From: Escherichia phage vB_EcoM_G2248
DNA length: 64,000 bases
Strand: one strand, 5' to 3'
Sequence record: MK327932.1
The translations under genes and the position numbers were made by a program. This document shows positions 1 to 64,000 of the stretch, one piece after another (within the stretch, counting starts at the first letter, position 1; each line of letters begins with the position of its first letter). The notes beneath the pieces were generated by a model. The model made no database searches, had not been told where the DNA came from, and saw only the letters and a list, made by a program, of their open reading frames with translations.

Positions 1-278
1 TCATGACCAGGCAATAAAACTTCTTTGAAGCACGCTCGGTCGCCATCGGAAAACCATATATTATCACCAACATCGATAGAACTAATATAATCCCCTTCGT
101 GATTATAGATTGAACGTACATTACCCCAACGGTCTACCGTAGCGACAGTAAATGGTTTATCTAGATATGTAAACACACCATCAATATTAGGTTTTTGTTC
201 GTAACGCCAACAATCACGCAAAATACGCTTTTCGTCCTCACCAACCAACTTATATGTCTTCCCTTCTTCCCATTTCAT
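1..278 (-). CDS. hypothetical protein, 3' end outside window; paralog of 283..810
   Basis: ATG at 278..276; open frame to window edge; N-terminus MKWEEGKTYK matches MEWEVGKTYK of the next gene. Confidence 0.45.
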   Translation of the reverse strand, partial: MKWEEGKTYKLVGEDEKRILRDCWRYEQKPNIDGVFTYLDKPFTVATVDRWGNVRSIYNHEGDYISSIDVGDNIWFSDGDRACFKEVLLPGH

Positions 279-282
279 AATA

Positions 283-810
283 TCATCTCTCATTTTTGAT
301 ACGTGATTCTAATTGGATCATACGGTCTCGCGTTTGCTTGTATTCGCGGATAGCACCAATCCGGCTAGGCATACCATTTAGAACGCTCTTAATACCTTCT
401 AGGGTAGTGATTTTGGCAATACTATGTTGTAGCCCCGTCTTATCGATCAACTGAATGTCGTAGGCTTCCATAAGCAGACCCAGACGTTCTAAAGTTAGGT
501 CTTCTTCTTTTTCTTCCGATTCTGGAATCTTAGGTTCAATAGTAACTTCGGTAAAGAAACGACGCTCACCCGACCAAAACCACACACCGGAACAGCCAAT
601 AGGGGATTCTTTTAACGTCATAGAGTCGAAATCACTACCAATAATAGTAATTTCTCTAACATCACCATCATCGTCAATGTCTTCTACCCTAAACGGGCGA
701 CCAGCCAACAAGTCAACAATACATCTGTTAATAGACGACGAAAATTTAGTCAGTTCGGCTTTCGACGCTTCGCATTCAATCTTGTAAGTTTTACCAACTT
801 CCCATTCCAT
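283..810 (-). CDS. hypothetical protein
   Basis: Track ORF 283..819 starts with GTG; ATG at 810 has RBS GAGGTGA upstream. Confidence 0.5.
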   Translation of the reverse strand: MEWEVGKTYKIECEASKAELTKFSSSINRCIVDLLAGRPFRVEDIDDDGDVREITIIGSDFDSMTLKESPIGCSGVWFWSGERRFFTEVTIEPKIPESEEKEEDLTLERLGLLMEAYDIQLIDKTGLQHSIAKITTLEGIKSVLNGMPSRIGAIREYKQTRDRMIQLESRIKNER

Positions 811-820
811 AATAATCACC

Positions 821-1324
821 TCAAATAATTTTCACTGGAATACTATTAACAATCTTGTATTGTACTTGATTGTCGGACCCACGCCACGGTTTTTTCGTTG
901 GCATGTCTTTAATATACCGACCATCGATGAACATGTCAACTGATTCTACAATTTTTCTTTGCTCATCATTCAATTGGTCAAGGGTATAACCGGACCATAG
1001 CCAAATATCTTTATTTGGCATCCATGATTTTACTTCATCGATGATCCGCTGTACACCCTTTAAATTGCGTTTATACAGTGGATCGCCACCTAAGAATGTT
1101 AGCCCCTGAATAAAATCAGGTCTAAGCAGATCCAGAATCAATCCCATTGTATCATCGGTGAATGGTTCCCCGTTCTTAGGATTGAGTATGCTAGCATTAA
1201 AGCAACCATCACATGCGTGTGAACATCCGGTAACGTAAAGGGAGACTCTCACTCCCTCACCGTTAACCATATCACAATCTTTAATATCGGCATAGCGTAG
1301 TTTGCCGTATGTATCAGAACTCAT
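821..1324 (-). CDS. nrdG: anaerobic ribonucleotide reductase activating protein (radical SAM)
   Basis: Cys-rich motifs CSHACDGC and overall resemblance to T4 NrdG; sits downstream of nrdD; track start TTG moved to ATG at 1324. Confidence 0.85.
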   Translation of the reverse strand: MSSDTYGKLRYADIKDCDMVNGEGVRVSLYVTGCSHACDGCFNASILNPKNGEPFTDDTMGLILDLLRPDFIQGLTFLGGDPLYKRNLKGVQRIIDEVKSWMPNKDIWLWSGYTLDQLNDEQRKIVESVDMFIDGRYIKDMPTKKPWRGSDNQVQYKIVNSIPVKII

Positions 1325-1466
1325 ATTCAATTACCCCGAACTCGTTTACAATCTGCGCTTTATAGTAACCACCGCGAGATGCCAATAGATAAGCTGGGCT
1401 TAGGTATTCGTATTCACGGATTTCTACTTGTGCGTTTTCAGTTTCCCAAATCAGTAAAGTCCACAT
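1314..1466 (-). CDS. small hypothetical protein (50 aa)
   Basis: Track ORF 1314..1541 trimmed: a promoter/stem-loop cassette lies inside its 5' part; ATG at 1466 follows the conserved RBS GGAGAATCAAAT. Confidence 0.4.
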   Translation of the reverse strand: MWTLLIWETENAQVEIREYEYLSPAYLLASRGGYYKAQIVNEFGVIEYEF

Positions 1467-1508
1467 ATTTGATTCTCCTGTAAGGTTGTATCTCGTCTTG
1501 ATGAATAT

Positions 1509-1540
1509 AGTATAGGGGATCTCGCGATCCCCGTCAAGCA
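1509..1540 (-). promoter_or_regulatory. PeSL-like early promoter (-35 TTGACG, palindromic spacer GGGGATCGCGAGATCCCC, -10 TATACT)
   Basis: Reverse complement shows sigma70-like hexamers with an 18-nt palindromic spacer. Confidence 0.45.
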
Positions 1541-1541
1541 T

Positions 1542-2069
1542 TTATTTTAAATTTTTTCGAATGTATTCAGACCATTCCTTCCCTGTCATTTCGGACCCGT
1601 TCTGGAAACTGAAATATTCATACGGCATCGAGTCAAGATAAAACAGGATCATACATCGCGCCATATAATACCAATCACGATTAAAGTAAACTACGTTATC
1701 ACCAGTACCATCAGCACCTTTATCATAACCATCGCGGGTACGGGCGACCCATTGAATAGTATCATTTTTCTCACGGATAGTAACAGGTTCCCAATATCCA
1801 GCACATCCAGCATGACCACACGAACAAGTAAGGAAATATTGACCTTTTGCTTTGTTGTCATCCCATTCACGATGGATTGGTTCGATCTCGTGAAACAATG
1901 CCAAGCAATCATGATTATGCAACACTGGCTTACCATCAATCAATGCATGGAATGTATACAAACGACCAGTAGACAGATAGCTATCCTCACGCTCAACCAG
2001 TTCAATAGCAATCTTTTTAGCTCGTTCTTTGTGTCGTTGTGCTTTACGCTTACGGTTTAATGATTTCAT
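1542..2069 (-). CDS. hypothetical Cys/His-rich protein
   Basis: ORF with ATG at 2069 and RBS GGGGTGA; motif CSCGHAGCAG. Confidence 0.5.
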   Translation of the reverse strand: MKSLNRKRKAQRHKERAKKIAIELVEREDSYLSTGRLYTFHALIDGKPVLHNHDCLALFHEIEPIHREWDDNKAKGQYFLTCSCGHAGCAGYWEPVTIREKNDTIQWVARTRDGYDKGADGTGDNVVYFNRDWYYMARCMILFYLDSMPYEYFSFQNGSEMTGKEWSEYIRKNLK

Positions 2070-2086
2070 ATTCACCCCACACATTA

Positions 2087-2626
2087 TCAAAGGTCGCGAT
2101 ATAGTACATTATGAAAATGAGAACTTGCATTACCAATATTGTAGATAATAAATTCTTCATCCGGCGCTTGCGCTACAAATTGAGTATGAGCAACCGCCAC
2201 AACCTTAAAAATACGATCCGTGATCTTGTGTTTAATTTCTGCCCCTACTTCCATAGGAACATATTCATTTGTTTCTGTTTCAGTCGCAAAACAGCCATCT
2301 TCTTCATAAGCACGAATAAATCGGTCGCAATCAGTACGCTTAACAAATTCAAGAGTATATAATTCTCGTGAATTGTCGGTATAGACCAATACAGAATTAT
2401 TATGATAGCGAATCACATACAGGTTATTATCATCGTCAATTACGCAAAAGCTACGGATTCCTTCGCCTTGACTCCAGCAGATATTAACCACCGTTCCTCT
2501 AATAAAAAAACTTTCCTTTAAATTAAAACTAGCCAATGTGCTAGCGTGCATTTTAACAACAACACCATCACCAATTTCCAGTTTACGAAGTTTAACTTCT
2601 TTGCTCAGTACACAAAACATCATCAT
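2087..2626 (-). CDS. hypothetical protein
   Basis: ORF with RBS GAGAGGA before ATG at 2626. Confidence 0.5.
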   Translation of the reverse strand: MMMFCVLSKEVKLRKLEIGDGVVVKMHASTLASFNLKESFFIRGTVVNICWSQGEGIRSFCVIDDDNNLYVIRYHNNSVLVYTDNSRELYTLEFVKRTDCDRFIRAYEEDGCFATETETNEYVPMEVGAEIKHKITDRIFKVVAVAHTQFVAQAPDEEFIIYNIGNASSHFHNVLYRDL

Positions 2627-2655
2627 GTTGTCCTCTCGTTGTTTTCGATGTGAGC

Positions 2656-2683
2656 ATTATACATTAGCTAATCATGTTGTCAA
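2656..2683 (-). promoter_or_regulatory. sigma70-like early promoter (TTGACA, 16-nt spacer, TATAAT)
   Basis: Reverse complement reads gTTGACAacatgattagctaatgTATAATg. Confidence 0.55.
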
Positions 2684-2690
2684 CACCCCA

Positions 2691-2720
2691 AAACGAAAAA
2701 GCCGACCCTTTCGGATCGGC
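2691..2720 (-). terminator. rho-independent terminator downstream of nrdD
   Basis: Hairpin GCCGACCCTTTCGGATCGGC followed by a T-run on the minus strand. Confidence 0.6.
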
Positions 2721-2726
2721 TAAAAA

Positions 2727-4589
2727 TTACATGTGCTTAACGCGGTTTACCATCTCGGAGTGTTTCCCGTGGTTGAATGGACGCAGATCAACAGATCCAA
2801 GATATCCACTAACGCGACGGATAACATTCATCTTTTCCAGATTGTCATTGCCGCAATCAGGACAAACAAAACCAGACTCGGTCGCTCTCATTTCCTTAGT
2901 AGATCCGCATACATGACATACATCAGAAGGAGTATTAACACCGAAGTAGTGCAATTTATCCATTGCATAGTCTACTACAGTTTCAAGACCTTTCAGGTTG
3001 TTTTTCATGTCTGGGAACTCAACATAAGAGATCATGCCACCGGACGCCAGCCAGTGATAATCTTTCTCAAAGTCGATTTTCTCAAATGGAGTGACTTTCC
3101 GGTCTACGTCAAGGTGGAATGAGTTGGTGTACCAGTCTTTATCGGTAGCACCCTTAACAATACCAAATTGCTCTCGGTCCAGTCGATTAAATCGATAGCA
3201 AAGGCTCTCGGCTGGCGTACCGTAAAGACTAAACCCAAGTCCGGTTTCATCCTTCCATTTTTCAGTATAATGACGCAAGATCTTAAGAATATGTTTACCG
3301 TATCGCTGCGCATCTTCCGAATCAAACGGATGAACACCAAACAGGACGCTCAATACCTCATGTAAACCAATATATCCAAGAGAGATACTAGCGCGACCAT
3401 CTTTCAGAACTTCCAAAATTTCATCGTTTTGATGAATACGGAAAAATGCACCTTCTGTATACAGTACAGGAGCAACATTGGCTTTAGCCCCTTTTAAAGC
3501 GTCTACGCGACTCATGAGCGCATCAAAGCAAATAGGCATACGATTAGCTAGCTCTTGTTCGAATAGCTCAATTCTGCGCATTACAGACGCTTTACCAGCA
3601 CGACGCGCGGCAATAAGGGCAATACGCGGAAGATTTAGAGTCACAACACCTAAGTTATTACGTCCGTCTAATACTTCTTCGCCTTTCTCATTATGCCACA
3701 CACCCAGGAAGCTACGACAACCCATCGGGCTAACCGGAACACTAGATCCAGTGATACTACGGTTATTCTTCGCAGAGATATAATCAGGGTAAAGACGCTT
3801 ACTAGAACATTCCAATGCAAGTTGCTTAATGTCGTAGTTCGGATCTTCCGGTTTAAGGTTTAATCCTTCTTCTAAGAACATCACCAGCTTAGGAAACACC
3901 GGAGTTATACCGTCTTTACCTAAACCTTTAGTTCGAACTTTCAGGATCGCTTTCTGAATCAGTTTTTCTTCCCAGCTAGTACCCATACCAAAGGTTAAAG
4001 TCACAAAAGGCGTTTGACCGTTGGTGGAGAACAAAGTGTTGATTTCATATTCCAACGCTTGATACCCGTCTAGCGTTTCTTTTTCTGTCTTCTCTTGTGC
4101 ATAGAGAGTATCAGCTTTGATTCCGTAGGTTTCGGCATCAGCAAGGTGTTTATGATATGTTTTCTCAACGTATGGCGCTAAAACCTGATCGATGTTTGCA
4201 ATTGTGGTCCCGCCATATTGATGACTTGCCACCTGTGCGATAATTTGAGCGGTTACAGCACAAGCAACGCCGATCGATTTCGGACTTTCGATTTGTGCGC
4301 TACCCAATTTAAAACCATTCTCTAACATGTCTTTGAGATTAACAAGACAGCAGTTAGTAAACGGCATAGCGGGTGCATAATCCATATCATGATAATGAAT
4401 ATCACCATCTACATGCGCTTTATAGATGTGCTCAGGTAACACGGTTTTAGCAATCTGTTTAGACACAGCACCAGCAATCAGATCTCGACGTGTCGGGAAT
4501 GTTCGCGCGTCTTTGTTCGCGTTCTCTTTGCTTACTTCGTTTTCTTTACCCGTTGCGATCTCTGTAATGTCTTTGATTAGTTTTTCCAT
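2727..4589 (-). CDS. nrdD: anaerobic ribonucleoside-triphosphate reductase (glycyl radical enzyme)
   Basis: 620 aa; C-terminal zinc site CPDCG and glycyl radical motif RVSGYLG; single uninterrupted ORF. Confidence 0.9.
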   Translation of the reverse strand: MEKLIKDITEIATGKENEVSKENANKDARTFPTRRDLIAGAVSKQIAKTVLPEHIYKAHVDGDIHYHDMDYAPAMPFTNCCLVNLKDMLENGFKLGSAQIESPKSIGVACAVTAQIIAQVASHQYGGTTIANIDQVLAPYVEKTYHKHLADAETYGIKADTLYAQEKTEKETLDGYQALEYEINTLFSTNGQTPFVTLTFGMGTSWEEKLIQKAILKVRTKGLGKDGITPVFPKLVMFLEEGLNLKPEDPNYDIKQLALECSSKRLYPDYISAKNNRSITGSSVPVSPMGCRSFLGVWHNEKGEEVLDGRNNLGVVTLNLPRIALIAARRAGKASVMRRIELFEQELANRMPICFDALMSRVDALKGAKANVAPVLYTEGAFFRIHQNDEILEVLKDGRASISLGYIGLHEVLSVLFGVHPFDSEDAQRYGKHILKILRHYTEKWKDETGLGFSLYGTPAESLCYRFNRLDREQFGIVKGATDKDWYTNSFHLDVDRKVTPFEKIDFEKDYHWLASGGMISYVEFPDMKNNLKGLETVVDYAMDKLHYFGVNTPSDVCHVCGSTKEMRATESGFVCPDCGNDNLEKMNVIRRVSGYLGSVDLRPFNHGKHSEMVNRVKHM

Positions 4590-4602
4590 TGTATCACCTA
4601 TG

Positions 4603-4625
4603 AAAAAGCGGGATTTTCTCCCGCT
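4603..4625 (-). terminator. hairpin/terminator between the upstream gene and nrdD
   Basis: AGCGGGAGAAAATCCCGCT on the transcribed strand followed by a T-run. Confidence 0.5.
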
Positions 4626-4634
4626 CGTTGATAG

Positions 4635-5129
4635 TTATTTTACCAGTTCTGCTAATTCTTTTTCTTTAGCTTCTAGTTCAGCTTTAAGCTGTTTAATCTC
4701 TTGTCGCTTCTTATTAGCGGCTTCTTGCTTACTATTTCGGATAACCTGATCTAGATACAACTCCCAATCCTGAATATTTTTGATAATGTAACCGTCAACA
4801 TTAATTGGTCGGAGATTCAGTACAGCTTCCAGTTTAGTTGCAAAAACTTTAATTGCTGGTGTGAAGTATTCATATTCGTTATCTTCAAACCAATAACCTA
4901 GACTTGCATTCTCAATACGAAGATGAAGTTTAAGATCAAGGTCTTTATCATCGGTATATAGGTCTTTTACACACCCAATAGAATTAACAACAACTTTAAA
5001 ACGAATTTTATCTACACCACCAAACACATCTTCAAGAATATCAGCAATTGAGCTATTAGCGCAAGATTGGTCGCTGAATGCGTCAAGGTTTTCTTTAGTT
5101 ACAGTATACCAAACATCTTGTACCCACAT
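4635..5129 (-). CDS. hypothetical protein with C-terminal coiled coil
   Basis: ATG at 5129 preceded by the conserved RBS module GAGGATTATATTATG. Confidence 0.55.
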   Translation of the reverse strand: MWVQDVWYTVTKENLDAFSDQSCANSSIADILEDVFGGVDKIRFKVVVNSIGCVKDLYTDDKDLDLKLHLRIENASLGYWFEDNEYEYFTPAIKVFATKLEAVLNLRPINVDGYIIKNIQDWELYLDQVIRNSKQEAANKKRQEIKQLKAELEAKEKELAELVK

Positions 5130-5152
5130 AATATAATCCTCTCGTTGTTAAG

Positions 5153-5187
5153 TGGGAGTATTATAGCATACTCCCTTCGCATGTCAA
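5153..5187 (-). promoter_or_regulatory. PeSL-like early promoter with palindrome GGGAGTATGCTATAATACTCCC
   Basis: TTGACA at 5187..5182, TATAAT at 5165..5160; the palindrome spans the -10. Confidence 0.55.
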
Positions 5188-6362
5188 GCACTAACTTTTT
5201 TCTTTACTGCTTTCACCTTCTGGCGAATTGCTCGAATCTCTTCGATCTCTTTTTCAGTCTCTTTAACAATTTCTTTGCGATTCTGAATATCTGTATCTAG
5301 ATTATCATCAAGTTTAGGCAGCATGTCAATCAAGAACTTTTTAAAGTCTTTCAGGTTTCGGATAACAGCACCTTCACCCATTACCGCCACGCCTACACCA
5401 TCCGGCAGGTCGCCAAACAGTTTAACCAGTTCAGACAGATGATCATGATCTTCTAGTGCTTCTTCCGGTTCAGATGGCAGTTCCACAAAGTAATAACGTT
5501 CATCATTGCTGATCAGGTGATACCAGCAAAGCCCAAAAGATTTAGGAGTATATTCTACACCACCAACTTCAACTGCGTCAACACTTCCGAAAGAATCTAC
5601 TTTAGTTACCTTAAATCCATGTTCCAGCGTTTTAATAATTTCAATAACATGACTGGATACGGTTTCAGTATTAAACCAATGAGGCAAATTATGTGGATTT
5701 GGCTTGTATCGTTCGCCTACTTTAAATCTCTGACCACGCTCTTGCATACGGACATATTCAACTCGCGTGATTTCCGCGAAGTATTCAAATTCGCCACCGT
5801 CAAACACAGAAGCCCATTGATCACAAAAACGATCTGCCTTAACAGTTTCACCTTTCGCGGTGATCATGGTAGCTGATCCGTGCAATTCTTCTTCAACTAA
5901 AAAGCCATATTCGACAAAATCAACAAGTTTCATAGCTTCTTTGTGATCTGGATCATGCTCTCCCCAGAATCGCTTAAATTCTTGCAAACCTTCTGGGGTA
6001 AACGAATAACATTTACCTTTTTCAAAGTAAGTCGGCATTGCATCCTCTTTCTTGTTCATCGCTTCGTATGCCTCTTTTGAGATGCGTTTAAAGTATTTAC
6101 GCTCATTGTGCATAATCATAGTAGCCCAATAATCAACAATATCATTAGCGGAATAAACTACATCTCCAGCTTCAATAGTAATAACATGACCGTGGTCATC
6201 TTTTTCTAATACTTTAAAGCCCTTTTCTACGATTTCAGCAACACGAATATGACCACGGCGCGAAGCATCGGTCAGAATAATTGAATAGCGAGAAAAGTCT
6301 AGAAACTCATCTTTACCGCCTTCACGGAATGCATAGCAATGACCTTCAAAGAATTTAGCCAT
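5184..6362 (-). CDS. hypothetical protein with repeated ~65-aa domain (member of tandem paralog family)
   Basis: 392 aa; internal repeats share GF(K/L)V and NERKYFKRI motifs with the two following genes. Confidence 0.6.
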   Translation of the reverse strand: MAKFFEGHCYAFREGGKDEFLDFSRYSIILTDASRRGHIRVAEIVEKGFKVLEKDDHGHVITIEAGDVVYSANDIVDYWATMIMHNERKYFKRISKEAYEAMNKKEDAMPTYFEKGKCYSFTPEGLQEFKRFWGEHDPDHKEAMKLVDFVEYGFLVEEELHGSATMITAKGETVKADRFCDQWASVFDGGEFEYFAEITRVEYVRMQERGQRFKVGERYKPNPHNLPHWFNTETVSSHVIEIIKTLEHGFKVTKVDSFGSVDAVEVGGVEYTPKSFGLCWYHLISNDERYYFVELPSEPEEALEDHDHLSELVKLFGDLPDGVGVAVMGEGAVIRNLKDFKKFLIDMLPKLDDNLDTDIQNRKEIVKETEKEIEEIRAIRQKVKAVKKKVSA

Positions 6363-6384
6363 AATATAATCCTCTCGTTGTTTA

Positions 6385-6422
6385 GATGGGAGTATCTTAC
6401 TACTCCCGTTTCATCATGTCAA
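6385..6422 (-). promoter_or_regulatory. PeSL-like early promoter with palindrome GGGAGTAGTAAGATACTCCC
   Basis: TTGACA at 6422..6417 overlaps the stop codon of the upstream gene. Confidence 0.5.
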
Positions 6423-6985
6423 GCGTTAAATGACTTTTGGATCTCTTTCAGTTCAGCTACTTTATCGGCGCTATATTTTGCTTGATGTTCCATGCGCTTA
6501 AGCTCACCTTTGATATAGGTTTCTAGCTTAGGTTTATTCTCAATCAGAAAATCTTTCAGGTCATCGGCATTTTTAAAGTATAGCTGATTATCAAAGCTAA
6601 AATCTTCCAGCGTCAATGATACCAAAGAAGACTTCGCAAACAAGTTAATCAGATCTTCCAGAGATTCTTCTTTCTTAATTGGTTTCATTTCTTCAAACTG
6701 CTTTTTAGTGATGCGTTTAAAGTATTTTCGCTCGTTTGCAGCAATCAGAACAGATGCACCTTCATACTCATGAGTTTCTACCAGATACACACGCCCCATC
6801 GCATCAACAGTGAGAACTTTAAAGCCGTTACAAAGCACGTCATACAAGAACTTATTATGTTGCGGACATCGTTTGATAAATTCTGCGACTGTTTCTGCAC
6901 TACGGAAAGTATAGTAACGACCTCGTTCAAAAACAGCGTCATTGGGTGACTTAACCGAATATACTTTGTATGTTTTCTGTACCAT
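6419..6985 (-). CDS. hypothetical protein, paralog of 5184..6362
   Basis: Shares NERKYFKRITKKQFEEM and GFKVLTVD motifs; start placed at ATG 6985 behind RBS GAGGATTATATT. Confidence 0.55.
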   Translation of the reverse strand: MVQKTYKVYSVKSPNDAVFERGRYYTFRSAETVAEFIKRCPQHNKFLYDVLCNGFKVLTVDAMGRVYLVETHEYEGASVLIAANERKYFKRITKKQFEEMKPIKKEESLEDLINLFAKSSLVSLTLEDFSFDNQLYFKNADDLKDFLIENKPKLETYIKGELKRMEHQAKYSADKVAELKEIQKSFNA

Positions 6986-6999
6986 AATATAATCCTCTA

Positions 7000-7272
7000 T
7001 CATTTCACTAATTGAACAGCACGGAACAGAATGCGGTCACACGGAAGCAGCATAAATTCCCAACGCGGATCAAAGTCTTTAGCGGTATATGTTTTCCCAT
7101 CAACCGAGATTTCACTTACATAACCAATAGGTGACACTTTAAGAACAGTAAATCCATTCTTGATGACTTCGTAGGTATCTTTCAATCCTTCGTAGTCATC
7201 CTCTAGGAAGTCTTTACGTGCTTGCTCAGATTTAAAAACATAGGCCACACCGGATTTAAACATCTTACGCAT
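7000..7272 (-). CDS. hypothetical protein, single copy of the paralog domain
   Basis: 90 aa with GFTVLKVSPIGYV motif; RBS AAGGAGAATCAACA before ATG 7272. Confidence 0.5.
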   Translation of the reverse strand: MRKMFKSGVAYVFKSEQARKDFLEDDYEGLKDTYEVIKNGFTVLKVSPIGYVSEISVDGKTYTAKDFDPRWEFMLLPCDRILFRAVQLVK

Positions 7273-7296
7273 TGTTGATTCTCCTTCTTGATTAGA

Positions 7297-7332
7297 TGGG
7301 AGTATTTTACTACTCCCATTTCATGTTGTCAA
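7297..7332 (-). promoter_or_regulatory. PeSL-like early promoter with palindrome GGGAGTAGTAAAATACTCCC
   Basis: TTGACA at 7332..7327, -10 TAAAAT, palindrome spans the -10. Confidence 0.5.
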
Positions 7333-7335
7333 CCA

Positions 7336-7809
7336 CTATCTTAATCTTTGTATGAATTGTTTCTTATACTTCTTCGTGATCTCTTCTCTTGTATCCGCGT
7401 CACAGTAATCGAAACCTTCTGCGTCCATAATAGCAACCATCTCCGCTCGTGTCAAGCGTGAAAATCGTTTTACTTTATCAACAGCATATTGAGGATGTAA
7501 ATGATTGTTGGTGTAGTCTCCTTTGATGTAATTAACATAGTTTGTAGCCCAAACAACGAAATCAGCACCTAAAGCACCAACACCAAACCGTTTAAAGTCT
7601 CCGGTCAACGATCCTTCTAGGCGGTTGCAACACGAATGAAGCAATCCCCTTACGCGGCCTTGCCCTTTCCCATCTAGATCGTGGTCGTGGTCAAGATGGT
7701 TTTTGCTCATATCCTCAAAAAGTGGCAATTGACAAAGGGGGCAAATGCCCCCCTGTTTTTCGAATAGTTCTTGTTTGTACTCTTTAGCACTCTTAGCAGT
7801 CAGTAACAT
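7336..7809 (-). CDS. 49: endonuclease VII (Holliday junction resolvase)
   Basis: Motifs HLDHDHD, GxVRGLL and CxxC match T4 gp49; track TTG start moved to ATG 7809 (MLLTAK...). Confidence 0.9.
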   Translation of the reverse strand: MLLTAKSAKEYKQELFEKQGGICPLCQLPLFEDMSKNHLDHDHDLDGKGQGRVRGLLHSCCNRLEGSLTGDFKRFGVGALGADFVVWATNYVNYIKGDYTNNHLHPQYAVDKVKRFSRLTRAEMVAIMDAEGFDYCDADTREEITKKYKKQFIQRLR

Positions 7810-7833
7810 AAATTCACCCTCCAAAGAAGGTAT

Positions 7834-8115
7834 TTAACCATTAATCTTGTTTTTGACTACAAAGGATCGGAACTCATCAAAACCACCGATATAATCACCA
7901 TCATAGAAAATCTGCGGCATGGTGGCAATAACTTCTACCCCTGCGCGATCCTGAATATCGGCAATGATAGAATCAATCTTTACCGGACGACCGTTTTCGT
8001 CCACACCATCATTAACCGGAATGTAGATGTAAGGGATCTTACGCGCTTCACAAAGGCGCTTTGCATTCTGGCAATACTTACAGTTGTAACCTTCAAAACC
8101 AAAAATTTCTACCAT
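7834..8115 (-). CDS. nrdC: glutaredoxin/thioredoxin-like protein
   Basis: CKYCQNAKRL active site and MPQIFYDGDYIGGFDE resemble T4 NrdC; ATG at 8115. Confidence 0.8.
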   Translation of the reverse strand: MVEIFGFEGYNCKYCQNAKRLCEARKIPYIYIPVNDGVDENGRPVKIDSIIADIQDRAGVEVIATMPQIFYDGDYIGGFDEFRSFVVKNKING

Positions 8116-8123
8116 GTTATACC

Positions 8124-8936
8124 TCAATCTACGTTAGTTACATAAACTTCTTGCGTATCAGAAGACTTACCACCTGAACGATCTAGGCAATAGGTCTTAT
8201 TCAACAGGACGCAGTTTAAATCATTCCGCTTGATAAAGTCAAGGAGATGATCATTTACCTTTCCCTTATGATGCGTGACATTACTGATACCAAACTGAAA
8301 ACCACGCGCCATAATCGATTCTACCCACTGATAGAATTTAATCTCTTCCTCGTCACTCCAGAACTTATTATATTCCGCAGAAGTGATAAGGTACGGCGGG
8401 TCCAAATAAACGAAATCACCTGGCAAGATCTCGATCTCGTCATAGCGACCAGACGTAAAACTGATTCGACCGTCTTTGTTTTCTTCCTTAAAATTCAGGA
8501 CACGCTCTACCGCGTTTTCGTTAAAAGTCCGGCGACCAAAATTAGCATTAAATTCTCCCTTCCTGTTATGGCGGTTAATGTTGCTAAAACTGTGCTGAAT
8601 CAGAACAAACAGAGATAGCGGATCTGGATTCTCATTATACTTCTTGCGGAATGCCATATAAGAATCTTTATCATCACGAGACAAACCATTCTCGGCAATA
8701 ATCAGCTTGATCGTAGAAACCGGATCAGGACACTCGTCAATCGCTTTGTACGCGTCAATTAAGCGGTGATCATAGTCATTAGCCAGAACACCCCCTTCGA
8801 CGTACAGAGACACGCTCAAGCCACCACAAAAGGCATCAACAAAGCGGTTATAGTGCTTAGGGAAATACTTACTAACACTTGGCAATAACTTTTCCTTATT
8901 GCCAGTATAGGGAATTAAACCTAATGCTTTCTTCAT
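8124..8936 (-). CDS. dam: DNA adenine methyltransferase (Dam family)
   Basis: NRFVDAFCGGLSVSL (motif I), DFVYLDPPY (motif IV), YNKFWSDEEE; close match to T4 Dam. Confidence 0.85.
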   Translation of the reverse strand: MKKALGLIPYTGNKEKLLPSVSKYFPKHYNRFVDAFCGGLSVSLYVEGGVLANDYDHRLIDAYKAIDECPDPVSTIKLIIAENGLSRDDKDSYMAFRKKYNENPDPLSLFVLIQHSFSNINRHNRKGEFNANFGRRTFNENAVERVLNFKEENKDGRISFTSGRYDEIEILPGDFVYLDPPYLITSAEYNKFWSDEEEIKFYQWVESIMARGFQFGISNVTHHKGKVNDHLLDFIKRNDLNCVLLNKTYCLDRSGGKSSDTQEVYVTNVD

Positions 8937-9367
8937 TATCCCTTCCTCAAATAAGTTCGCTCAATCTCTACCAGTTCGAAAAATTCATCCCAATCACACG
9001 GAAAATTGCAGTTTCCAAAATGGTCTTCATTGTAAAGCTCTTTACCGGATGGCAACTTAATATCTGTTACAGTATACCAACCGCAACAATCACAATCACC
9101 CTCAACAACAGAAACTTTCGTCGGAATTTGCATCATTGCCAGATAGGTCGGCACGTCAGACTGTTCAAAGATCATGTAACCTTCATTGTCAAACGAAACA
9201 AAATTATCATCGCCCAAAAAAGGGATATAGTGGTCATAATCGGTTACAGGTTGACCGTGCAATTCCCATTCTACAATTTTAACATTACCACTAAACTTGA
9301 TACCCATCATATCAACCATAAAATGAGTATCGTCAATGTAAATCTTACTAGGAGTTGGATAAACCAT
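8936..9367 (-). CDS. hypothetical protein
   Basis: ATG 9367 behind conserved RBS GAGGATTATATAATG. Confidence 0.5.
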   Translation of the reverse strand: MVYPTPSKIYIDDTHFMVDMMGIKFSGNVKIVEWELHGQPVTDYDHYIPFLGDDNFVSFDNEGYMIFEQSDVPTYLAMMQIPTKVSVVEGDCDCCGWYTVTDIKLPSGKELYNEDHFGNCNFPCDWDEFFELVEIERTYLRKG

Positions 9368-9377
9368 TATATAATCC

Positions 9378-9671
9378 TCATATCTCAGAGAATAGAATCT
9401 CTGTTAGCTTCACTGACTGCTCTCTGAATGTTAGCGTATACTCGAAAGGAAAGTCAACACCTAATTTCAGAAGAGAATAGCCTACCGCCTCTTTATGCTT
9501 ATCTGTTAGGGCAATCCTAACCAATTCCAGTTGAATCTCTTTAGGCGGTGAATGGATAGTAACACGGGTATCATGCAATGTCCAGTCACCATTACGAATC
9601 AAGATTAACGGTTTATCGTCATTGAAGATCACCGACCCCTTTCCGGTCGGTGAGTGTTTTATACTAATCAT
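9378..9671 (-). CDS. hypothetical protein
   Basis: Track ORF; start moved from TTG to ATG 9671. Confidence 0.45.
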   Translation of the reverse strand: MISIKHSPTGKGSVIFNDDKPLILIRNGDWTLHDTRVTIHSPPKEIQLELVRIALTDKHKEAVGYSLLKLGVDFPFEYTLTFREQSVKLTEILFSEI

Positions 9672-9885
9672 CAAATTCTAAGAAATATTCTGGAACGATA
9701 TAACCGTTAAAGTCATTGCACTTATAAAAATGTGGTGCATTTAATGCTGGATGAGCGTTTGTAAAGAGTTTACCCTCTAGAAACAGAATGTAATTAATAG
9801 GTCTAATACCTACAGAATCAGGGTCTAAACCTTTTTCTTTCAGTTCAGCCAGCGTTAAAACTCGTCCAGATCGTAACTTAGCCAT
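9664..9885 (-). CDS. hypothetical protein
   Basis: ATG 9885 with RBS AGGGGT. Confidence 0.45.
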   Translation of the reverse strand: MAKLRSGRVLTLAELKEKGLDPDSVGIRPINYILFLEGKLFTNAHPALNAPHFYKCNDFNGYIVPEYFLEFDD

Positions 9886-10171
9886 GATTTACCCCTAATT
9901 CATCAAGATTATGTCGCAGCATTTCAGAGTATTTTTCTACTTCCTTGATCTTAGTGTGGATCTCCACGATCTCATCTTCACTATCAGATAGTTTAATGGC
10001 AATTGCGAGCGTGCTTTTACCAGCTTTCATAGTCTCTTTCCGTTCAACCAATAGATCCGCGTGTTTCAATAGCAATTCTTCACGTCGAACATAAGCGACG
10101 GTCAAAGCCTCATCAGCAATTTCTAAAGCGTTTTCAGCGACACCAACAACCATTTTACGAGTAGACAGCAT
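9878..10171 (-). CDS. hypothetical protein
   Basis: ATG 10171 with RBS GAGGTGA. Confidence 0.45.
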   Translation of the reverse strand: MLSTRKMVVGVAENALEIADEALTVAYVRREELLLKHADLLVERKETMKAGKSTLAIAIKLSDSEDEIVEIHTKIKEVEKYSEMLRHNLDELGVNHG

Positions 10172-10185
10172 AAATTCACCTCACA

Positions 10186-10494
10186 TTATTTCACGTTAAC
10201 GCCGTCATCAATCCAGCCGACGCTATTTGGTTTAACAGTTTTACCATAGGATGCATACTTAATCAAGCATGGTTTAACATCATTATCAAATCTTCCTAAA
10301 CGTACTCCCAAATCAGGAATATCCATGTATGCGGCTTTATATCCCCATGTGCCATATTCAGAATCAATCTCAACCGGACGGCCTTTAAAAGCATACACTA
10401 CACCGTGACGGTCAACGATAACATAGCAATAGCCAGCCGGAAGATACACAGTTTCGCCGTAAACTTTAACTGGAGTAGCAGAAGAGATAAACAT
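10186..10494 (-). CDS. hypothetical protein
   Basis: ATG 10494 behind conserved RBS module and a PeSL-like promoter. Confidence 0.5.
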   Translation of the reverse strand: MFISSATPVKVYGETVYLPAGYCYVIVDRHGVVYAFKGRPVEIDSEYGTWGYKAAYMDIPDLGVRLGRFDNDVKPCLIKYASYGKTVKPNSVGWIDDGVNVK

Positions 10495-10520
10495 AATATA
10501 ATCCTCACATCGTTCATTTG

Positions 10521-10557
10521 ATGCGGTTATTATAGGATAACCGCATTTTCATGTCAA
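10521..10557 (-). promoter_or_regulatory. PeSL-like early promoter with palindrome GCGGTTATCCTATAATAACCGC
   Basis: TTGACA at 10557..10552; the palindrome contains the -10 TATAAT. Confidence 0.5.
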
Positions 10558-10563
10558 CAGTTT

Positions 10564-10872
10564 TTAAAAATCTTCTTCCGGTTTATATCGACCGTCATCA
10601 ACTGGTTTTGGACTGAATCCGGTATGTTTGCGCGGCTTCGCTTCCGGTTTCCCCGCAATCATCAAACCAAAACATTTCATCCCCTTATAACACATAACAA
10701 TATCAACCACGGTCCACGTTATAGGCCATACGATTGCAGCAATACAAAATGCTCCTGTATCGACCTCTTTGGTGTCCTTATCGAATCTGGCATACAAGCA
10801 GAATACTAGATACGAGATCATTGCACCAGTAAGCCAGATATAAAGCACATTAACAATATCTTGTGTTGTCAC
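10564..10872 (-). CDS. small membrane protein (2 predicted TM helices)
   Basis: Hydrophobic segments; probable GTG start at 10872 five nt after GGAGGA, right after the upstream stop. Confidence 0.4.
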   Translation of the reverse strand: MTTQDIVNVLYIWLTGAMISYLVFCLYARFDKDTKEVDTGAFCIAAIVWPITWTVVDIVMCYKGMKCFGLMIAGKPEAKPRKHTGFSPKPVDDGRYKPEEDF

Positions 10873-10882
10873 GTTATCCTCC

Positions 10883-11161
10883 TTACATGTCTTGCAGTGC
10901 ATAAAAGCATTTTTCTTCATAGTCATAGAAAATGTCAAAGTATGCTTTTTCTACATACTCACCATTGATCCAAGCGGCAGTAACAATCAGAGTGGTCCAG
11001 TTCGATCCACTCTCAACGGTAAAGGTTTTAATACCCAGCTTCGCTGCCAAGTCGAACGCAAACCGGACGCAACCACGGCAGGAAGTGATATTTGAAGTTT
11101 TGATTTTAAAGCCACCGCGAGTTTTGGTAATTTCTACTTTAGCGAAAGACAGGTTGCTCAT
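10883..11161 (-). CDS. hypothetical protein
   Basis: ATG 11161 behind RBS AAGGAGAATCAAA and a PeSL-like promoter. Confidence 0.5.
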   Translation of the reverse strand: MSNLSFAKVEITKTRGGFKIKTSNITSCRGCVRFAFDLAAKLGIKTFTVESGSNWTTLIVTAAWINGEYVEKAYFDIFYDYEEKCFYALQDM

Positions 11162-11180
11162 TTTGATTCTCCTTAAGAAA

Positions 11181-11232
11181 GTGTGTTTCGTTTTGATGTG
11201 TGTAGTATAGGGGATACGTGATCCCCTGTCAA
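11181..11232 (-). promoter_or_regulatory. PeSL-like early promoter (TTGACA, palindromic spacer GGGGATCACGTATCCCC, TATACT) plus conserved leader
   Basis: Reverse complement shows hexamers 17 nt apart with the palindrome in the spacer. Confidence 0.5.
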
Positions 11233-11240
11233 CAACTTTT

Positions 11241-11570
11241 TTATGATTTTAGTGAATTAACCACTACATCAAAATGATGTACAGAGTACACCTTATTAAA
11301 CACATATTCATCGTGTTTAGGAATAGCCCCTAATCGCTCTATTTCGCTCGCTGACACGATAAACCGTTTATCCGGTGCATTTACCTTATATGCTTCAACA
11401 ACGCACGGAAAACGCGTTTTAGCGAGTTCGGGATAGTTTTCTGACTCCATCAGGACAATGAATACCCTGTTACATTGATTGTAGAATCCTGTTTTTGATT
11501 TCATCAAGTTTTCTTCTATGTTCAAGTCGTGCAATCTTCTTTTCATGATTTCGTTGGTTCTTGTCTTCAC
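11241..11570 (-). CDS. hypothetical protein (start uncertain)
   Basis: Track ORF with GTG start; internal ATGs at 11546 and 11504 are alternatives. Confidence 0.35.
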   Translation of the reverse strand: MKTRTNEIMKRRLHDLNIEENLMKSKTGFYNQCNRVFIVLMESENYPELAKTRFPCVVEAYKVNAPDKRFIVSASEIERLGAIPKHDEYVFNKVYSVHHFDVVVNSLKS

Positions 11571-11808
11571 AGTTTACCCACTCAACAAGATCTTTACCTA
11601 ACTCGAAAGCCCATTCTCGGTCTTGCTTTACGTTTTGTAGGTATGGACTTTCTGACACTCTACGAAGTGATGTTGTCGTAACAAGAATGATCCCAGGAAT
11701 GGTCGGATGTTCCTTTCCATATACAATCGGACGGGAATCACTTTCGACACCTTGTAAGAAGGTGTATCCTGAATCATTCAGCAACAAATACATTTTCGGT
11801 TCGTTCAT
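11470..11808 (-). CDS. hypothetical protein
   Basis: ATG 11808 with RBS GAGGAA; TGATG overlap with upstream stop. Confidence 0.45.
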   Translation of the reverse strand: MNEPKMYLLLNDSGYTFLQGVESDSRPIVYGKEHPTIPGIILVTTTSLRRVSESPYLQNVKQDREWAFELGKDLVEWVNCEDKNQRNHEKKIARLEHRRKLDEIKNRILQSM

Positions 11809-12065
11809 CACAGATTCCTCAACCAGTTATTAAAGCGAGCAAAGCATGATTCTTTTCGTGCTTTTTCTGCTTTACGGGCAAATCTATCCAAGAAACACCA
11901 TTCATAATCATCATTGTAAATTCCCTCAAAGGAAGCTCCAGCTTTGCGTAATTCTTTGGTTGTTACCAAGAAACTATCATAGAAGGGAGTTCCTCTAACA
12001 ATGACCGGAAGTTTAACACCTTTCAAGAAAGAATAATCGGCATCATTAATAATTTCAATTTTCAT
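11808..12065 (-). CDS. hypothetical protein
   Basis: Track ORF, ATG start. Confidence 0.45.
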   Translation of the reverse strand: MKIEIINDADYSFLKGVKLPVIVRGTPFYDSFLVTTKELRKAGASFEGIYNDDYEWCFLDRFARKAEKARKESCFARFNNWLRNL

Positions 12066-12310
12066 TTTACATTATCTCCATAGATCTTTCCAGCAATATC
12101 AATTTCACCAGCACGAACATCTAGGATAAGATGCGGTAGGTGTATGCAGTTTTCCCACCCTACGCGCTTCATTTCTTCTACGGTAACGTAAGCCCACCCG
12201 TTAGCTGTAATAAAGTCTACTTCAACCTTGAGAGGAAAGCAAGACTTTTCTATGTCTCCGAATCCGACAATATGTTTTGTTGTTGAATATGGAATATATC
12301 CTGTGATCAT
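12062..12310 (-). CDS. hypothetical protein
   Basis: Track ORF, ATG start overlapping upstream stop. Confidence 0.45.
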   Translation of the reverse strand: MITGYIPYSTTKHIVGFGDIEKSCFPLKVEVDFITANGWAYVTVEEMKRVGWENCIHLPHLILDVRAGEIDIAGKIYGDNVK

Positions 12311-12741
12311 TTTGTGATCTCCTTATACTCAACACACCATAAGCGTGTAGCCCATGATAAACGCTCATAACGCTGGCAGAAATCGGACCATAGATATTGT
12401 GTACCGTCTTGCATAGTTGAAATATGCGTTTTCTCGCCTACTTTCACGAAAGATGTATTTGACTTCGTGATCTCGACCGGAGTATATCCGAAAGCGGGTT
12501 CCAAGTCAACATCTGAACTAAATGCCAATTTAACAGAATTTGTTTTTCTGACCGCTGTCCGGTTTCCTTCTGGGTACAGCACAGCAGGTTTAGAGCCTAA
12601 GCGGATAAACTCAGTATTTTTAATGAACAGAATATCATGATAACCGTCATATTCCGACACTTCCATAGTAACAGGAAAATCGATATGTGCTAAACCTGGT
12701 AGATCTCGCATATCATGAAATGTAGCCATCAACTTTTTCAT
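12307..12741 (-). CDS. hypothetical protein
   Basis: Start placed at ATG 12741 behind RBS GAGGAATAT. Confidence 0.45.
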   Translation of the reverse strand: MKKLMATFHDMRDLPGLAHIDFPVTMEVSEYDGYHDILFIKNTEFIRLGSKPAVLYPEGNRTAVRKTNSVKLAFSSDVDLEPAFGYTPVEITKSNTSFVKVGEKTHISTMQDGTQYLWSDFCQRYERLSWATRLWCVEYKEITK

Positions 12742-12751
12742 TCTATATTCC

Positions 12752-12949
12752 TCACTCTTCTGTTTCATTTCTTTTATATGGTACTATAACAGGATTAATA
12801 CAGCAAGCACCAATTACGTTATGAGCACCACAATTTAAGCATTTATAATCATGGAACTTATTAAGGAATCGCCCGAACTCATAACCGACTAACGCCGCGT
12901 GTACTTGAGTATCGATCTCATCCATATCAGCCAATGTTTTAACCTTCAT
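12752..12949 (-). CDS. small zinc-ribbon-like protein
   Basis: CLNCG...CC motif; ATG 12949 behind conserved RBS GAGGATTATATTATG. Confidence 0.45.
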   Translation of the reverse strand: MKVKTLADMDEIDTQVHAALVGYEFGRFLNKFHDYKCLNCGAHNVIGACCINPVIVPYKRNETEE

Positions 12950-12959
12950 AATATAATCC

Positions 12960-13250
12960 TCAAATACTGGTTTTGCGAAGATGGTCATTACATGCTTTTA
13001 ATGCATCAGTCGAGGTGTCATAGCGAGTATTATCATAGCACCAATAACCATCTGTCAACTGATAAATTAATCCATCCTTTTTAGCGTCGATGAAAGACAA
13101 TTCTTTGAAAGTTTCTACTTTCTTTGCTGATACTCCACGGTCACGGCGTTTATAGAGTTTAGCTAAAACGCGTTCAGCTTGTTCCTCTTTATCGCCAGAC
13201 AGATCCCAGATGACGTTTCTGATATGCTTGATTAATTGTTCAGTGGTCAT
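12960..13250 (-). CDS. hypothetical protein
   Basis: ATG 13250 behind RBS AAGGAGAATCAAAT and a PeSL-like promoter. Confidence 0.5.
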   Translation of the reverse strand: MTTEQLIKHIRNVIWDLSGDKEEQAERVLAKLYKRRDRGVSAKKVETFKELSFIDAKKDGLIYQLTDGYWCYDNTRYDTSTDALKACNDHLRKTSI

Positions 13251-13280
13251 ATTTGATTCTCCTTAGTTGGTATGGTTATC

Positions 13281-13308
13281 ATTATACGGGGATTTCTCCC
13301 CGTGTCAA
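13281..13308 (-). promoter_or_regulatory. PeSL-like early promoter (TTGACA, spacer hairpin CGGGGAGAAATCCCCG, TATAAT)
   Basis: Perfect hexamers 16 nt apart; spacer is the recurrent GGGGAGAAATCCCC hairpin. Confidence 0.6.
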
Positions 13309-13311
13309 CAA

Positions 13312-13533
13312 TTAAATGATCTCTGCTTCACCGTTAAGGAAGAAAGACCATGTTTTGTTAGGATAACGAAGCGCCCATGATTCAGCAGTTTTAACACCAG
13401 CTTCGAACAATTGACGGCTGGTTACTTTAGCCATACCATCTTCGATGGCAACGTTTTCAATAATCATCGGGTACTTAGCGCCACGCATGAAACCGAAGCC
13501 AGTGGAAGATTTGATAATTTTAACAGTTGCCAT
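13312..13533 (-). CDS. small hypothetical protein
   Basis: Start placed at ATG 13533 behind RBS AGGAGAATCAAAA. Confidence 0.45.
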   Translation of the reverse strand: MATVKIIKSSTGFGFMRGAKYPMIIENVAIEDGMAKVTSRQLFEAGVKTAESWALRYPNKTWSFFLNGEAEII

Positions 13534-13550
13534 TTTTGATTCTCCTAGAA

Positions 13551-13602
13551 AGTGTCGTGTTTCGATGGGTGTATTATGCAATAACACCGGATCGCTGTCA
13601 AC
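13551..13602 (-). promoter_or_regulatory. PeSL-like early promoter with conserved leader ATCGAAACACGACACTTTCTAGGAGA
   Basis: TTGACA at 13602..13597, -10 CATAAT; near-identical copies elsewhere. Confidence 0.55.
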
Positions 13603-13619
13603 ACTTTCTAAGAAAAATT

Positions 13620-13904
13620 TTAAATTAATCGAATATAACCAAGAATTTCAGCGCCTTTAGCCAGTCCTAAAACTTCCCATTCAAGGTCGCCGTAGTCATA
13701 ATTTGCAACCATCAACTGACCATTTTTCATGCAGCAATCATGAGAGAAAATTTTCCCCGTATAAACTACGATAGTAATAAACTTTCCTGATTCTGGCGGT
13801 GTGGAAGACAAAGCGACCATATGACCATTCAGCTTAGTCACCAGTGATGGAACAATAAAATTCGGGCTTACCTGAATACCGTTAAATTCGTTTGTGTCTT
13901 TCAT
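13620..13904 (-). CDS. hypothetical protein
   Basis: Track ORF, ATG start. Confidence 0.45.
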   Translation of the reverse strand: MKDTNEFNGIQVSPNFIVPSLVTKLNGHMVALSSTPPESGKFITIVVYTGKIFSHDCCMKNGQLMVANYDYGDLEWEVLGLAKGAEILGYIRLI

Positions 13905-14251
13905 GCCAGACCTCGCAAAACACTAATAGCATAATCATGCTGGTTATTCATAATATCAATTGCATTGTGATAACGAGCTAAACCATCAAGGATAAATTCT
14001 TGTTTATCCTGTTTCAGTTTTGTATCACGCGCAGCCATAAGAGCATCAAGAACAGGTCCAAAGTGATTATCTAATTCATCTTCGGTTGCAATGTTTCCTA
14101 TTGCCTCGTCGATCCGTGATTCTAATGCTTGCTTTTCGTTGATCACTTGCTGGGTATATTCCAACACATCAAGAATATCGCGGGTAACGTCGCCATGATA
14201 AGGTATTCCCGCATGAAAATGATCAATTAATCGCTGAATATCAATGTTCAT
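13901..14251 (-). CDS. hypothetical protein
   Basis: ATG 14251 with RBS GAGGAGGG. Confidence 0.5.
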   Translation of the reverse strand: MNIDIQRLIDHFHAGIPYHGDVTRDILDVLEYTQQVINEKQALESRIDEAIGNIATEDELDNHFGPVLDALMAARDTKLKQDKQEFILDGLARYHNAIDIMNNQHDYAISVLRGLA

Positions 14252-14586
14252 TTGTAACCCTCCTCTGAAAGCACATCCCAGATCGTTGCGTCAAGATGCA
14301 TTAAATTCCACATAATAGAGTCATAACTACCGAAGCCAGAAGTAAAAATTACATCACACTGGCGATATGTCTTATGAAAATCGGTGGCTGTCTCTGCATC
14401 AATCGGCATATCGTCACCGGAAAGCACCAGACATTTAAGAATCATAACTCTGTTAGCCGTTGGCGCTTGCTTAGTCTTTTCAGCATATTTTTCGATGATC
14501 CGTTTTGCCTTTTCTTCTTTGATACGTCCAGACCAAATCCGGTTTCGGTATTGATTCATAATAATTTCAATCACATCATTTTGCAT
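14248..14586 (-). CDS. hypothetical protein
   Basis: Track ORF, ATG start. Confidence 0.45.
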   Translation of the reverse strand: MQNDVIEIIMNQYRNRIWSGRIKEEKAKRIIEKYAEKTKQAPTANRVMILKCLVLSGDDMPIDAETATDFHKTYRQCDVIFTSGFGSYDSIMWNLMHLDATIWDVLSEEGYK

Positions 14587-14785
14587 TCTTCACGGTCTCC
14601 ATAATTGTTTTGTAAGCCAGCTTAAAATGATCACCGAAAAACTTTGCGGTGTTACCATTCGGATCGCGGAGCATGGTTTCTACGATCTCATCGGCAGTAA
14701 CAATTTCTCCTTTCTTTGCTGCATGTTCTACCATATACTTCAAAGTTTCTTCGGAGGCAAGTGCTGCGGCTACTGGATTAATCAT
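14576..14785 (-). CDS. hypothetical protein
   Basis: ATG 14785 downstream of a PeSL-like promoter. Confidence 0.45.
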   Translation of the reverse strand: MINPVAAALASEETLKYMVEHAAKKGEIVTADEIVETMLRDPNGNTAKFFGDHFKLAYKTIMETVKNAK

Positions 14786-14800
14786 TTTGGTTCTCCTTTG

Positions 14801-14843
14801 TTGTCGATGTGTGCATTATGCTATACCCTATTCCGGTTGTCAA
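14801..14843 (-). promoter_or_regulatory. PeSL-like early promoter
   Basis: TTGACA at 14843..14838 with -10 CATAAT. Confidence 0.5.
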
Positions 14844-14850
14844 CACCTAA

Positions 14851-14883
14851 AAACGAAAAAGCCACCCTTTCGGATGGCTTTTT
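14851..14883. terminator. bidirectional rho-independent terminator
   Basis: Hairpin GCCACCCTTTCGGATGGC flanked by an A-run and a T-run; follows the stop of the 714-aa gene. Confidence 0.6.
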
Positions 14884-14892
14884 GATTATATT

Positions 14893-17037
14893 TTATTCAC
14901 GTCCATTTGTATAGTAGTGTTTGAATCGACCGTAACCAGTTTCAATGGTCATTGTTCTTTGGTGAACAATAGCCCAATAACCGTTACAGGAATCTTGCAG
15001 ATACAAATCTTTACCTTTCATAAACTCATTAAAGATTGTTTTCTGCCAGTCATAATAGACAGAATCTTCAATCTTATCCATCCAACCGTGTGGGTCTTCA
15101 AGCAGTTCAACAAGTTCATCGATAACCCAATACGGACACGGACTAAATCGACCTTTACTAAATTCGTTGAACACAGTAACGGTTTTAGCTTCCGGTCTAG
15201 GTTCATCAGGTTCTTCCGGTCGACGATTAACCACAACCTGAACATATTTTGTATAACCGATAATTTCCCCAGAGTCCAACTCATCGTTATTGTTCTGGTC
15301 AGCAAAAGCAACGAATCTATAGACTCCAGAGTCACCTATAGTAGCATTAACTTTTGTGTATATCGGTGTTTTGGGATCGATAATCGGCAACCGAACACCA
15401 TTTTTACTAAACTCATACGTTGGAACGTATGTAGAAGGAGGATTTAATGTCGTTGCTTCTAATGTCAAAGTATCCCCTTCCATAATCTGTACAGGATGAG
15501 GTCCGTCAAATTCCATATTAGGAACAACTTCAACATTATAGGTTGCACGCCCTGCAATATCATAATCATGATGCGCACTATATGGGTCTACACTAGGACT
15601 ATCTCTATATTCATGCGCCCAAATGCCATTATGTTCACGATCCGCAGAGTCAGTAATTTTATACTCTTTAGCCTCAATTGGTAGTTCGGTCACAAAAACA
15701 TCATTTTTTGTTATAACCAAAGAACGAGTTTGAGTAAAATCGCTACTTGCGGGTGGCTCTGGATCGACGATCTTAATAACAATAGGTTCACCAACCTCAA
15801 TATTTCGATAATCGTATTCTTTGTCATAAATGTCAAGCATACGACGGTCGTAAAATAATGGCCTTCCTTTATTGAGGTCATATGCACCATCTTGATTAGA
15901 AGGGGCAACTAGTAATTGTAAAGCAACGCTATTATCATACTGCAAGTCCGATAAAGTAATTCGGTCATAACCTTCATCGCCATATTTTTTGCTTTGTAGA
16001 GTTTTACCACCCAACATCCACGTAAAATAAACATTATTATTAATCAAACTATAATGTCGATTCCACGTATTATCGGATGTTACTAATGGCATATCTAGAT
16101 TGACGGTGGACCCAGAAGGATAACGAAATTCAACGGAATTAAAATCACGATCAAAAAATTCATTGTCTTTGATTGTTACCGTGAATCTATGACGATCACC
16201 ATCAATATATGCTGTCCCTTCTCTGGTTTCACTTGCGGCCTTATATGCACGAACCAAAGCAACATAAACACCCGCATCGGTTTCTTGAGCATGTTTCGTT
16301 ACAAACAGAGTCCTGTCTGTAGATTCATAAATTAAGCTACCATCTTCTCTTTCCAGACGATAACGGACAACGGTATATTCATCATTGGCGGGAGAATCGT
16401 CTGTCACCGTAAAATAGACAGGAGCATATTTCTGTGCGTTAAAAATTTCCGCGCTTTCCTGAATGGTGGCCTCAAACGGATAAACAAATTTCACGTCACC
16501 CGCTTCATCGCTAAGTTCCATTCTATATGTGCCAGAAAATTCAGGCCATGCAAATTTTGCAATTTTAAATTCACGATGGTCTAAACCAAGATCCCCGTCA
16601 ATAGTATCAACAAGACCGTCATTATAATAAAGGTCGATAGAAATGTTTTCTGGGATATGAATACGAAAAACAATTTTAGCCTTTATTTCGTCACCAACCA
16701 CAAAGGAAGTTGGAGGATATACATATTCAACATACTGATTATCAAATAATTCAAATGTGAAATTTTCCGTGCCGATATCAACGGATTCACCAGCAAAATC
16801 ATTATCATCTTGGGCATAGCCACGAACATTAACAGACCATCCTGTTTTATCGCTTTCTTTCACAGATTTTAATTCAAAAGACGGTGTATCGGTTGTAGCA
16901 ACAACCACCCCACCTTTTTTCCAAACATAACCTTTTTTCGGTTTAGTTGGATCATCTGATTCGGCAGCAATTGAGCACGCGAACGTATGAGGAAGCCAAA
17001 TGGTTGTGTTAATGCTAGTATCTTTTACTTCTGGCAT
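14893..17037 (-). CDS. large hypothetical protein (714 aa)
   Basis: Long ORF, ATG 17037 with RBS AGGGGGA; no counterpart recognised among T4 genes. Confidence 0.6.
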   Translation of the reverse strand: MPEVKDTSINTTIWLPHTFACSIAAESDDPTKPKKGYVWKKGGVVVATTDTPSFELKSVKESDKTGWSVNVRGYAQDDNDFAGESVDIGTENFTFELFDNQYVEYVYPPTSFVVGDEIKAKIVFRIHIPENISIDLYYNDGLVDTIDGDLGLDHREFKIAKFAWPEFSGTYRMELSDEAGDVKFVYPFEATIQESAEIFNAQKYAPVYFTVTDDSPANDEYTVVRYRLEREDGSLIYESTDRTLFVTKHAQETDAGVYVALVRAYKAASETREGTAYIDGDRHRFTVTIKDNEFFDRDFNSVEFRYPSGSTVNLDMPLVTSDNTWNRHYSLINNNVYFTWMLGGKTLQSKKYGDEGYDRITLSDLQYDNSVALQLLVAPSNQDGAYDLNKGRPLFYDRRMLDIYDKEYDYRNIEVGEPIVIKIVDPEPPASSDFTQTRSLVITKNDVFVTELPIEAKEYKITDSADREHNGIWAHEYRDSPSVDPYSAHHDYDIAGRATYNVEVVPNMEFDGPHPVQIMEGDTLTLEATTLNPPSTYVPTYEFSKNGVRLPIIDPKTPIYTKVNATIGDSGVYRFVAFADQNNNDELDSGEIIGYTKYVQVVVNRRPEEPDEPRPEAKTVTVFNEFSKGRFSPCPYWVIDELVELLEDPHGWMDKIEDSVYYDWQKTIFNEFMKGKDLYLQDSCNGYWAIVHQRTMTIETGYGRFKHYYTNGRE

Positions 17038-17059
17038 GTATTCCCCCTTGTGACTGGCA

Positions 17060-17458
17060 TTAAGCCAGTCGAGTGAGTTTATAAATGGTTTTAAAGCATA
17101 GAGCTTTGATATCGTCTAAAACGCTCTGTAACGAGCTATCAACATCATTATAAATCTCACTAGCCATTTGCGTTAACTCTTGCAAATAGGCAATTTCGCT
17201 AATCTCCTTGCGGACGACCAACGTTGGTTGATAACGACCAGTGATCCCAATATTGGTTTCAGTGAAATTATCAACCAATTCTTGCATTTCAAGATAGAAC
17301 TCTTCTAGCGCCTTATGTTTTGCATAAGAACCAGGACCAGTCACCCCAAAATGCGCAGAATGCATATAAGTAACACTCATCAGACATTCACCGATAAAGC
17401 GGTCAACTTTATTAGCTTTCCCGTCTTCGGACGTCTTTCGAAAATCACTGAATTTCAT
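17060..17458 (-). CDS. hypothetical protein
   Basis: Start placed at ATG 17458 behind RBS GGAGAATC. Confidence 0.45.
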   Translation of the reverse strand: MKFSDFRKTSEDGKANKVDRFIGECLMSVTYMHSAHFGVTGPGSYAKHKALEEFYLEMQELVDNFTETNIGITGRYQPTLVVRKEISEIAYLQELTQMASEIYNDVDSSLQSVLDDIKALCFKTIYKLTRLA

Positions 17459-17747
17459 GTTCTCGATTCTCCATATTATGCAACATAACAAATTGGTTTG
17501 CGGCATATTCCCCCATAATAAAACACTGCTTAGAGTCCATACATTTACTACGAGCGTACATCTTCATAATGTGGGCATGAAATTTCTGGCTGGTTTCAAT
17601 GGAAGGAGATATTTTGTTTACATATACTATCATCGCACCGTCGAAATAATCAGTAAAGTCACCAGTTAGATCATATTGATCAGCACTGACACTTCCGACC
17701 GCTGTCAAGCATATTGCCGTTGTTAGAGTTTTACGAATAAATGACAT
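17445..17747 (-). CDS. rI-like lysis-inhibition regulator candidate (signal-anchor plus periplasmic domain)
   Basis: N-terminal hydrophobic segment; Y-x3-C-x5-C-x3-G-x2-A-x-Q pattern resembles T4 RI (from memory); lies just downstream of tk. Confidence 0.4.
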   Translation of the reverse strand: MSFIRKTLTTAICLTAVGSVSADQYDLTGDFTDYFDGAMIVYVNKISPSIETSQKFHAHIMKMYARSKCMDSKQCFIMGEYAANQFVMLHNMENREHEIQ

Positions 17748-17780
17748 GAGTCATTCCCCCAGATTGAAAATATTCAGTTA

Positions 17781-17788
17781 TATTTATA
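17781..17788 (-). promoter_or_regulatory. late promoter TATAAATA
   Basis: Exact TATAAATA on the minus strand about 33 nt upstream of ATG 17747. Confidence 0.5.
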
Positions 17789-17815
17789 ATCTGGGGCTTT
17801 ATTTATGATTAACTC

Positions 17816-18412
17816 TTAGTTGGTAGTGCCGTCAATAAAATGTTTACGGCACACAGAAACATATTTATCCTCTGCACCAACTTCTATTTGAGCACCATCG
17901 CGAACAACATTACCCTCTTTATCTACACGAAGGACCATAGTTGCTTTCTTACCGCAATGACAAATACCCTTCATTTCGACCAGTTTATCAGCAAATGCCA
18001 TCAATGCCGCAGATCCTTCAAATAGATTGCCCTGAAAGTCGGTGCGAAGCCCATAACACAAAACAGGGATATTGGCATCATCAACCAGTGCACACAAGCC
18101 TAAAACATGCTCTTTAGTCATAAATTGGGCTTCATCTACAAACACAGCAGCAGGACGCCAGCGATCTGGTCTACGCTTACCTAGTGATTCACGATAAACC
18201 AAATCGAAAAGATCATCTGATTTAGTGAATGTGATCGCTGGAGCACTTAGACCAATTCGGGAAACAACTTCACTCTCTGAATCTCGATTATCAATCGCTG
18301 GCTTAAGAATCAATACTCGCATATCACGTTCGGTATAGTTATAAGCACTTTGTAACAGAGAAGTTGATTTGCCAGCGTTCATAGATGCATAGTAGAAATA
18401 TAATTGCGCCAT
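17816..18412 (-). CDS. tk: thymidine kinase
   Basis: P-loop SMNAGKST, VDEAQF and a C-terminal Cys cluster typical of thymidine kinase. Confidence 0.85.
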   Translation of the reverse strand: MAQLYFYYASMNAGKSTSLLQSAYNYTERDMRVLILKPAIDNRDSESEVVSRIGLSAPAITFTKSDDLFDLVYRESLGKRRPDRWRPAAVFVDEAQFMTKEHVLGLCALVDDANIPVLCYGLRTDFQGNLFEGSAALMAFADKLVEMKGICHCGKKATMVLRVDKEGNVVRDGAQIEVGAEDKYVSVCRKHFIDGTTN

Positions 18413-18705
18413 TAATTAATCTCCAAAAATCCAACAAGACCTAAACCGATATAAGTCCAGATACCAATGAAAAAGATGTTAATGCTCATGGCAAGGATAA
18501 ACCCTTTCAGAGTTTTGGGATACCCGACCCAATATTCCAGACCATCTTCTAACCGGATCAACTTATTGCCTTGCGAGTCCATATCAACTACAACATGTTT
18601 ATTTCGAGATTGCAATAGATATTGTTTTACAATCTCTACACCCGCCATAATAACAATAACGAAAATAAAAGTCCACACAACAAGATTAATGATAGTCTCA
18701 AGCAT
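18412..18705 (-). CDS. small membrane protein
   Basis: Two hydrophobic helices; RBS GGAGGTGA before ATG 18705. Confidence 0.5.
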   Translation of the reverse strand: MLETIINLVVWTFIFVIVIMAGVEIVKQYLLQSRNKHVVVDMDSQGNKLIRLEDGLEYWVGYPKTLKGFILAMSINIFFIGIWTYIGLGLVGFLEIN

Positions 18706-18915
18706 TTTCTATCACCTCCACCCAATCAGGTGTTTCCTGAAAGACTCCTTCACCTTCATGATGGTCGCAACCTTTATTGCTGCAATACATCCACCAATCC
18801 CACATTCCCCACGGTAAACGCTGCATATCGTCGTTACAGCAAGTGAATACAATAGGCCAACCACATCTACCACAACGGCAGTTTTCCTTCATGTGAGCGG
18901 TATTAGGCTTCTTCA
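18698..18915 (-). CDS. small Cys-rich protein
   Basis: CRCGRCG...CC...C...C motifs; ATG 18915. Confidence 0.4.
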
Positions 18916-19107
18916 TAGATGACTCCAATATAATCGACATTTACATTTAGGGCAATGCGGTTCTTTAATATAATACCCGTCTGTCTTTGGAACACTAACA
19001 GGAGCGGTTTTTATATTGTATTCAGTGAAACAACGAAAACAAGTTACGTTTTCTACAGACTGACGTTTCACCCAATCACCGGAATAGAGATCATTTTTAT
19101 TTGTCAT
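18913..19107 (-). CDS. small zinc-ribbon protein
   Basis: CFRC...CPKCKC; ATG 19107 with RBS GGTGG. Confidence 0.4.
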   Translation of the reverse strand: MTNKNDLYSGDWVKRQSVENVTCFRCFTEYNIKTAPVSVPKTDGYYIKEPHCPKCKCRLYWSHL

Positions 19108-19552
19108 ATTCCACCACCACAATGTTAATGTCTGGAGTGGCAATATTAATGATTTCTTCTACACATTCCCACTCAAGGCCACCGATACCGCAACCGATTT
19201 TAGGAATATAGAAAGGCTGTATAGCACCTTCAAAAACATCATTGAGAGCCTCAAATCCTTTCAGGATAGCACCATATTCAGCATTTGGACCCGGTCGGAA
19301 TTGGGTATAGAGATTAACCCCGCACCAATTATAACCATTAACTTGATGCGTCCAGACACTAAACCCACCCAGCTTTTCGACCTTACCGCGAGAAGTTTGC
19401 TTGTCAATCTCTAACGCTTGCGGGAACTCTTTCGCGATCTTCGCAGCAATACCAGCGCCCATAGTATGAAAACAATTACAACCATGAATTAAATGACCTT
19501 TTCCTTGTTTAAACAGGGCGATGAGATCGCCCTTTACAGTATCAATAATCAT
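19097..19552 (-). CDS. macro domain (ADP-ribose binding/processing) protein
   Basis: HGCNCFHTMGAGIAAKIAKEFP resembles the macro-domain N-terminal motif; RBS GAGAGG. Confidence 0.55.
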   Translation of the reverse strand: MIIDTVKGDLIALFKQGKGHLIHGCNCFHTMGAGIAAKIAKEFPQALEIDKQTSRGKVEKLGGFSVWTHQVNGYNWCGVNLYTQFRPGPNAEYGAILKGFEALNDVFEGAIQPFYIPKIGCGIGGLEWECVEEIINIATPDINIVVVEYDK

Positions 19553-19567
19553 AATATAAACCTCTCA

Positions 19568-19927
19568 TTAGTCACGGGAAGACAACCCAGCCATAAAACG
19601 GCTTAACAGTGTGTCGCGATAAGCAAAGCATAATTGCTTATCAGGGGCAGTATCACACAGGTTGCGTTTTGTTTTAGCAAAGCTGGCAATACTCAGATCC
19701 CATGCTCGATTTTTTCGTTTTTCGTCTCGACCTTGTTTGTATGCTTCATCAAGTTCGAGCGCGATAAAATCACTACACATGTTATCATCATCACAGAAAG
19801 TTTTAATGATCTTTTTGTTGATCTCAAATCCTTTGTATTCGAACTTTGGATAATGGCGCTCATTACTAGCAAGCGCACCAGCCGATAACATCATAGCAAT
19901 CATAGCAATTATTGTCAACTTTTTCAT
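19568..19927 (-). CDS. secreted/periplasmic hypothetical protein
   Basis: N-terminal signal peptide MKKLTIIAMIAMMLSAGALA; four Cys; RBS GAGGAA. Confidence 0.5.
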   Translation of the reverse strand: MKKLTIIAMIAMMLSAGALASNERHYPKFEYKGFEINKKIIKTFCDDDNMCSDFIALELDEAYKQGRDEKRKNRAWDLSIASFAKTKRNLCDTAPDKQLCFAYRDTLLSRFMAGLSSRD

Positions 19928-19934
19928 ATATTCC

Positions 19935-20525
19935 TCAATAGCGTTTAGTCTTAAGAATGCCTTTACTCTTTAGATGGTTGGCCTTTTTTAGTACGTCATC
20001 AGCATAACCTAATCCGGCTTTATAGTTCCATCCAGCATTGTAAGAAGCTAGCGCGAGTCGGATATTACCGTTTCGAACATCCAGCCAGTATGCTAACTCA
20101 TCCATCGCGTAGAATGCAGAAACCTCGCGATTCATGATAAAGTTGATAGTCTGGCGATCACTCATTTTAACACCGCGCTTTGCATTTTTCGCTTTCACCG
20201 TTTTAAGGTAATTTTGAAATAATCCATAAGCATGATGATTTTTCTTTGGTGCTAAGTTTGCACCCGCGCTTGATTCTTGCCATGCGATACCCGCCAGGAT
20301 GTGGCCTAAACCCTTTCCGTCATAGCGAATATTCGGATGGTCATTTTTCAACTTACCGCTTTTCTCGAATTGTTCGCCATATTGATAGGCGAAATGTAAA
20401 TTATCTAGTTGGTGTGCTGTAAAGTTGTCTATCGGCGCTTTTTTGATCGGTGCGCTAGTCGATGCGTGTGTAGCACCAACGGCTAGTGACAGACTCAATA
20501 CTATCGCTTTTAGAACTTTTAACAT
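19935..20525 (-). CDS. secreted lytic transglycosylase (SLT domain)
   Basis: Signal peptide; SLT motifs GIAWQESS and AYGLFQ. Confidence 0.65.
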   Translation of the reverse strand: MLKVLKAIVLSLSLAVGATHASTSAPIKKAPIDNFTAHQLDNLHFAYQYGEQFEKSGKLKNDHPNIRYDGKGLGHILAGIAWQESSAGANLAPKKNHHAYGLFQNYLKTVKAKNAKRGVKMSDRQTINFIMNREVSAFYAMDELAYWLDVRNGNIRLALASYNAGWNYKAGLGYADDVLKKANHLKSKGILKTKRY

Positions 20526-20559
20526 TAATTTCTCCTGTTTGGCTTAACTTTCTGATTCC

Positions 20560-20589
20560 ATAATATAGCCCTATCACCAGAAAGTCAAG
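20560..20589 (-). promoter_or_regulatory. possible sigma70-like promoter (TTGACT, 18-nt spacer, TATTAT)
   Basis: Hexamers on the minus strand in the regB to SLT gap. Confidence 0.3.
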
Positions 20590-20612
20590 CATTATTTTTA
20601 ACCAATTTTCCA

Positions 20613-21035
20613 TTATTGGTCTACCTTCAAAACAACCGCCGACATTTTACCCGCCAGTCGTTTTGGATTCTCTATAATCATTCGACAGCATAGACCGTGA
20701 TATGGCTTACCCTCTTCGATTAGATCTACTGTCATCCCGATCCACATGTTGCCGTCAGTAATTTCTAATCGATTAGGTCGGTCTTCCATTTTCAGGAAGT
20801 CGAAGATCTCCGGCAAACGAGTTTCTATCTTATTGAATAATTCCATTGTCTTATGTTCATCGATATGACGATCGGTTAGACGGTCGATCATATGCGGACT
20901 AAAGCGAATGAAAATATACTCACCGTAACCATCATTCAAGCACTTTTCTTTGATCTGCGCATTGGTTTTGCGCATTTCGGTTTCGAAGAATCTACGCAGC
21001 TTACTACGGCGAACATGTACGTTAATTGTTTCCAT
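20613..21035 (-). CDS. regB: RegB-like site-specific endoribonuclease
   Basis: RRSKLRRFFETEMRK, RLEITDGNMWIGMTV and CRMIIENPKRLAGKMSAVVLK match T4 RegB (from memory); ATG 21035. Confidence 0.75.
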   Translation of the reverse strand: METINVHVRRSKLRRFFETEMRKTNAQIKEKCLNDGYGEYIFIRFSPHMIDRLTDRHIDEHKTMELFNKIETRLPEIFDFLKMEDRPNRLEITDGNMWIGMTVDLIEEGKPYHGLCCRMIIENPKRLAGKMSAVVLKVDQ

Positions 21036-21039
21036 TTTA

Positions 21040-21375
21040 TTATCCTTTCTTAAACAAATTGCGAATCCAGTATACAAACGGGATTTCTTTAAACTTGAAT
21101 TTCTCTATAGTTAATTCTTTAGTAGCAAGATGAATACCATAAGCATCATGTGTCACGATATGCCATTTTCTATAGTCCAAATGTGAACAACCGTCTGGAT
21201 CTAGGTTAATAAGAGTTTCTCGCTCACTAGGATTATTTTTCCACAATTTTGTAATAGGATCGCACATAATTCGACCTAGCGTACCATGAATAATCTCACA
21301 ACGGTAAAGTTTTCCAGCAGTGAGATAGGCGCACCCGTCATAGTCGGTATAAACAAACACTTCTTTAATACTCAT
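21040..21375 (-). CDS. hypothetical protein (GCSHL paralog family)
   Basis: Start at ATG 21375 with RBS AAGGAG; motif DGCSHLDYRKWHIV. Confidence 0.45.
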   Translation of the reverse strand: MSIKEVFVYTDYDGCAYLTAGKLYRCEIIHGTLGRIMCDPITKLWKNNPSERETLINLDPDGCSHLDYRKWHIVTHDAYGIHLATKELTIEKFKFKEIPFVYWIRNLFKKG

Positions 21376-21390
21376 TTTAATACTCCTTTG

Positions 21391-21432
21391 TTTCGATGGG
21401 GGTATATTACTACCCCCGTTTTGTTGTGTCAA
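21391..21432 (-). promoter_or_regulatory. PeSL-like early promoter with palindrome GGGGGTAGTAATATACCCCC
   Basis: TTGACA at 21432..21427; the palindrome spans the -10. Confidence 0.5.
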
Positions 21433-21678
21433 CTACTTTTTCAAGATTTTTTTAATTGCGTTCCAAAGACCTTTATTCTCAGGTTGTTTTGGTTCTTCGA
21501 TCAGTGTCCATGTTCGACCGTCTAAGTGTGCACAATTTTTAAGACAAATAAAAATCTGGTGTCCCTTATCATCACGGATATAACCACTATTCGCAAATCT
21601 TTCATGTGGTGTATATTCATACAGTGTATTTGGTGTAATATACTTGCGGTTACTATAAGGTGTCATCACATACATCAT
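21433..21678 (-). CDS. hypothetical protein (GCSHL paralog family)
   Basis: Motif NCAHLDGRTWTLI; start placed at ATG 21678. Confidence 0.4.
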   Translation of the reverse strand: MMYVMTPYSNRKYITPNTLYEYTPHERFANSGYIRDDKGHQIFICLKNCAHLDGRTWTLIEEPKQPENKGLWNAIKKILKK

Positions 21679-21869
21679 GGTACTAACTCCCAACGATCAC
21701 CGCGAAGATGAGAACATCCACCATCAAGAAGTATCGTAATACGATAACCTATATCATCTTTGATGTAACCGATTGTCGGTGGATTTTCGTCGTCTCGTGC
21801 CGGGGTAAAATCATACATCTTTCCGGGCGTAATATCTTGTCCTTTATTACTATTGGTATAAACTTGCAT
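21675..21869 (-). CDS. hypothetical protein (GCSHL paralog family)
   Basis: Motif GGCSHLRGDRWELV; RBS AGGAGA before ATG 21869. Confidence 0.45.
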   Translation of the reverse strand: MQVYTNSNKGQDITPGKMYDFTPARDDENPPTIGYIKDDIGYRITILLDGGCSHLRGDRWELVP

Positions 21870-21890
21870 TTTCTTAATCTCCTATATTAA

Positions 21891-22589
21891 CTAACCACGG
21901 GTATAGTGTTCCAGAACAACGGTCAGATGAATATATTCTAATAGATCTTTCCAAAAGTCAACATCTGGTTCTTCCGGCATACCGTTTTTCTTTGCCTCTT
22001 CACGCGCGAGTTTAACACGCTCGTAGAGATCTTTCAATTCTTCCCGCACATTATCAAAGGTTCTTTCTCCTAACTTACACGCTAAGATAGAAGAACGTCG
22101 CGCGAGCGGGAATTGTAGATCACCAGTTTGATAGATTTCAAGTAGCTGATAACCAACACGCAGAGCATGAGAAAGATCTTTCCAGTTACTGAAATACTTT
22201 TCAGATTTGGCTACCTGTTTCTTGAGATAACCAGACAAACCCCACATACCAACATGATAGAATTTATCGCGATGTGTTCGGATGTATTCCCATTCTCTGG
22301 AGGATTCGATCAACATGTTACTAGGCGCGTGCACCATATCAATAGCGCCGATATCACCTTTACATGCCAGATTGATAAACCGTTTTAGACTGAACATATT
22401 AACGTCAATATCGTCTTTGGTGTTCTTGATACCTTGACCGCTAGTGCTTTGGTCATAGTGTTCTTTCATCGATCCTAAGATAATTTCTTTCGCAGTCGGA
22501 ACAAAGATACCACGATAATCTTTATCGGAATTTTCAGTATCAAGGCCGTATAAGTGAGATCCGAAGACCATTTTAACCATTGTATGCAT
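21891..22589 (-). CDS. Pol-beta-superfamily nucleotidyltransferase
   Basis: N-terminal signature FGSHLYGLDTENSDKDYRG (GS-x9-13-D-x-D); RBS GAGGG. Confidence 0.55.
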   Translation of the reverse strand: MHTMVKMVFGSHLYGLDTENSDKDYRGIFVPTAKEIILGSMKEHYDQSTSGQGIKNTKDDIDVNMFSLKRFINLACKGDIGAIDMVHAPSNMLIESSREWEYIRTHRDKFYHVGMWGLSGYLKKQVAKSEKYFSNWKDLSHALRVGYQLLEIYQTGDLQFPLARRSSILACKLGERTFDNVREELKDLYERVKLAREEAKKNGMPEEPDVDFWKDLLEYIHLTVVLEHYTRG

Positions 22590-22632
22590 AATTAAACCCT
22601 CAGTTGATTAAGAGATTGCATCATATCATCAT

Positions 22633-22665
22633 AAAACGAAAAAGCCAACCCTTTTCGGATTGGCT
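22633..22665 (-). terminator. rho-independent terminator downstream of the GrcA-like gene
   Basis: Hairpin AGCCAATCCGAAAAGGGTTGGCT followed by a T-run on the minus strand. Confidence 0.6.
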
Positions 22666-22675
22666 TGATGAAAAA

Positions 22676-23092
22676 TTAGAGAGATTCGGTAAAGGTACGA
22701 GCGATAACATCACGTTGCTGGTCTGGAGTCAGACTATTGAAGCGCACTGCGTAACCAGAAACGCGAATTGTAAGCTGCGGGTACTTCTCAGGATTAGCAA
22801 CAGCATCCAGAAGAAGGTCGCGACTCATCACATTGATATTCGCGTGCTGACCACCTTCGACAACCGGAGCACCATTATCTACAATCACCGGACGGAAGCT
22901 AGTTGTGTGCAGTGCCAGCGAATCGACGTCTTCTTCGGTGATCACATGGTCTTCTGCGAAAGTTTTACTAACAATTACTTTAGCGCCGATCAGTGCTTTC
23001 GGTTCGGATACCAAAATCATAGGCGCGAAGTGTCCACCGATAATAGTACCTTTATGCTCACCTTTCATGATTTGAATTGCTTTAAATTCCAT
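22676..23092 (-). CDS. autonomous glycyl radical cofactor (GrcA/YfiD-like)
   Basis: C-terminal glycyl radical motif RVSGYAVRF in a 138-aa protein; T4 is known to encode a YfiD-like protein; RBS GAGGTGA. Confidence 0.7.
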
Positions 23093-23226
23093 AATTCACC
23101 TCTTATAGATCAGGACGTTCGTCATTAATTTTACCAACCAAAACACCATAGAGTTTATCAGGTTGGATTTTACGATTCTTTTTAATTGTAGCACGAAATC
23201 GACGAGCTACGCTATCTTTATTTTCA

Positions 23227-23718
23227 TTAGTTGATACCTAAGCCAATGAAAATAGGTTGGTCTTCTACATTACCCATCCCAACACTAAGTCGATTCAATT
23301 CTAAAAACTGCAATACGCTGTCAGTAAATCCGCGCATGGTAGTATCTAGGATAAAAATTGTTTTGTCAAGACTACGACCTCGCCATGTGATCGGATTCAG
23401 GAAAGTTCGGATCGACGTACAATCTACATCTGAAATATTTACATTTTCACCACGACCGCGATCTCGGATCGTTTTGGCATGTTCCCGCGTTGTTGAAACG
23501 ATAAAGACACTATAGCCTTTTCGCGTATAATGGTCATATAACTTGATTGTAGCGTCTGTATGCCCTGTCTGACGGCCTAAATTGATTGAGACAATGGAAT
23601 CTAGGTCATCAGCAAAATTGCGTCGCTTACGGCGTTCCATGATGCCATTTACAGCAGATACACACGCAGCATAAATCAAATCTTTACTTTCTAATTCTAA
23701 ATCAATGTCAATATTCAT
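23227..23718 (-). CDS. hypothetical protein
   Basis: Start placed at ATG 23718 behind RBS GGAGAC; the track ORF extends to 23766. Confidence 0.45.
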   Translation of the reverse strand: MNIDIDLELESKDLIYAACVSAVNGIMERRKRRNFADDLDSIVSINLGRQTGHTDATIKLYDHYTRKGYSVFIVSTTREHAKTIRDRGRGENVNISDVDCTSIRTFLNPITWRGRSLDKTIFILDTTMRGFTDSVLQFLELNRLSVGMGNVEDQPIFIGLGIN

Positions 23719-23780
23719 GGTAAAGTCTCCAGTGAACGGGGAGAGATCCTTAGATTGTCTCCCCATTGATGGTTAATATT

Positions 23781-24356
23781 TTATTTTGGATCTGGGAAAT
23801 TCAATAGAGCATATTCTCCATAAAATTTCCTAGCTGCATTATCATAAGCGATTGCAGCTTCGATTTCTGTGTCATATTGTCCAAGAACATGTCTTTGTAG
23901 GTTGACCATTATACTAGCTCTCCATTTCTTACGCAAATCCTTCCTGTTACACTTACTAACACCCTTATACACACTAGAAAACTTTTTAGACTTCTTCTTT
24001 CTATTATGTTGATTTTGCGCGTCGGTTGCCTCCCTAAGATTTGGAGGATTGTTATTAGCAGGATTACCGTCAATATGATCAATTAATCTAACTTGCGTCC
24101 CATGTTCTAGAAACCAAACAACCCTATGCACGAATAGATGAACTCTAGGAAGACCGTCATCTCTACTATGCCAAAATCTAAGATGACCATCTTTATTTGT
24201 TCTGACTTTAACTAAATCGCCGTGTTTATATCTACTCCCTAATGGTCGTCCTTTGATAGCTTTACTATCGACTCTATAATATAAGATACCCTCTATATGA
24301 GCATATCTAAGTTTTATCTCGTTTTGTAGGGATTCATCCCAATATTTAAAAGCCAT
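23781..24356 (-). CDS. HNH homing endonuclease with C-terminal AP2 DNA-binding domain
   Basis: HNH motif LIDHIDGNPANNNPPNLREATDAQNQHN; AP2-like SSVYKGVS...WRASI...YDTEIEAAIAYDNAARKFYG. Confidence 0.75.
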   Translation of the reverse strand: MAFKYWDESLQNEIKLRYAHIEGILYYRVDSKAIKGRPLGSRYKHGDLVKVRTNKDGHLRFWHSRDDGLPRVHLFVHRVVWFLEHGTQVRLIDHIDGNPANNNPPNLREATDAQNQHNRKKKSKKFSSVYKGVSKCNRKDLRKKWRASIMVNLQRHVLGQYDTEIEAAIAYDNAARKFYGEYALLNFPDPK

Positions 24357-24401
24357 TTTATAATCCTCACAAAGCCAGCGATTAAGCTGGCTTGATTTTA
24401 G

Positions 24402-24791
24402 TTATACCGGGTCTGGATATACCTTTTTATCGAGTTCCATATGCGGTCCGTCTTTAAAAGTAACCCAATCAACACCGCAGATAACAGGAACACCCAATTC
24501 TCGACCAGCTTGTTTAAATGCATCCGCGATCATGCGGTAGTATTTCATGTTCCATGTATCCTTATCTTTCGGATACGCTACAACGTCAACCGCGAAACCG
24601 TGAAGATGACGAGATTTCATAGTCTTAGATTTACCTTCCGCAACATATTTCTTTTGCGTTTCTAGACTACGTACACCTTCCGTAATACCAAAATCGACCG
24701 GAGTCAGTTCTAACGCACGATGAACGACTTTTACCAGGTCAGGATGCACACCAACAAGCCGATCTTTGCTTCTTTGAGATAATTTAAACAT
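24402..24791 (-). CDS. peptidase M15 family peptidoglycan endopeptidase (candidate endolysin)
   Basis: Zn-binding motifs SRHLHGFAVDV and DGPHMELD typical of L-alanyl-D-glutamate peptidases; no signal peptide. Confidence 0.65.
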   Translation of the reverse strand: MFKLSQRSKDRLVGVHPDLVKVVHRALELTPVDFGITEGVRSLETQKKYVAEGKSKTMKSRHLHGFAVDVVAYPKDKDTWNMKYYRMIADAFKQAGRELGVPVICGVDWVTFKDGPHMELDKKVYPDPV

Positions 24792-24819
24792 TATTCACCC
24801 CCTTTGTGAGTGATAATAT

Positions 24820-25011
24820 TTAGATTCCGGCGATCCTGCATAGAGTTCTTGTATTAGCACCAATCAGGATCGCATTAACGACAACCATTCCCCAATCAAC
24901 CCACTGATTATTATAAATGCTAAACCCGTTTGCAAGACCAAATACAAGCATTCCGGTACACATACTCAGAGCAATAATCAACATCACGGTAAAACCAAAT
25001 GCAAATTTCAT
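24820..25011 (-). CDS. small membrane protein
   Basis: 63 aa, hydrophobic, ATG start. Confidence 0.4.
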   Translation of the reverse strand: MKFAFGFTVMLIIALSMCTGMLVFGLANGFSIYNNQWVDWGMVVVNAILIGANTRTLCRIAGI

Positions 25012-25012
25012 A

Positions 25013-25228
25013 TTATTTTCCTTTTCTCTGTTTACGTTTATAAAAGTAATACATTACCTCATCACGTCCGGTGATCCAACATGCTAGGGCGGTAAACAGG
25101 TTTACAATTCCCAACACACCTACTGACGCGGCGCTGTCAACAGACATAGGAACAGTAAAGGCCATAGCTAACATAGCAACGCCACAAATGACATTAAGCA
25201 CCATTATAATAAGACCGAAGAAAACCAT
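25013..25228 (-). CDS. small membrane protein
   Basis: Start placed at ATG 25228 with RBS GGAGGA; two hydrophobic helices. Confidence 0.4.
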   Translation of the reverse strand: MVFFGLIIMVLNVICGVAMLAMAFTVPMSVDSAASVGVLGIVNLFTALACWITGRDEVMYYFYKRKQRKGK

Positions 25229-25230
25229 TG

Positions 25231-25422
25231 TCAATCCTCCGACACAAGAAAACCAACAATCACGCCAGTGATAAGACATGATGCGCCGCTAATCAGACAA
25301 CCCGCACCAAGTGATTCCCACCAGATCAGAGAAGCGACAATAACACAGAATCCCCATACTACCGCAATCACAACATAGGCAAGGGTCGCCCAAAACATAT
25401 ATTTGTTCATAATAAATCCCAT
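25231..25422 (-). CDS. small membrane protein
   Basis: Hydrophobic 63-aa ORF. Confidence 0.4.
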   Translation of the reverse strand: MGFIMNKYMFWATLAYVVIAVVWGFCVIVASLIWWESLGAGCLISGASCLITGVIVGFLVSED

Positions 25423-25595
25423 TCACCAAACAAATAAGAAAAAAGCCATATCAACAGAAACGAGGCAATTGATCCGGCAAGCAAAATGATATTAGAGAAT
25501 CCGCCGTCTATCCAGGCGACAAAACAGAATACGCCAGTATAGAAGCATAAACCCATTACAAAGCATACTATAAGCAACCATAGACAAAACGCCAT
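25407..25595 (-). CDS. small membrane protein
   Basis: RBS GGAGGG before ATG 25595; hydrophobic. Confidence 0.45.
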   Translation of the reverse strand: MAFCLWLLIVCFVMGLCFYTGVFCFVAWIDGGFSNIILLAGSIASFLLIWLFSYLFGEWDLL

Positions 25596-25656
25596 AGAAA
25601 GCCCTCCATCGAGATAAATTAGTGCGGGTAGGGGACTGCACTACCCGCTTTGTTAA

Positions 25657-25815
25657 TCATCGCAGAGCGTGTTCTAGAACGATTCCACACCAACCGCTAA
25701 CCACACCAAAACACACAGCAACAAGCAGATTCATTCGGTCTTTTGGAATCATCGCAAACAGAACAACACCCACACAGAAAGCCATCACCATTGAAGTTAA
25801 CATTTGTTCAACCAT
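25657..25815 (-). CDS. small membrane protein (52 aa, below track cutoff)
   Basis: Own translation MVEQMLTSMVMAFCVGVVLF...; RBS AGGTG before ATG 25815. Confidence 0.35.
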   Translation of the reverse strand: MVEQMLTSMVMAFCVGVVLFAMIPKDRMNLLVAVCFGVVSGWCGIVLEHALR

Positions 25816-25817
25816 TA

Positions 25818-26156
25818 TCACACCTTTAAAGTCATAGACGCATAAACATTAATGCCAGGCCAGTTAGGATCGCAATTATACTCAACATCCCACAAATAAA
25901 GCGGTTTAGATGTATCAGCCAAGTTTTTAAAATCTTCTACCCACATTTCAAGGCTATATGATGGATAAACTAGGCTATCATATCCGCCGTAACGTTGGCC
26001 TACTGGTCGGTCAGTAAAAACTACATCAAGATCCGGTAATTCTTTTTCAAGGATAACCGCCAGCGCATAAATCAGACTGTCTTCCTTGTTACGCTGCCGA
26101 AGGACCGTTGTCAGTTGGTTTTTCTGGTTCACTAGCAAGCACCTCCACATTTTCAC
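25818..26156 (-). CDS. hypothetical protein (start uncertain)
   Basis: Track ORF overlaps the upstream ORF by about 68 nt, so the true start may be internal. Confidence 0.35.
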   Translation of the reverse strand: MKMWRCLLVNQKNQLTTVLRQRNKEDSLIYALAVILEKELPDLDVVFTDRPVGQRYGGYDSLVYPSYSLEMWVEDFKNLADTSKPLYLWDVEYNCDPNWPGINVYASMTLKV

Positions 26157-26409
26157 AGAATGAAATTTTCACAGACACAATTTTACCATAAGTGAAGAAT
26201 GAATATACATTATCGAGATATTCAACGTCACCTACAATCACATCAAACTGAGGATCAGCCACCGCCGCAACATATTCTACCAGTTCATCAAGAGAATGCA
26301 ACTTAATTTCATCAATTCGGCTGTATTTGGTTGCATCTTTGATTTTAAAACCACGTTCTTTCAGCTTATCAATTAGAATTTCACGCGGAGTTTCAAACAG
26401 TTTGCTCAT
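26089..26409 (-). CDS. hypothetical protein
   Basis: ATG 26409 behind conserved RBS GAGGATTATATTATG. Confidence 0.5.
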   Translation of the reverse strand: MSKLFETPREILIDKLKERGFKIKDATKYSRIDEIKLHSLDELVEYVAAVADPQFDVIVGDVEYLDNVYSFFTYGKIVSVKISFCENVEVLASEPEKPTDNGPSAA

Positions 26410-26430
26410 AATATAATCCTCACATTAAAT

Positions 26431-26628
26431 CTAAAATTTGTTAACGACGAATTGCATAATTAGACTAATCACAAACATTGCAAACCAAGTATAAATGCAA
26501 CAGATAAAAGCTACATACAATTCAATCTGGTCAGAGAATACACCGGGTAAAAGCATTAGCAAAATAACAACAGTAAAAACGCTAGCGATACCCGCAACAA
26601 AACCAATATCATTTTTACTAATCGTCAT
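26431..26628 (-). CDS. small membrane protein
   Basis: Hydrophobic; ATG 26628 overlaps the upstream stop. Confidence 0.4.
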   Translation of the reverse strand: MTISKNDIGFVAGIASVFTVVILLMLLPGVFSDQIELYVAFICCIYTWFAMFVISLIMQFVVNKF

Positions 26629-26825
26629 CAAGTCACCGTTTTGTAAAGAAACACAATAAAATCCCAGACAAAAAAGACAGTGAAAATAATCATCGTCAAG
26701 ACAATAAACACTGTCAGATTTTCATCGTTAGTTAATTCATGACCGTCCATCCATATAATCACCAGATAAAACATCGAAATCAAGGAGGCGAATACCAAAT
26801 TATAAAACTCTTCCTTTAATGACAT
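26628..26825 (-). CDS. small membrane protein
   Basis: Hydrophobic 65-aa ORF. Confidence 0.4.
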   Translation of the reverse strand: MSLKEEFYNLVFASLISMFYLVIIWMDGHELTNDENLTVFIVLTMIIFTVFFVWDFIVFLYKTVT

Positions 26826-26826
26826 A

Positions 26827-27009
26827 CTACACCTCGTCGCGGCTTAAGTCAACAGCAATTGCATACAGCATAATGAATATGCTAGCCGATCCGAGAATCA
26901 ATACACCCTCACATTTTGAAACTCGCTCATCAAAATGTAACATTATCCATCCGAGGATGTTAAAGGCGCAGACCGCGCCTATGTTCGCTAACCAATTAAT
27001 CTTTTTCAT
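26827..27009 (-). CDS. small membrane protein
   Basis: Hydrophobic 60-aa ORF. Confidence 0.4.
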   Translation of the reverse strand: MKKINWLANIGAVCAFNILGWIMLHFDERVSKCEGVLILGSASIFIMLYAIAVDLSRDEV

Positions 27010-27017
27010 AATATACC

Positions 27018-27344
27018 TTAGAAAGAAACAGTTTTCAAGAAATCCAGATTTTTAGTACCGAAAACAGAAAAGTAGTGTTTTCCTTTTTCGGTTTTAGAGA
27101 AAGCGATTGTCTTCTCTACATGGTGACGGAAGCCAGACAGACGATCACCCAGGTCAAGGCGGCAAGCGTAAGTAGTGCCGTTTTCGAAAGTAACCTCGAT
27201 TTGAGTTTTGTCATATTCGCTTTCATAGGCTTTTGCTGCCGCGTCCTGTGCTTTACGCTCGAAGTCTTCGAAGTGGAATACTTCGTTTGCGTTAGCGAAT
27301 ACAGAAGATTCAGAGAAGATAACTTTAACAGATACTGGTTTCAT
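27018..27344 (-). CDS. hypothetical protein
   Basis: ATG 27344 behind RBS AAGGAGTATCAAA and a PeSL-like promoter. Confidence 0.5.
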   Translation of the reverse strand: MKPVSVKVIFSESSVFANANEVFHFEDFERKAQDAAAKAYESEYDKTQIEVTFENGTTYACRLDLGDRLSGFRHHVEKTIAFSKTEKGKHYFSVFGTKNLDFLKTVSF

Positions 27345-27360
27345 TTTGATACTCCTTAGT

Positions 27361-27415
27361 AGTTCGTGTTTCGTTTCGATGGGTGTATTATGCTATACAC
27401 CCTCTCTCGTGTCAA
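27361..27415 (-). promoter_or_regulatory. PeSL-like early promoter plus conserved leader
   Basis: TTGACA at 27415..27410, -10 CATAAT, leader ACACCCATCGAAACGAAACACGAACT. Confidence 0.55.
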
Positions 27416-27423
27416 CAACTTTT

Positions 27424-27612
27424 TTAGTCTTTTTTCATAATTTCTAGAGCAGTTTCTACAGCACCTTTCCAACCTTCCCACATAATGGACATAGTAAGGA
27501 AGTTAAAGCACCCGCAGGAATCAACCTTTTTAGAGATAAACCATTCTACAAACGCTTCGCTCATACCATGCTCTTTAGCGGATTCGCGTAATTGTTCAAT
27601 TTGGTCTTCCAT
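27424..27612 (-). CDS. hypothetical protein
   Basis: Track ORF, ATG start. Confidence 0.4.
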   Translation of the reverse strand: MEDQIEQLRESAKEHGMSEAFVEWFISKKVDSCGCFNFLTMSIMWEGWKGAVETALEIMKKD

Positions 27613-27634
27613 AGTATCACCTCAACACTTAACG

Positions 27635-27829
27635 TTATTCAAACTCAAACGGTCTATTCATCCTATTGTAAAAGTACATATAACAAGCATAGTTATGTTT
27701 TGGTTGTACCGTATCAGATAGACACGCTTTTACAGCCTCGCGGTCCGATGGGTCTACACCCTCAGCTTTAAGTAATGCTAAAATCTGGTTATAGCGTACT
27801 CTTAGTTGTACTAATGGTTTATCCCCCAT
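27635..27829 (-). CDS. hypothetical protein
   Basis: RBS AGGGGG before ATG 27829. Confidence 0.45.
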   Translation of the reverse strand: MGDKPLVQLRVRYNQILALLKAEGVDPSDREAVKACLSDTVQPKHNYACYMYFYNRMNRPFEFE

Positions 27830-27838
27830 ATTACCCCC

Positions 27839-28060
27839 TTATAGTTGATCAGCGATGTAAGCGTGACAAGCGCGGAGTTTCATTAATGCACTACCTTTCA
27901 CTTCGCCTACGATGTTCATAACTTCTAAGCGGTCGGATGGATTCATCTTAGAGCACCAGATCTGGTTAGCCAATTCCAGTTTACTCATATTTGGTTCCAT
28001 CTCAAACAGTTCACGCTCAAAGTCGATAATTTCTTTTGCTGCGTCTTTAAAGTTAATCAT
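27839..28060 (-). CDS. hypothetical protein
   Basis: ATG 28060 behind GGAGAATCAAA-type RBS and a PeSL-like promoter. Confidence 0.5.
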   Translation of the reverse strand: MINFKDAAKEIIDFERELFEMEPNMSKLELANQIWCSKMNPSDRLEVMNIVGEVKGSALMKLRACHAYIADQL

Positions 28061-28074
28061 TTTGATTCTCCCGT

Positions 28075-28118
28075 TTCGTTGATGGTTGTATTGTAGGGGA
28101 GTTATCCTCCCCTGTCAA
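28075..28118 (-). promoter_or_regulatory. PeSL-like early promoter with palindrome AGGGGAGGATAACTCCCCT
   Basis: TTGACA at 28118..28113; G-rich palindrome in the spacer. Confidence 0.5.
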
Positions 28119-28126
28119 CACTTTTA

Positions 28127-28312
28127 TCAGAAATATGCAATATAGTTTGCCAGTCCTACAGAGTCATCATTCGGCATTGCTTTTACTGCCAGTTCAAACC
28201 CTACTTCAACTTTCTGTTTAGCGGATTCTTCGTTATAACCCCAGATTACCAGAATAGCTACTACGTTTTCTTTGCTTACTGCTTTCAGTGCTTTAGTGAT
28301 GCGACGTGCCAT
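28127..28312 (-). CDS. hypothetical protein
   Basis: ATG 28312 behind RBS ACGGAGAATCAAATT. Confidence 0.45.
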   Translation of the reverse strand: MARRITKALKAVSKENVVAILVIWGYNEESAKQKVEVGFELAVKAMPNDDSVGLANYIAYF

Positions 28313-28330
28313 AATTTGATTCTCCGTTTA

Positions 28331-28385
28331 AGAAAGTGTGTTTCGTTTCGATGGGTGTATTATGCTATAGGCCGGATCTGGTGTC
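28331..28385 (-). promoter_or_regulatory. PeSL-like early promoter plus conserved leader
   Basis: Near-identical to the copy at 27361..27415. Confidence 0.55.
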
Positions 28386-28412
28386 AACAACTTTTTTAAA
28401 AAAATTTTAGGC

Positions 28413-28437
28413 AATAAAAAAGCCACTCCGAAGAGTG
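28413..28437 (-). terminator. rho-independent terminator
   Basis: Hairpin GCCACTCTTCGGAGTGGC with a UUCG-type loop followed by TTTTTTATT on the minus strand. Confidence 0.65.
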
Positions 28438-28440
28438 GCT

Positions 28441-28588
28441 TATAGGGAAGGTAGCGAATCTTCCTTGTCTCCAACCTGCTAGCGGCCTAGCAAGTGAATG
28501 CTTTAGCGTACCGGATCGCCCATACGCTGCAATAAATGCGGCTAGGTGACGTCCAAATCATTCTAACCGCGCTGTCTTTAGTTCACTA
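28441..28588 (-). ncRNA. candidate structured non-coding region or small RNA just upstream of a terminator
   Basis: About 145 nt without a credible ORF, more GC-rich than its surroundings, several local hairpins (GGAAG...CTTCC, GCGTA...TACGC). Confidence 0.25.
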
Positions 28589-28807
28589 TTATTTATATCG
28601 CTTTCTCTCGCGACGTTTTTGATCTTCTTCCTTGATAGAGTTAAATGCATCAAAAAGACACATGACACTAATAATAAACATAACCGTATTTTCTACGGTA
28701 TCCCACGGCTTCGCATCAGTACAGATCCCCCAAACGGTAAGAAATGCAAATAAGGCAGAAGAGATCACAAGAATGATACTTGCTAAAATATAAAAAGTCA
28801 TTTTCAT
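28589..28807 (-). CDS. small membrane protein
   Basis: Hydrophobic 72-aa ORF. Confidence 0.4.
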   Translation of the reverse strand: MKMTFYILASIILVISSALFAFLTVWGICTDAKPWDTVENTVMFIISVMCLFDAFNSIKEEDQKRRERKRYK

Positions 28808-28998
28808 GGTTTTACCTCAATTCTTCGATATTCATCACACATCCACGCAGTAAGCAAGAATCCCAACACATAAGCAACAAAATACGTTAATGCTTCTTCT
28901 GGTTCGGTGCTATGCGCCATCATCAGACCAGCGAGAAAGGTCTTAACAATTACATTTAAAATAATTAGCCACGCAAATAATTTCATCGTTTGCCCCAT
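28804..28998 (-). CDS. small membrane protein
   Basis: Hydrophobic 64-aa ORF. Confidence 0.4.
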   Translation of the reverse strand: MGQTMKLFAWLIILNVIVKTFLAGLMMAHSTEPEEALTYFVAYVLGFLLTAWMCDEYRRIEVKP

Positions 28999-29207
28999 TT
29001 CGGTCGAGTCTTTTCAAACTTATACATTCCGTAACAATCTCGAATCATCCACGTAACAAGAGCACCAGTCAACACAGACAATACACAGAAGAAGTAAAAC
29101 GGTCCGGTTGCATTATCAACATGAGCAAGCCAGGTAAAGAAAACACATGCAAGGAATGTAAAGAACATCATAAAGCACAAGAAAGCGAAATATTTTATAC
29201 TACTCAT
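28983..29207 (-). CDS. small membrane protein
   Basis: Start placed at ATG 29207 with RBS GGTGG. Confidence 0.4.
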   Translation of the reverse strand: MSSIKYFAFLCFMMFFTFLACVFFTWLAHVDNATGPFYFFCVLSVLTGALVTWMIRDCYGMYKFEKTRPKWGKR

Positions 29208-29310
29208 AGCGCCACCATACAACAGATCATAAGAAACCCCAACGCAATAAGAATTGCATCAAATTTAGTGAACTCAGGTCCACCTATCAACATCATTCGT
29301 TCCTGTTCAT

Positions 29311-29550
29311 TCATAGATCACAGAGCCATCTTACAGCACCACATAAAGCGATCAAAAGACTAGGTATAAACGAGACTAAAACAAGACTACAAAAATCATC
29401 TAAGGTAACGCCGGAATAGCTACCTACTGTAACAACACCGATCATCAGACACAGAAAGAAAACAAATGCAATCAGAAACAAAGTATTGCTAAACAGTTTA
29501 GTGATCATTAGACACCCCACGACGATCAATTTCAAAAACTTTTTTATCAT
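29311..29550 (-). CDS. small membrane protein
   Basis: Hydrophobic; start moved to ATG 29550. Confidence 0.4.
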   Translation of the reverse strand: MIKKFLKLIVVGCLMITKLFSNTLFLIAFVFFLCLMIGVVTVGSYSGVTLDDFCSLVLVSFIPSLLIALCGAVRWLCDL

Positions 29551-29701
29551 CAACGAAGCATGTCACAACTGCATCGTTGACTTCCGCAAATTGTTGTGTT
29601 ACCCACTTAAGGTCAGAGCGAAACAATGTTCTATTAATAACAAATGTTTTACCGCTCTTATCCTTACCCATAAATTTTGCTTTAACCATATCAAATTCCA
29701 T
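29498..29701 (-). CDS. hypothetical protein
   Basis: Track ORF, ATG 29701. Confidence 0.4.
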   Translation of the reverse strand: MEFDMVKAKFMGKDKSGKTFVINRTLFRSDLKWVTQQFAEVNDAVVTCFVDDKKVFEIDRRGVSNDH

Positions 29702-29710
29702 ATTATCACC

Positions 29711-29869
29711 TTATTTGCTAATCGCTAAACCCAATCCGAAGAGAGCACCCGATGCTACAGTATACCCGAAAGTTTCAAATGCAGTAAAGATATCTAAGCC
29801 ACCAGCTAACAGAGTTGCAGTAAACAGAGTACCAGCTACGAACATAAAAGTTTTACCGATAAATTTCAT
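29711..29869 (-). CDS. small membrane protein (52 aa, below track cutoff)
   Basis: Own translation MKFIGKTFMFVAGTLFTATLLAGG...; RBS AGGAGAATCAAA; PeSL-like promoter directly upstream. Confidence 0.45.
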   Translation of the reverse strand: MKFIGKTFMFVAGTLFTATLLAGGLDIFTAFETFGYTVASGALFGLGLAISK

Positions 29870-29880
29870 TTTGATTCTCC

Positions 29881-29929
29881 TTTCGTTTGTTTGTGGGGGT
29901 ATCTTACTACCCCCGTTTCATGTTGTCAA
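29881..29929 (-). promoter_or_regulatory. PeSL-like early promoter with palindrome GGGGGTAGTAAGATACCCCC
   Basis: TTGACA at 29929..29924; the palindrome spans the -10. Confidence 0.5.
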
Positions 29930-29935
29930 CTATTT

Positions 29936-30310
29936 TTAAGAATATTTTACTTCGTCTACAATGTCTTTCATGACATTGATTTCCATTCCGGTCAGAACAC
30001 GTTGGAACATGTGCTGCACATACGCTTTCAGGTATTCATTTGATGGCTTACTATCGAAAGTCTTTTTAGTGTAGTAGTCATCACCGAAAGCTACTGTAAT
30101 TACATTTTCGTCGTCGTTCCAAGCGATATAAGCAAATTTGCCGTTATCCCAGAAGCGAGCACTAATTGCTACTTTTGTTGAATCGAATCCTACTTCGCTG
30201 TGAGATTCAAGAACTACTTGCGTACCAGTTTCTTTATGAATGTAGTAGCGGGATACTAAGTCAAAGTTACGGGTGTAGTGACATTCGAATTTATCTTTAA
30301 ACATCATCAT
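29936..30310 (-). CDS. hypothetical protein
   Basis: Start placed at ATG 30310 behind RBS AGGAGAATCAAA; the track ORF extends further. Confidence 0.45.
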   Translation of the reverse strand: MMMFKDKFECHYTRNFDLVSRYYIHKETGTQVVLESHSEVGFDSTKVAISARFWDNGKFAYIAWNDDENVITVAFGDDYYTKKTFDSKPSNEYLKAYVQHMFQRVLTGMEINVMKDIVDEVKYS

Positions 30311-30322
30311 TTTGATTCTCCT

Positions 30323-30376
30323 AAGTGTGTTTCGTTTCGATATGTGCATTATGCTATAGTCGTTTATGGTTGTCAA
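30323..30376 (-). promoter_or_regulatory. PeSL-like early promoter plus conserved leader
   Basis: TTGACA at 30376..30371, -10 CATAAT, leader ATCGAAACGAAACACACTTAGGAGA. Confidence 0.55.
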
Positions 30377-30381
30377 CACCT

Positions 30382-30412
30382 AAAAACAAAAAACCCCGAA
30401 AAATTTTCGGGG
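30382..30412 (-). terminator. rho-independent terminator downstream of 57B
   Basis: Hairpin CCCCGAAAATTTTTCGGGG followed by a T-run on the minus strand. Confidence 0.6.
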
Positions 30413-30419
30413 TATAAAA

Positions 30420-30884
30420 TTACAGTTTGGTCGTCCACTCCAGGTCTAGATCTTCGACATACTCATGAGATCGGACAATCTCTAAATCGAACTCTAGGTC
30501 AGTGCCAAATTTACGCGCACCAACATCATAAGAAAGCGTGATATGCGGTACATATTCAGGATAATCCCACGTCGCACCTAAAGCAGTGCCGATATCGTGT
30601 CTGAATTGCATGTAGTCGCTTTCAAATGCCAGCACAAGCGCATTAGTACCGGATTGAGTTTCAAACACTTTCAGATGGCATAGAGAGCCTAAGAACTTCT
30701 CCCCTTCTTCTGGGATAAACGGAACATAGACACGAGAATATAAGATAGTGCTATGCAGTTTATCACGAGGAACGGCATTAGGCAGATCGTAGAACTCCTG
30801 CAATTTTTCAATGCGGTCTAGTGTATCCTCAGTGAATTTAACCGCCGCATATGTACCTTTAACGGATTCTCTAAACGGGGTCAT
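30420..30884 (-). CDS. 57B: 2H phosphoesterase (Acb1-like anti-CBASS nuclease, gene 57B position)
   Basis: Two H-x-T/S-x motifs (HSTILY, HITLSY); located immediately downstream of 57A as in T4; track TTG start moved to ATG 30884. Confidence 0.65.
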   Translation of the reverse strand: MTPFRESVKGTYAAVKFTEDTLDRIEKLQEFYDLPNAVPRDKLHSTILYSRVYVPFIPEEGEKFLGSLCHLKVFETQSGTNALVLAFESDYMQFRHDIGTALGATWDYPEYVPHITLSYDVGARKFGTDLEFDLEIVRSHEYVEDLDLEWTTKL

Positions 30885-30886
30885 AA

Positions 30887-31147
30887 TCAAGCCTCCGTGA
30901 TCAGTTCTACTTCCTCTTCTGCGTCTTCCGCTGCTTCGTCTTTAGGGAGAAGTGCTTTCACTTCTTCGACAATAGCATCAAGGGAAACAGTCCCGTTTTC
31001 GTCTGGCTGAATACCCAGAATGCGTACCAGTTCCATCAATACACGCTCACGATCTTTCAGTTGGCCTTCTAAGAATGCGGCCTTTTCTTGAGTGTCAAAC
31101 AGACGTACTTTCAGGACATTAATCATTTGTTCATGCTGATTGGACAT
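30887..31147 (-). CDS. 57A: tail fiber assembly chaperone gp57A
   Basis: Small acidic coiled-coil protein resembling T4 gp57A; start at ATG 31147 with RBS AGGAG. Confidence 0.75.
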   Translation of the reverse strand: MSNQHEQMINVLKVRLFDTQEKAAFLEGQLKDRERVLMELVRILGIQPDENGTVSLDAIVEEVKALLPKDEAAEDAEEEVELITEA

Positions 31148-31179
31148 ATTCACATCTCCTACTTGTTGATAACTTTTTA

Positions 31180-31836
31180 TTAAATGTTCGCGAGAATCGC
31201 GCTTTCAAATTCTTCTAATGTACCATTATTTATGATAATGGTTTCACCGTCAATAGGCAAAATTCCTTTTTCGGTGGAGTGAGTCGATACAATACCAGTA
31301 TCACGCTGAATATGCAACACCTTAGCACCCATAGCACGCATGAGAGCAATTTCAATAGGCTGACGCACATCAACCACTACAAAATACCCTTCTTCATTTT
31401 TGCGCTTCATAAACTCATTCACGAAGAGATTACACCAATAAAGCGGATTGATCAAGTTAACCATTATATCAGTACCGAGAGTGGTTAACATGAGACGAAT
31501 AGACCAGACGTTATTATGTTTTTCGCCGATCTCATTAACGACCTTGTAAATCTCAGCCAGACGATCACAAGTAAAGGAACTACCGCCATACTTCGAATCT
31601 AGCATAAGCAGACACTGAATAAACCACTTATGCGCGGTATAGGTATCAATACCTAGATCGGCTTCTCTGTCACGCCCTAACCCGTCAAAGTCAAGATAAG
31701 TCAGACCTAAGTCTGGTTGACATTCGCATAAGATTTCTTTGATCGGTGCTGCCAGTTGATAACTGTGTCCATCAATGATTAACGCGGCAGTATCTTTTCC
31801 TACTCGCTTTTTACCACAAAGTGCAATCAATTTCAT
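31180..31836 (-). CDS. 1: deoxynucleoside monophosphate kinase
   Basis: P-loop LCGKKRVGKDT and overall resemblance to T4 gp1. Confidence 0.85.
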   Translation of the reverse strand: MKLIALCGKKRVGKDTAALIIDGHSYQLAAPIKEILCECQPDLGLTYLDFDGLGRDREADLGIDTYTAHKWFIQCLLMLDSKYGGSSFTCDRLAEIYKVVNEIGEKHNNVWSIRLMLTTLGTDIMVNLINPLYWCNLFVNEFMKRKNEEGYFVVVDVRQPIEIALMRAMGAKVLHIQRDTGIVSTHSTEKGILPIDGETIIINNGTLEEFESAILANI

Positions 31837-31851
31837 TATATAAGCCTCTTA

Positions 31852-32442
31852 TTACTTTCTAAAAGCAGGGTGCATAGCTTTAATACCTTCCACCCTCTGA
31901 CGATCCGCCGCCTGAATTGCTGGGCGAGGAACGATCAGTTGACCATCACGTTCAATGCTCATTGTTTTAAAGGGAAGAATTGCAGTACACACCAGAGATT
32001 CATGCATATCATCGGTGTATGTTAACTCAAGTTCCCCCAATTGTGAACACCAACAACCATAAAAGTTAAAAGTGCACACAATGTTACGTCGTTCGTTGTC
32101 CATCATGTGAACTTGAACGGCTTCCGGCATTGAATCCTTCCACGCGGTGGAGTTACCGTTATTGTAGTCTACTATAGAAAGCATCCATGTGTAAAGGTTT
32201 AGATAGCTTTCCAAATGCTCATCGACAATAAACCGGACTACCAACGGGTCAAACTCCACATGACTAGACGGATAATCAGCGACCGCCAAACCATATTGAC
32301 CAGCAACTTGCTTAGTCGGTGGAATGGTTATAGCCGGAAGTGTAACACCTTGAGCATTTAAAGTAAAGCCTTTTGTTAGTTGTCCATCTGGAATATTGAT
32401 CTGCCAGTTGCTGGGGTTAGCATAGTTAAAGAGATTAGACAT
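31852..32442 (-). CDS. 3: tail completion/sheath stabilizer protein gp3 (assigned by position)
   Basis: 196-aa ORF upstream of gene 1, the T4 position of gene 3; RBS GAGGAA. Confidence 0.5.
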   Translation of the reverse strand: MSNLFNYANPSNWQINIPDGQLTKGFTLNAQGVTLPAITIPPTKQVAGQYGLAVADYPSSHVEFDPLVVRFIVDEHLESYLNLYTWMLSIVDYNNGNSTAWKDSMPEAVQVHMMDNERRNIVCTFNFYGCWCSQLGELELTYTDDMHESLVCTAILPFKTMSIERDGQLIVPRPAIQAADRQRVEGIKAMHPAFRK

Positions 32443-32463
32443 TACTGATTCCTCAAATGAAAA

Positions 32464-32471
32464 TATTTATT
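32464..32471 (-). promoter_or_regulatory. possible late promoter variant AATAAATA upstream of gene 3
   Basis: One mismatch from TATAAATA, about 25 nt upstream of ATG 32442. Confidence 0.3.
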
Positions 32472-32631
32472 AACAATTGTCGCTTTGCGACGTGCCGGAG
32501 GCACTGACTACTTTTTAACCGAAACAAATTTTTATTATTCTAAAGATCTTTCTTCGTTTTGGTTATGTTTTAACCAATAACTATATTTTTATACAGTAAT
32601 AAATAAAACGGGTACTATACGAGGACTTCTT

Positions 32632-32886
32632 ATGACAGAAGACATTTTGTTAAAACTCTATGATCGTCTGGATAACGAATTAGCAACATTGCGGGGTGAA
32701 GTTCTCTATTTGTCTAAATGCAATACAGATCTGCTTAAGCAGATTGCAGAAAGGGATGACCAAATAAAATCCCTTTCAGGTGCATTACGTGATCGCGACA
32801 AAGCATTAGAGATTTTACAGCGTGTTACCAATAAGGAAGAATTAAAAGACTTCTTACATGGTTATGCTCATGCCATCGATCTATAA
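32632..32886 (+). CDS. small coiled-coil protein, antisense to the flanking genes
   Basis: 84-aa ORF with RBS GAGGA before ATG 32632; ends at a terminator. Confidence 0.45.
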   Translation: MTEDILLKLYDRLDNELATLRGEVLYLSKCNTDLLKQIAERDDQIKSLSGALRDRDKALEILQRVTNKEELKDFLHGYAHAIDL

Positions 32887-32919
32887 TAAAAAAGCCCGTC
32901 AATGACGGGCTTAATTTTT
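32886..32919. terminator. bidirectional rho-independent terminator
   Basis: Hairpin GCCCGTCAATGACGGGC flanked by an A-run and a T-run. Confidence 0.65.
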
Positions 32920-33946
32920 AATATGTATCAGCTAATTTAATTATGTTATCAAGTTCCGTTATTGGTAAAGTTTCTGTGTATCCATCTTTCAACATAGATT
33001 TATCAACAACGCCACATTGATAAGTTCTCTTTATTTCCTTTTCAAGTTCCCACGGAATCCAGCCATCAACACTTTGTTTGACGTAAACAAGTTTATGAAC
33101 AAACTTAGATTTCTGCATATGTTGTTTCATTCTGGTTTCCGGTAATTCATTGGTTACACCAAACTTTATAAATTTATCATCTAACGTCTGGATATAAAAA
33201 TATCCTATCTCAGATGGACGATAGCCAGAAGAACTACATTTCGGACACCCTTTAGCATTTCTGCTGAACGTACAATATCTTACGGAAAATTCGGCGTCAT
33301 GTTTTGTACATTTAAGTTTTATCCATGAATTTGCAGTACCTATCCATTCACCATCGACACCTATATATTCATACCCTAACTTTTTACATTTATCTTCTAT
33401 TCTAGATAGTGCATCTTCTACGGGAACGACATATTCCGTCTTAAATTGTTCAGCCGCACATTTCTTACAACCACATGTACCATGATTTTTAAAATCAAAG
33501 AACTTTGTATTCTTCCAAATATGGTCATGTTTCTTGCATCTAAGAATAATCTTAGTAATTTGTGATTTCCAGCCACCAACAAATCCCAAAAATTCATAAT
33601 CAAGATCTTTACATTTTTCTTCAATGAATTTGGTTGCTTCCTCTTCTGTCATAACTCCCCTACATTGAGGACAACCAACAATAACCTTTTTAGCATAGAA
33701 ACTATTACTGGAAACATCATAGACAGATCCATGCTTATTGCATTGGATAACAGATCTAGTCAATTTTCCTTTCCATTCTCCAGAAAATCCTAAGAATGTA
33801 TGGTCGACAAGTTTACACCTTTCAATAACTTTATCCGCAAATTCTCTAGGAGATTTTGTTACTTTGTTTACTCTGTATTCTATTTCTTCCGGTTGACGAA
33901 GATAATAAACGTGGGGATTGCTCCCCACGGAATTAATATTAAGCAT
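32918..33946 (-). CDS. putative GIY-YIG-like nuclease with three N-terminal zinc-ribbon repeats (candidate homing endonuclease)
   Basis: Three ~45-aa repeats each ending in a CxxC-type motif (CPQCRG, CGCKKC, CPKCSS); C-terminal GYFYIQTL...FIKFGVT...R...H; ATG 33946 with RBS AAGGAAGG. Confidence 0.4.
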   Translation of the reverse strand: MLNINSVGSNPHVYYLRQPEEIEYRVNKVTKSPREFADKVIERCKLVDHTFLGFSGEWKGKLTRSVIQCNKHGSVYDVSSNSFYAKKVIVGCPQCRGVMTEEEATKFIEEKCKDLDYEFLGFVGGWKSQITKIILRCKKHDHIWKNTKFFDFKNHGTCGCKKCAAEQFKTEYVVPVEDALSRIEDKCKKLGYEYIGVDGEWIGTANSWIKLKCTKHDAEFSVRYCTFSRNAKGCPKCSSSGYRPSEIGYFYIQTLDDKFIKFGVTNELPETRMKQHMQKSKFVHKLVYVKQSVDGWIPWELEKEIKRTYQCGVVDKSMLKDGYTETLPITELDNIIKLADTY

Positions 33947-34760
33947 CCTTCCACACCTTCCTTGCATCATAGTTTTTACCTTTAGAAACAAATTTATATG
34001 TGTTAAGGTAGATAATATTGCTCCAGTCTTTCGGGCTAATCTCAACAAGTTTTGTTTTAATGTGTCCCGGTAGATATGCTTTGATCATGTGATCACTTCC
34101 ACGCATACCTTTTACATCGCTCCATTTGATTTTTAAGCGTGTTTTATTGCTCAAGGTAGGAGTAGATGCATATTGCTTTAAAAGTGCCTCTAAAAACTGC
34201 TGACGGGCTTTAGGAGTTACATAGTGTAAGTTAAGACCCAGCATCACAGTATTACCCGCCTTTGTCTTAGAATCACCCAGACAAATGATCAGCGGGAAAA
34301 CATCCCAATATGGCAAAGTGTCTTTATACTTAGCATCATACATAAAGGTATAGATTCGCCCTACTTGCGGTTTTACAATCTGGTGTCCCTTTATTCCAGC
34401 TTTTATTGTTTTAGTAAACCACTCCTGTGATTTTTCTTTAGGACGACTCTTTGATACAGCACGCATAGACGCACGAAAATCATTAATCATCATCATTGCG
34501 CGTTGCTGCTTATTGAGACCCTTTGCGCCTTTCCCTTTTAGTTTTTCAACTTCTATTGCTGTTTTAATTTCGCTGGCATAACGAGACATACTTTTAGTGA
34601 AAGTCGCATAGGCTATTCCCTTAGAATCTGCAAATGCTTTAGCTGTCATGCCTTTGGCTTTTGCTTTCGCAAATTCTACACCCAATTCGACCCACTGTTT
34701 AGACTTTCTTTTTTGGGGAGACGGCTTTTCGTCTTCTGTGATTATTTCAAATACGCTCAT
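33939..34760 (-). CDS. 2: DNA end protector protein gp2
   Basis: 273-aa basic protein at the T4 gene 2 position upstream of gene 4. Confidence 0.65.
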   Translation of the reverse strand: MSVFEIITEDEKPSPQKRKSKQWVELGVEFAKAKAKGMTAKAFADSKGIAYATFTKSMSRYASEIKTAIEVEKLKGKGAKGLNKQQRAMMMINDFRASMRAVSKSRPKEKSQEWFTKTIKAGIKGHQIVKPQVGRIYTFMYDAKYKDTLPYWDVFPLIICLGDSKTKAGNTVMLGLNLHYVTPKARQQFLEALLKQYASTPTLSNKTRLKIKWSDVKGMRGSDHMIKAYLPGHIKTKLVEISPKDWSNIIYLNTYKFVSKGKNYDARKVWKDA

Positions 34761-34771
34761 AATATTATCCT

Positions 34772-35245
34772 CTATTTGTTAAGCCCTTTAAAGCCAAACA
34801 CTTTCTTTAATGCATGTTCGGTGATGATCTTAAACTCCATGTTATGCTTTTGGCATAATTTCACGGCAGCTAACCATTTTTCAGTATTTTTTGTGTATGT
34901 CCATACTTCATGCATATATCGTTGCTTTGTCTTCGCGGTCATTCTTTTTGGCTTTTCCGGTGGCCTTGTCTCTTTAGCTGGTTTAACTTCCCATAAATGC
35001 TCCTTGCCATCATCAAACTTAACGTAAAAATCCATAAAGTATCTGTGTCTTTTTCCGTCTGTTGATGACTCATAAGGAATTACTACGGTCTCAGATCCCC
35101 ATTTTGCAACTCTAGGATTGCGGTCTAGCCACTGCATGATCCATCTTTCCCAGCTTGAACGGTATGTGATCTTACGTATATCCCCTTTATACTTTTCCTT
35201 ATTCTCAGGAACATACTTGCCCTTATAAGTGTTAGATCCTCCCAT
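34772..35245 (-). CDS. 4: head completion protein gp4
   Basis: 157 aa, divergently arranged next to gene 53 as in T4. Confidence 0.7.
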   Translation of the reverse strand: MGGSNTYKGKYVPENKEKYKGDIRKITYRSSWERWIMQWLDRNPRVAKWGSETVVIPYESSTDGKRHRYFMDFYVKFDDGKEHLWEVKPAKETRPPEKPKRMTAKTKQRYMHEVWTYTKNTEKWLAAVKLCQKHNMEFKIITEHALKKVFGFKGLNK

Positions 35246-35260
35246 TTTAGCACCCTTTAT

Positions 35261-35268
35261 TATAAATA
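35261..35268 (+). promoter_or_regulatory. late promoter TATAAATA for gene 53
   Basis: Exact TATAAATA about 33 nt upstream of ATG 35301. Confidence 0.6.
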
Positions 35269-35276
35269 CATAATAC

Positions 35277-35284
35277 TATTTATC
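35277..35284 (-). promoter_or_regulatory. probable late promoter GATAAATA for genes 4 and 2
   Basis: One mismatch from TATAAATA, about 32 nt upstream of ATG 35245. Confidence 0.35.
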
Positions 35285-35300
35285 AATTGAGGGTGCTAAA

Positions 35301-35855
35301 ATGCTCTTTTCTTTCTTCCCTGCCATTGAATACAACGGCAAGATGATTACTGACATTGTGCGCAATTACCGCGCATATTTCAACGCAATAATTTCTGATT
35401 ATAACATACAAACATATTACATTCAAGGTAGTCCACGACCGGAACAAGTTGCATATGAAGTATACGGAAACCAACAACTTTATTGGATCTTGCTGATGCT
35501 TAATGACGTATACGATCCGTTCCATGACTGGATCACCGATCAAGAGACAGCATATGAATCAGCCGAACAACGATATGCAAACGTAGGAGGAAATCAAGTA
35601 TTATACCACGTTGATATTGACGGAAACAAGTATTGGAATCTTACCGAATATCCGAAAGGATCAAGCAATTGGTATGATAAAGGGGATATTCATCACCGTT
35701 ATTTGCAGTTTCAGGGTGCATTATCGGCAGTAGACACACTGGAAGATGCGATCCTCCGTAATGAGGAACGACGCAAGATCAAGATCATAGATCCTACACA
35801 AATTAAACAATTTATTAACGCATTCATTCGAGAAATGGAAAAGGCTGATGTGTAA
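35301..35855 (+). CDS. 53: baseplate wedge protein gp53
   Basis: 184 aa, immediately upstream of gene 5 as in T4. Confidence 0.7.
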   Translation: MLFSFFPAIEYNGKMITDIVRNYRAYFNAIISDYNIQTYYIQGSPRPEQVAYEVYGNQQLYWILLMLNDVYDPFHDWITDQETAYESAEQRYANVGGNQVLYHVDIDGNKYWNLTEYPKGSSNWYDKGDIHHRYLQFQGALSAVDTLEDAILRNEERRKIKIIDPTQIKQFINAFIREMEKADV

Positions 35856-35866
35856 GGTGATTAATT

Positions 35867-37666
35867 ATGCTAATGTTTAATAACTCCGTTAAATGGTTTA
35901 CCGGAATTGTAGAAAACAGGGAAGACCCATTAATGCTGGGGCGTGTTCAGGTTAGGATTCATGGTATACATCCCTCGCTATCCGCGCACGGTGACATTCA
36001 AGGTCTTCCAACCGAAGATCTATTATGGATTACGCCAGTACAAGATATTACAAGCGCGGCGATCTCCGGTATAGGTCAAAGCCCTACTGGTATTGTTGAA
36101 GGTTCAATGGTATTTGGTTTGGCTTTAGATGAACGTTATTTAAACTGCGTTATTCTGGGTACTATTGCCGGACAATATACAGAGAAACCACTCACTACAG
36201 AAGGTTTTTGCGACCCTTCTGGTGCATATCCTCGTTATATTGGTAATGATGTTAATATTCTTGCTCGTGGCGGTATTAACCCAGAAACCGGACAAACAAC
36301 AAAACCTGATAGTGTCTATATTCGAGATGAAAACACTGGAGTTGCAGTAAATCCAGACGACGAGCCATTAGACCAAATTCCGGTTGATGATAATCCTGAT
36401 TTTACAATAGAAAAAATGCTGCGGGGCGATGAGGGGTATCGCGAGAAATGGTATCTTGATTCAGAAGGATATCCGACAATAGGCATCGGGCATTTGATCA
36501 TTTATAAGAAAACCAGTGATCTTGGTATTATCAATAATGAACTTTCTAAGCTGGTAGGGCGTGAAGTTACAAACGGAAGACTTACCGCCGAAGAAGTTAG
36601 TAAAGTATTTGCTGACGATATAGAAAAGACTCGTCGTGATATGCGCAAACATCCACGAATTGCACCTGTCTATAATAAATGTAATGCCTCACGTCGTATG
36701 GCATTAGAAAATATGGCGTTTCAAATGGGTGTTGGTGGATTGGGTAAATTTAAGAATAGTCTTGCTGCGATGTTAGCGGAAGAATGGAAACAAGCCTATG
36801 ATGGATTACGTCAATCGGTATGGGCTAACCAAACTCCAGGACGCTCCAGCCGTGTTTCTAAAATTATTTTAACTGGTAACTTAGAATCATATGGCGTAAT
36901 TGCTCCAAAGAAAGAGGAATCAATTTCTGATGATCCGCGAGCACGTTTGAGAAATGCCCGTATTGCTGCCTATAAGACGCAGAGAGCAGAAGAAGACCCA
37001 GAAGCACCGTTTACCCCACAAGACACACGAATCATGTTTAAAGAGCCTAAGAGTTCGTATTCTGCTAGGTATCCTTATAACCATGTGTACGAGTCAGAGA
37101 GCGGTCATATTATCGAGATTGATGATACTCCTTCTCATGAGCGATATCATCGTAAACATCCTTCGGGTACATTTGAAGAAACCAGACCGGACGGAACGAG
37201 GGTAGAAAAGATTGAAGGCGATGATTATCTGATCGTTAAACAAGGCCGGAAAGTAAACGTTAAGGGTAATTTGCAAGTTGTTGTTGAAGGTGACGCGCAA
37301 GTTTATTATATGGGTAATGTGATGCAAACCGTTGATGGCAACGTCACTGAATTTATTCGTGGCAATGTTAATCAGACCGTTGAAGGTACTGCTAACATGC
37401 ATGTTGTTGGTGATGTTATCGCACAGCTTGACGCTAATTTGACGGCTAACGTCAAGGGTAATGCTGAATTAATGATCGAGGGTAACACTACCGAAACAAT
37501 TAAAGGTAACTATGATTTAACCGTTGAGGGTAATTTTAATATGACCGTCAATGGCACTAAATCAGATCAGGTTAATGGTGACTGGTCCCGTAATTGTGGT
37601 GCAAGCGTTAAAGATATTGCATCTGGTACAGTTCAAATTGATGGTAGCCGTATTGATTTTGGGTGA
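35867..37666 (+). CDS. 5: baseplate hub and tail lysozyme gp5
   Basis: T4-lysozyme-like domain (LRGDEGYREKWYLDSEGYPTIGIGHLI) and C-terminal repeats of the type VxGNxxxxVxG. Confidence 0.9.
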   Translation: MLMFNNSVKWFTGIVENREDPLMLGRVQVRIHGIHPSLSAHGDIQGLPTEDLLWITPVQDITSAAISGIGQSPTGIVEGSMVFGLALDERYLNCVILGTIAGQYTEKPLTTEGFCDPSGAYPRYIGNDVNILARGGINPETGQTTKPDSVYIRDENTGVAVNPDDEPLDQIPVDDNPDFTIEKMLRGDEGYREKWYLDSEGYPTIGIGHLIIYKKTSDLGIINNELSKLVGREVTNGRLTAEEVSKVFADDIEKTRRDMRKHPRIAPVYNKCNASRRMALENMAFQMGVGGLGKFKNSLAAMLAEEWKQAYDGLRQSVWANQTPGRSSRVSKIILTGNLESYGVIAPKKEESISDDPRARLRNARIAAYKTQRAEEDPEAPFTPQDTRIMFKEPKSSYSARYPYNHVYESESGHIIEIDDTPSHERYHRKHPSGTFEETRPDGTRVEKIEGDDYLIVKQGRKVNVKGNLQVVVEGDAQVYYMGNVMQTVDGNVTEFIRGNVNQTVEGTANMHVVGDVIAQLDANLTANVKGNAELMIEGNTTETIKGNYDLTVEGNFNMTVNGTKSDQVNGDWSRNCGASVKDIASGTVQIDGSRIDFG

Positions 37667-37674
37667 GGTAACTA

Positions 37675-38241
37675 ATGGTTGAAATTCTTCCGATGAGTTC
37701 AAAATTGGAGGATATCAGCGAGCGAGAAATCTTTGAGGTGGTGTTCTCTTATAAAGCAACGCCACCGGATGCAAATACCACATACACGATTAAAGAGTTT
37801 AAGATCAGCGAGTATCGCCCTAATAAGGGCGTTACCGTTGAAGAAACTAAAATATCTGGTGAGTATAGGGATAGTTTTTCGCTTGGCGCGGATTCTCTTA
37901 AATATATAACGAAAGATCGAATTAAAAAATCTGCCGGAAGTTTTGATGATTTACCAGATCCAACTACCGCAGATCTATATTATTTTAACGCTCCTACACG
38001 TCTACAGGAGGTTTATACTTATAAAGTAACCCTAACCTATATCCAATCTGTTTCAGAGTCTCCTGGTGGTTCTGGTGAAGGAAATAGTGGTGGTTCCAAT
38101 AGCCGAGAGGGTGCTGGTGAAACTAATCCGCCTCCGGTAGTAACCGAGCACACAATAGAGAAAGTTTATACTCAAACCGTTTTTGGAAATTGGGATGTGT
38201 GGGCGCAGCAACTAAGAGATTATGTACATAGGGGTGTTTAA
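37675..38241 (+). CDS. hypothetical baseplate-region protein (gp5.1 position)
   Basis: 188-aa ORF between genes 5 and 5.4. Confidence 0.5.
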
Positions 38242-38534
38242 TGGCTGGATTATCCTACGATAAAGCTAAAACTACAGGGCACGGAAACTACCCACCTACT
38301 GTAATTAATGCAACTCAATCGAAGGTATTTGTTGAGGGTATCCCTGTATTAGTAGAAGGAGACCCAATTACACCACACACAAAAACAACAAAGCCTTATG
38401 ATACACACGGGGGAACTACGGTCGCCAGTACCCCGAAAGTCTTTGTTACCGGAAAGAAAGCAATTCAAATGGCAGATCGTATTAGCTGTGGCGATACCGT
38501 CGCTATGGCATCACCGAAGGTTTATATCAAATGA
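38241..38534 (+). CDS. 5.4: PAAR-repeat baseplate spike tip protein gp5.4
   Basis: 97 aa, size and position as T4 gp5.4. Confidence 0.7.
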
Positions 38535-40435
38535 CAAAGCAAAAGATTACACAAATTCCTGATATTTTTAATGCTGCTACATTCGATGAAATTAAAAGCG
38601 CATTAACAGACTGGATGAGAAACCAGGAAGAATTTAAAGATTTTGATTTTAATGGTGCTGGTATTAACGTATTGATGGACTTGCTCGCATATAATACCCT
38701 TTATATTCAGCAATTTGCCAACGCCGCGCTATATGAATCTTTTATCAGAACGGCAATTAAGCGTAGTTCAGTTGTTCAAGCCGCGCAAGATTTAGGATAT
38801 TTGCCAGCAAGTAAAACTAGTGCATCAACTACAATTATGTTGCATGTATCACATCCACGAAATCCGGCAAGTATTCGAATCCCACGAGGAACTAAATTTA
38901 TTGCAAGTGTGGATCGCCAGACTTCTTACCCATTTGTGACTACAGAAGACGTTGTGAGCGTTTTAGGTTCAAATGGTTTATATACGCCTATGCTTAAAGT
39001 CGCACAAGGTCGTATTGTTCGTACAGAAATGTTATTTGATCCGAAGAAACAAATTCTGATCCGCGACCCTGATATTGACCGCGCTCAGGTTAAGTTGTGG
39101 GTAGATGGTGCTGAATGGAAAGACTGGACACGAGAAAGCATTGTTAACGCAACTGGCGCTAGTAATATTTTCTATATGCGTGAAACCGTAGACGGTCATA
39201 CAGAAATCTTCTTTGGTGAAGGTGAATCAACTTTATCTGCTGCTGGCGGGGCGCTGGAAGCAAATTATATTGGTGGACTTAAGCCGTCAACTGGTGCTAA
39301 TATTGTTATCGAATATATTAGCACTAAAGGCGCGGAAGCAAACGGTTCAGTTAATTTTACATATGCGGATACCCTTGCATCTATCTCTATTGTTAAAATT
39401 ATTGAGAATCCGACAAATGATCGTGATTATGTCGGTGCAGATGGTGGTGGTGATCCTGAATCAATCGAACGTATCCGTGAACTTGCTCCGGTAATGCGTG
39501 AATCTCAGCGTCGTTGTGTTACTGCTTCTGACTATGAGGCTTTTGTATCTAGCCGTTTTGGTAGTATTGTTCAGGCGGTACAATGTTTCACCGACCGAGA
39601 AAAACCGGGTTATGCTTTTGTTGCGGTTAAGCCTAAATCTGGCTTGCGCTTGACAACTGTTCAAAAAGAAGATATGCGGGATTATCTGGCAAAATATAAT
39701 CTTGCCCCTATCACGCCGAGCATCATTGACCCTAACTATCTGTATATTAAACAGAATATTAAAGTTTCCTATTCAATCAATGACTTGTCAGAATCAGAGC
39801 AGTGGTTGCGAGGTGCGGTTATTGATCAGATAGATGCATATTATACCGACGAAGTGGAAATTTTTAACCAGACCTTTAGTAAGTCTAAAATGCTTGCTCG
39901 TATTGACAAGGCTGACGTGTCTGTGATAGGTTCTAGTGCAGAAATAGAGATGGTACGAGAGATCGACAACTTCTATAAAGCACCTATGGCTGGAATCAAG
40001 TTCTTAAACCAATATAAGAGCGGAATCAAGTCTAGTTCGTTCAACTTCGAAAAGGACGGTAAACAATACCCGATCCATTATGTAAGTACAGAAATGAACA
40101 AAGAATCAGGTTTAGCTAAATTGCTGGTTGGACCTTTCCCTGTTGGTTCTACAATCGCTTTACCGCACTATTCCGGCACTGATTTTGATAAAGAGGTTAT
40201 CGACGGTGCGGACCTATACTTTGAGGTTGGAGAGGTTCAGCATTATGAAGACCTTATTTCATGGGATCTGGGTAAACTGAATATCAATAGCGATCGCTTT
40301 ACTGGTTCATATATTGAGTTGACAGCTAAACCGATTGCTGATAACATTTTTACTAAAGACGGTTCTTTGATCGTGTTTGAAAACGATCTCCGTCCTCAGT
40401 ACACAACTATTAGTCTGGAGGCAATTGCTCAATGA
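38531..40435 (+). CDS. 6: baseplate wedge protein gp6
   Basis: 634 aa, synteny and size. Confidence 0.8.
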
Positions 40436-43400
40436 TTAAAGCGCCTAGTGTAACTAGCTTGACAATAGAAAAATTGTCTGCTAATCAGGCGTATATCACA
40501 TGGGATGACGTAGGCGAAAACTTCTTTTATTTTGTGGAGTTAGCCGAAACCAGAACACGAGACGGGGAGATCATCCCCGTCGATGAGTTAAGCTGGGTAA
40601 ACCTGGGATATACTGCCGACCAAAACTGGTTTGAGGACAAAAACCTTTTTCCAGAATATTATTACAAGTTTCGTGTAGCAGTAGCCGCAGAAGGATTTGA
40701 ACAAAGTAAATGGATTGAAACCGAAGAATTTCAGACATTTAAAACAAACGCATATAATTTTTCTATGATGCGAGAGTTCAACCTTGCAAACGAGTTTGTT
40801 AAGCAAAAGTTTACATATGATAATCGTGATTATATTAAATTCAATACTGATTTAATTCAAGCATCATTGATGCAGGAAGATTTTGTTTTCAGTCCTGAAT
40901 ATGCAAACATCACAAATATTTCTAACAAAATTATTGTTGATGAAAACTTTCATGAAATACAGGATCACATAGAAAAAGTTTGTATTGATATAAACCGCAC
41001 TATGTTAGCGGAAATGAACGGTGTTTTGTACCTTTTCGAACGGTTCCAGCCGATCGTGAAAGTGTCAAATGATAAAGGTCAATCATGGAAAGCATATAAA
41101 GCGTTTAACGACCGTGTAGGCAATCCGGTTTCCCGTACATGCGTTTATCAGTCTAAAACCACTACTTACGTTTTAGGATATGACCGAATCTTTTACGGAC
41201 GACAAGCTAGAGATACTCGATGGAGCGCGGACGATGTTCGATTTAGTGATGATACGATCACTTTTGCAAAGGTTGGTGACGAGAACGATTTAGGCTTTGA
41301 CGTTGAGGTCTTTGGTGTATTTTCCAGATTAACAGGGGACACCACAAAATACGCCGAAGCTATGGCATGTAGTGATGACTATTTGTGGGTTGGTGCTAAG
41401 GATGTTATTCGCCGGATTCGTCTTAAGAATACTCCTGTTGATACCGTACAGGGTTCGCCTACGTTTGGAGAAAAAATATTCGATCCTGATGTTATCCGAG
41501 TAACAGGAAATGATAAAGCTGTCATTCAGAAAATGGATGTGATCGACGGTAAATTGCTTGTATTTGTTACTGGTGAAGTTAAACAGCGTTATCAAGATCC
41601 GACTAAACCTGAAAACGTTGTCCCGTCAGACGATGCGGGTGTATACTTAATTGGGAGTGATGGTCTGTCTTTTCAGAGAGTATTTGGCAACACTCCGCAG
41701 GAAAGGGAATATATTCATCATGGGTTCAGTAATATGTCAACCAATGGTGATGAGGTGTTCATAAGCCATTATAATCATCATTTCGAAAGCATTTTACCTG
41801 ATCCAGAAACTGCCGCGAAATATGAATTAAGCGAAGCTGTAAAATATTCTCAGGAGCCAACTTATCTAACTGATAAGAAAATACATCAAACTACTTTCAG
41901 AGCAAGTTATGATGATTTGCGTATTTGGGAATTAGGACCGCAAGCGTATTATAATGAGGCTGATTATACATGGATGCGTCGAAACGGTGTTCGTGTATGG
42001 ATCACAAATGATAATCGCCCGTTGGTTGTTTATCCAGAAGTTGTCTATACGCAGGAAGTTGATACTTCCGGCATTCTTGATAAAAACAGAATTAACCGTG
42101 AAGTTTATGATAAAGGGACCGTGACCTGTTATCTTAACAATGTTAAATTTGAAGGATTCAAACAATATGCATCCGGTGTAATGTTCCATAAAAACACGGG
42201 GGAGATCATTGGGTTCTATCAATTTAACTATCGCGTTCGTGATCAGGTTGGTGTATATTGGAAACCTACAAATGTAGCATTTGTTGCTGAATTGCAAAAT
42301 CAGGTTCGGGAGGTTCCCTGGGTTCCGGTTCACTACGATCGAGAGCAAGATCCAGATTTGCGACCTTTACTGAATAAGATGACACCGGATAGCTTTTTAC
42401 TTGAGAACGAAAATTTCAGAAAATTCTCTGAATATTATCTGCAATTCTTAAGTGATGGTTCAGGAACATATTATAATAAACTAAAAAATCTGATTAAAAA
42501 CAAATATCCACGCGAGCAAGATGCATATGAGTATCTTTGGTCAGAGATGAACAAACGAAACATCTATGCAGATAAAAACAAGCGAGATGCGGTCGTAAGA
42601 TTCTTTGAATCCCGCAAATCAGATTTTTATTCCACTAAGGGCGTGGAGGCTTCTTACAAGTTCTTGTTTAAGTTACTTTATAATGAAGATGTGGAAATTG
42701 AGGTTGAATCACAAGCCGGACTAGAGTATGATATTGTTGTTAGTTCAACGAACATTGACGAGGATATCGTAGGTCGCACGATTTATACTCCAACCGGACG
42801 GGCTAACGTGACGTATCTTGAAAGGGAATATGAAGGTGGACGTCTACGCTGGCGAGTAACCATTCATAACCTGATCGGGCGGTTTGAAGAAGGTCAAGTG
42901 ATCAAATCAGAGAAAACAGCGTTTGAGGGGATGATCCTTGTTGGTGTACGTGGTAAAGAGTTGTTGAGTAGTTCAATCGACTATATCAACCGCTCACGAA
43001 GCCAATACACCATGAAGATTAAAAGTGCATTGCCAGTTTCGCGCTATGCAAATGATGTAATGCGATTCGTTCATCCTGTCGGCTTTGGGTTTATCGGTGT
43101 TACCCTGCTTACGATGTTCATTAACAGCGGGTTAAGTATGAGACACGTAGAAACTATAATTCAATCTCTGAAAAATTATAAGTTTGACAGCGGATTGCCT
43201 AGCGTGTATCCTGATCGTGTTGCTGATCTTGATGTTGATGGAAATATTAAGATTGACCCACTAACAGGGAAACCATTATACTTAACGTCACCGACAATTG
43301 GCGAAGAGTTCCCTGTTCCTCCTGAATATGATCAGGAGAACAGCGAATTGTTCCACGGACTTAAAGCAAGCGAACGAAGATTTGCAATGAGTCCACTGTT

Positions 43401-43518
43401 TGACCAGTCGGCGGTAACATTCTCTATGTTCCGTGAACTTGTAGATAAACGGTTGAAGGATAATATAGGAAATCCACGAGACCCGAAGAATCCGACACAG
43501 AGGAAAATTAATGGCTAA
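40432..43518 (+). CDS. 7: baseplate wedge initiator gp7
   Basis: 1028 aa, synteny and size (T4 gp7 about 1030 aa). Confidence 0.85.
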   Translation: MIKAPSVTSLTIEKLSANQAYITWDDVGENFFYFVELAETRTRDGEIIPVDELSWVNLGYTADQNWFEDKNLFPEYYYKFRVAVAAEGFEQSKWIETEEFQTFKTNAYNFSMMREFNLANEFVKQKFTYDNRDYIKFNTDLIQASLMQEDFVFSPEYANITNISNKIIVDENFHEIQDHIEKVCIDINRTMLAEMNGVLYLFERFQPIVKVSNDKGQSWKAYKAFNDRVGNPVSRTCVYQSKTTTYVLGYDRIFYGRQARDTRWSADDVRFSDDTITFAKVGDENDLGFDVEVFGVFSRLTGDTTKYAEAMACSDDYLWVGAKDVIRRIRLKNTPVDTVQGSPTFGEKIFDPDVIRVTGNDKAVIQKMDVIDGKLLVFVTGEVKQRYQDPTKPENVVPSDDAGVYLIGSDGLSFQRVFGNTPQEREYIHHGFSNMSTNGDEVFISHYNHHFESILPDPETAAKYELSEAVKYSQEPTYLTDKKIHQTTFRASYDDLRIWELGPQAYYNEADYTWMRRNGVRVWITNDNRPLVVYPEVVYTQEVDTSGILDKNRINREVYDKGTVTCYLNNVKFEGFKQYASGVMFHKNTGEIIGFYQFNYRVRDQVGVYWKPTNVAFVAELQNQVREVPWVPVHYDREQDPDLRPLLNKMTPDSFLLENENFRKFSEYYLQFLSDGSGTYYNKLKNLIKNKYPREQDAYEYLWSEMNKRNIYADKNKRDAVVRFFESRKSDFYSTKGVEASYKFLFKLLYNEDVEIEVESQAGLEYDIVVSSTNIDEDIVGRTIYTPTGRANVTYLEREYEGGRLRWRVTIHNLIGRFEEGQVIKSEKTAFEGMILVGVRGKELLSSSIDYINRSRSQYTMKIKSALPVSRYANDVMRFVHPVGFGFIGVTLLTMFINSGLSMRHVETIIQSLKNYKFDSGLPSVYPDRVADLDVDGNIKIDPLTGKPLYLTSPTIGEEFPVPPEYDQENSELFHGLKASERRFAMSPLFDQSAVTFSMFRELVDKRLKDNIGNPRDPKNPTQRKING

Positions 43519-44506
43519 TGAAAATAGTGTGATCTATCGCTCAATCATTACTAGCAAATTCAGAACAGAAAAACTTCTGAACTTCTATAATTCTGTAGGC
43601 GATGGAGCAAATCAAATTACAATTTATGGAACGTTTGGACGTTCGGAGCCGTGGTCAGAAAACGAAAAAGAGGTGGGCTTTGCCCCACCTTATCCGACCG
43701 ATTCAACGGCTGGTGTTGTTGACGTGTGGACCCATATGATGGGGGCGGTTAAGATTAACAAATCACTTCTTGATGCGGTTATCCCTCGTAAAGATTGGGG
43801 TGATACCGGACAGGATAACCCGCGCACGTTCTTTATCAATGACATTGTTGTCGTAAACTCAGCACCATATAACCGAACTGATGTTGGTAGCGGCTGGATG
43901 GTGTATCGCGTAACCGATGTTCCTGATCGCGGTTACTGCTCGATTTCAAGCATTGACGCTAAAGTAGAGTGTTTGAAGTTGGGCGGAAAGTGGACCCCCA
44001 CTCATGAATCAATTGCGCCACCTGTAGGAAAGGGCGATTCTATTGATATGGGTGATGGGTATCGTTGGGAATATCTGTACACAATTCCACCTGATGCGGC
44101 GATCAACCGTTGCACCAATGAACATATTGTTGTACCGTTCCCCGATGAACTGCGACAAGATCCGGCGCGTTGGGGCTATGACAATGTGATCACCTGGTAT
44201 AATGACTATAATCTGCTTTATCGGCTGAAAGTAGTAACTTTGCGTTTTCAGGCTTATATGGACTCTGCGCAATTCCCAACTACCGCGTTAGTGGGTAATA
44301 CTGGTTTCCGTCAGTTAAGCATTATCCTTAACCCATTGGAAAAGAAAGCACGCCCTAGCGATCCAGACGTTAAAGCGGTCAAAGATAAGTACCGACCGCA
44401 AGACTTAGAGCCACACTCAGGCGAAATGATCTACATGGAAAACCGACAACCTATCGTTCGGTCATTAGATCAAACAGAACTTGTTTCTGTATTGTTTGAG
44501 TTCTAA
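43511..44506 (+). CDS. 8: baseplate wedge protein gp8
   Basis: 331 aa, synteny and size. Confidence 0.8.
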   Translation: MANENSVIYRSIITSKFRTEKLLNFYNSVGDGANQITIYGTFGRSEPWSENEKEVGFAPPYPTDSTAGVVDVWTHMMGAVKINKSLLDAVIPRKDWGDTGQDNPRTFFINDIVVVNSAPYNRTDVGSGWMVYRVTDVPDRGYCSISSIDAKVECLKLGGKWTPTHESIAPPVGKGDSIDMGDGYRWEYLYTIPPDAAINRCTNEHIVVPFPDELRQDPARWGYDNVITWYNDYNLLYRLKVVTLRFQAYMDSAQFPTTALVGNTGFRQLSIILNPLEKKARPSDPDVKAVKDKYRPQDLEPHSGEMIYMENRQPIVRSLDQTELVSVLFEF

Positions 44507-44521
44507 GTGTATGATTTTAAA

Positions 44522-44548
44522 AGCCAATTCGAGAGAGTTGGCTTTTTC
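44522..44548 (+). terminator. rho-independent terminator after gene 8
   Basis: Hairpin AGCCAATTCGAGAGAGTTGGCT followed by TTTTT. Confidence 0.65.
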
Positions 44549-44559
44549 CATTTTTGGTG

Positions 44560-44587
44560 TTGACAATCTTATTTGGTAAGGTATAAT
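44560..44587 (+). promoter_or_regulatory. near-consensus sigma70 early promoter (TTGACA, 16-nt spacer, TATAAT)
   Basis: TTGACA at 44560..44565 and TATAAT at 44582..44587; RBS GGAGGA before ATG 44617. Confidence 0.7.
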
Positions 44588-44616
44588 ACACACATCTAAA
44601 CAACGGAGGATAAATT

Positions 44617-44874
44617 ATGGCACGTCGTAAATTTACAGATAATTGTGAAGCAATTCAGGTATCCCCTTGCGGTTGGGATGTGATCGCGAACGGTGAAAAG
44701 ATTGGAGAGATCATCGATCATACTCATTCATCACTAGCCGATTACACCGATGAACTATGGGAGGGTATCAACTTCATGAATGACACTAAACGATTCAAGA
44801 CTATCGACGAAGCTATCTATTTTGTGTATAATCCAACTTTCGGTATGTGGGGAACTAGAAAATGGCACGCGTAA
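44617..44874 (+). CDS. small hypothetical protein (cassette ORF 1)
   Basis: 85 aa, RBS GGAGGA. Confidence 0.5.
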   Translation: MARRKFTDNCEAIQVSPCGWDVIANGEKIGEIIDHTHSSLADYTDELWEGINFMNDTKRFKTIDEAIYFVYNPTFGMWGTRKWHA

Positions 44875-45188
44875 ATATTAAACTGCATTATACAATGGGT
44901 AAACCAAAACATCCAATGCATAAAGTGTTTTGGGGCTTGCATCTTCAAGAAAAATGGCATGATAACTATTGGTTTTGTGACCATGATAAGAAGTGGCATT
45001 CTCAAGATGAAGTTAATGCGATGATGGAACAGGGTATCAAATTTAATTACTCTAATTATGACCATAGCATTACTTGTATTCGAAAATTGAAACGGTTTAT
45101 TCGAAAGAATCCGCAATTTAAAAACTTTGTGTTCTTTATGTCTCATGTTTATTTGGGGCATAGCGTTACCGTAACAGCAAAAGGTTAA
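44862..45188 (+). CDS. small His/Trp-rich hypothetical protein (cassette ORF 2)
   Basis: 108 aa, start overlaps the upstream ORF. Confidence 0.45.
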   Translation: MARVNIKLHYTMGKPKHPMHKVFWGLHLQEKWHDNYWFCDHDKKWHSQDEVNAMMEQGIKFNYSNYDHSITCIRKLKRFIRKNPQFKNFVFFMSHVYLGHSVTVTAKG

Positions 45189-45191
45189 ATA

Positions 45192-46031
45192 ATGGCACGA
45201 CTTTCTAAACAAGAGCAAAAATTACACGATCGGGCGATGGAGTTGATTAATTCAGATCGTCCATTGACATTTGAAGAAAAAGAATTTTGCTATAACAACT
45301 ATCATGGCGATGGACTAGGTGGTTCCGGTGCATTCTTTACCCCAGAATGGCTTGCCTGGGATTTTACCATTGATGCATATTGCACCGGAAAAGTATTAGA
45401 TCTTTGTGCGGGGATCGGTCGCTTATCTTTTTGTATGTTACATCGTTGTAAGCCAGAAAAGATCGTATGCGTCGAACTCAATCCAGAATTTGCGCGGATC
45501 GGCAAGCGACTATTACCGGAGGCAGAATGGATCACCAGCGATGTATTCGAATTTGAGTCAAACGAGAAATTCGATGTTGTAATTAGCAATCCACCTTTCG
45601 GGAAAATCAATACTACCAACACAAAGGATGTATTTGAATATACTGGCGGTGAGTTTGAATTTAAAGTTATGACGTTAGGCCAGAAGTTTGCCGATGTAGG
45701 TTACTTTATTGTTCCTTCTAGTTCCGCTGGTTTTGCATATTCCGGCAGACCTTATTATGATGAATCAGTGAAGTCTAATAAATATCTAAAATGGAGCAAA
45801 CAAACTGGTTTGGTGACTTATGCCGGATGTGGGATCGATACATCAGTCTATCGCGATGAATGGCATAATACCAACGTTTTAACAGAAGTGGTTGAGGTTC
45901 GGTATTACGAGAAAGAAGCCGTAGAAGCGCCTAAATCGCGTCCTAACGAACAGATAGAAGAAAGTAAGGAGATTACCTTACCGGAACAAGAAACAGCGTC
46001 TGGGACGCTCTCAGACTTGTTTGACATTTAA
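45192..46031 (+). CDS. gamma-class N6-adenine methyltransferase (M.TaqI/HsdM-like motifs)
   Basis: FFTPEWLAWDF (motif X-like), VLDLCAGIGRLS (motif I), VVISNPPFG (motif IV), in that order. Confidence 0.65.
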   Translation: MARLSKQEQKLHDRAMELINSDRPLTFEEKEFCYNNYHGDGLGGSGAFFTPEWLAWDFTIDAYCTGKVLDLCAGIGRLSFCMLHRCKPEKIVCVELNPEFARIGKRLLPEAEWITSDVFEFESNEKFDVVISNPPFGKINTTNTKDVFEYTGGEFEFKVMTLGQKFADVGYFIVPSSSAGFAYSGRPYYDESVKSNKYLKWSKQTGLVTYAGCGIDTSVYRDEWHNTNVLTEVVEVRYYEKEAVEAPKSRPNEQIEESKEITLPEQETASGTLSDLFDI

Positions 46032-46038
46032 TTATAAT

Positions 46039-46061
46039 CCGTCCTCGTGGGCGGCTTTTTT
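46039..46061 (+). terminator. rho-independent terminator after the methyltransferase gene
   Basis: Hairpin CCGTCCTCGTGGGCGG followed by TTTTTT. Confidence 0.6.
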
Positions 46062-46071
46062 GTATGTATTT

Positions 46072-46079
46072 TATAAATA
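46072..46079 (+). promoter_or_regulatory. late promoter TATAAATA for gene 9
   Basis: Exact TATAAATA 28 nt upstream of ATG 46107. Confidence 0.6.
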
Positions 46080-46106
46080 ATACATCATAACACGAGGAAT
46101 TAAACA

Positions 46107-46961
46107 ATGGCACAAGTTCCAAAGAAAAGAATAGACACAGGTACGGTCGGCAATCCATCGACTGGCGATATATTATATGATGGCGGTAATAAAATTAACG
46201 ATAACTTTGATTCAATATATGACGCATTTGCTGATCAACGTCTAAAAGAGATTGATCATGGTGCTGGTCGAATGGTTATTCATGCCACTGGATACTATCA
46301 GAAACACCCACGACAAAGCTATGCAGGATCGGCGGTAGAGATTGGTAGTCTGCATGATATTGACACAACTCAAGGCGCATTAATAGCAATTCTTCCTAAA
46401 GCTAAAGTTGGTGAGGGTGTTGTGTTCATAAATAGTAACGGTAGCTTTTCGGCAACAACACCACTAAACATTAGAACTCAAGCAGGAGATTCTATTAGCG
46501 GGTATTCAGGTGACGCGGTAATAACTCAACCTTTCTCAAAAGTCACCGTCTGGTGTACTGCCGTCGAAGGTAGTAGAGTTACCTGGCGGCTGGGCATCGA
46601 AAGTATGTTTGCCGACACAACCACACCACTAGATAGGACCGTTAATGTAACTGGAGTTGCAACCAACGTTGCTATTGCAGCAAAAACAGAATATGTATCA
46701 ATTAAACTATTAACAACCGCTAGCAATACGACGGGTTCAAAAATGCGCTCAAGCGAAACTCTATTGATGATTGATGCCAGAGCCGGAAAAGTTTACGCGA
46801 CAGAATATGCGGTTTTACAGAAAACAGAAGACGAATTATACACGGTTCGTTATTTCATTGGTTCCGGCGATAAAGTATATGCAGAGTATAAGGCTACTGG
46901 CGAAAATATTCGTTTAGCAGTTAAAGCCACAGACACTATTAAAATCGGGGTTGCTACATGA
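46107..46961 (+). CDS. 9: baseplate wedge / long tail fiber socket protein gp9
   Basis: N-terminus PKKRIDTGTVGNPSTGDILYDGGNKINDNFDSIYDAF closely resembles T4 gp9. Confidence 0.9.
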   Translation: MAQVPKKRIDTGTVGNPSTGDILYDGGNKINDNFDSIYDAFADQRLKEIDHGAGRMVIHATGYYQKHPRQSYAGSAVEIGSLHDIDTTQGALIAILPKAKVGEGVVFINSNGSFSATTPLNIRTQAGDSISGYSGDAVITQPFSKVTVWCTAVEGSRVTWRLGIESMFADTTTPLDRTVNVTGVATNVAIAAKTEYVSIKLLTTASNTTGSKMRSSETLLMIDARAGKVYATEYAVLQKTEDELYTVRYFIGSGDKVYAEYKATGENIRLAVKATDTIKIGVAT

Positions 46962-48760
46962 AACAATTAATTAATATCGGTAACGTTGTAGATGACGGTA
47001 CTGGTGATTATCTAAGAAAAGGCGGTCAAAAGATCAACGACAACTTTTCTGAACTTTATACTAAGCTGGGGGACGGCGATACCCCCCACGCATCCGGCGC
47101 ATGGAAAACGCATACAGCGCCATTATTAAAGCCTAATTTTGGTGATGCGTGGGCCATCAATACAACAAACAACGCGGTGTCGGTAGAGCTTCCTAAAGGT
47201 GGAGTTGGTGATTATAACAAGACAATTAAACTTCGTGATGTTTGGCGCTCGTGGGCGTCTCATAACGTAACACTTAAGCCAGCACAAGGCGATACAATTA
47301 AAGGATCACCAATTGACCGAGAATTGTATAAAGATTTTATGGATGTTGAACTGGTTTATTGTGCGCCTGGACGCTGGGAATATATCGAAAACAAGCGAGT
47401 TGACACGATCACCACGTCTGACCTAAGCACAGTAGCTAAGGAAGTTTATATTGCCACAGAAGGGCAAACAGATTTCCCTAATGTATTTGGTTCTAACACA
47501 TATAACACTCGAAATGTTGAAGTATATTATCGAGGAAACCTTTTATATTATGGCAAGTCTTTTAGTAATGACTCTAACTACGGTTCAATTGGTGAGGATG
47601 GATCACTTGTTGAACTTGATGGCAAAAGCATAAAACTTCGTTTTCCTTGTTCTGCTGGGGACACCGTTCAAATTATTACATATATGGACGGAATTGCGTC
47701 TTTCCGTTCTAGTTATATCACGCACACAATTAGAGTGTATGATACCGGAATGACAGCACTAGAAACTATTCCGGGTGAAGTATGGGTTGGTGATTTGTCT
47801 AAGAAAAAAGAATTTACTAATGCTGATTTGGGCGTTAGTAAACGTGATATAATTAACCCAAATTCATTTGAGTTATTAATAAATGGTACTCAAATGATTA
47901 AAGCTGGTGATGCTGATCTTCCTTCGTTTGTCTGTGAAGGTGCTGACGGAGAAACCGAAGAGAGTTGCGCACTTGCTGGCGGTCAGTGGGTACAGTCTGG
48001 AGAAGATTATTCACTGGTATTTGATGAGAATAGCATTGTAACAGGGATTAAATTAGCTAAAGCGTTGGACAATAGAGATACTATAACAATTCGTTGGTTT
48101 AATAACGATATCGGAACTCTATTAGAATGGGATGGTGTCGGCGGAATTAAAGAAAAAGCAGACAAGATTTATCTCAATAACGAAGACGAAGTTAATTTAA
48201 CAAAACAAATTGAATATACAGACTTCCAGAATCCTAGCCAGAAAAACACTCGTCCGGCGGAAGAGTATTCAGGTCGAATTATGGATATATATTCACTGTT
48301 TGATATTTTCCATCCGGTCGGCACGATATACGAAAACGCACATAACCCAGCTAACCCAGCGACCTATATGGGGTTTGGTATCTGGGTTCGGTATGCGGAA
48401 GGAGAATTTCTTGCTGGTTGGTCTTCCGATGCCAGCGACCAGAATTTTGCATTAAACAATAACGATCTTGATATTCATGGACAACCTACACACACCGCTG
48501 GTGGTACTGGTGGTGAAGTTGCCTATCAAATCAAGAAAGATATGATTCCTGAATTACAATCCAGCGATCGTGTTTTGGTGAAAGACGATACAGGGTCAAT
48601 TATCATTGGTGGCTGTCAAGTTGATCCTGATGCGGCAGGTCCAGCGTTTACGAAATATAGAGAGGATATCGTAAAAGTTAATTCTGGAAATGCTGATCCA
48701 TCAATGATGGGTATTCTTCCTCCATATCGCACCGTTCATCGCTGGTTAAGGGTAGGTTAA
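46958..48760 (+). CDS. 10: baseplate wedge / tail pin protein gp10
   Basis: 600 aa, synteny and size. Confidence 0.85.
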   Translation: MKQLINIGNVVDDGTGDYLRKGGQKINDNFSELYTKLGDGDTPHASGAWKTHTAPLLKPNFGDAWAINTTNNAVSVELPKGGVGDYNKTIKLRDVWRSWASHNVTLKPAQGDTIKGSPIDRELYKDFMDVELVYCAPGRWEYIENKRVDTITTSDLSTVAKEVYIATEGQTDFPNVFGSNTYNTRNVEVYYRGNLLYYGKSFSNDSNYGSIGEDGSLVELDGKSIKLRFPCSAGDTVQIITYMDGIASFRSSYITHTIRVYDTGMTALETIPGEVWVGDLSKKKEFTNADLGVSKRDIINPNSFELLINGTQMIKAGDADLPSFVCEGADGETEESCALAGGQWVQSGEDYSLVFDENSIVTGIKLAKALDNRDTITIRWFNNDIGTLLEWDGVGGIKEKADKIYLNNEDEVNLTKQIEYTDFQNPSQKNTRPAEEYSGRIMDIYSLFDIFHPVGTIYENAHNPANPATYMGFGIWVRYAEGEFLAGWSSDASDQNFALNNNDLDIHGQPTHTAGGTGGEVAYQIKKDMIPELQSSDRVLVKDDTGSIIIGGCQVDPDAAGPAFTKYREDIVKVNSGNADPSMMGILPPYRTVHRWLRVG

Positions 48761-48761
48761 T

Positions 48762-49406
48762 ATGATTTCTAAAACACGTTCTAAAGCAAGCGTATTTTCT
48801 AGTGACGCAGCATTCATTTCATACGATCCGGGGTTGAAAGACCCCGTTATTGGCAACATTCGCCCAATTGGTGGATTAAACGTAGACCAATCTCGCAAAG
48901 GTTCTTTTATTAACAACGTGCAGTCGGCAATTGATGACCTGTATAGCATTTCTATGCTTAATGTTGGTGATGTATTGGTAACTACAAATTCAACTCCACC
49001 GGAAGCGGCAGGACAAATAGAAACTCTTTCTTTCACTGGAACGGTAACAAATAAACACGATCCAGCCGCGCAAAAAGTTGTAATTGAAGTTTTGGGCTAT
49101 CCATTTGTTGTTAATGTTGGAACATCGAATGTTGCATTGTGCGAGACAGTTGCAGAAAAATTTACTGAATTGAAAGACAAAAGCATCCTGTTCTCTAAAG
49201 TTCAGAGGAAAGGCACTGGCAACGATCAAATAGAGATTCAGTATATTGATTCAAACGCACACGAAGCAACGGTCGTAGAAAAATATGGTATTAGCGTTCG
49301 TGGGGAAATAAATTCCCCTGCTCGTTATGGTTATGGTGCATGGTCCAAATTGGGAACGGAAGAAAAATTTGATACAACACTATTTTATTTTAAGCGTATT
49401 GCGTAA
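48762..49406 (+). CDS. 11: baseplate wedge / tail pin protein gp11
   Basis: 214 aa; resembles T4 gp11. Confidence 0.85.
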   Translation: MISKTRSKASVFSSDAAFISYDPGLKDPVIGNIRPIGGLNVDQSRKGSFINNVQSAIDDLYSISMLNVGDVLVTTNSTPPEAAGQIETLSFTGTVTNKHDPAAQKVVIEVLGYPFVVNVGTSNVALCETVAEKFTELKDKSILFSKVQRKGTGNDQIEIQYIDSNAHEATVVEKYGISVRGEINSPARYGYGAWSKLGTEEKFDTTLFYFKRIA

Positions 49407-49416
49407 GGTGTAAATT

Positions 49417-50820
49417 ATGAATAACACTATTAATCACGTAAAAGACGATGCACAGTATGTTAAGTTTGACCCTACCGGAAATTGGCCTAGCAATATAAAA
49501 AACGTACAAGCGGCATTAGCCGCTATTCAGGGGTTTGCTATTGCAGGTCTTCCAACGGCAACCGAAGAAACAGCGGGTATTGCTGAAATTGCTACTCAAA
49601 AAGAAGTAGATGATGGGTTGGATGGAACTAAAATTGTTACCCCAAAAACATTGGCTGTTAAGCTGTCAAGACCGGACGCAACAAAATTTGTTAAAGGGAT
49701 CACTCGCTATGCTAATAACGACGAAGCTATGGGCGATACTCCAAATATTGCAATTGGTCCTGATACATTAACCCATGTATTCGAGAAGAAGAAAGCAACG
49801 GAAACCGTACAGGGTACAATTAAAATTTGTTCTATGGATGCAGCAAAAATAGGTAGCGATGACACTATGGCGGTTACGCCTAAAAAGATGCACGCTGCTA
49901 TTGCTCAGATTGTTCCTGGGTTGATTCCAGAACAAAACACGGCGACCGAGTCCCGTGAGGGTTTAGTTAGACTGGCGACAAGCCAACAAACGCTTGCTGG
50001 TACTATCAGAGAAGGATTTGCCGTTAGTCCATATGCATTTTCCAACGCAAGAGCAAATGAAAATCAGGCGGGTACGGTTAAAATTGCCTCATCCCAACAA
50101 ATGATTGACGGTAATGACAACACAGTAGTAGTATCAGCACAAAAATTTGCGAACACTAAAGCAACCACTGGACAATTCGGTGTTGTTAAGCTAACAGATA
50201 ATCCCGGTTCCGGTGAAGCAAATGCTGCGTTATCTGCAAATGCTCGTGTATTGCCTCTAAGCGGTGGTGTCGTTACTGGTGATGTGTATCGTCATAGCGG
50301 AGGCGACGGAAACCAGTTTACCACTAAAAACGAAATGGATGCATGGTGTATGCCAATTGGTGCAATTATTCTAACTGCATTCAATAGCAATGATCATGGC
50401 GCATTTAAAATTTGTAACGGGCAATGGTTGAATAAACACCAATATCCTACGCTATTTGCTCGCATCGGATTTACATATGGTGGTGACGGTGGAGACCATT
50501 TCGCTGTTCCAGATATGCGCGGTCTTGTTGCTCGTGGGTGCGATTGGGGAAGAGGTTTAGACCCAGGTCGTGGATTTGGTACTTATCAAGACGACACCAT
50601 GCAACATATGACAGGTAACTTCCCTGTAGCTAACCGCTATCGCGGTTGGACTGGTGGTGCATTTACCATCACAGGTGGTCAATGGAGCACGAACTATAAA
50701 AACGGTGGCGGCGATGATTGGGGTAGTATTGTTAACTTTGACAGCGCAAGACAGGTTAGAACGTCTGGCGAAACTCGCGTTAAAAGCCTTGCATTAAACT
50801 ACGTTATAAGGGTACAATAA
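49417..50820 (+). CDS. 12: short tail fiber protein gp12
   Basis: YVKFDPT, ATESREGLVRLAT, PDMRGLVARG and C-terminal LALNYVIRVQ match T4 gp12. Confidence 0.9.
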   Translation: MNNTINHVKDDAQYVKFDPTGNWPSNIKNVQAALAAIQGFAIAGLPTATEETAGIAEIATQKEVDDGLDGTKIVTPKTLAVKLSRPDATKFVKGITRYANNDEAMGDTPNIAIGPDTLTHVFEKKKATETVQGTIKICSMDAAKIGSDDTMAVTPKKMHAAIAQIVPGLIPEQNTATESREGLVRLATSQQTLAGTIREGFAVSPYAFSNARANENQAGTVKIASSQQMIDGNDNTVVVSAQKFANTKATTGQFGVVKLTDNPGSGEANAALSANARVLPLSGGVVTGDVYRHSGGDGNQFTTKNEMDAWCMPIGAIILTAFNSNDHGAFKICNGQWLNKHQYPTLFARIGFTYGGDGGDHFAVPDMRGLVARGCDWGRGLDPGRGFGTYQDDTMQHMTGNFPVANRYRGWTGGAFTITGGQWSTNYKNGGGDDWGSIVNFDSARQVRTSGETRVKSLALNYVIRVQ

Positions 50821-52589
50821 TGATCGAACAATTAAACATTCGAAAGATCCCTAACGTCGATGGTGTCCCCGGAGAGGGACAACATTCTATTAGCTGGATT
50901 AAAAATGGTGAATGTCTAAGCGCAGCAACCACAGAAACAGGACACGAGGGGACGCTTAACCGCGCCCCTTATGCGATTCAAGAAAATATTGTTCGTCTGG
51001 ATGAAAATTCTAAGACAACGGTAACAAAAGTTAACGAAGTTGTTACAGCAGTTAATGATATTAAAACTACTTTAGGCGCGGTTGCTGATGGTAGTATTAT
51101 TGATATTGTCAATCAAACTATTGCAAAGGTTGAGTCTGTAGAAGAAAATTTAGGAGAAACTTCAAGGACATTACAAACCACAGTAGATGAACTGGCGGAG
51201 ACAGGAAAGAAAATTGGTGTTCGTCCGGCAGCAGATCCGAGTACACGAACAATATATGATGATATTTCTTTCATCAAACAAGAATTGGGTGCTTTCCCTA
51301 ACTTCAACATCAACGGTTATCCAGATCCAGGTAGTTCCGGTTCCGGTATCAAATATCGAGTTATCCAGAATACGGAAGCATTAAACAACCACGGTCAGCG
51401 AATCCGCCAACTAGAAAACGACTGGCAAGATTCTGACGTTGGAGAGCTAACAAAACAAGTTAACAAAATGCGAAGCGAGCTAGGCGACCCATCACTAGCA
51501 ACACAGGACAATGTTTATCTTCGTCTTCGTACCAACACTCGCAATATCGCTAGTATATCAAACGAAGTTCAGGAAGTAAAGAAAGCGATTCTATTTGAAT
51601 CAATTCCTGATATCGGTACTAAAGTAACCAAGCTACAATCTGATTATACACAGCTTAATGATGAAGTCAACGGCGTTGACGCTGGTATCCGTCCTCGTTT
51701 AACTCGTCTGGAAAATAAGATTGGCAATCCTCAATCCGCTGGAAGTATTGATTATCGATTGACTAATCAAGAACGGGAATTTGTAGATCTTAAATCTATT
51801 GTCGGTGTCAGTGGTGCTGATGGCCTACGTGGTGAGGTTGCACGAATCACTAACACCGTCGGCACGGATAACGAGCGTCACACAATCGCTGGTCGACTGA
51901 AAATCGTCGAAAACACGCAAGGGCGTTTAGAAGCAAACGTGCAGGATATCGAGCAAATGATCGGCAATCGAGATTCCGGTCTAATCGCTGGGGTTATTAA
52001 GCTGTCAAGCGACATGTACGGCAATCCAGAAGGAAGCACGCAGTTTGAACAAGATGGGATCGTGAAAACTGTTAAGGCATTGAGCACGTCAAATGAAAGC
52101 AAGATAACAGACGTTCCTGATGATGGGTTCCACTATCTCCGCAAACACGGAGAATGGGTCCAAGTTGCGTGGGCTGCTGGTGCATTTAAAAACACCACTC
52201 AGATTGATCTTACGCTAGACGAACAAGACCAATACAAAGGAATCCCGCTTACTGACATGACCGCAGAAGTTCCAGTGCGTGGATTGGTTAAGAGCGAATC
52301 TCTTGTTACGGTTAACGACAAAGGCTTATTCCGTTGTGTTTTCCGTTGTTCTGTACACGCGGCACATAACGCTACTTTCGTAGTCGGTATTGCTAAAAAT
52401 GGTCAGATTGTACATGAGGTACGAAATGGTCATTATGGAACTGATGAATTAATTAGCTATTCTACCAGTGCTTTCCTAAATATTGAAAAGGGCGACCGGA
52501 TCGATATTCGTATTAAGGGTGTATCCGTAGAAGCATTAGCGCAACCGCTACAAATTAAAGAGTTCCTCTTTGGAATTTCTCCGGTATAA
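50820..52589 (+). CDS. wac: fibritin (whisker protein) with an extra C-terminal domain
   Basis: Coiled-coil heptads; foldon-like GFHYLRKHGEWVQV followed by about 140 additional residues. Confidence 0.8.
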   Translation: MIEQLNIRKIPNVDGVPGEGQHSISWIKNGECLSAATTETGHEGTLNRAPYAIQENIVRLDENSKTTVTKVNEVVTAVNDIKTTLGAVADGSIIDIVNQTIAKVESVEENLGETSRTLQTTVDELAETGKKIGVRPAADPSTRTIYDDISFIKQELGAFPNFNINGYPDPGSSGSGIKYRVIQNTEALNNHGQRIRQLENDWQDSDVGELTKQVNKMRSELGDPSLATQDNVYLRLRTNTRNIASISNEVQEVKKAILFESIPDIGTKVTKLQSDYTQLNDEVNGVDAGIRPRLTRLENKIGNPQSAGSIDYRLTNQEREFVDLKSIVGVSGADGLRGEVARITNTVGTDNERHTIAGRLKIVENTQGRLEANVQDIEQMIGNRDSGLIAGVIKLSSDMYGNPEGSTQFEQDGIVKTVKALSTSNESKITDVPDDGFHYLRKHGEWVQVAWAAGAFKNTTQIDLTLDEQDQYKGIPLTDMTAEVPVRGLVKSESLVTVNDKGLFRCVFRCSVHAAHNATFVVGIAKNGQIVHEVRNGHYGTDELISYSTSAFLNIEKGDRIDIRIKGVSVEALAQPLQIKEFLFGISPV

Positions 52590-52597
52590 GAAATTAA

Positions 52598-52621
52598 AGG
52601 GGCGTTAAGCCCCTTTTTCGT
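52598..52621 (+). terminator. rho-independent terminator after wac
   Basis: Hairpin AGGGGCGTTAAGCCCCT followed by TTTTCGTTT. Confidence 0.65.
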
Positions 52622-52635
52622 TTATAGGTGATATT

Positions 52636-53568
52636 ATGTCAGGATATGTAACCAATAACCCAAGAGAATTAAAAGACGCTATTCTGCGTCGTTTAGGCGC
52701 ACCAGTAATTAACGTAGAAGTCACAGAAGACCAGATTTACGATTGTATTCAGAGAGCACTAGAACTCTATGGGGAATATCATTTCGATGGTGTGAATAAA
52801 GGATATAAAGTATTTCGTGTTAGTGCAGAGCAAGCGCAACACGGGGTATTTGATTTAAGCGATTCTGGAGTATTCGCAGTAACTAAAATAATTCGAACAA
52901 ACGTAGGTAGCGCGGCTACGATGGATGGTACTGCCGTTTATCCGTGGTTTACTGACTTTCTGTTGGGTTTAGCGGGTGTAAATGGCGGTTTAGGATCTGG
53001 CTGTAGTAAATTTTATGGTCCAAATGCAATGGGCGGTGATCTGGGATATTTCGAACAGCTTATGAGCTATCGCGCAACTATGCAAAACATGCTTAATCCT
53101 CTTCCCGATTACTGGTATAACAGCGCAAACGGACAACTTAAGATTACAGGAAATTTTCGAGAAGGTGATCTCATTGTTGTTGAATTATATGTTAAAAGCT
53201 ATGTAGATGTTCCTGATATGATCGGCGCGGTTGCTGGCTATGCCCATGCAGGAGGATGTTCTACCGCTGGCGGGATTAGTGCCGTTTATGATAACCCAAC
53301 CGCAGGATTGAGCGGTATTTCGGCAGGAATGGGACCAATTAGAGAAAACAAACAGGGCGCATATAATAACCGTTGGGTGAAAGATATGGCTACCGCTTTC
53401 ACTAAGGAGGTGTGGGGGTCCATCATGGCTAAACATCAAGGTCTGCAATTACCTGGCGGTGTCACTGTTGATGGTATCCGAATCATTGAAGAAGCACGCG
53501 CCGATATTGAGAAATTGCGACAAGAACTAGAATTATTAGATCCTCCGTTCGGCATCCTCATGATTTGA
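52636..53568 (+). CDS. 13: neck protein gp13
   Basis: Strong resemblance to T4 gp13 throughout ([23 protein letters not shown]..., C-terminal LDPPFGIL). Confidence 0.9.
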
Positions 53569-53574
53569 TTTATT

Positions 53575-53590
53575 GGGGGAGTATTCCCCC
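53575..53590 (+). promoter_or_regulatory. intergenic RNA hairpin GGGGGAGTATTCCCCC between genes 13 and 14
   Basis: Perfect palindrome with no T-run; probable mRNA structural element. Confidence 0.4.
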
Positions 53591-53604
53591 ATTTGGAGTA
53601 ACAT

Positions 53605-54345
53605 ATGTTTAACAACACTCTTTTTGCTCGCCTTGAATCGCAAAAGGATTATGAGAATACACGACAAACAGAGATTCTTAATCCTTATGTGAACTTTCAC
53701 AAATATACAAATACTCAGACGTTAGCCGACGTTATGGTCGCCGAAGCTATTCAGATGCGAGGTGTAGAATTATATTACATCCCTCGTGAATTTGTCAAAC
53801 CAGATATGATATTTGGTGAGGATGTTCAAAGCAAATTTACTAAAGCATGGAAATTTGCGGCTTATATTAACTCATTTGATGGGTATGAAGGAGCGGGTAA
53901 CTTCTTCTCTAGTTTCGGTTATCAAGCCAATGATGAACTAACTTTTACGGTTAACCCCAACCTATTCAAGCATCAAGTAGATGATCAAGAGCCAAAATCA
54001 GGTGACTTGATTTATATTCCAATGAGTAATGATTTATTTGAAATCTCATATGTAGAGCCATATCAGCCGTTTTTTCAGGCTGGCAAAAATGCCATGCGTA
54101 AAATTATTGCAGAGAAATTCGTGTATAGCGGCGAGGAATTGCGACCAGAATTACAACGCAATGAGGGAATTAATGTTGATGAGTTTGCGGATCTGGACCT
54201 TGCACCGATCACTAATCTGGACGGATTAACAGATATCAACTTAGAACAGTACAAAGAAGATAAGCAATTCAGAAGCGAAGGACAAGATTTTATTGACCCG
54301 TTTGATCCTATTAATGGCAAGGGTTCACCTTTTGCTAATTTTTGA
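53605..54345 (+). CDS. 14: neck protein gp14
   Basis: 246 aa, synteny and size. Confidence 0.8.
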
Positions 54346-54371
54346 TAAATACTCATAAACAAGGGGGTCAA

Positions 54372-55205
54372 ATGTTCGGTTGGCACTATAATTCGTCAAT
54401 TAGACGGTATATTGTATTGCTGGGTAATTTATTCTCCGGCGTACAAATTAAAAGGGTGCGTAGTGACGGTGAGCGGTTTATTAAAGTTCCTATCACCTAC
54501 GCAAAGAAAGAAAAATTCATGATGACTCTGGACAAATATAACAATATCTCAAGTGAGGAAGACGTAGCAAAGGTAGAAACTATTTTACCGCGCATGTGTC
54601 TTTCTTTGATTGATATGACATACGCCCAGAACTTTAAAACCAATATTGCAAATAAGACAGTACCAAAATATACAGCGGATGGAATCAGGAGCGTAACACA
54701 ATATAATCCTGTACCATATAAGTTTACTTTCGAGTTAGGGATTTATACGCGTAACGAAGATGATATGTTTCAGATAATTGAACAGATTCTTCCTTACTTC
54801 CAGCCTCATTTTAACTGTAAGATTAAAGAACTACACGGTAATGATGTATGGATTGATCGAGATATTCAGGTCACAATTAGTTCTATTACTCCAGATGAAC
54901 AGGTAGGCGAAGATAAGTTTTCTCGTCGTCGTCTTGAGTGGACCATTATGTTTGAGTTCATCGGGTTTATCTATCCTCCAGCTACTGACGTTAAGGGGGA
55001 AATCAGAACGATTTATCTTGATTTTCATGCTAATTCTCGTGAATTAAATCCTAGCGGTAATTTTGAATCTGTGGATCACGAGGTCGTTAAACGTGATGTT
55101 GAGCAAGAAGAATGGGATGGAACAATCAAAGAATCATATTCTAGTGATATTCCAATACCAGTTGCACCGACTCCACCGGGTCCACGTATTGTAAGAGAAT
55201 TTTAA
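54372..55205 (+). CDS. 15: tail sheath stabilizer / tail completion protein gp15
   Basis: Start placed at ATG 54372 behind RBS AGGGGGT (track ORF starts with TTG at 54342). Confidence 0.8.
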   Translation: MFGWHYNSSIRRYIVLLGNLFSGVQIKRVRSDGERFIKVPITYAKKEKFMMTLDKYNNISSEEDVAKVETILPRMCLSLIDMTYAQNFKTNIANKTVPKYTADGIRSVTQYNPVPYKFTFELGIYTRNEDDMFQIIEQILPYFQPHFNCKIKELHGNDVWIDRDIQVTISSITPDEQVGEDKFSRRRLEWTIMFEFIGFIYPPATDVKGEIRTIYLDFHANSRELNPSGNFESVDHEVVKRDVEQEEWDGTIKESYSSDIPIPVAPTPPGPRIVREF

Positions 55206-55218
55206 GAGGTATTTTATT

Positions 55219-57539
<2,321 letters not shown>

Positions 57540-57570
57540 CGATAATGCATAAAAAGATGAGGAAATTCTA

Positions 57571-59568
57571 ATGACTCTATTATCACCGGGTTTCGAAACG
57601 AAAGAAACTACTCTCTCCACTACCATTGTGCAATCTGCGACTGGTCGCGCGGCGCTGGTAGGTAAATTCCAATGGGGTCCAGCTTTCCAGATTGTTCAAG
57701 TAACTAATGAAGTTGAATTAGTTAATAAATTTGGTCAGCCGGATAATAACACCGCAGACTATTTCATGAGCGGGGCTAACTTCCTCCAGTACGGTAATGA
57801 CCTGCGTGTTGTTCGTGTCCTGAATAAAGCAAAAGCGAAAAACGCAACTGCACTGGCGGGTAACGTAGAATTTAATATTACCAACGAAGGTTCTAACTAC
57901 AAAGTAGGCGATACTATTAAAGTAAAATATAAAAACACCGATGTTGAGACTGGCGGTAAAGTTACTAAAATCAGCACAGAAGGTAAAATTAAGGGTATTT
58001 TTATCCCAACCAGGAAAATCATTTCTCTGGCTAAGTCTATTGGTGTTTACCCTAATCTGGATGGATTTACCGTAGAAATCACTTCCAGCACTGGTAACTC
58101 AACTGCGGCGATCACCATTTCCAAAATTGTTACCGATTCCGGTCTTCTCTTAACGGATCTGGAAACTTCCCGCGCCAATATCACCAATCAAGAATTTTTG
58201 ACTAAGCTCAAAAAGTATGATATGCCAGCGGTAAGTGCAATCTATGCGGGTGAGATCGGGGACTCTCTGGAAGTTGAAATTCTGGCACGTAGTGCGTTTA
58301 AGAACACCGCACCGGAACTGACAATGTATCCTTACGGCGGTACTCGCACCGCAGCACGCAACCTGATTCCATATGCACCGCAGAATGATAACCAGTATGC
58401 GTTTATTGTTCGTCGAGATGGTGTTGTGGTAGAATCCTATGTACTGTCTACTCTGAAAGGTGATAAAGACGTTTACGGAAATTCTATCTATATGGACGAC
58501 TTCTTCGCTCGTGGTGCTAGTCAGTACATCTATGCAACCGCTCAGGGTTGGGTAGATGGTTTCAGTGGCATTATCTCTCTTGCTGGTGGTGTTTCTGCGA
58601 ACGAAGCCAGCACGAGCGATCGCGAAAATGACCCGTTCATTGGTGCGATGATGCAAGGTTGGGATCTGTTCGCTGAACGCGAATCTATTCACGTAAACCT
58701 GCTGATTGCTGGTGCATGTGCTGGTGAGAGTGACGCATTCTCTACTGTACAGAAACATGCTGTTTCCATCGGTGATGAGCGTCAGGATTGCTTAGTGATG
58801 GTTTCTCCGCCGCGTAGCACCGTTGTTAATATTCCGGTGACTACCGCAATTGATAACCTGATTGCATGGCGCGAAGGAAAGAGCAATTACTCAGACAACA
58901 ACATGAACATTAATACCACTTACGCGGTTATTGATGGTAACTACAAATATCAGTATGACAAATACAACGACGTAAACCGTTGGGTTCCGTTGGCTGCTGA
59001 TATTGCTGGCTTGTGTGCTCGTACTGATGTTGTATCCCAGCCGTGGATGAGTCCGGCAGGTTATAACCGTGGTCAGATCATGAACGTGGTTAAGTTGGCT
59101 ATTGAGCCTCGCAAGGCGCACCGTGATCGTCTGTATCAGGCCGCAATTAACCCGGTAATCGGTGCTGGTGGTGAAGGGTTTATCCTGATGGGTGATAAAA
59201 CCGCTACGACTGTCCCTAGCCCGTTTGACCGCATTAACGTTCGTCGTCTGTTTAACATGCTGAAAAAGAATATCGGCGATTCAAGCAAATACAAACTGTT
59301 TGAAAACAACGATAACTTTACTCGCGCTTCCTTCCGTATGGAGGTTTCGCAATATCTCAGCACGATTCGCTCTCTGGGTGGCATTTATGACTTCCGAGTA
59401 CAGTGCGACACCACAAACAACACGCCGGATGTAATTGATCGTAACGAATTTGTTGCTAGTATGTTCATCAAACCAGCAAAATCGATCAACTATATCATGC
59501 TCAATTTCACTGCTGTTGCAACTGGTGCTGATTTTGACGAAATTATCGGTCCAGCTAACCAGGCATAA
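57571..59568 (+). CDS. 18: tail sheath protein gp18
   Basis: 665 aa, synteny and size. Confidence 0.9.
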   Translation: MTLLSPGFETKETTLSTTIVQSATGRAALVGKFQWGPAFQIVQVTNEVELVNKFGQPDNNTADYFMSGANFLQYGNDLRVVRVLNKAKAKNATALAGNVEFNITNEGSNYKVGDTIKVKYKNTDVETGGKVTKISTEGKIKGIFIPTRKIISLAKSIGVYPNLDGFTVEITSSTGNSTAAITISKIVTDSGLLLTDLETSRANITNQEFLTKLKKYDMPAVSAIYAGEIGDSLEVEILARSAFKNTAPELTMYPYGGTRTAARNLIPYAPQNDNQYAFIVRRDGVVVESYVLSTLKGDKDVYGNSIYMDDFFARGASQYIYATAQGWVDGFSGIISLAGGVSANEASTSDRENDPFIGAMMQGWDLFAERESIHVNLLIAGACAGESDAFSTVQKHAVSIGDERQDCLVMVSPPRSTVVNIPVTTAIDNLIAWREGKSNYSDNNMNINTTYAVIDGNYKYQYDKYNDVNRWVPLAADIAGLCARTDVVSQPWMSPAGYNRGQIMNVVKLAIEPRKAHRDRLYQAAINPVIGAGGEGFILMGDKTATTVPSPFDRINVRRLFNMLKKNIGDSSKYKLFENNDNFTRASFRMEVSQYLSTIRSLGGIYDFRVQCDTTNNTPDVIDRNEFVASMFIKPAKSINYIMLNFTAVATGADFDEIIGPANQA

Positions 59569-59602
59569 TCAGTAAATTAGCATAGATTAAAGGTTAAAAT
59601 CA

Positions 59603-59622
59603 AGCGGGGAGAAATCCCCGCT
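59603..59622 (+). promoter_or_regulatory. conserved RNA hairpin AGCGGGGAGAAATCCCCGCT upstream of gene 19
   Basis: Perfect 8-bp G-rich stem; same motif recurs at 60149, 13286 and 4607 in transcript-sense orientation. Confidence 0.5.
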
Positions 59623-59641
59623 CTATTAAGGAATATCAATT

Positions 59642-60136
59642 ATGGCACTCGATTTGAATGATATTACACGCGGTTTCGAGTCTGGCGATTTTGCTCGTCC
59701 TAACCTGTTTGAAGTTGAGATCCCGTATCTGGGGCAAAACTTTAAGCTGATGTGTAAAGCGGCAACTGTCCCGGCCGCAACCGTAGAAAAAATCGCTATC
59801 GGTTATCAAAACCGTAAAATTAACATCGCTGGCGACCGTGTATATGACGACTGGACCATCACTGTATTCAACGATGACGCACACAAGATCCGTGACGCTA
59901 TCGTTGCATGGAGCGATCAGACACATGGCACTGGATCGGCGATCACTGGTGCAACTCCTGCACAGTATAAGAAACAAGCTATTGTTCGTCAACTTAACCG
60001 TAACACCGAATCAACTAGCGAAAAAACATTGTACGGTATTTTCCCGACTAATGTCGGTGAAGTAACCCTCGATTGGGAACAAAACAACGAAGTTGAAACG
60101 TTTGAAGTTACTTTTGCTATCGATTGGGTAGAATAA
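59642..60136 (+). CDS. 19: tail tube protein gp19
   Basis: 164 aa, synteny and size. Confidence 0.85.
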   Translation: MALDLNDITRGFESGDFARPNLFEVEIPYLGQNFKLMCKAATVPAATVEKIAIGYQNRKINIAGDRVYDDWTITVFNDDAHKIRDAIVAWSDQTHGTGSAITGATPAQYKKQAIVRQLNRNTESTSEKTLYGIFPTNVGEVTLDWEQNNEVETFEVTFAIDWVE

Positions 60137-60148
60137 ATATATTATCAT

Positions 60149-60167
60149 GCGGGGAGAAGTTCCCCGC
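60149..60167 (+). promoter_or_regulatory. conserved RNA hairpin GCGGGGAGAAGTTCCCCGC downstream of gene 19
   Basis: Second copy of the G-rich hairpin, flanking the tail tube gene. Confidence 0.5.
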
Positions 60168-60194
60168 TTAATTTCTCCCAATTCGAGGTGAATA

Positions 60195-61760
60195 ATGTTT
60201 AGTAGATTAAAAATGCTTGCGCGTTGGGCTGATTTTGACAACGACAAATACGAAGAACAAATTAAAGATAAAGCAGAGTCTATAGCCGCACCTAAAAACA
60301 ATGATGGTGCTACGGAAGTAGAAATTAATGATAATTCACCTGCTAGCGCGTGGAACTCTCTTACCCAGCAATTTTACAGCACCGACCAGAAAATCAGTAC
60401 AACTAAGCAATTAGTTAACACATATCGCGGTTTGATGAATAACCATGAAGTCGAAAACGCTGTACAGAATATCGTTAACGATGCGATTGTATTTGAAGAC
60501 GGTCATGACGTTGTTTCATTAAATCTTGAGGCGACTGGCTTTAGTGAATCTGTAAAAGAGCGCATTCATGAAGAATTTAAAGATCTTTTAAACACTATCC
60601 AGTTTGATAGGCGCGGTCAGGATATGTTCCGTCGCTGGTATGTCGATTCGCGTATTTTCTTCCATAAGATCATCGGTAAAAACCCAAAAGATGGTATCGT
60701 AGAATTACGCCAGCTTGATCCACGTAATCTTGAATATGTTCGCGAGATCATTACAGAAGACACACCGGAAGGTAAAATTTATAAAGCAACGAAAGAATAT
60801 TTCATTTACACTGTAGTCAATAGCTCTTATTGCGCAGGTGGTCAAGTATTCTCTCCTAATAGTCGCGTTAAAATCCCGCGTAGTGCCATTACATACGCTC
60901 ATAGCGGCTTGATGGATTGCGATGATAAATATATCATTGGTTATTTGCATCGGGCTGTTAAGCCAGCAAACCAACTTAAACTGTTGGAAGACGCAATGGT
61001 CGTTTATCGTATCACGCGTGCACCTGAACGCCGAGTGTTCTTTATTGATACCGGAAACATGAACAACCGCAAGGCTGCACAGCACATGAACTCAGTGGCA
61101 CAGTCTTTTAAAAACCGCGTTGTTTATGATGCATCGACTGGTAAACTTAAAAACCAGCAAGCAAACCTATCAATGACAGAGGACTACTGGTTACAGCGTC
61201 GAGATGGTAAAGCAATCACCGATGTTACTACTTTACCCGGTGCATCTGGTATGAGTGATATCGATGATATTCGCTACTTTAACCGTAAATTGTATGAAGC
61301 GTTGCGTGTACCATTGTCCCGTAGTAATCTCTCTGATGCTAATATGGTTATTGGTGGTGATGGTTCAGAAATTACGCGCGATGAGTTGGAATTTTCGAAA
61401 TTCATTAGAACTCTGCAAACACAGTTTTCGGAAGTATTGCGCGATCCACTTAAATATAATCTGATCCTTAAAAATGTAATTACGGAAGACGATTGGGATC
61501 GTGAAATAAATAATATCAAGGTGGTTTTCCATCGGGACTCTTATTATACAGAAGTTAAAGACGCGGAAATTTTAGAACGTCGAATCGGTCTAATCGAACG
61601 TATCGCCCCTTACATTGGTAAGTATTTCTCTAACCAGACAGTGATGCGTGACATTCTGAAATATACCGATGACCAGATGGACACCGAGAAGAAACAGATC
61701 GAAGAAGAAGCGAACGATCCGCGCTTTAAACAAACTCCCGATGAAATAGAGGATTTTTAA
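60195..61760 (+). CDS. 20: portal vertex protein gp20
   Basis: 521 aa, synteny and size. Confidence 0.9.
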   Translation: MFSRLKMLARWADFDNDKYEEQIKDKAESIAAPKNNDGATEVEINDNSPASAWNSLTQQFYSTDQKISTTKQLVNTYRGLMNNHEVENAVQNIVNDAIVFEDGHDVVSLNLEATGFSESVKERIHEEFKDLLNTIQFDRRGQDMFRRWYVDSRIFFHKIIGKNPKDGIVELRQLDPRNLEYVREIITEDTPEGKIYKATKEYFIYTVVNSSYCAGGQVFSPNSRVKIPRSAITYAHSGLMDCDDKYIIGYLHRAVKPANQLKLLEDAMVVYRITRAPERRVFFIDTGNMNNRKAAQHMNSVAQSFKNRVVYDASTGKLKNQQANLSMTEDYWLQRRDGKAITDVTTLPGASGMSDIDDIRYFNRKLYEALRVPLSRSNLSDANMVIGGDGSEITRDELEFSKFIRTLQTQFSEVLRDPLKYNLILKNVITEDDWDREINNIKVVFHRDSYYTEVKDAEILERRIGLIERIAPYIGKYFSNQTVMRDILKYTDDQMDTEKKQIEEEANDPRFKQTPDEIEDF

Positions 61761-61982
61761 ATGAAACAATTTATCGAAGCAATTAAAACTCGCGATCTAA
61801 CGCTGATCGAAAAAGAATTTGATAAGATCATGGAGGCTAAAAAAGCCCAGATCATCGAATCCCAGCGTGTCGAAATCGCATCCAGCGTCATGATCGAAGG
61901 TGAAGAAGAAAAAGACCTCGATGATGAGGACGACGAAGACGAAGATCGCAAAGACGATAAAAAAGACAAAGACGACGAATAA
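61761..61982 (+). CDS. 67: prohead core protein gp67
   Basis: 73 aa with a highly acidic C-terminus, between genes 20 and 68 as in T4. Confidence 0.7.
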   Translation: MKQFIEAIKTRDLTLIEKEFDKIMEAKKAQIIESQRVEIASSVMIEGEEEKDLDDEDDEDEDRKDDKKDKDDE

Positions 61983-61994
61983 TAGGAAGCCAAC

Positions 61995-62402
61995 ATGATT
62001 AAAGATTTTACTCCTAAAGCTGACTTGGAAACTTTTCTGCCGGAAGCACAGGAAAAATTGGACATGTTGGCTATGTTTGAGTCAGAAGAACTATTGAAAA
62101 TCGTTGAAGGTATCGCCGAAGATGAGCCGGAATTGGCTGTAGCAATGCTGTCTATCATCGACGGAATCACTGTAAACGAGGCAATGGTTAAACATGTAAA
62201 CGCACGCGGGGAAGTTGCACGCAAGAAAGATCGCAAAACCCGTGAGCGCAATGCTTACATGACTACTGGCCTAAGCAAAGCTAAACGCCGTCAAATTGCC
62301 CGTCGTGCTGCAAAAACCAAACGTGCAAATCCATCTATCGAACGTCATGCGGAACGTAAGCGCAAAAAAGCAATGCGTAAACGTAAGGCGTTAGGATTAT
62401 AA
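61995..62402 (+). CDS. 68: prohead core protein gp68
   Basis: 135 aa with basic C-terminus; synteny. Confidence 0.7.
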   Translation: MIKDFTPKADLETFLPEAQEKLDMLAMFESEELLKIVEGIAEDEPELAVAMLSIIDGITVNEAMVKHVNARGEVARKKDRKTRERNAYMTTGLSKAKRRQIARRAAKTKRANPSIERHAERKRKKAMRKRKALGL

Positions 62403-62413
62403 CAGGAAACAAC

Positions 62414-63109
62414 ATGGAAAAGAACGAATTACTGATCGAACAATGGGGCGTTCCTTGTGCTCGCGGTAGTTCGTCATTGCTTGAATCATTTGATGATAAG
62501 GCTACAGGAAATCTCTATATTCAAGGGATTTTCCTGCAAGCCGAAACAGTAAACCGTAATAAACGCTGGTATCCTCGCAGTGTTCTAGAAAATGCGGTTA
62601 CTAAATACATACATGAACAAGTTGAGACACATCAAGCTCTAGGCGAACTTAATCACCCAGCAAGAGCAATGCCAGATCCATCTAATGCTTGCATCATAAT
62701 TGAAAAATTGTGGTGGGAAGGTAATAACGTGATGGGTAAAGCCCGTGTCATTGAAGGGGATAAAGGCGCAGGTGATAAACTTGCTGCGCTGATTCGCGCT
62801 GGCTGGATTCCTGGCGTTTCCTCCCGTGGATTGGGTCGGTTGAAAGACTCTGGTCGCGGATACAATATTGTACAGGAAGGTTTTGTGTTGACGGTTGGTG
62901 TTGATGTTGTGTGGGGTCCGAGCGCACCAGATGCGTGGGTAACTCCGGTGGTTGAGTCAACGGATAGCGATTCTAGCGCGTCAGACGCACCAGAAAGCGA
63001 TAAAACCGAAAAAGTGACTAACCCTACAGCCTCACAACAAAACATCGTAGAATCGAATAATAGCGCGTTTATGGCGCTCGCGGAAGCGTTATCTAAACGC
63101 TATAAATAA
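62414..63109 (+). CDS. 21: prohead core scaffold protease gp21
   Basis: 231 aa at the gene 21 position, between genes 68 and 22. Confidence 0.85.
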   Translation: MEKNELLIEQWGVPCARGSSSLLESFDDKATGNLYIQGIFLQAETVNRNKRWYPRSVLENAVTKYIHEQVETHQALGELNHPARAMPDPSNACIIIEKLWWEGNNVMGKARVIEGDKGAGDKLAALIRAGWIPGVSSRGLGRLKDSGRGYNIVQEGFVLTVGVDVVWGPSAPDAWVTPVVESTDSDSSASDAPESDKTEKVTNPTASQQNIVESNNSAFMALAEALSKRYK

Positions 63110-63140
63110 TAACGTCGTTATCAACAAGAAGGTTATAACC

Positions 63141-63935
63141 ATGCTTAAAGAAATGCTGCTCGAAGAAGCAAAACAGATCACCGTAGACGTTGCTCTCGAT
63201 GACCTGTTTGAATCCGTCGAACTGTCGCCGGAAGTAAAAGAAAATTTTGGTACTATCTACGCTCAAGCGGTAAAAGCTAATGCCGTTGCACTGGCAGAAA
63301 GCCACATTGAAAAAATCGCCGCTAAAGCCGATGAACTGGTAGAATCAAAGGTCGAAGAAGCACGCACCGAGATTGAAACCAAACTGTACGAAGATGCAGA
63401 TAAATTCCTGAATCACTTAGGCGCTAAATGGCTGGCAGAAAATAAAGAAGCCGTTACCCGTAATATTAAAGCGGATCTGTGCGAATCCCTGATTGGTTCT
63501 CTGAAAGATGTTTTCGTTACTCACAATGTTGTAGTACCGGAAGAATCTGTGGACGTTGTTGCTGAACTGGACGAAGCACTCAAAGAAGAAAAAGAAAAAA
63601 CCTCTGAACTCTTTGATGCCAAACTGCAACTCGAAAGCGAAATTCGCGGCATGAAGCGTGAACAAGCGATCAATGAAAGCACTCGTGATCTTTCCGATAC
63701 CCAGAAAGAAAAAGTAACCGCGCTGATTGAAGGTCTGGAATATAGCGAAACTTTCGATAAGAAATTAACTGCAATTGTCGAAATGGTTGCTAAGAAAGAA
63801 GACAAACCAGCGAAGATTGAAGAATCACTAAATACTGATGCCGACAAGCTGAATGTTATTGCAGAAAATGTCGAAAAATCAGATAAAAAGGCAACTGTAG
63901 ATTCCGGCGTATCCCGCTACCTGAATTTCATCTAA
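63141..63935 (+). CDS. 22: prohead core scaffold protein gp22
   Basis: 264 aa, Glu/Lys-rich coiled coil; synteny. Confidence 0.85.
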   Translation: MLKEMLLEEAKQITVDVALDDLFESVELSPEVKENFGTIYAQAVKANAVALAESHIEKIAAKADELVESKVEEARTEIETKLYEDADKFLNHLGAKWLAENKEAVTRNIKADLCESLIGSLKDVFVTHNVVVPEESVDVVAELDEALKEEKEKTSELFDAKLQLESEIRGMKREQAINESTRDLSDTQKEKVTALIEGLEYSETFDKKLTAIVEMVAKKEDKPAKIEESLNTDADKLNVIAENVEKSDKKATVDSGVSRYLNFI

Positions 63936-63953
63936 TGTAATTCAAATCTACTT

Positions 63954-63961
63954 TATAAATA
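63954..63961 (+). promoter_or_regulatory. late promoter TATAAATA (probably for gene 23, which starts at 63995)
   Basis: Exact TATAAATA 34 nt upstream of an ATG at 63995 at the window edge. Confidence 0.55.
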
Positions 63962-64000
63962 CTTTAGGTTAACAACAAACAAGGTTTAAAGAACATGAAA

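Follow-up and report, generated by a model that had tools for sequence, protein, structure and literature searches.

The window analysed here, a stretch of 64,000 nt from Escherichia phage vB_EcoM_G2248, belongs to a Krischvirus (RB49-like) phage. Two late genes on its + strand, gene 8 for a baseplate wedge subunit (43511..44506; Pfam Phage-Gp8, E 1.8e-143; PHROG 977) and gene 9 for the baseplate wedge/tail-fibre connector (46107..46961; Pfam T4_gp9_10_N, E 5.8e-41), are separated by a 1.6-kb insert, in which a terminator, a sigma70 promoter, three ORFs, a second terminator and a late promoter follow one another from gene 8 to gene 9, all on the + strand. A preliminary description of this DNA had listed these elements, and each of them was found where it had been placed. 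It had also taken genes 8 and 9 to be neighbours in T4, and they are indeed directly adjacent in members of other T4-like genera, 9-64 nt apart in RB6 (the Tequatrovirus examined at this junction), an RB43-like Klebsiella phage and a Tulanevirus. Likewise, no restriction endonuclease was found nearby or elsewhere in the window, the flanks being baseplate genes 7, 8, 9 and 10, and the dam gene reported at 8124..8936 is a - strand gene encoding a D12-class Dam (Pfam E 1.6e-29).

The upstream terminator (44519..44556) consists of a 12-bp stem with a GAGA-type loop (44519-44546) followed by a T-run. Its folding energy is -15.6 kcal/mol (z -4.67), and none of 200 shuffled sequences was equally stable; the stem-loop is kept in five Krischvirus variants and is labelled as a terminator in the GEC-3S record. 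The promoter behind it, TTGACA-N16-TATAAT at 44560..44587, had been called near-consensus with a 16-nt spacer and matches at 12 of 12 positions. It is the sole perfect match on the + strand of the window, and about 0.02-0.05 such sites would be expected by chance in the whole window according to a rough estimate. Both hexamers and their spacing are unchanged across the five Krischvirus variants, the spacer sequence itself being variable, and the GEC-3S record annotates the promoter with its -35 and -10 elements. A GGAGG (Shine-Dalgarno) precedes the ATG of the first ORF. At the other end of the insert, an intrinsic terminator (46039..46061; stem 46039-46054, then a T-run; -10.0 kcal/mol, z -2.5), also annotated in GEC-3S, is followed by a T4-type late promoter for gene 9, and the sequence TATAAATA was confirmed at 46072 (46072..46079). 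The second terminator and TATAAATA are kept in the four Krischvirus variants with that region recovered, and the late promoter is found in the distant relative L101 as well. The GC content is 0.35-0.42 in the cassette and 0.38-0.49 in the flanks, so that no composition anomaly pointing to recent import was seen in the cassette. No structured RNA was detected in the region with Rfam, the sole match reaching 24 bits where the gathering score is 80. In addition, an antisense ORF of 133 aa (44817-45218, - strand) was treated as spurious because it lies wholly inside the opposite-strand coding region.

The three ORFs of the cassette encode an 85-aa protein (ORF1, 44617..44874; phrog_16603), a His/Cys/Trp-rich 108-aa protein (ORF2, 44862..45188; phrog_12630) and a 279-aa methyltransferase (45192..46031). 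All of them begin with MAR, as had been pointed out before, and this shared start carries no meaning; a significance for it was rejected in favour of coincidence or initiation context. In the window 13 of 104 ORFs have MA- starts, ORF1 and ORF2 have FV3 homologues beginning with MSL and MAH, respectively, and the N-terminus MA[KR]L[ST]K is kept throughout the whole methyltransferase family.

The cassette is conserved in all of the roughly 58 Krischvirus records, and it is itself not new, since the GEC-3S record already marks its promoter and terminators; the new part of the finding is the C-terminus of the methyltransferase. With its stem-loop and near-perfect sigma70 unit, the cassette agrees with the PeSL type described in RB49 and phi1 (PMC2839356, PMC4122927), in which a near-perfect TTGACA-N16/17-TATAAT and a terminator stem-loop likewise occupy an intergenic site directly upstream of genes of unknown function. 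The G2248 unit is intergenic, combines promoter and stem-loop, carries a Shine-Dalgarno at its 3' end and is followed by an ORF of unknown function, and its stem-loop, lying upstream of the -35 box, corresponds to the matching PeSL subclass (PMC2839356). Other PeSLs have been shown experimentally to be strong promoters and terminators (PMC2839356). As with the cassette, a few PeSLs of RB49 and phi1 are reported within virion modules, and their stated role is the insulation of early ORFs from the late genes of the virion. There are also differences: the cassette stem-loop is A/U-flanked, whereas the poly-G/poly-C type is frequent among the PeSLs of these phages; and neither genes 8/9 nor a methyltransferase is mentioned in the PeSL papers (PMC2839356, PMC4122927).

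The earlier reading of the insert as a moron-type cassette stands in so far as a promoter and a terminator of its own accompany an insertion between two genes that relatives have side by side, with the qualification that its ORFs are not one module. The morons of temperate phages share with it the autonomous promoter and terminator and the insertion between genes adjacent in relatives; in contrast to them, the cassette resides in a virulent phage, presumably has early lytic rather than prophage expression, and is fixed genus-wide. ORF1 and ORF2 are separable and exchangeable passengers, and the methyltransferase is the constant cargo. ORF1 is restricted to Krischvirus and, at ~70% identity, rV5/FV3-like phages, in which the ORF1-ORF2 pair occurs without the methyltransferase. 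More distant relatives lack ORF1 at the 8/9 junction and have the methyltransferase there alone or with a different passenger of 154 aa. ORF2 has two alleles within Krischvirus, and its family comprises 5 clusters among 5.8 billion proteins; its AF2 model (pLDDT 56.8) is not usable, and neither ORF1 nor ORF2 has a match in Pfam or NCBIfam. A three-gene module conserved across genera was rejected on the evidence of FV3, which has ORF1 and ORF2 without the methyltransferase, and of RB43 and Matisse, where the two small ORFs upstream of the methyltransferase homologues are unrelated to ORF1 and ORF2.

The catalytic core of the methyltransferase (aa 1-245, 45192..45926) contains motif X GAFFTP (aa 46-51, 45327-45344), motif I DLCAGIG (aa 70-76, 45399-45419) and motif IV NPPF (aa 133-136, 45588-45599). 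The peptides GAFFTPEWLAWDF, DLCAGIGRL and ISNPPFG, which had been singled out as gamma-class motifs, are all present, and in an alignment the core residues of the three motifs are invariant in 38-40 homologues. The order GxFFTP, xLCAGxG, NPPF/Y agrees with an orphan amino (NPPF) methyltransferase of the gamma class, as had been proposed; GxFFTP is a motif X typical of gamma-class DNA methyltransferases. The Pfam scores are 16.6 bits for N6_Mtase, below the cut-off of 20.4, and 27.2 for Eco57I, just above the cut-off of 25.3, and 16 and 11 of 38 family members match Eco57I and N6_Mtase, respectively. By its fold and motifs the enzyme belongs among the adenine-N6 methyltransferases, and it is a small SAM-dependent member from a phage-specific family, which is widespread and numbers 188 representatives (50% identity, E <= 1e-30). 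The 245-residue core shows no evident target-recognition domain. The gene occurs in 289 phage records (gp8 homologues in 1,477), and no T-even type record was present among the hits examined. Beside the prophage homologues no nuclease partner is on record except an HNH gene ~5 kb away, and no neighbour is conserved.

The core is followed by a disordered linker rich in acidic residues, Pro, Glu and Ser (aa 246-271, 45927..46004; pLDDT about 40) and by the terminal octapeptide TLSDLFDI, encoded together with the stop codon at 46005..46031, which we predict to be a gp45 sliding-clamp-binding motif on account of its likeness to the tail of gp43. The methyltransferase ends with ...SGTLSDLFDI and RB49 gp43 with ...ASLTDLFDI, the last five residues of the Krischvirus methyltransferase and gp43 being identical. 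Among the 965 six-frame ORFs covering a Krischvirus genome, these two are the only real proteins with DLF within the last 8 residues. AF2 models residues 246-279 as a disordered stretch that ends in a short helix. In the 90% cluster, variable positions make up 41% of the linker (aa 241-269) and 12% of the core, and the final 8 residues do not vary in 15 cluster members. The homologues have tails of 26-57 residues after a conserved Trp, and the linker is absent from prophage homologues. The C-terminal peptide of gp43 binds the gp45 clamp, by homology with T4 and RB69 (PMC2988020), and the C-termini of gp43, gp55 and gp33 are all short hydrophobic acidic peptides on divergent flexible linkers (PMC2988020). 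The methyltransferase displays both of these features of gp45 ligands, the hydrophobic acidic extreme C-terminus and the divergent flexible linker; the RB49 proteins gp55 and gp33 end with SLDQFYEIEN and TNTLDI. A methyltransferase is absent as a carrier from the gp45 ligands listed in the review (PMC2988020), and clamp binding is here a prediction, namely that TLSDLFDI would insert into the hydrophobic pocket of gp45.

Tails of this kind recur in the family. A Q[LAMP][SDN][LI]F tail is present at 30 of 80 related viral loci and in none of the 5,472 other ORFs of the same loci, and the motif of bacterial beta-clamp ligands is QL(S/D)LF (PMC9690074). In a set of 144 diverse representatives of full length, 13-20% have a clamp-type motif, counted as a penta- or hexapeptide within the last 16 residues, versus 0.4-1% of background ORFs (p 2.5e-27 at 20% vs 1%). 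Judged by these motifs, the tail type follows the clamp type family-wide. The QL[SD]LF-tailed homologues come from phages relying on a bacterial-type beta clamp, and their genes lie in replication modules: one homologue (L085) has a DnaN beta clamp gene of the phage a few genes away, a single case seen on two near-identical contigs, with a helicase and a Prim-Pol primase-helicase nearby, and another (L075) is directly 3' of a DnaB helicase gene. Similarly, the RB43 and Matisse homologues are located between helicase gene 41 and primase gene 61, and the homologue of Dickeya phage JA13 forms a fusion with part of an N6_N4 DNA methylase domain, a full domain following. In RB43-like phages the methyltransferase and gp43 tails pair as SLNTLFGDDW with QNLFTFTIE, SLNDLFGDW with SDLFTFTIE, and SLSDLFDF with SATFDFRIE, so that the former appear to track the latter partly and loosely. 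A 65%-identical relative at the 8/9 junction ends with TLDFVDFSEI, its tail codons being free of TTGACA. At least about two thirds of the diverse representatives have no recognisable clamp motif, and enterobacterial prophage copies, Aeromonas phage CC2 and Sinorhizobium phage phiM7 have no tail. Because many family members lack the tail, tethering is not essential to the enzyme. We regard it as somewhat probable, at slightly better than even chances, that this phage methyltransferase family is replisome-coupled by its C-terminal peptide, which would have been repeatedly re-tuned to the clamp in use, either as QL[SD]LF or as a copy of the gp43 tail.

Taken together, the cassette is probably an insulated early unit of the PeSL type, whose adenine-N6 methyltransferase would be clamp-tethered and act on new phage DNA, with anti-restriction as the likely role. 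In this scheme, the stem-loop at 44519 would halt late transcripts arriving from gene 8, and the sigma70 promoter at 44560 would serve the unmodified RNA polymerase of the host shortly after infection, so that transcription of the cassette is presumably early. The terminator at 46039 would block read-through, and gene 9 would restart from the late promoter at 46072. The enzyme itself is built of a core of ~245 residues, a flexible linker of ~25-30 residues and TLSDLFDI copying the gp43 C-terminus; it would ride on gp45 clamps, whether these have been loaded at replication forks or remain behind them, and thereby modify adenines of newly made phage DNA. The tail and the gene context point to DNA as the substrate, which we infer to be the case. 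The most likely benefit would be protection against host restriction, and an anti-restriction or self-protection role of the methyltransferase is plausible. It would suit the distribution of the gene, since Krischvirus DNA has unmodified cytosines, and the T-even relatives, whose DNA contains hydroxymethylcytosine, were not among the hits examined. In RB49 DNA the cytosines are unmodified (PMC4041780), and for the DNA of Krischvirus TB34 'no detectable modified DNA' was reported by HPLC/MS in a study whose focus was not low-level m6A (PMC13390438), a result which argues against dense methylation.

Several alternatives were weighed against this reading, two of which concern the tail. The shared DLFDI end might be a non-functional by-product, copied from gene 43 by PeSL-mediated recombination: the last 18 nt of gene 43 and of the methyltransferase gene are identical at 17 positions including TTGACA, in the RB49 record a -35 signal is placed within the final gene 43 codons, and PeSLs flank gene 43 and mediate shuffling (PMC2839356). 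Since the shared codons contain TTGACA, the -35 box of the gene 43 PeSL, the tail may be a recombination graft rather than a selected feature. However, 41% of the positions in the neighbouring linker vary but the tail does not, hydrophobic acidic tails persist without TTGACA in relatives at this junction (TLDFVDFSEI, SLSMFDI), and beta-clamp motifs recur in unrelated lineages. Moreover, where the window has TATAAT behind the methyltransferase stop codon, other Krischvirus genomes read TATAAG; a clear promoter relic is thus lacking, and a candidate relic TTGACA-N6-TATAAT downstream of the methyltransferase was downgraded. A non-functional end is therefore unlikely in view of these observations, and the Krischvirus tail may nevertheless have been acquired by recombination at the PeSL overlapping the 3' end of gene 43; a gp43-type peptide on a flexible linker should bind gp45 whatever its origin, because such peptides are interchangeable (PMC2988020). 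If it binds, occupancy of the clamp could even be the main role, the protein competing with gp43, gp55 and gp33 for gp45 and modulating replication or the late-transcription switch. The gp43-like tail would suit such a role, gp45 is a late-transcription activator with a limited number of binding sites (PMC2988020), and the bacterial toxin SocB works through occupation of the clamp cleft (PMC9690074). Yet motif I and NPPF are invariant in all 38-40 aligned homologues, which means that methyltransferase activity is under selection, and tail-less versions persist in many phages, so we give clamp occupancy as the main role a rather small chance, lower than that of a non-functional tail.

The other two alternatives concern the substrate. 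RNA and DNA enzymes are not told apart by fold and profile searches, in which METTL5 and PH1948 score at least as high as TaqI, and the protein might be a METTL5-like or Erm/KsgA-like RNA adenine-N6 methyltransferase acting on rRNA, tRNA or mRNA of host or phage in an early retuning of translation. Against this, the DNA enzymes score nearly as well (TaqI 16.6, BseCI 16.4, HsdM 16.2), tails that depend on the clamp type would serve no purpose on an RNA enzyme, the genes lie in replication modules, once a few genes from a phage DnaN, and the JA13 homologue is fused to a DNA methylase domain; an RNA substrate is thus improbable, to about the same degree as a non-functional tail. A protein glutamine methyltransferase similar to PrmC/HemK, as several GenBank records have it, is the least probable of all and can be given hardly any weight: PrmC is the best NCBIfam match (E 2.9e-9), the NPPF/NPPY motif is common to the enzyme and HemK, and several records are annotated 'release factor glutamine methyltransferase', but this annotation was rejected on the scores, the NCBIfam equivalog threshold not being passed. 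Two observations had been named in advance as speaking against the cassette reading, namely a grouping of the 279-aa protein with rRNA or protein methyltransferases rather than with DNA methyltransferases, and conservation of the three ORFs at this junction in all relatives with transcription from late promoters only; neither was made.

For annotation, the analysis corrects the label 'release factor glutamine methyltransferase' carried by several records, and it identifies ORF1 and ORF2 as independent passengers. If the tail of the adenine methyltransferase does bind the clamp, the enzyme would be the first replisome-tethered DNA methyltransferase described in phages or bacteria, as judged from the literature covered, which consists mostly of papers outside subscription journals. 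Such tethering would explain methylation at the pace of synthesis, ahead of host restriction enzymes, in a phage with unmodified cytosines, and would add a new class of clients to the gp45 and beta-clamp "toolbelts". The tail could also serve as a portable tag recruiting enzymes to replication forks.

Among known systems, T4 Dam and the orphan adenine methyltransferases of phages resemble the cassette enzyme in being phage-encoded, N6-adenine specific and without a nuclease partner; Dam, however, is a D12/alpha-class enzyme with the known target GATC and without a clamp tail, whereas the motifs of the cassette enzyme follow the gamma-type order and Pfam has no family dedicated to it. M.EcoGIX and M.BceJIII are orphan adenine methyltransferases of mobile elements that act at replication intermediates, are expressed early on entry, are specific for single-stranded DNA and have a proposed anti-restriction role (PMC7736820). 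In contrast to the cassette enzyme, they are plasmid-borne and associate with DNA polymerase I, with no described clamp motif (PMC7736820). A further parallel is eukaryotic DNMT1-PCNA coupling, where, as cited in PMC9690074, a short clamp motif (PIP box) recruits a DNA methyltransferase to newly replicated DNA. DNMT1 is a C5-cytosine maintenance enzyme of an unrelated class and its clamp PCNA differs from gp45, whereas the cassette enzyme is a small adenine-N6 methyltransferase with the motif at its extreme C-terminus; if the proposal is true, it would constitute a viral and prokaryotic counterpart of DNMT1-PCNA, that is, replication-coupled adenine methylation of nascent phage DNA.

The cassette is flanked by the baseplate genes 8 (Pfam Phage-Gp8, E = 1.8e-143) and 9 (T4_gp9_10_N, E = 5.8e-41), which adjoin each other directly in the one Tequatrovirus, one RB43-like phage and one Tulanevirus compared. 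The whole layout given in the preliminary description was recovered: a first terminator upstream of the promoter (12-bp stem-loop plus T-run, 44519-44556; -15.6 kcal/mol, z = -4.67), a sigma70 promoter at 44560-44587 that matches at 12 of 12 positions and is the sole perfect one on the plus strand of the window, three downstream ORFs of 85, 108 and 279 aa (ORF1, ORF2 and the methyltransferase), a second terminator at 46039-46061 (-10.0 kcal/mol, z = -2.5) and the late promoter TATAAATA at 46072. The dam gene at 8124-8936 likewise encodes a D12-class Dam, on the minus strand. The common MAR start of the three ORFs, to which attention had been drawn, is without significance. Among five Krischvirus variants, neither of the two promoter hexamers changes, nor does the distance between them, whereas the spacer is variable; the second terminator and TATAAATA are kept in all four variants in which the region was recovered.

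A 3.7-kb query around the cassette matched 65 phage records, 57 of which, all RB49-like Krischvirus, show at least 80% query coverage and 92-98% identity; gp8 homologues were found in 1,477 phage records, only 58 of them Krischvirus-like. The RefSeq record of GEC-3S already annotates the terminator, the promoter with its -35 and -10, and the second terminator at this junction, and labels the third ORF DNA methyltransferase. About 50 promoter-early stem-loop cassettes (PeSLs) have been reported in RB49, and likewise in phi1 (PMC2839356, PMC4122927), in papers that mention neither the gene 8-gene 9 junction nor any methyltransferase. The stem-loop and near-perfect sigma70 promoter of the window fit this PeSL type, and therefore, given the GEC-3S annotation, the cassette itself belongs to a class already described. 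Four further perfect sigma70 promoters lie on the minus strand in the early part of the window (starts 13308, 10557, 5187 and 2683), far above the ~0.02-0.05 expected by chance and consistent with the dense PeSL population of RB49. A perfect TTGACA-N17-TATAAT at 53770-53798 (minus strand), antisense within a late structural gene and with no obvious ORF or Shine-Dalgarno downstream, could be a chance or antisense promoter.

The three-ORF insert is present as claimed, but it is not a single module, since ORF1/ORF2 and the methyltransferase occur separately. ORF1 and ORF2 are confined to Krischvirus and the rV5/FV3-like phages, and in the latter they form a neighbouring pair (~70% identity) without the methyltransferase alongside. 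ORF2 (44862-45188) has two Krischvirus alleles, with 19 records at >95% identity and the remaining Krischvirus records at 72%; these alleles and the ~70% identity to the rV5/FV3-like gene suggest allelic replacement via exchange between unrelated myoviruses. In three distant metagenomic relatives (methyltransferase 64-67% identical), the methyltransferase still lies between gp8 and gp9, alone in two and preceded by an unrelated 154-aa ORF in the third, and one relative retains the order of terminator, TTGACA-N17-TATAAT, terminator and TATAAATA seen in the window. The methyltransferase is thus the fixed component of the insert, and what directly follows the promoter differs between genomes.

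The 279-aa protein had been described as a gamma-class N6-adenine methyltransferase; its adenine-N6, NPPF catalytic class is well supported, whereas the choice between RNA and DNA is not settled by fold alone. It belongs to phrog_3820 (E = 2.9e-115) and has no dedicated Pfam family, with only generic matches (MTS, Methyltransf_25, Eco57I just over threshold). The best NCBIfam match is PrmC, but its 36.7 bits fall far below the cut-off of 199, and the annotation 'release factor glutamine methyltransferase' in several records is therefore unsupported. The AF2 model (38 homologues as input) has a mean pLDDT of 84, with the core >90, and Foldseek against PDB and profile searches returned the same mixture of RNA and DNA methyltransferases. 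Outside the family, the top BFVD matches fall in the methyltransferase domains of phage methylase-helicase proteins roughly 1,000-1,500 aa long. One member of the Krischvirus 90%-identity cluster (P0001), P0129, comes from a 5.8-kb contig under the database name 'methyltransferase [Bacillus atrophaeus]'; coliphage DNA contaminating the assembly is its most likely source.

Alignment revealed a C-terminal extension in the lytic-phage homologues that is missing from the enterobacterial prophage copies; the latter sit at the edges of their prophages and lack a nuclease partner. The extension of the window protein comprises ~25-30 linker residues and then TLSDLFDI, predicted to bind the sliding clamp gp45. 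In RB49, the DNA polymerase gp43 ends in SLTDLFDI, gp55 in SLDQFYEIEN and gp33 in TNTLDI, and the clamp-binding C-terminal peptides of the T4 family are mutually interchangeable and carried on flexible linkers that diverge from one another (PMC2988020). Of 965 six-frame ORFs across the Krischvirus genome, gp43 and the methyltransferase are the only real proteins with DLF among the final eight residues. Residues 246-279 are predicted by AF2 to be disordered with a tiny terminal helix, and across 15 members of the 90% cluster the variable positions amount to 12% of the core and 41% of the linker, with the eight terminal residues all invariant.

Gene 43 and the methyltransferase gene agree at 17 of their 18 terminal nucleotides, and both ends include TTGACA, which in gene 43 serves as the -35 box of the PeSL that follows. 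Such near-identical ends make PeSL-mediated recombination a plausible route by which the tail could have been transplanted onto the methyltransferase. At the RB49 gene 43 3' end (locus L017, 15793-15803), the codons TTT GAC ATT (F-D-I) also supply the -35 box of the early promoter that follows, so that clamp-binding tail and promoter element are encoded by the same bases. However, a PeSL-mediated origin leaves the persistence of the tail unexplained, because a 65%-identical relative has the tail TLDFVDFSEI, encoded by codons without TTGACA, the linker changes fast while the motif is frozen, and the putative -10 relic 3' of the methyltransferase stop codon is not conserved. The neighbour-joining tree, which carries no support values, also argues in this direction, since in it the methyltransferases of the gene 8-gene 9 junction and the tail-less prophage clade are sister groups, and lineages with tails are scattered elsewhere.

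Tails were then compared across 80 related viral loci. Ends of the type Q[LAMP][SDN][LI]F (e.g. QLSLFDAA, QLDLFGEAA and QADLFGVAA) occur within the last 14 residues of the methyltransferase at 30 of the 80 loci but are absent from the 5,472 other ORFs there; QL(S/D)LF is the published motif for binding the bacterial beta clamp (PMC9690074). The rest comprise 12 gp43-style tails (T4-like phages), 29 loci with no tail and nine with other ends, the majority of which resemble clamp tails more loosely. The methyltransferase tails of RB43-like phages in part follow those of the cognate gp43. An exhaustive family search yielded 188 representatives at E <= 1e-30, and 13-20% of the 144 full-length ones bear a penta- or hexapeptide clamp-type motif among their final 16 residues, whereas the figure for background ORFs is 0.4-1% (p between about 1e-20 and 1e-27). 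At this frequency, the predicted clamp tethering is recurrent in the family, yet not universal. In the high-GC viral contigs L063, L075 and L085, many ORFs end in ...AA via overlapping GCATGA stop/start junctions (translational coupling), and therefore the terminal AA of QLSLFDAA-type tails is probably not a degradation tag.

The homologue in L085 shares a module with genes for a helicase, a DnaN encoded by the phage, a Prim-Pol primase-helicase and an MT-A70 methyltransferase, that in L075 lies directly 3' of a DnaB helicase, and those of RB43 and Matisse are flanked by gene 41 (helicase) and gene 61 (primase). In Dickeya JA13 (L016, 2501-3670), the homologue carries at its C-terminus, in place of a clamp tail, a fused N6_N4 DNA methylase domain that is incomplete and probably degenerate, and a full N6_N4 methylase gene comes next. 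The replication-module context and the tails jointly favour replication-fork DNA as the substrate. The MT-A70 methyltransferase of L085 and the viral locus L086 (9429-10001), directly 5' of the homologue, has the C-terminus ANDNLDLLGRVA; ANDN is also present in the linker of the neighbouring homologue, ahead of its clamp motif, and the MT-A70 protein may be a second clamp-tethered methyltransferase of the same replication module. In L075, the phage replication module also encodes a GcrA-like cell-cycle regulator (6630-7313), ~3 kb upstream of the enzyme with the clamp-type tail; in Alphaproteobacteria, GcrA is a reader of adenine methylation.

The most economical reading is that the methyltransferase would protect nascent DNA from restriction. 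The cytosines of RB49 DNA are unmodified (PMC4041780), and T-even type (hydroxymethylcytosine) phages were absent from the methyltransferase matches examined. The DNA of Krischvirus TB34 contains no modified nucleosides detectable by HPLC/MS (PMC13390438), which counts against dense methylation. Unexplained cytosine modifications have been reported in Krischvirus SAP but not in TB34, to which it is 99.96% identical (PMC13390438). RB49p189, a third RB49 gene annotated as DNA methyltransferase (L018 20891-21607, minus strand; RB49 115890-116606, outside the window), encodes 238 aa with an FPPC-type motif and no Pfam match, and may be relevant to the SAP modifications.

In the open-access literature, we found no paper on a clamp-binding bacterial or phage adenine methyltransferase, and the one methyltransferase-clamp pair named in a 2022 review of sliding clamps is Dnmt1-PCNA (PMC9690074). 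The cassette is already known; for the proposed protective role of the putative clamp-tethered methyltransferase, the replication-associated anti-restriction methyltransferases M.EcoGIX and M.BceJIII provide a precedent (PMC7736820).

What the first reader, a model, noticed from the sequence alone, without database searches (positions are those of the whole stretch)
52110..52589. Fibritin carries an extra ~140-aa domain after the foldon
T4 fibritin ends at the foldon trimerisation motif. Here a foldon-like GFHYLRKHGEWVQV is followed by about 140 more residues with beta-rich character (...RCVFRCSVHAAHNATFVVGIAKNGQIVHEVRNGHYGTDELISYSTSAF...). A distal globular domain on the whiskers could act as an adhesin or environmental sensor.
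Basis: partly seen in the sequence, partly recalled or inferred. Interest (0 to 1): 0.45.

Follow-up and report, generated by a model that had tools for sequence, protein, structure and literature searches.

The report
RB49-type fibritin: foldon plus C1q-like head
The neck-whisker protein of this RB49-like coliphage keeps a T4-type foldon and then adds a roughly 136-residue beta-sandwich head with a C1q/TNF-like fold; this extended whisker tip is a published feature of RB49-type phages, so the finding is real but largely already known.

Summary
The window comes from a Krischvirus (RB49-like T4-type coliphage, 99.7% identical to KFS-EC fibritin). Its wac gene (50820-52589, 589 aa) lies between genes 12 and 13. 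Residues 427-453 are a genuine foldon homologue: 11 of 23 residues match T4, and the peptide alone passes the Pfam Fibritin_C threshold. The following 136 residues (454-589) are all-beta, not coiled coil.

The extension is present in all 57 Krischvirus records. It is also present, at 17-30% identity, in fibritins of Muldoonvirus, Roskildevirus, other Serratia phages and one metagenomic T4-like phage.

Published work (Letarov 2005; Letarov & Krisch 2013) already defines the "RB49-type" fibritin with an expanded C-terminal domain needed for trimerisation. This analysis adds three modest points: the foldon is retained rather than replaced, the appended domain has a C1q/TNF-like fold, and the head core has been swapped between Krischvirus lineages by recombination.

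The most likely role is a trimerisation nucleus and long-tail-fibre docking tip. An adhesin role is not excluded and was not tested.

The parts
50820..52589 (+). wac gene (fibritin, neck whisker), 589 aa plus stop codon
   Evidence: ORF list. PHROG 1056 'fibritin neck whisker' E 1.5e-180 over residues 1-582. 99.7% aa identity to KFS-EC fibritin and 77% to RB49 wac.
50820..50969 (+). N-terminal neck-attachment domain (about residues 1-50)
   Evidence: Residues 7-84 align with T4 fibritin N-terminal constructs 1ox3 and 2ibl, E about 2e-14. It is highly conserved in three distant fibritins. The function is taken from the T4 literature (PMC3797505).
50970..52097 (+). Fibrous rod (about residues 51-426), homologous to the segmented coiled coil of T4 fibritin
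   Evidence: Collinear alignment with T4 fibritin 6-432, E 1e-50. The coiled-coil nature is inferred from that homology. The heptad pattern was not computed here.
52098..52178 (+). Foldon-like motif (about residues 427-453, SKITDVPDDGFHYLRKHGEWVQVAWAA)
   Evidence: 11 of 23 residues identical to T4 foldon 458-480. The peptide alone hits Pfam Fibritin_C at 25.2 bits, above the cut-off of 21. A beta-hairpin is predicted at 438-442/445-450 with low confidence. P, Y, R and W are invariant across 11 fibritins from four or more genera.
52179..52586 (+). Post-foldon head domain (about residues 454-589), predicted C1q/TNF-like jelly roll
52596..52616 (+). Terminator-like hairpin directly after the wac stop codon (AAAGGGGC-GTTAA-GCCCCTTT, then a T-rich tail)
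   Evidence: Consensus scan: 8 pairs, 5 of them G-C. Sequence read. Function not tested.

Best explanation
This is the RB49-type variant of the T4-family neck-whisker protein fibritin. Its parts, in order, are a conserved N-terminal neck-binding domain, a long trimeric coiled-coil rod, a retained foldon-like beta-hairpin motif, and a roughly 136-residue C-terminal head with a C1q/TNF/BclA-like jelly-roll fold.

Shown here: the architecture, the foldon homology, the fold class (from a medium-confidence monomer model), and the conservation of the module in several genera of enterobacterial T4-like phages.

Inferred: three heads pack around the fibre's three-fold axis, as C1q, TNF and BclA heads do. 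There they would act as the C-terminal trimerisation and folding nucleus. This fits published biochemistry showing that RB49 fibritin, unlike T4 and JS98 fibritin, needs sequences in its expanded C-terminal domain to fold.

Also inferred: the head forms the distal whisker tip that docks the knee region of the long tail fibre. It would assist fibre attachment and hold fibres retracted, as the T4 whisker tip does. Its partner would be the correspondingly enlarged RB49-type gp36.
For: - Identity and locus.
- Foldon homology. P, Y, R and W are invariant in 11 diverged fibritins.
- All-beta head and fold class. Weak but consistent Pfam C1q and BclA_C matches.
- The module is ancient and always in wac. 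It is found in 57 Krischvirus records and in P0004, which sits in gp10-gp17 synteny. It is also in Serratia, Cronobacter and Erwinia phage fibritins of 590-595 aa. hhalign of the RB49-type head against the 92A1 head gives Prob 94%, E 1e-7 over 133 columns.
- Purifying selection: head dN/dS is 0.13-0.4, and head dN (0.150) equals rod dN (0.154) against RB49. This resembles a structural or virion-internal interface rather than a hypervariable adhesin.
- Literature: RB49 fibritin needs sequences in its expanded C-terminal domain to fold and trimerise. In T4 the fibritin C-terminus contacts the long-tail-fibre knee (PMC3797505).
- RB49 gp36 is 496 aa, and T4-type gp36 matches only its first ~171 residues. 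The extended gp36 region occurs at >=80% coverage in 69 records, drawn from the same Krischvirus, Serratia and Cronobacter phages listed in both searches as carrying the RB49-type head (69 records).
Against: - No trimer model or complex model could be run. Trimeric packing and long-tail-fibre docking are inferences.
- The monomer model is only medium confidence (mean pLDDT 61.6, pTM 0.62).
- The co-distribution of head type and gp36 type is confounded by shared ancestry.
- Within Krischvirus there is no fine covariation. Recombinants such as ECD7, JK32 and PHB13 combine a JSE-type head core with a 98-99.8% RB49-type gp36.
- No sequence-level membership in C1q or BclA_C was reached.
- The wac-gp36 covariation claim of Letarov 2005 is recalled from memory. 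That paper could not be read.
Confidence: 0.6

Rival explanations
1. The head is a lectin-like or cell-surface adhesin. In this reading the whisker tips bind host or environmental glycans (LPS, capsule, mucus) and give the virion a second, reversible attachment or sensing organ, independent of or in addition to holding the long tail fibres.
For: - The best structural matches are receptor-binding heads of phage fibres: cyanophage A4 tail fibre, A-1(L) short-tail-fibre cell-wall-binding domain, lactococcal phage 1358 RBP, TM4 gp23 and lambda gpJ. TNF-like lectins and BclA also match.
- The A-1(L) stem-CBD construct binds host cells (PMC10966104).
- Letarov & Krisch argue that at least the Aeh1 fibritin may take part in host recognition.
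- The head core has been exchanged as a cassette between Krischvirus lineages.
Against: - Host-range differences and host-range mutants of RB49-like phages map to gp38.
- The head is under purifying selection and evolves no faster in protein sequence than the rod. This is unlike gp37/gp38 tips.
- No binding site or ligand can be inferred from the present model.
Confidence: 0.15
2. The head is only a folding and trimerisation cap, an intramolecular chaperone or registration knob for the coiled coil, with no binding partner. In this reading the long tail fibre is contacted by other parts of the whisker, or not at all in RB49-like phages.
For: - Literature: RB49 fibritin requires its expanded C-terminal domain for folding and trimerisation.
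- C1q, BclA and collagen X NC1 heads are classic C-terminal trimerisation nuclei (established knowledge; they are the fold matches).
- There is no fine head/gp36 covariation within the genus.
Against: - A retained, highly conserved foldon already provides a trimerisation motif, so a 136-aa domain kept across several genera only for folding is uneconomical.
- In T4 it is the C-terminal tip that touches the fibre knee.
Confidence: 0.2
3. The extension is an annotation or assembly artefact: a read-through, frameshift or fusion with a downstream gene.
For: None. The only hint was two 110-aa database proteins (P0001, P0002) that consist of the head alone.
Against: - The same 589-aa ORF occurs in all five Krischvirus genomes aligned, without gaps, and in 57 records overall. 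Fibritins of 590-595 aa occur in other genera.
- gp13 follows normally after a terminator-like hairpin.
- P0002 is a gene-call artefact of a 100-N scaffold gap inside wac.
Confidence: 0.01

Closest known systems
RB49-type fibritin (phage RB49 wac, AAP04366.2; Letarov et al. 2005; Letarov & Krisch 2013)
   Same: Same gene, same locus, same 589-aa length, 77% aa identity overall and in the head. The published description is an expanded, non-T4 C-terminal domain required for folding.
   Different: The window carries the JSE/KFS-EC allele. Its rod is only 64-86% nt identical to RB49 although the flanking gp13 is 97-100% identical. The accessible literature calls the C-terminus 'alien' or 'unrelated to T4 Wac', whereas here a foldon homologue is clearly retained upstream of the added domain.
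T4 fibritin (PDB 1aa0, 2bsg, 3j2o; foldon 1rfo-type constructs)
   Same: N-terminal domain, segmented rod and foldon motif are homologous (E 1e-50; foldon 11 of 23 identical). Same position between genes 12 and 13.
   Different: T4 fibritin (487 aa) ends a few residues after the foldon. Here 136 further residues form a separate beta domain. The T4 foldon alone nucleates trimerisation, whereas RB49 fibritin reportedly needs the extra domain.
C1q/TNF superfamily heads, including Bacillus BclA, ExsF and BxpB (Pfam C1q PF00386, BclA_C PF18573)
   Different: There is no significant sequence similarity (C1q E 0.038, below the 23.7-bit cut-off; PDB profile searches negative). The stalk is an alpha-helical coiled coil plus foldon, not a collagen triple helix. 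The trimer was not modelled.
Cyanophage A-1(L) short tail fibre gp33 stem-CBD (PDB 8KE9) and cyanophage A4 tail fibre (9K09)
   Different: They are tail fibres (A-1(L) gp33 is baseplate-attached) and receptor-binding proteins, not neck whiskers. Sequence identity is 10%. Host binding is shown for A-1(L) gp33 but not for this protein.
JS98-type fibritin (two foldon motifs separated by a coiled-coil spacer)
   Same: It is another fibritin in which a foldon motif is internal rather than terminal.
   Different: In JS98 the sequence after the first foldon is more coiled coil plus a second foldon. Here it is a globular beta domain.

Membership tests
T4-family fibritin (Wac) | N-terminal ~50-aa neck-binding domain homologous to T4 Wac | tested here: met
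   Residues 7-84 align with T4 N-terminal constructs, E about 2e-14.
T4-family fibritin (Wac) | Long rod homologous to the segmented trimeric coiled coil | tested here: met
   Residues 7-427 align with T4 6-432, E 1e-50. PHROG 1056 E 1.5e-180. Heptad periodicity itself was not computed.
T4-family fibritin (Wac) | Gene located between gene 12 (short tail fibre) and gene 13 (neck) | tested here: met
   ORF order gp11-gp12-wac-gp13-gp14-gp15. Same order in the annotated KFS-EC and RB49 records.
T4-type (sensu stricto) fibritin | Foldon is the extreme C-terminus | tested here: not met
   The foldon lies at 427-453 and 136 residues follow it.
RB49-type fibritin (Letarov & Krisch classification) | Expanded C-terminal domain homologous to that of RB49 wac | tested here: met
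   The head is 77% identical to RB49 and aligns without gaps.
Foldon motif (Pfam Fibritin_C, C-terminal part) | Sequence match to the foldon part of the profile, with the key P, Y, R and W residues | tested here: met
   The peptide alone scores 25.2 bits against a cut-off of 21, at profile positions 68-91 of 93. P, Y, R and W are invariant in 11 fibritins.
Foldon motif | Autonomous trimerisation of the ~27-residue peptide | not testable with these tools
   The literature states that only T4 and JS98 fibritins fold with the small foldon alone (PMC3797505).
C1q/TNF-like jelly-roll superfamily | Jelly-roll beta-sandwich fold superimposable on C1q, TNF and BclA heads | tested here: met
C1q/TNF-like jelly-roll superfamily | Significant sequence match to Pfam C1q or BclA_C | tested here: not met
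   C1q E 0.038 (14.7 bits against a cut-off of 23.7). BclA_C E 0.045, with the best family member at 3e-4. PDB profile searches found only Cbln1 at E 1.3.
C1q/TNF-like jelly-roll superfamily | Homotrimer around a three-fold axis | not testable with these tools
   Only monomer prediction was available. A trimer is inferred from the trimeric rod.
Phage receptor-binding head / adhesin | Demonstrated or predicted ligand-binding site; rapid diversification | tested here: inconclusive
   dN/dS is 0.13-0.4 and head dN equals rod dN, which argues against diversification. A head cassette has been exchanged.

The most novel reading that the evidence does not exclude
The C1q/TNF-like head on the six whisker tips of RB49-type phages is a lectin-like sensor. 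It would bind bacterial surface polysaccharide or another environmental ligand, so that ligand binding at the neck, and not only pH or ionic conditions, releases the long tail fibres. That would be a second host-sensing organ in a T4-type virion.
Probability: 0.12. Interest if true: 0.55.

Novelty: already known. Interest (0 to 1): 0.2.

Why it matters
Fibritin controls whether T4-type phages expose their long tail fibres, and its foldon is one of the most widely used trimerisation tags in protein engineering.

Knowing that RB49-type whiskers keep the foldon and add a C1q/TNF-like head gives a concrete structural hypothesis for two published observations. One is that these fibritins need their larger C-terminus to fold. 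The other is that their gp36 knee protein is enlarged.

It also identifies a compact module (coiled coil, foldon, jelly-roll head) that could be tested as a fibre-docking or ligand-binding element in therapeutic RB49-like phages.

As a discovery it is incremental. The extra domain has been described since 2005, and the sequence is 99.7% identical to an annotated fibritin.

Tried and rejected
- Word-indexed protein search with the head found only two 110-aa fragments. One, P0002, is a gene-call artefact of a scaffold gap; P0001, on a 927-bp contig, was not checked. The same search with the P0004 head found nothing. This tool was uninformative here.
- The exhaustive HMMER scan of 1.84 billion representatives gave two real clusters, P0003 and P0004. 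It also gave two repeat-driven false positives (P0005 and P0006, with 9 and 6 stretches of low-complexity tandem repeats), which I rejected. It missed the Serratia, Cronobacter and Erwinia homologues later found by tblastn from phage 92A1.
- Sequence searches of the head against PDB chains found nothing meaningful, whether as a single sequence or as 6- and 11-member profiles. The hits (RlpA, ribosomal L15, NCAM Ig) were all E > 0.04 and were rejected as chance.
- The single-sequence AlphaFold model was poor (pLDDT 51). I used it only as a first lead and repeated the prediction with a 5-row alignment (pLDDT 61.6).
- I tested head/gp36 covariation within Krischvirus. The gp36 allele follows the genomic background, not the head allele: RB49-rod/JSE-head recombinants carry 98-99.8% RB49-type gp36. 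This gives no support, but the test is weak because the head alleles are 83-93% identical.
- Letarov et al. 2005 could not be retrieved. What I say about it rests on citing papers and my memory of the abstract.
- There is no T4 late-promoter consensus (TATAAATA) immediately upstream of wac. The nearest is at 46072, before gene 9.

Full report
**What is there**

The window is part of a Krischvirus (RB49-like, "pseudo-T-even") coliphage genome. The 589-aa ORF at 50820..52589 (+) is 99.7% identical to the annotated fibritin of Escherichia virus KFS-EC. It is 94-97% identical to the JSE-group fibritins and 77-81% identical to RB49, Phi1 and ECD7 fibritins. It lies in the canonical late-gene order gp9-gp10-gp11-gp12-wac-gp13-gp14-gp15-gp16-gp17. 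PHROG 1056 "fibritin neck whisker" matches over residues 1-582 (E 1.5e-180). A terminator-like hairpin (52596-52616) follows the stop codon, and gene 13 starts at 52636.

**Check of the observation**

- Residues 7-427 align collinearly with T4 fibritin residues 6-432 (E 1e-50).
- Residues 427-449 (SKITDVPDDGFHYLRKHGEWVQV) align with the T4 foldon at 458-480 ([21 protein letters not shown]..), 11 of 23 identical.
- T4 fibritin is 487 aa, so it stops just after the foldon.
- Pfam Fibritin_C covers residues 368-450 (E 1.8e-24). A 35-residue peptide containing only the foldon region still passes the family's gathering threshold (25.2 bits against 21; profile positions 68-91 of 93).
- After the foldon the ORF runs on for about 136 residues (454-589; window 52179-52586). 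Two AlphaFold runs predict this part as all-beta, and both place a hairpin on the foldon at 438-442/445-450, although that part of the models has low confidence.

**Conservation and distribution**

- Five Krischvirus fibritins align over all 589 positions without a gap.
- tblastn with the head alone finds it in 57 phage records. All are Krischvirus and all hits are in wac.
- An exhaustive HMMER scan of 1.84 billion representative proteins found one further real cluster, P0004: 591 aa, 31% identical in the head. It sits in gp10-gp11-gp12-wac-gp13...gp17 synteny on a metagenomic contig. Two other hits in that scan were tandem-repeat artefacts.
- Following a lead from gp36, I found that Serratia phage 92A1 has a 591-aa fibritin with the same layout.
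- Searching with the 92A1 foldon-plus-head region recovers 69 records: Krischvirus, eight Serratia phage records (92A1, WSPA, 4S, PS2, Muldoon, SP1), Cronobacter phage VP8 and three Erwinia phage records, of which only IT22 (Roskildevirus) was examined.
- hhalign of the RB49-type head profile against the 92A1 head gives Prob 94%, E 1e-7 over 133 columns.
- In the 11-sequence alignment, the invariant residues are the foldon's P, Y, R and W plus D, G, N and G in the head. The foldon is thus the best-conserved element of the C-terminal third.

The foldon-plus-head module is therefore old. It is confined to fibritins and shared by several genera of enterobacterial T4-like phages.

**Fold of the extra domain**

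- The single-sequence model was weak (pLDDT 51), but Foldseek against the PDB already returned almost only C1q/TNF-type trimeric jelly rolls. These included C1QL1 (TM 0.67), collagen X NC1, Cbln1, 4-1BBL, BxpB, the lambda gpJ receptor-binding domain and BC2L-C.
- A second model built on a 5-row alignment reached pLDDT 61.6 and pTM 0.62, with 65-85 in the domain core.
- The viral structure library returned phage and giant-virus collagen/C1q fibre proteins. Its top hit was a 594-aa protein at 24% identity, probably a Serratia-phage fibritin.
- At sequence level the only Pfam families that appear for the window's head are C1q (E 0.038) and BclA_C (E 0.045). BclA_C matches 4 of 11 family members (best 3e-4), and all matches are below threshold.
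- PDB sequence and profile searches were negative.

I conclude that the domain has a C1q/TNF/BclA-like fold. Sequence-level membership in Pfam C1q is not demonstrated, and trimeric packing is inferred, not modelled.

**What is already known**

Letarov & Krisch (PMC3797505) list RB49 as one of about eight fibritin C-terminal types. They state that only T4 and JS98 fibritins fold with the small foldon motifs, and that the others, RB49 included, need additional sequences in their expanded C-terminal domain. They also state that the T4 fibritin C-terminus contacts the knee of the long tail fibre.

Efimov et al. [quoted passage not shown]

The original paper (Letarov et al. 2005, J Bacteriol 187:1055) could not be read here. 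From memory, its abstract reports that new gpwac C-termini are accompanied by new gp36 C-termini.

A full-text search for fibritin together with C1q found no paper assigning this fold. So the existence of the extra domain is established knowledge. The retained foldon and the C1q-like fold appear to be refinements of it.

**Mechanism**

The best-supported reading is that the head is a trimeric C-terminal knob with two roles. It nucleates and registers the coiled coil, and it forms the distal tip that docks the long-tail-fibre knee.

Support for this reading:
- C1q, collagen X NC1 and BclA heads are classic C-terminal trimerisation nuclei of fibrous stalks (established knowledge; they are the fold matches).
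- Published biochemistry shows the folding requirement.
- The head is under purifying selection. dN/dS is 0.13-0.4, and against RB49 head dN (0.150) equals rod dN (0.154).
- RB49-type gp36 is 496 aa, of which T4-type gp36 matches only the first ~171 residues.
- The extended gp36 region occurs in 69 records at >=80% coverage. The records listed include the same Krischvirus, Serratia and Cronobacter phages that carry the RB49-type head.

Caveats:
- This co-distribution is confounded by common descent.
- Within Krischvirus the head allele and the gp36 allele do not covary. ECD7-like recombinants carry a JSE-type head core with an RB49-type gp36.
- No multimer or complex prediction was possible.

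**Rivals**

- Adhesin or lectin role. The closest structural matches are receptor-binding fibre heads, and the A-1(L) stem-CBD binds host cells. Against this, RB49-group host range and host-range mutants map to gp38, and the head is not hypervariable.
- Pure folding cap without a partner.
- Annotation artefact. This is excluded by the conservation of the ORF. The 110-aa "head-only" protein P0002 arises from a 100-N scaffold gap.

**Recombination**

Sliding-window comparison shows that wac is a divergence hotspot. The window differs from RB49 by 14-54% at nucleotide level across wac, while gene 13 directly downstream is 97-100% identical.

ECD7 wac is 99% RB49-like up to about window position 52240 (residue ~475). 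From about 52250 to the stop it is 99% JSE-like and about 96% identical to the window. The head core has thus been exchanged between allelic lineages by homologous recombination. The breakpoint lies just ahead of a low-confidence loop of the model (residues 478-494).

This qualifies the published view that fibritin C-terminal swapping has ceased. Swapping between types may have stopped, but allelic exchange within a type has not.

**Verdict**

The feature is the known RB49-type fibritin C-terminal domain. This analysis adds three points: the foldon is retained, the fold is C1q/TNF-like, and the module occurs in a wider set of genera. Interest is low to moderate.

Noticed in passing
window 50670-53568 (wac and gene 13), compared with L001-L004: wac is a divergence hotspot next to a nearly identical gene 13: 46-90% nt identity to RB49 across wac against 97-100% in the 5' part of gene 13. 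ECD7 wac is a recombinant. It is RB49-like up to about 52240 and JSE-like from about 52250 (residue ~477) to the stop, so the head core moved as a cassette. The window also dips to 80-89% identity to JSE at 51795-51975 and 52065-52290.
   Followed up: yes
window 53235-53460 (3' part of gene 13): There is a patch of lower identity inside the otherwise conserved gene 13. The window is about 81% identical to all four comparators at 53280-53369, and JSE drops to 74-76% at 53325-53460. This suggests further small recombination patches.
   Followed up: no
window 53568-53605 and 38241-38531, compared with KFS-EC (L005 27364-28179 and 11429-11968): The closest relative, KFS-EC, has a homing endonuclease between genes 13 and 14 and an HNH endonuclease between the gene after gene 5 and gene 5.4. 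By coordinate offsets (869 and 558 nt missing) the window lacks both. ECD7 has a SegC homing endonuclease after gene 13. Mobile endonuclease content therefore varies around this locus.
   Followed up: partly
window 52596-52616 (+): A terminator-like G+C-rich hairpin followed by a T-rich tail lies directly after the wac stop codon, 20 nt upstream of the gene 13 start. The same palindrome also scores on the minus strand.
   Followed up: partly
window 45192-46031 (+): An ORF between baseplate genes 8 and 9 corresponds to a gene annotated as DNA methyltransferase in KFS-EC (L005 18934-19773). It is a non-structural insertion inside the baseplate gene cluster.
   Followed up: no
L008 25157-26647 (RB49 gene 36); L016 6109-9057 (Serratia phage 92A1): RB49-type gp36 is 496 aa, and T4-type gp36 matches only residues 1-171. 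In Serratia phage 92A1 the homologue is a 982-aa protein, so the organisation of the long-tail-fibre knee differs. Parts of the gp36 extension also match Klebsiella and Erwinia phage fibres and the T5 L-shaped tail fibre.
   Followed up: partly
L007 1409-3001 (ENA scaffold) and proteins P0001/P0002: Two 110-aa 'head-only' proteins are in the public protein collection. P0002 is a gene-call artefact caused by a 100-N scaffold gap inside wac, not an independent small gene. P0001, on a 927-bp contig, was not checked.
   Followed up: yes
BFVD hit A0A1J0MHA5 (Klebsiella phage KPV15, 159 aa): A free-standing 159-aa uncharacterised protein of a T4-like Klebsiella phage has the same predicted fold as the whisker head (TM 0.59-0.64).
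   Followed up: no

Follow-up and report, generated by a model that had tools for sequence, protein, structure and literature searches.

Two near-identical G+C-rich hairpins bracket gene 19, the tail tube gene, in the Krischvirus genome analyzed here. In our reading, to which we give a probability of roughly 0.6, they most likely set the mRNA 3' ends and the mRNA stability of genes 18 and 19. The hairpins are there, at a defined position and with a conserved structure, and they are selected as sense-strand RNA. According to our comparative analysis, the pair is the Krischvirus form of hairpins that lie at the same two positions in most of the T4-type genera sampled, and it belongs to a known kind, the stable intercistronic hairpins of T4-type phages. 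A sequence-only reading of the same DNA had already pointed to near-identical hairpins flanking gene 19, and its coordinates and sequences agree with ours; it had missed a further copy at 33910 as well as the same bracketing of gene 19 in T4 and in nearly all genera sampled.

The gene 18–20 unit and the stem-loops of the window

The window, that is the whole 64-kb stretch of MK327932.1 that was analyzed, has a G+C content of 40% and a coding share of about 94%. The phage is a Krischvirus, a T4-type phage of the RB49/phi1 kind. Its gene 18–20 segment is 95–99% identical to that of 57 Krischvirus genomes (RB49, phi1, JSE and others), and no matching record for this segment lies above about 98%. 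Transcription runs leftward in the left 35 kb, which carries early genes, and rightward in the right 29 kb, which carries late virion genes. The gene 18–20 unit comprises the following features.

57532..57539, plus strand: consensus late promoter TATAAATA before gene 18 (exact motif search)
57571..59568, plus strand: gene 18, tail sheath (annotation of the 95–99% identical Krischvirus records)
59603..59622, plus strand: hairpin 1, AGCGGGGA-GAAA-TCCCCGCT, after the gene 18 stop and before the gene 19 SD
59642..60136, plus strand: gene 19, tail tube, between hairpins 1 and 2 (annotation of relatives)
60132..60139, plus strand: AATAAATA, candidate late promoter with 1 mismatch to the consensus, overlapping the gene 19 stop codon
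60149..60176, plus strand: hairpin 2, GCGGGGA-GAAGT-TCCCCGC (stem-loop 60149–60167) with T-rich tail TTAATTTCT, after gene 19
60195..61760, plus strand: gene 20, portal protein, 3' of hairpin 2 (annotation of relatives)

Exact copies of the consensus late promoter are found on the plus strand of the window at 35261, 46072, 57532 (before gene 18), 63101 (before gene 22) and 63954. On this strand no exact copy lies between 57532 and 63101, so that genes 18, 19, 20, 67, 68 and 21 have only the one at 57532. Since there is no consensus late promoter between gene 18 and gene 22, genes 19 and 20 rely on read-through. Both of these genes are essential. In the T4 virion, sheath (gp18) and tube (gp19) are present in about 138 copies each and the portal in 12.

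Hairpin 1 starts 34 nt past the gene 18 stop and ends 19 nt short of the gene 19 ATG. Its stem of 8 bp is rich in G+C and is closed by a GNRA tetraloop (GAAA). The fold has a dG of -15.3 kcal/mol in the sense and -14.4 kcal/mol in the antisense reading, and it stands out from dinucleotide shuffles (z = -3.8, p = 0.002). Hairpin 2 starts 12 nt past the gene 19 stop, 9 nt after the end of AATAAATA, and has a stem of 7 bp (dG -12.9 kcal/mol; p = 0.044 against dinucleotide shuffles); its loop, the pentaloop GAAGU, is outside the tetraloop class. The two have ATCA-N-GCGGGGAGAA..TCCCCGCT in common. A search of the window with the 18-mer and at most 3 mismatches gave 3 matches where 0.01 were expected, and it misses hairpin 2 only through a 1-nt insertion. 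An Rfam scan of positions 57400–60400 at E<=10 returned two chance-level matches only, none of them at the hairpins.

Terminator scoring, with a d-score of the d'Aubenton-Carafa type, bore out the proposal that these are not classical terminators: the values are -22.8 for hairpin 1 and -5.1 for hairpin 2, against +5 to +31 for the true terminators of the window. The related statement that the plus-strand copies have no T-run is correct for hairpin 1, which has no U-tract (tail CTATTAAGG, T-score 1.1), but not for hairpin 2, whose tail TTAATTTCT is an interrupted U-tract; the latter has a borderline d-score and was flagged in the terminator scan.

Three stem-loops of similar style on the minus strand bear on how the pair should be classified.

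4602..4625, minus strand: intrinsic terminator, AGCGGGA-GAAAA-TCCCGCT then TTTTT (stem-loop 4607–4625), d = +4.7
13281..13308, minus strand: PeSL, TTGACA-16-TATAAT with perfect promoter boxes, spacer ACGGGGA-GAAA-TCCCCGT (13286–13303)
33902..33929, minus strand: intrinsic terminator, CGTGGGGA-GCAA-TCCCCACG then TTTATTAT (stem-loop 33910–33929), d = +19

A PeSL, or promoter-early stem-loop, joins a strong early promoter to a G(n)-loop-C(n) stem-loop, placed in the interval that separates the -35 from the -10 box or overlapping either of them (PMC2839356; PMC4122927). The hairpin at 13286–13303 fills the 16-nt promoter spacer exactly, and the whole element lies between the stop of the ORF at 13312–13587 and the SD/ATG of the ORF at 12960–13250. 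The small ORFs on either side have no Pfam match, as is expected for the surroundings of a PeSL. The stem-loop at 4607–4625 is a looser relative of the motif, with GGG instead of GGGG, between the ORF at 4635–5129 and nrdD (2727–4589; Pfam NRDD, E = 1e-175). The one at 33910–33929 has a GNRA loop and compensatory changes in its stem. The 13286 copy is thus a member of the already known PeSL class, and those at 4607 and 33910 are ordinary intrinsic terminators.

These assignments bear on two points of the sequence-only reading. Reuse of the motif in early promoters is right for 13286, which sits in a promoter spacer, but the claim merges PeSLs with terminators (4607, 33910). The copy at 4607–4625 does lie before nrdD; as an instance of the same motif it fails, being a looser GGG variant within a canonical terminator that ends in TTTTT. 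The orientation with transcription was confirmed by the motif search, the purine-rich loop being on the transcribed strand in 5/5 intergenic copies; the stems are palindromic, so that orientation can be read from the loop alone.

Throughout the window we found 40 perfect stems of at least 6 bp, 19 of them intergenic by crude gene calls; three further stems (1515, 7736 and 33910) are probably intergenic as well. The look-alike hairpins fall into three functional classes that share the one stem-loop style of this phage group. The first class lies within or overlaps sigma-70 promoters (1509, 5160, 10529, 11204, 13281 and 28090, all on the minus strand), and those at 13286, 1509, 11204 and 28090, whose stem-loop occupies the promoter spacer, are bona fide PeSLs. 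The second consists of canonical terminators with a U-tract (4607, 28420, 30393, 32892 and 33910; d-scores +5 to +31). The third, with a poor or absent U-tract, is made up of the late-region hairpins at 52596, 53574, 59603 and 60149 (d-scores -23 to -5).

Conservation among T4-type phages

We compared the spacers between genes 18 and 19 and between genes 19 and 20 of the window with those of T4 and RB69 and of phages that represent 12 other genera: Pseudotevenvirus, a Klebsiella phage (Roth88), Winklervirus, Karamvirus, Jiaodavirus, Dhakavirus, Gaprivervirus, Roskildevirus, Biquartavirus, Schizotequatrovirus, Lazarusvirus and Ceceduovirus. Most of these belong to the Straboviridae, and two records have no lineage. 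A stable G+C-rich hairpin lies 3' of both the gene 18 and the gene 19 stop in 14/15 T4-type genera, starting 0–34 nt past the stop (3–17 nt in most), and a briefer look at VR5 and Acj61 also showed a strong hairpin 3' of gene 19. Tested against dinucleotide shuffles, the stretches of up to 60 nt past the stops gave the better fold at p<=0.05 in 23 of 30 regions, 18 of which reached p<=0.01. The Dhakavirus representative has no clear hairpin in either spacer, and no G+C-rich hairpin was found in L006 and L007, the two most distant of 7 IMG/VR gp19 loci; conservation is therefore not universal among gp19-bearing phages, a counterpoint to the generality of the pattern.

The stems of different genera have unrelated sequences. 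The T4 hairpin after gene 18 is GGCCUGU-UUCG-GCAGGCC. After gene 19, T4 has AUGGGGA-GAAA-UCCCCAU and RB69 has UGGGGA-GAAA-UCCCCA, both with the GGGGAGAAATCCCC / GGGGAGAAAUCCCC core of the window and with compensatory changes on both sides at the base of the stem. Asswx_1 and the Pseudotevenvirus phages have GGGGUA-G(A/C)AA-UACCCC. As stems differ while structure and position persist across genera, selection would act on structure and stability over specific sequence.

Within Krischvirus the stem GCGGGGA/TCCCCGC is invariant at both sites in all genomes sampled, and the loops vary (GAAA, GAAAA, GAAGT and TTAT). In hairpin 1, GAAA is found in the window only, GAAAA in RB49, Makalu_001, SSG23 and ECD7, and GAAGT in JK32, pEJ01 and L002; in hairpin 2, most genomes have GAAGT and JK32 has TTAT. 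The GAAA of the window is thus a single-base variant of the pentaloop GAAAA typical of the genus. Because it is confined to the window and hairpin 2 has a pentaloop, an argument from tetraloops holds across the subfamily, not inside Krischvirus. The pattern within the genus fits selection on stem stability.

The same data weigh on the idea, raised by the sequence-only reading, that the hairpins are a specific site for a phage or host regulator that binds RNA or DNA. We consider this highly improbable and the least likely of the alternatives. The invariant Krischvirus stem and the return of the GGGGAGAAAUCCCC core in T4 and RB69 would suit such a site, but the combination of invariant stems with freely varying loops inside the genus argues against a protein that reads the loop, and at the same positions other genera have unrelated stems with UUCG loops. 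Stems differ entirely across genera, structure and position persist, and this comparison did not support the proposal. In addition, the CUUCGG hairpin is said to bind no proteins (PMC4371310 commentary). The stem contains a RegB motif, GGAG, but it is shielded by secondary structure, and late mRNAs are all RegB-resistant (PMC3014915); cleavage by RegB at this motif is for these reasons unlikely.

To see on which strand the structure is read, loops and folding energies were counted on both strands, with one phage per genus and with statistics that ignore phylogeny. A GNRA or UUCG tetraloop is present on the sense strand in 18/28 hairpins by script, or 20/28 after manual addition of hairpin 1 of the window and the PG7 hairpin between genes 19 and 20, both of which the script had shortened. 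The antisense strand has 0/28 (binomial p about 1e-17 against 12/256). In 22 hairpins the sense fold has the lower dG, in 5 the two strands tie and in 1 the antisense fold is the more stable (sign test p = 6e-6); the cause is the G.U pairs, which form in the sense reading only. This bias in tetraloops and in stability indicates that selection acts on RNA, and we place it, on comparative grounds, at the level of the transcript.

Such a bias would not be expected of an element that works as DNA only. We hold it quite improbable that the hairpins are recombination modules at the DNA level, in the manner of PeSLs, a role that would be compatible with one in RNA. On this account gene conversion, the insertion of mobile ORFs or the formation of mini-circles would have its junctions at the near-identical 19-nt direct repeats and their relatives. 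Several observations agree with it. The loop GAAGT is shared by the two sites of JK32, pEJ01 and L002, a hint that the copies have exchanged sequence. In phiS, an inserted 199-aa ORF with its own hairpin (GGGGGAG-GTCAA-CTCCCCC) separates the gene 18 stop from hairpin 1; homology to the window returns about 5 nt before hairpin 1. Extra ORFs are also found in the gene 18–20 spacers of CHI14, VR26 and Eco005, and shuffling mediated by PeSLs, with mini-circles, is documented for RB49/phi1 (PMC2839356). Yet the mini-circle-negative control of Arbiol et al. was gene 17, a conserved virion-module gene without PeSLs (PMC2839356), and the phage would not survive loss of the essential gene 19. The inserted phiS ORF has no Pfam match and looks HNH-like by eye only.

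The position of late promoters tells which gene is served. In T4 (between genes 18 and 19), RB69, PG7, the Pseudotevenvirus phages, Roth88, 44RR2.8t and KVP40, the promoter starts at the last base of the hairpin, as in the junctions ...AGCCCCC/ATAAATA, ...AGCCCAT/ATAAATA and ...GGCCC/ATATAAATA, where the slash marks the boundary. Transcripts that the downstream gene makes from its own promoter therefore lack the hairpin. In a minority, the spacers between genes 19 and 20 of the Pseudotevenvirus phages, Roth88, VR26 and VR5, the promoter lies 5' of the hairpin. What stays constant across genera is how near the hairpin lies to the upstream stop codon, and not how far it is from the downstream start; this proximity assigns the element to the upstream cistron, at its 3' end.

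A role at the opposite end, with the hairpins as 5'-end stabilizers or processing signals for the downstream genes, is very doubtful in the light of these distances. It would have RNase E cut in the AU-rich single-stranded sequence that precedes both hairpins, or the weak late promoter AATAAATA at 60132 start transcription; capped by the hairpin, gene 19 or gene 20 mRNA would then be shielded from decay that depends on the 5' end. The AU-rich stretches themselves, the 9 nt that separate AATAAATA from hairpin 2 and the minority arrangement with TATAAATA before the hairpin after gene 19 are in line with it, and in E. coli, structured 5' ends made by RNase E stabilize downstream operon segments (PMC5927463). 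Against this, in most genera the late promoter abuts the 3' side of the hairpin and leaves the downstream mRNA without it, and in ECW1, GAP161 and Roth88 the promoter is so near (TATAAATAcAGGGG) that the start would fall inside the 5' arm.

Hairpin and promoter could also be taken together. The hairpins after genes 18 and 19 would then be a late counterpart of PeSLs, a cassette of a stem-loop plus an optional late promoter that both acts in RNA and forms a recombination junction in the virion module; we regard this as tentative and unlikely. In its favor, the 19-nt repeats around gene 19 appear to swap sequence, mobile ORFs enter at the hairpins (phiS, CHI14, VR26 and Eco005), and in many genera stem and TATAAATA share one base, the last of the former and the first of the latter. 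That overlap suggests a coupled terminator-promoter unit that is movable or swappable, possibly via gene 19 mini-circles.

A probable role at the transcript ends of genes 18 and 19

Of the functions put forward by the sequence-only reading, an RNA stability or processing element is the one that the comparative data support best. We propose that the two hairpins act as punctuation, at the RNA level, of the late gene 18–19–20 transcript. Very stable stem-loops would close the cistrons of genes 18 and 19 at the 3' end and would block 3'-to-5' exonucleases after endonucleolytic cleavage or pausing, with hairpin 2 possibly serving in addition as a leaky intrinsic terminator. Sheath and tube (about 138 copies per virion) would then have more abundant mRNA segments than the portal (12 copies), and enough polymerase would pass to express genes 19, 20 and beyond. 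We infer both the effect at the 3' end, be it protection or partial termination, and the tuning of stoichiometry. In E. coli, protective RNA structures are known to alter the stoichiometry of operons (PMC5927463).

Genes 19 and 20 need read-through and hairpin 1 has no U-tract, which rules out efficient termination, especially at hairpin 1. Hairpin 2 could terminate partially, given its tail TTAATTTCT. A purely transcriptional role for both, as partial intrinsic terminators or attenuators for the T4-modified RNA polymerase and with no part in decay, is possible but rather unlikely; polymerase flow would drop stepwise along the gene 18–19–20 unit. Besides the tail of hairpin 2 and its terminator-like call in the scan, it can draw on the finding that a G(n)-loop-C(n) stem-loop of a PeSL, placed between promoter and lacZ, cut expression about as much as rrnB T1 (PMC2839356), and in one GenBank record hairpin 1 has a software-made 'terminator' label, which is on the wrong strand. 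What speaks against it is that the U-tract is missing at hairpin 1 and at most of its counterparts in other genera, that the d-scores are far under those of the real terminators of the window, and that gene 19, whose product is needed at about 138 copies, lies behind hairpin 1 without a consensus late promoter of its own.

Two counterpoints concern the dosage part of the mRNA 3'-end reading. Gp18 and gp19 are needed in equal numbers, and a step after gene 18 is not obviously required. T4 and many genera give each gene its own late promoter; the stoichiometry argument is for this reason specific to Krischvirus, though the hairpins are general.

An RNA switch was also considered, in which the 5' arm of hairpin 2 (GGGAGAAGUU) pairs with the downstream segment AAUUUCUCCC (-20.3 vs -20.5 kcal/mol). 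It was dropped, as JK32 alters both the loop and the downstream segment and the alternative pairing is not kept. Part of the same idea was a long-range, AU-rich stem that could mask the gene 20 AUG.

For annotation, the gain is that PeSL cassettes, true terminators and non-terminating intercistronic hairpins can be told apart in RB49-type genomes, and that the gene 19 pair belongs to a punctuation of the sheath, tube and portal genes that T4-type phages have conserved. If dosage tuning is true, two RNA elements of 20 nt would provide a compact and evolutionarily robust control of the stoichiometry of viral structural proteins, and they could supply insulator or stabilizer parts for phage engineering. 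The current understanding of T4 biology is unchanged.

Comparison with known systems

The gene 19 hairpins share several traits with the PeSLs of RB49/phi1: the phage group, the G(n)-loop-C(n) style, which is the house style of RB49-type stem-loops (PMC4122927), and an intergenic place directly after the upstream stop and 5' of the next SD and ATG. They differ in having no sigma-70 promoter. On the plus strand near the hairpins, the only candidate is TTGCTA-18-TATATT (9/12) at 60114, and matches this weak occur at the chance rate (32 found vs 32.4 expected). They also differ in their location, which is the conserved late virion module (genes 18, 19 and 20) and not a hyperplastic region. The stem-loop of a PeSL terminates upstream transcription (PMC2839356; PMC4122927), and the two PeSL papers (Arbiol et al. 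2010, Comeau et al. 2014) describe early and middle promoter versions. By word searches, gene 19 or the tail tube is unmentioned in the 2010 paper and the word 'late' is absent from the 2014 paper; the words 'terminator', 'hairpin' and 'stem-loop' are absent from the T4 late-transcription review. Nolan 2006 lists conserved predicted terminators, and the gene 19 hairpins are not among them. The synteny of the hairpins across genera is thus unmentioned in the PeSL papers, in Nolan 2006 and in the review; an earlier mention for T4 is possible.

Intrinsic terminators likewise have a G+C-rich stem-loop after the stop, as at 4607, 33910, 28420, 30393 and 32892. They differ from the pair in that hairpin 1 is without a U-tract, the U-tract of hairpin 2 is interrupted and both d-scores are negative.

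T4 offers a close parallel in architecture: the stops of genes 18 and 19 are likewise each followed directly by a hairpin, with a G+C-rich stem of 6–9 bp and, on the mRNA strand, an extra-stable loop. The T4 gene 19 sequence was reportedly described by Arisaka in 1988. In T4, however, each hairpin is followed by late promoters TATAAATA of its own (two before gene 19, one before gene 20), whereas the Krischvirus spacers have none; the two T4 hairpins are unrelated to each other in sequence, whereas those of the window are near-copies; and Krischvirus loops are mostly pentaloops, unlike the tetraloops of T4. Extra-stable hairpins with UUCG tetraloops were first found in T4 mRNA (PMC4371310).

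Protective stem-loops within operons, such as REP-like 3' barriers, provide the functional parallel. The E. coli examples lie mostly inside coding regions, whereas the phage hairpins are intergenic and would have the protective role proposed here. The placement is the same in both, at the 3' end of the more-needed cistron and where read-through is required (PMC5927463).

Late promoters beside the post-gene hairpins

The late promoter TATAAATA begins, in many genera, on the last base of the hairpin that follows the gene 18 or gene 19 stop, or one base off it (T4, L008:779-813; likewise the comparison phage sequences L010, L013, L014, L020, L021 and L022), so that the first promoter base is the final T or A of the stem. 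Stem-loop and late promoter here form one tight composite unit, of which we found no description in the literature examined on promoter-early stem-loops (PeSLs). In Acj61 and Kimel, the late promoter motif falls inside the post-gene-19 hairpin. The window carries a near-consensus motif, which ends 9 nt before hairpin 2:

60132-60139, plus strand: AATAAATA, one mismatch to the late promoter consensus, overlapping the gene 19 stop codon
60149-60167, plus strand: hairpin 2, between genes 19 and 20

The same layout is shared by 44RR2.8t and Cronus, where (A/T)ATAAATA contains the stop codon and is followed by a hairpin.

Alternative pairings were predicted within 60139-60197 (plus strand). GGGAGAAGUU (60152-60161) could pair with AAUUUCUCCC (60170-60179) at an energy nearly equal to that of hairpin 2, and the AU-rich stretch 60139-60148 could pair with 60186-60197, which would mask the AUG of gene 20 (P unpaired 0.21). 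The hairpin formed by 60152-60161 and 60170-60179 is probably fortuitous, because it is not kept in JK32. Terminator scores were borderline for hairpin 2 and for the following late-region hairpins:

52596-52616, plus strand: AAAGGGGC-GTTAA-GCCCCTTT, then TTCGTTT; intergenic, 3' of a 589-aa ORF ending at 52589
53574-53591, plus strand: TGGGGGA-GTAT-TCCCCCA; intergenic, between 310-aa and 246-aa ORFs, presumed to be genes 13 and 14

Hairpin 1 within Krischvirus

Hairpin 1 (59603-59622, plus strand, between genes 18 and 19) was compared with its counterparts in L026-L029, L001, L002 and L009. Its GAAA tetraloop is found in the window only, the other sampled Krischvirus genomes having GAAAA or GAAGT. 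No GenBank phage record exceeded about 98% identity to the window over the gene 18-20 segment, so the window derives from an unsampled variant. In Ec_Makalu_001 (MN894885.1; L026:142-162), hairpin 1 is entered in the GenBank annotation as a minus-strand "terminator", antisense to every adjacent gene. This is evidently an automated call, and its strand is arbitrary because the stem is symmetric.

Insertions in the gene 18-20 spacers

The gene 18|19 and gene 19|20 spacers are recurrent insertion points:

CHI14, L015:1562-2245: additional ORF of about 227 aa ("19.1"-like), gene 18|19 spacer
VR26, L025:1659-2342: the same type of ORF, gene 18|19 spacer
vB_EcoM_005, L017:1645-2328: the same type of ORF, gene 18|19 spacer
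vB_EcoM_005, L017:2891-3472: HNH endonuclease gene, gene 19|20 spacer

Virsaitis27 lacks the gene 18|19 insert of about 227 aa, though it is conspecific with CHI14.

In Escherichia phage phiS (PP449093.1; L030:551-1245), a 199-aa ORF is inserted in the gene 18|19 spacer, on the gene 18 side of hairpin 1. A Pfam search gave no match for it; Cys-rich and HNH-like motifs are visible in it by eye only. Downstream of the gene 18 stop lies an additional hairpin, GGGGGAG-GTCAA-CTCCCCC, and the sequence becomes homologous to the window again about 5 nt 5' of hairpin 1. The insert thus has a G(n)-loop-C(n) hairpin at each boundary, a PeSL-like arrangement.

An inverted repeat around the first rightward late promoter

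35247-35299, plus strand: 10-bp inverted repeat TTAGCACCCT ... AGGGTGCTAA, enclosing a late promoter TATAAATA at 35261-35268

Within the 3' arm lies the SD for the first gene read rightward, whose ATG is at 35301. The SD would be hidden in read-through transcripts and exposed in those from the late promoter. This is the classical T4 arrangement that the Uzan & Miller review describes for gene e.
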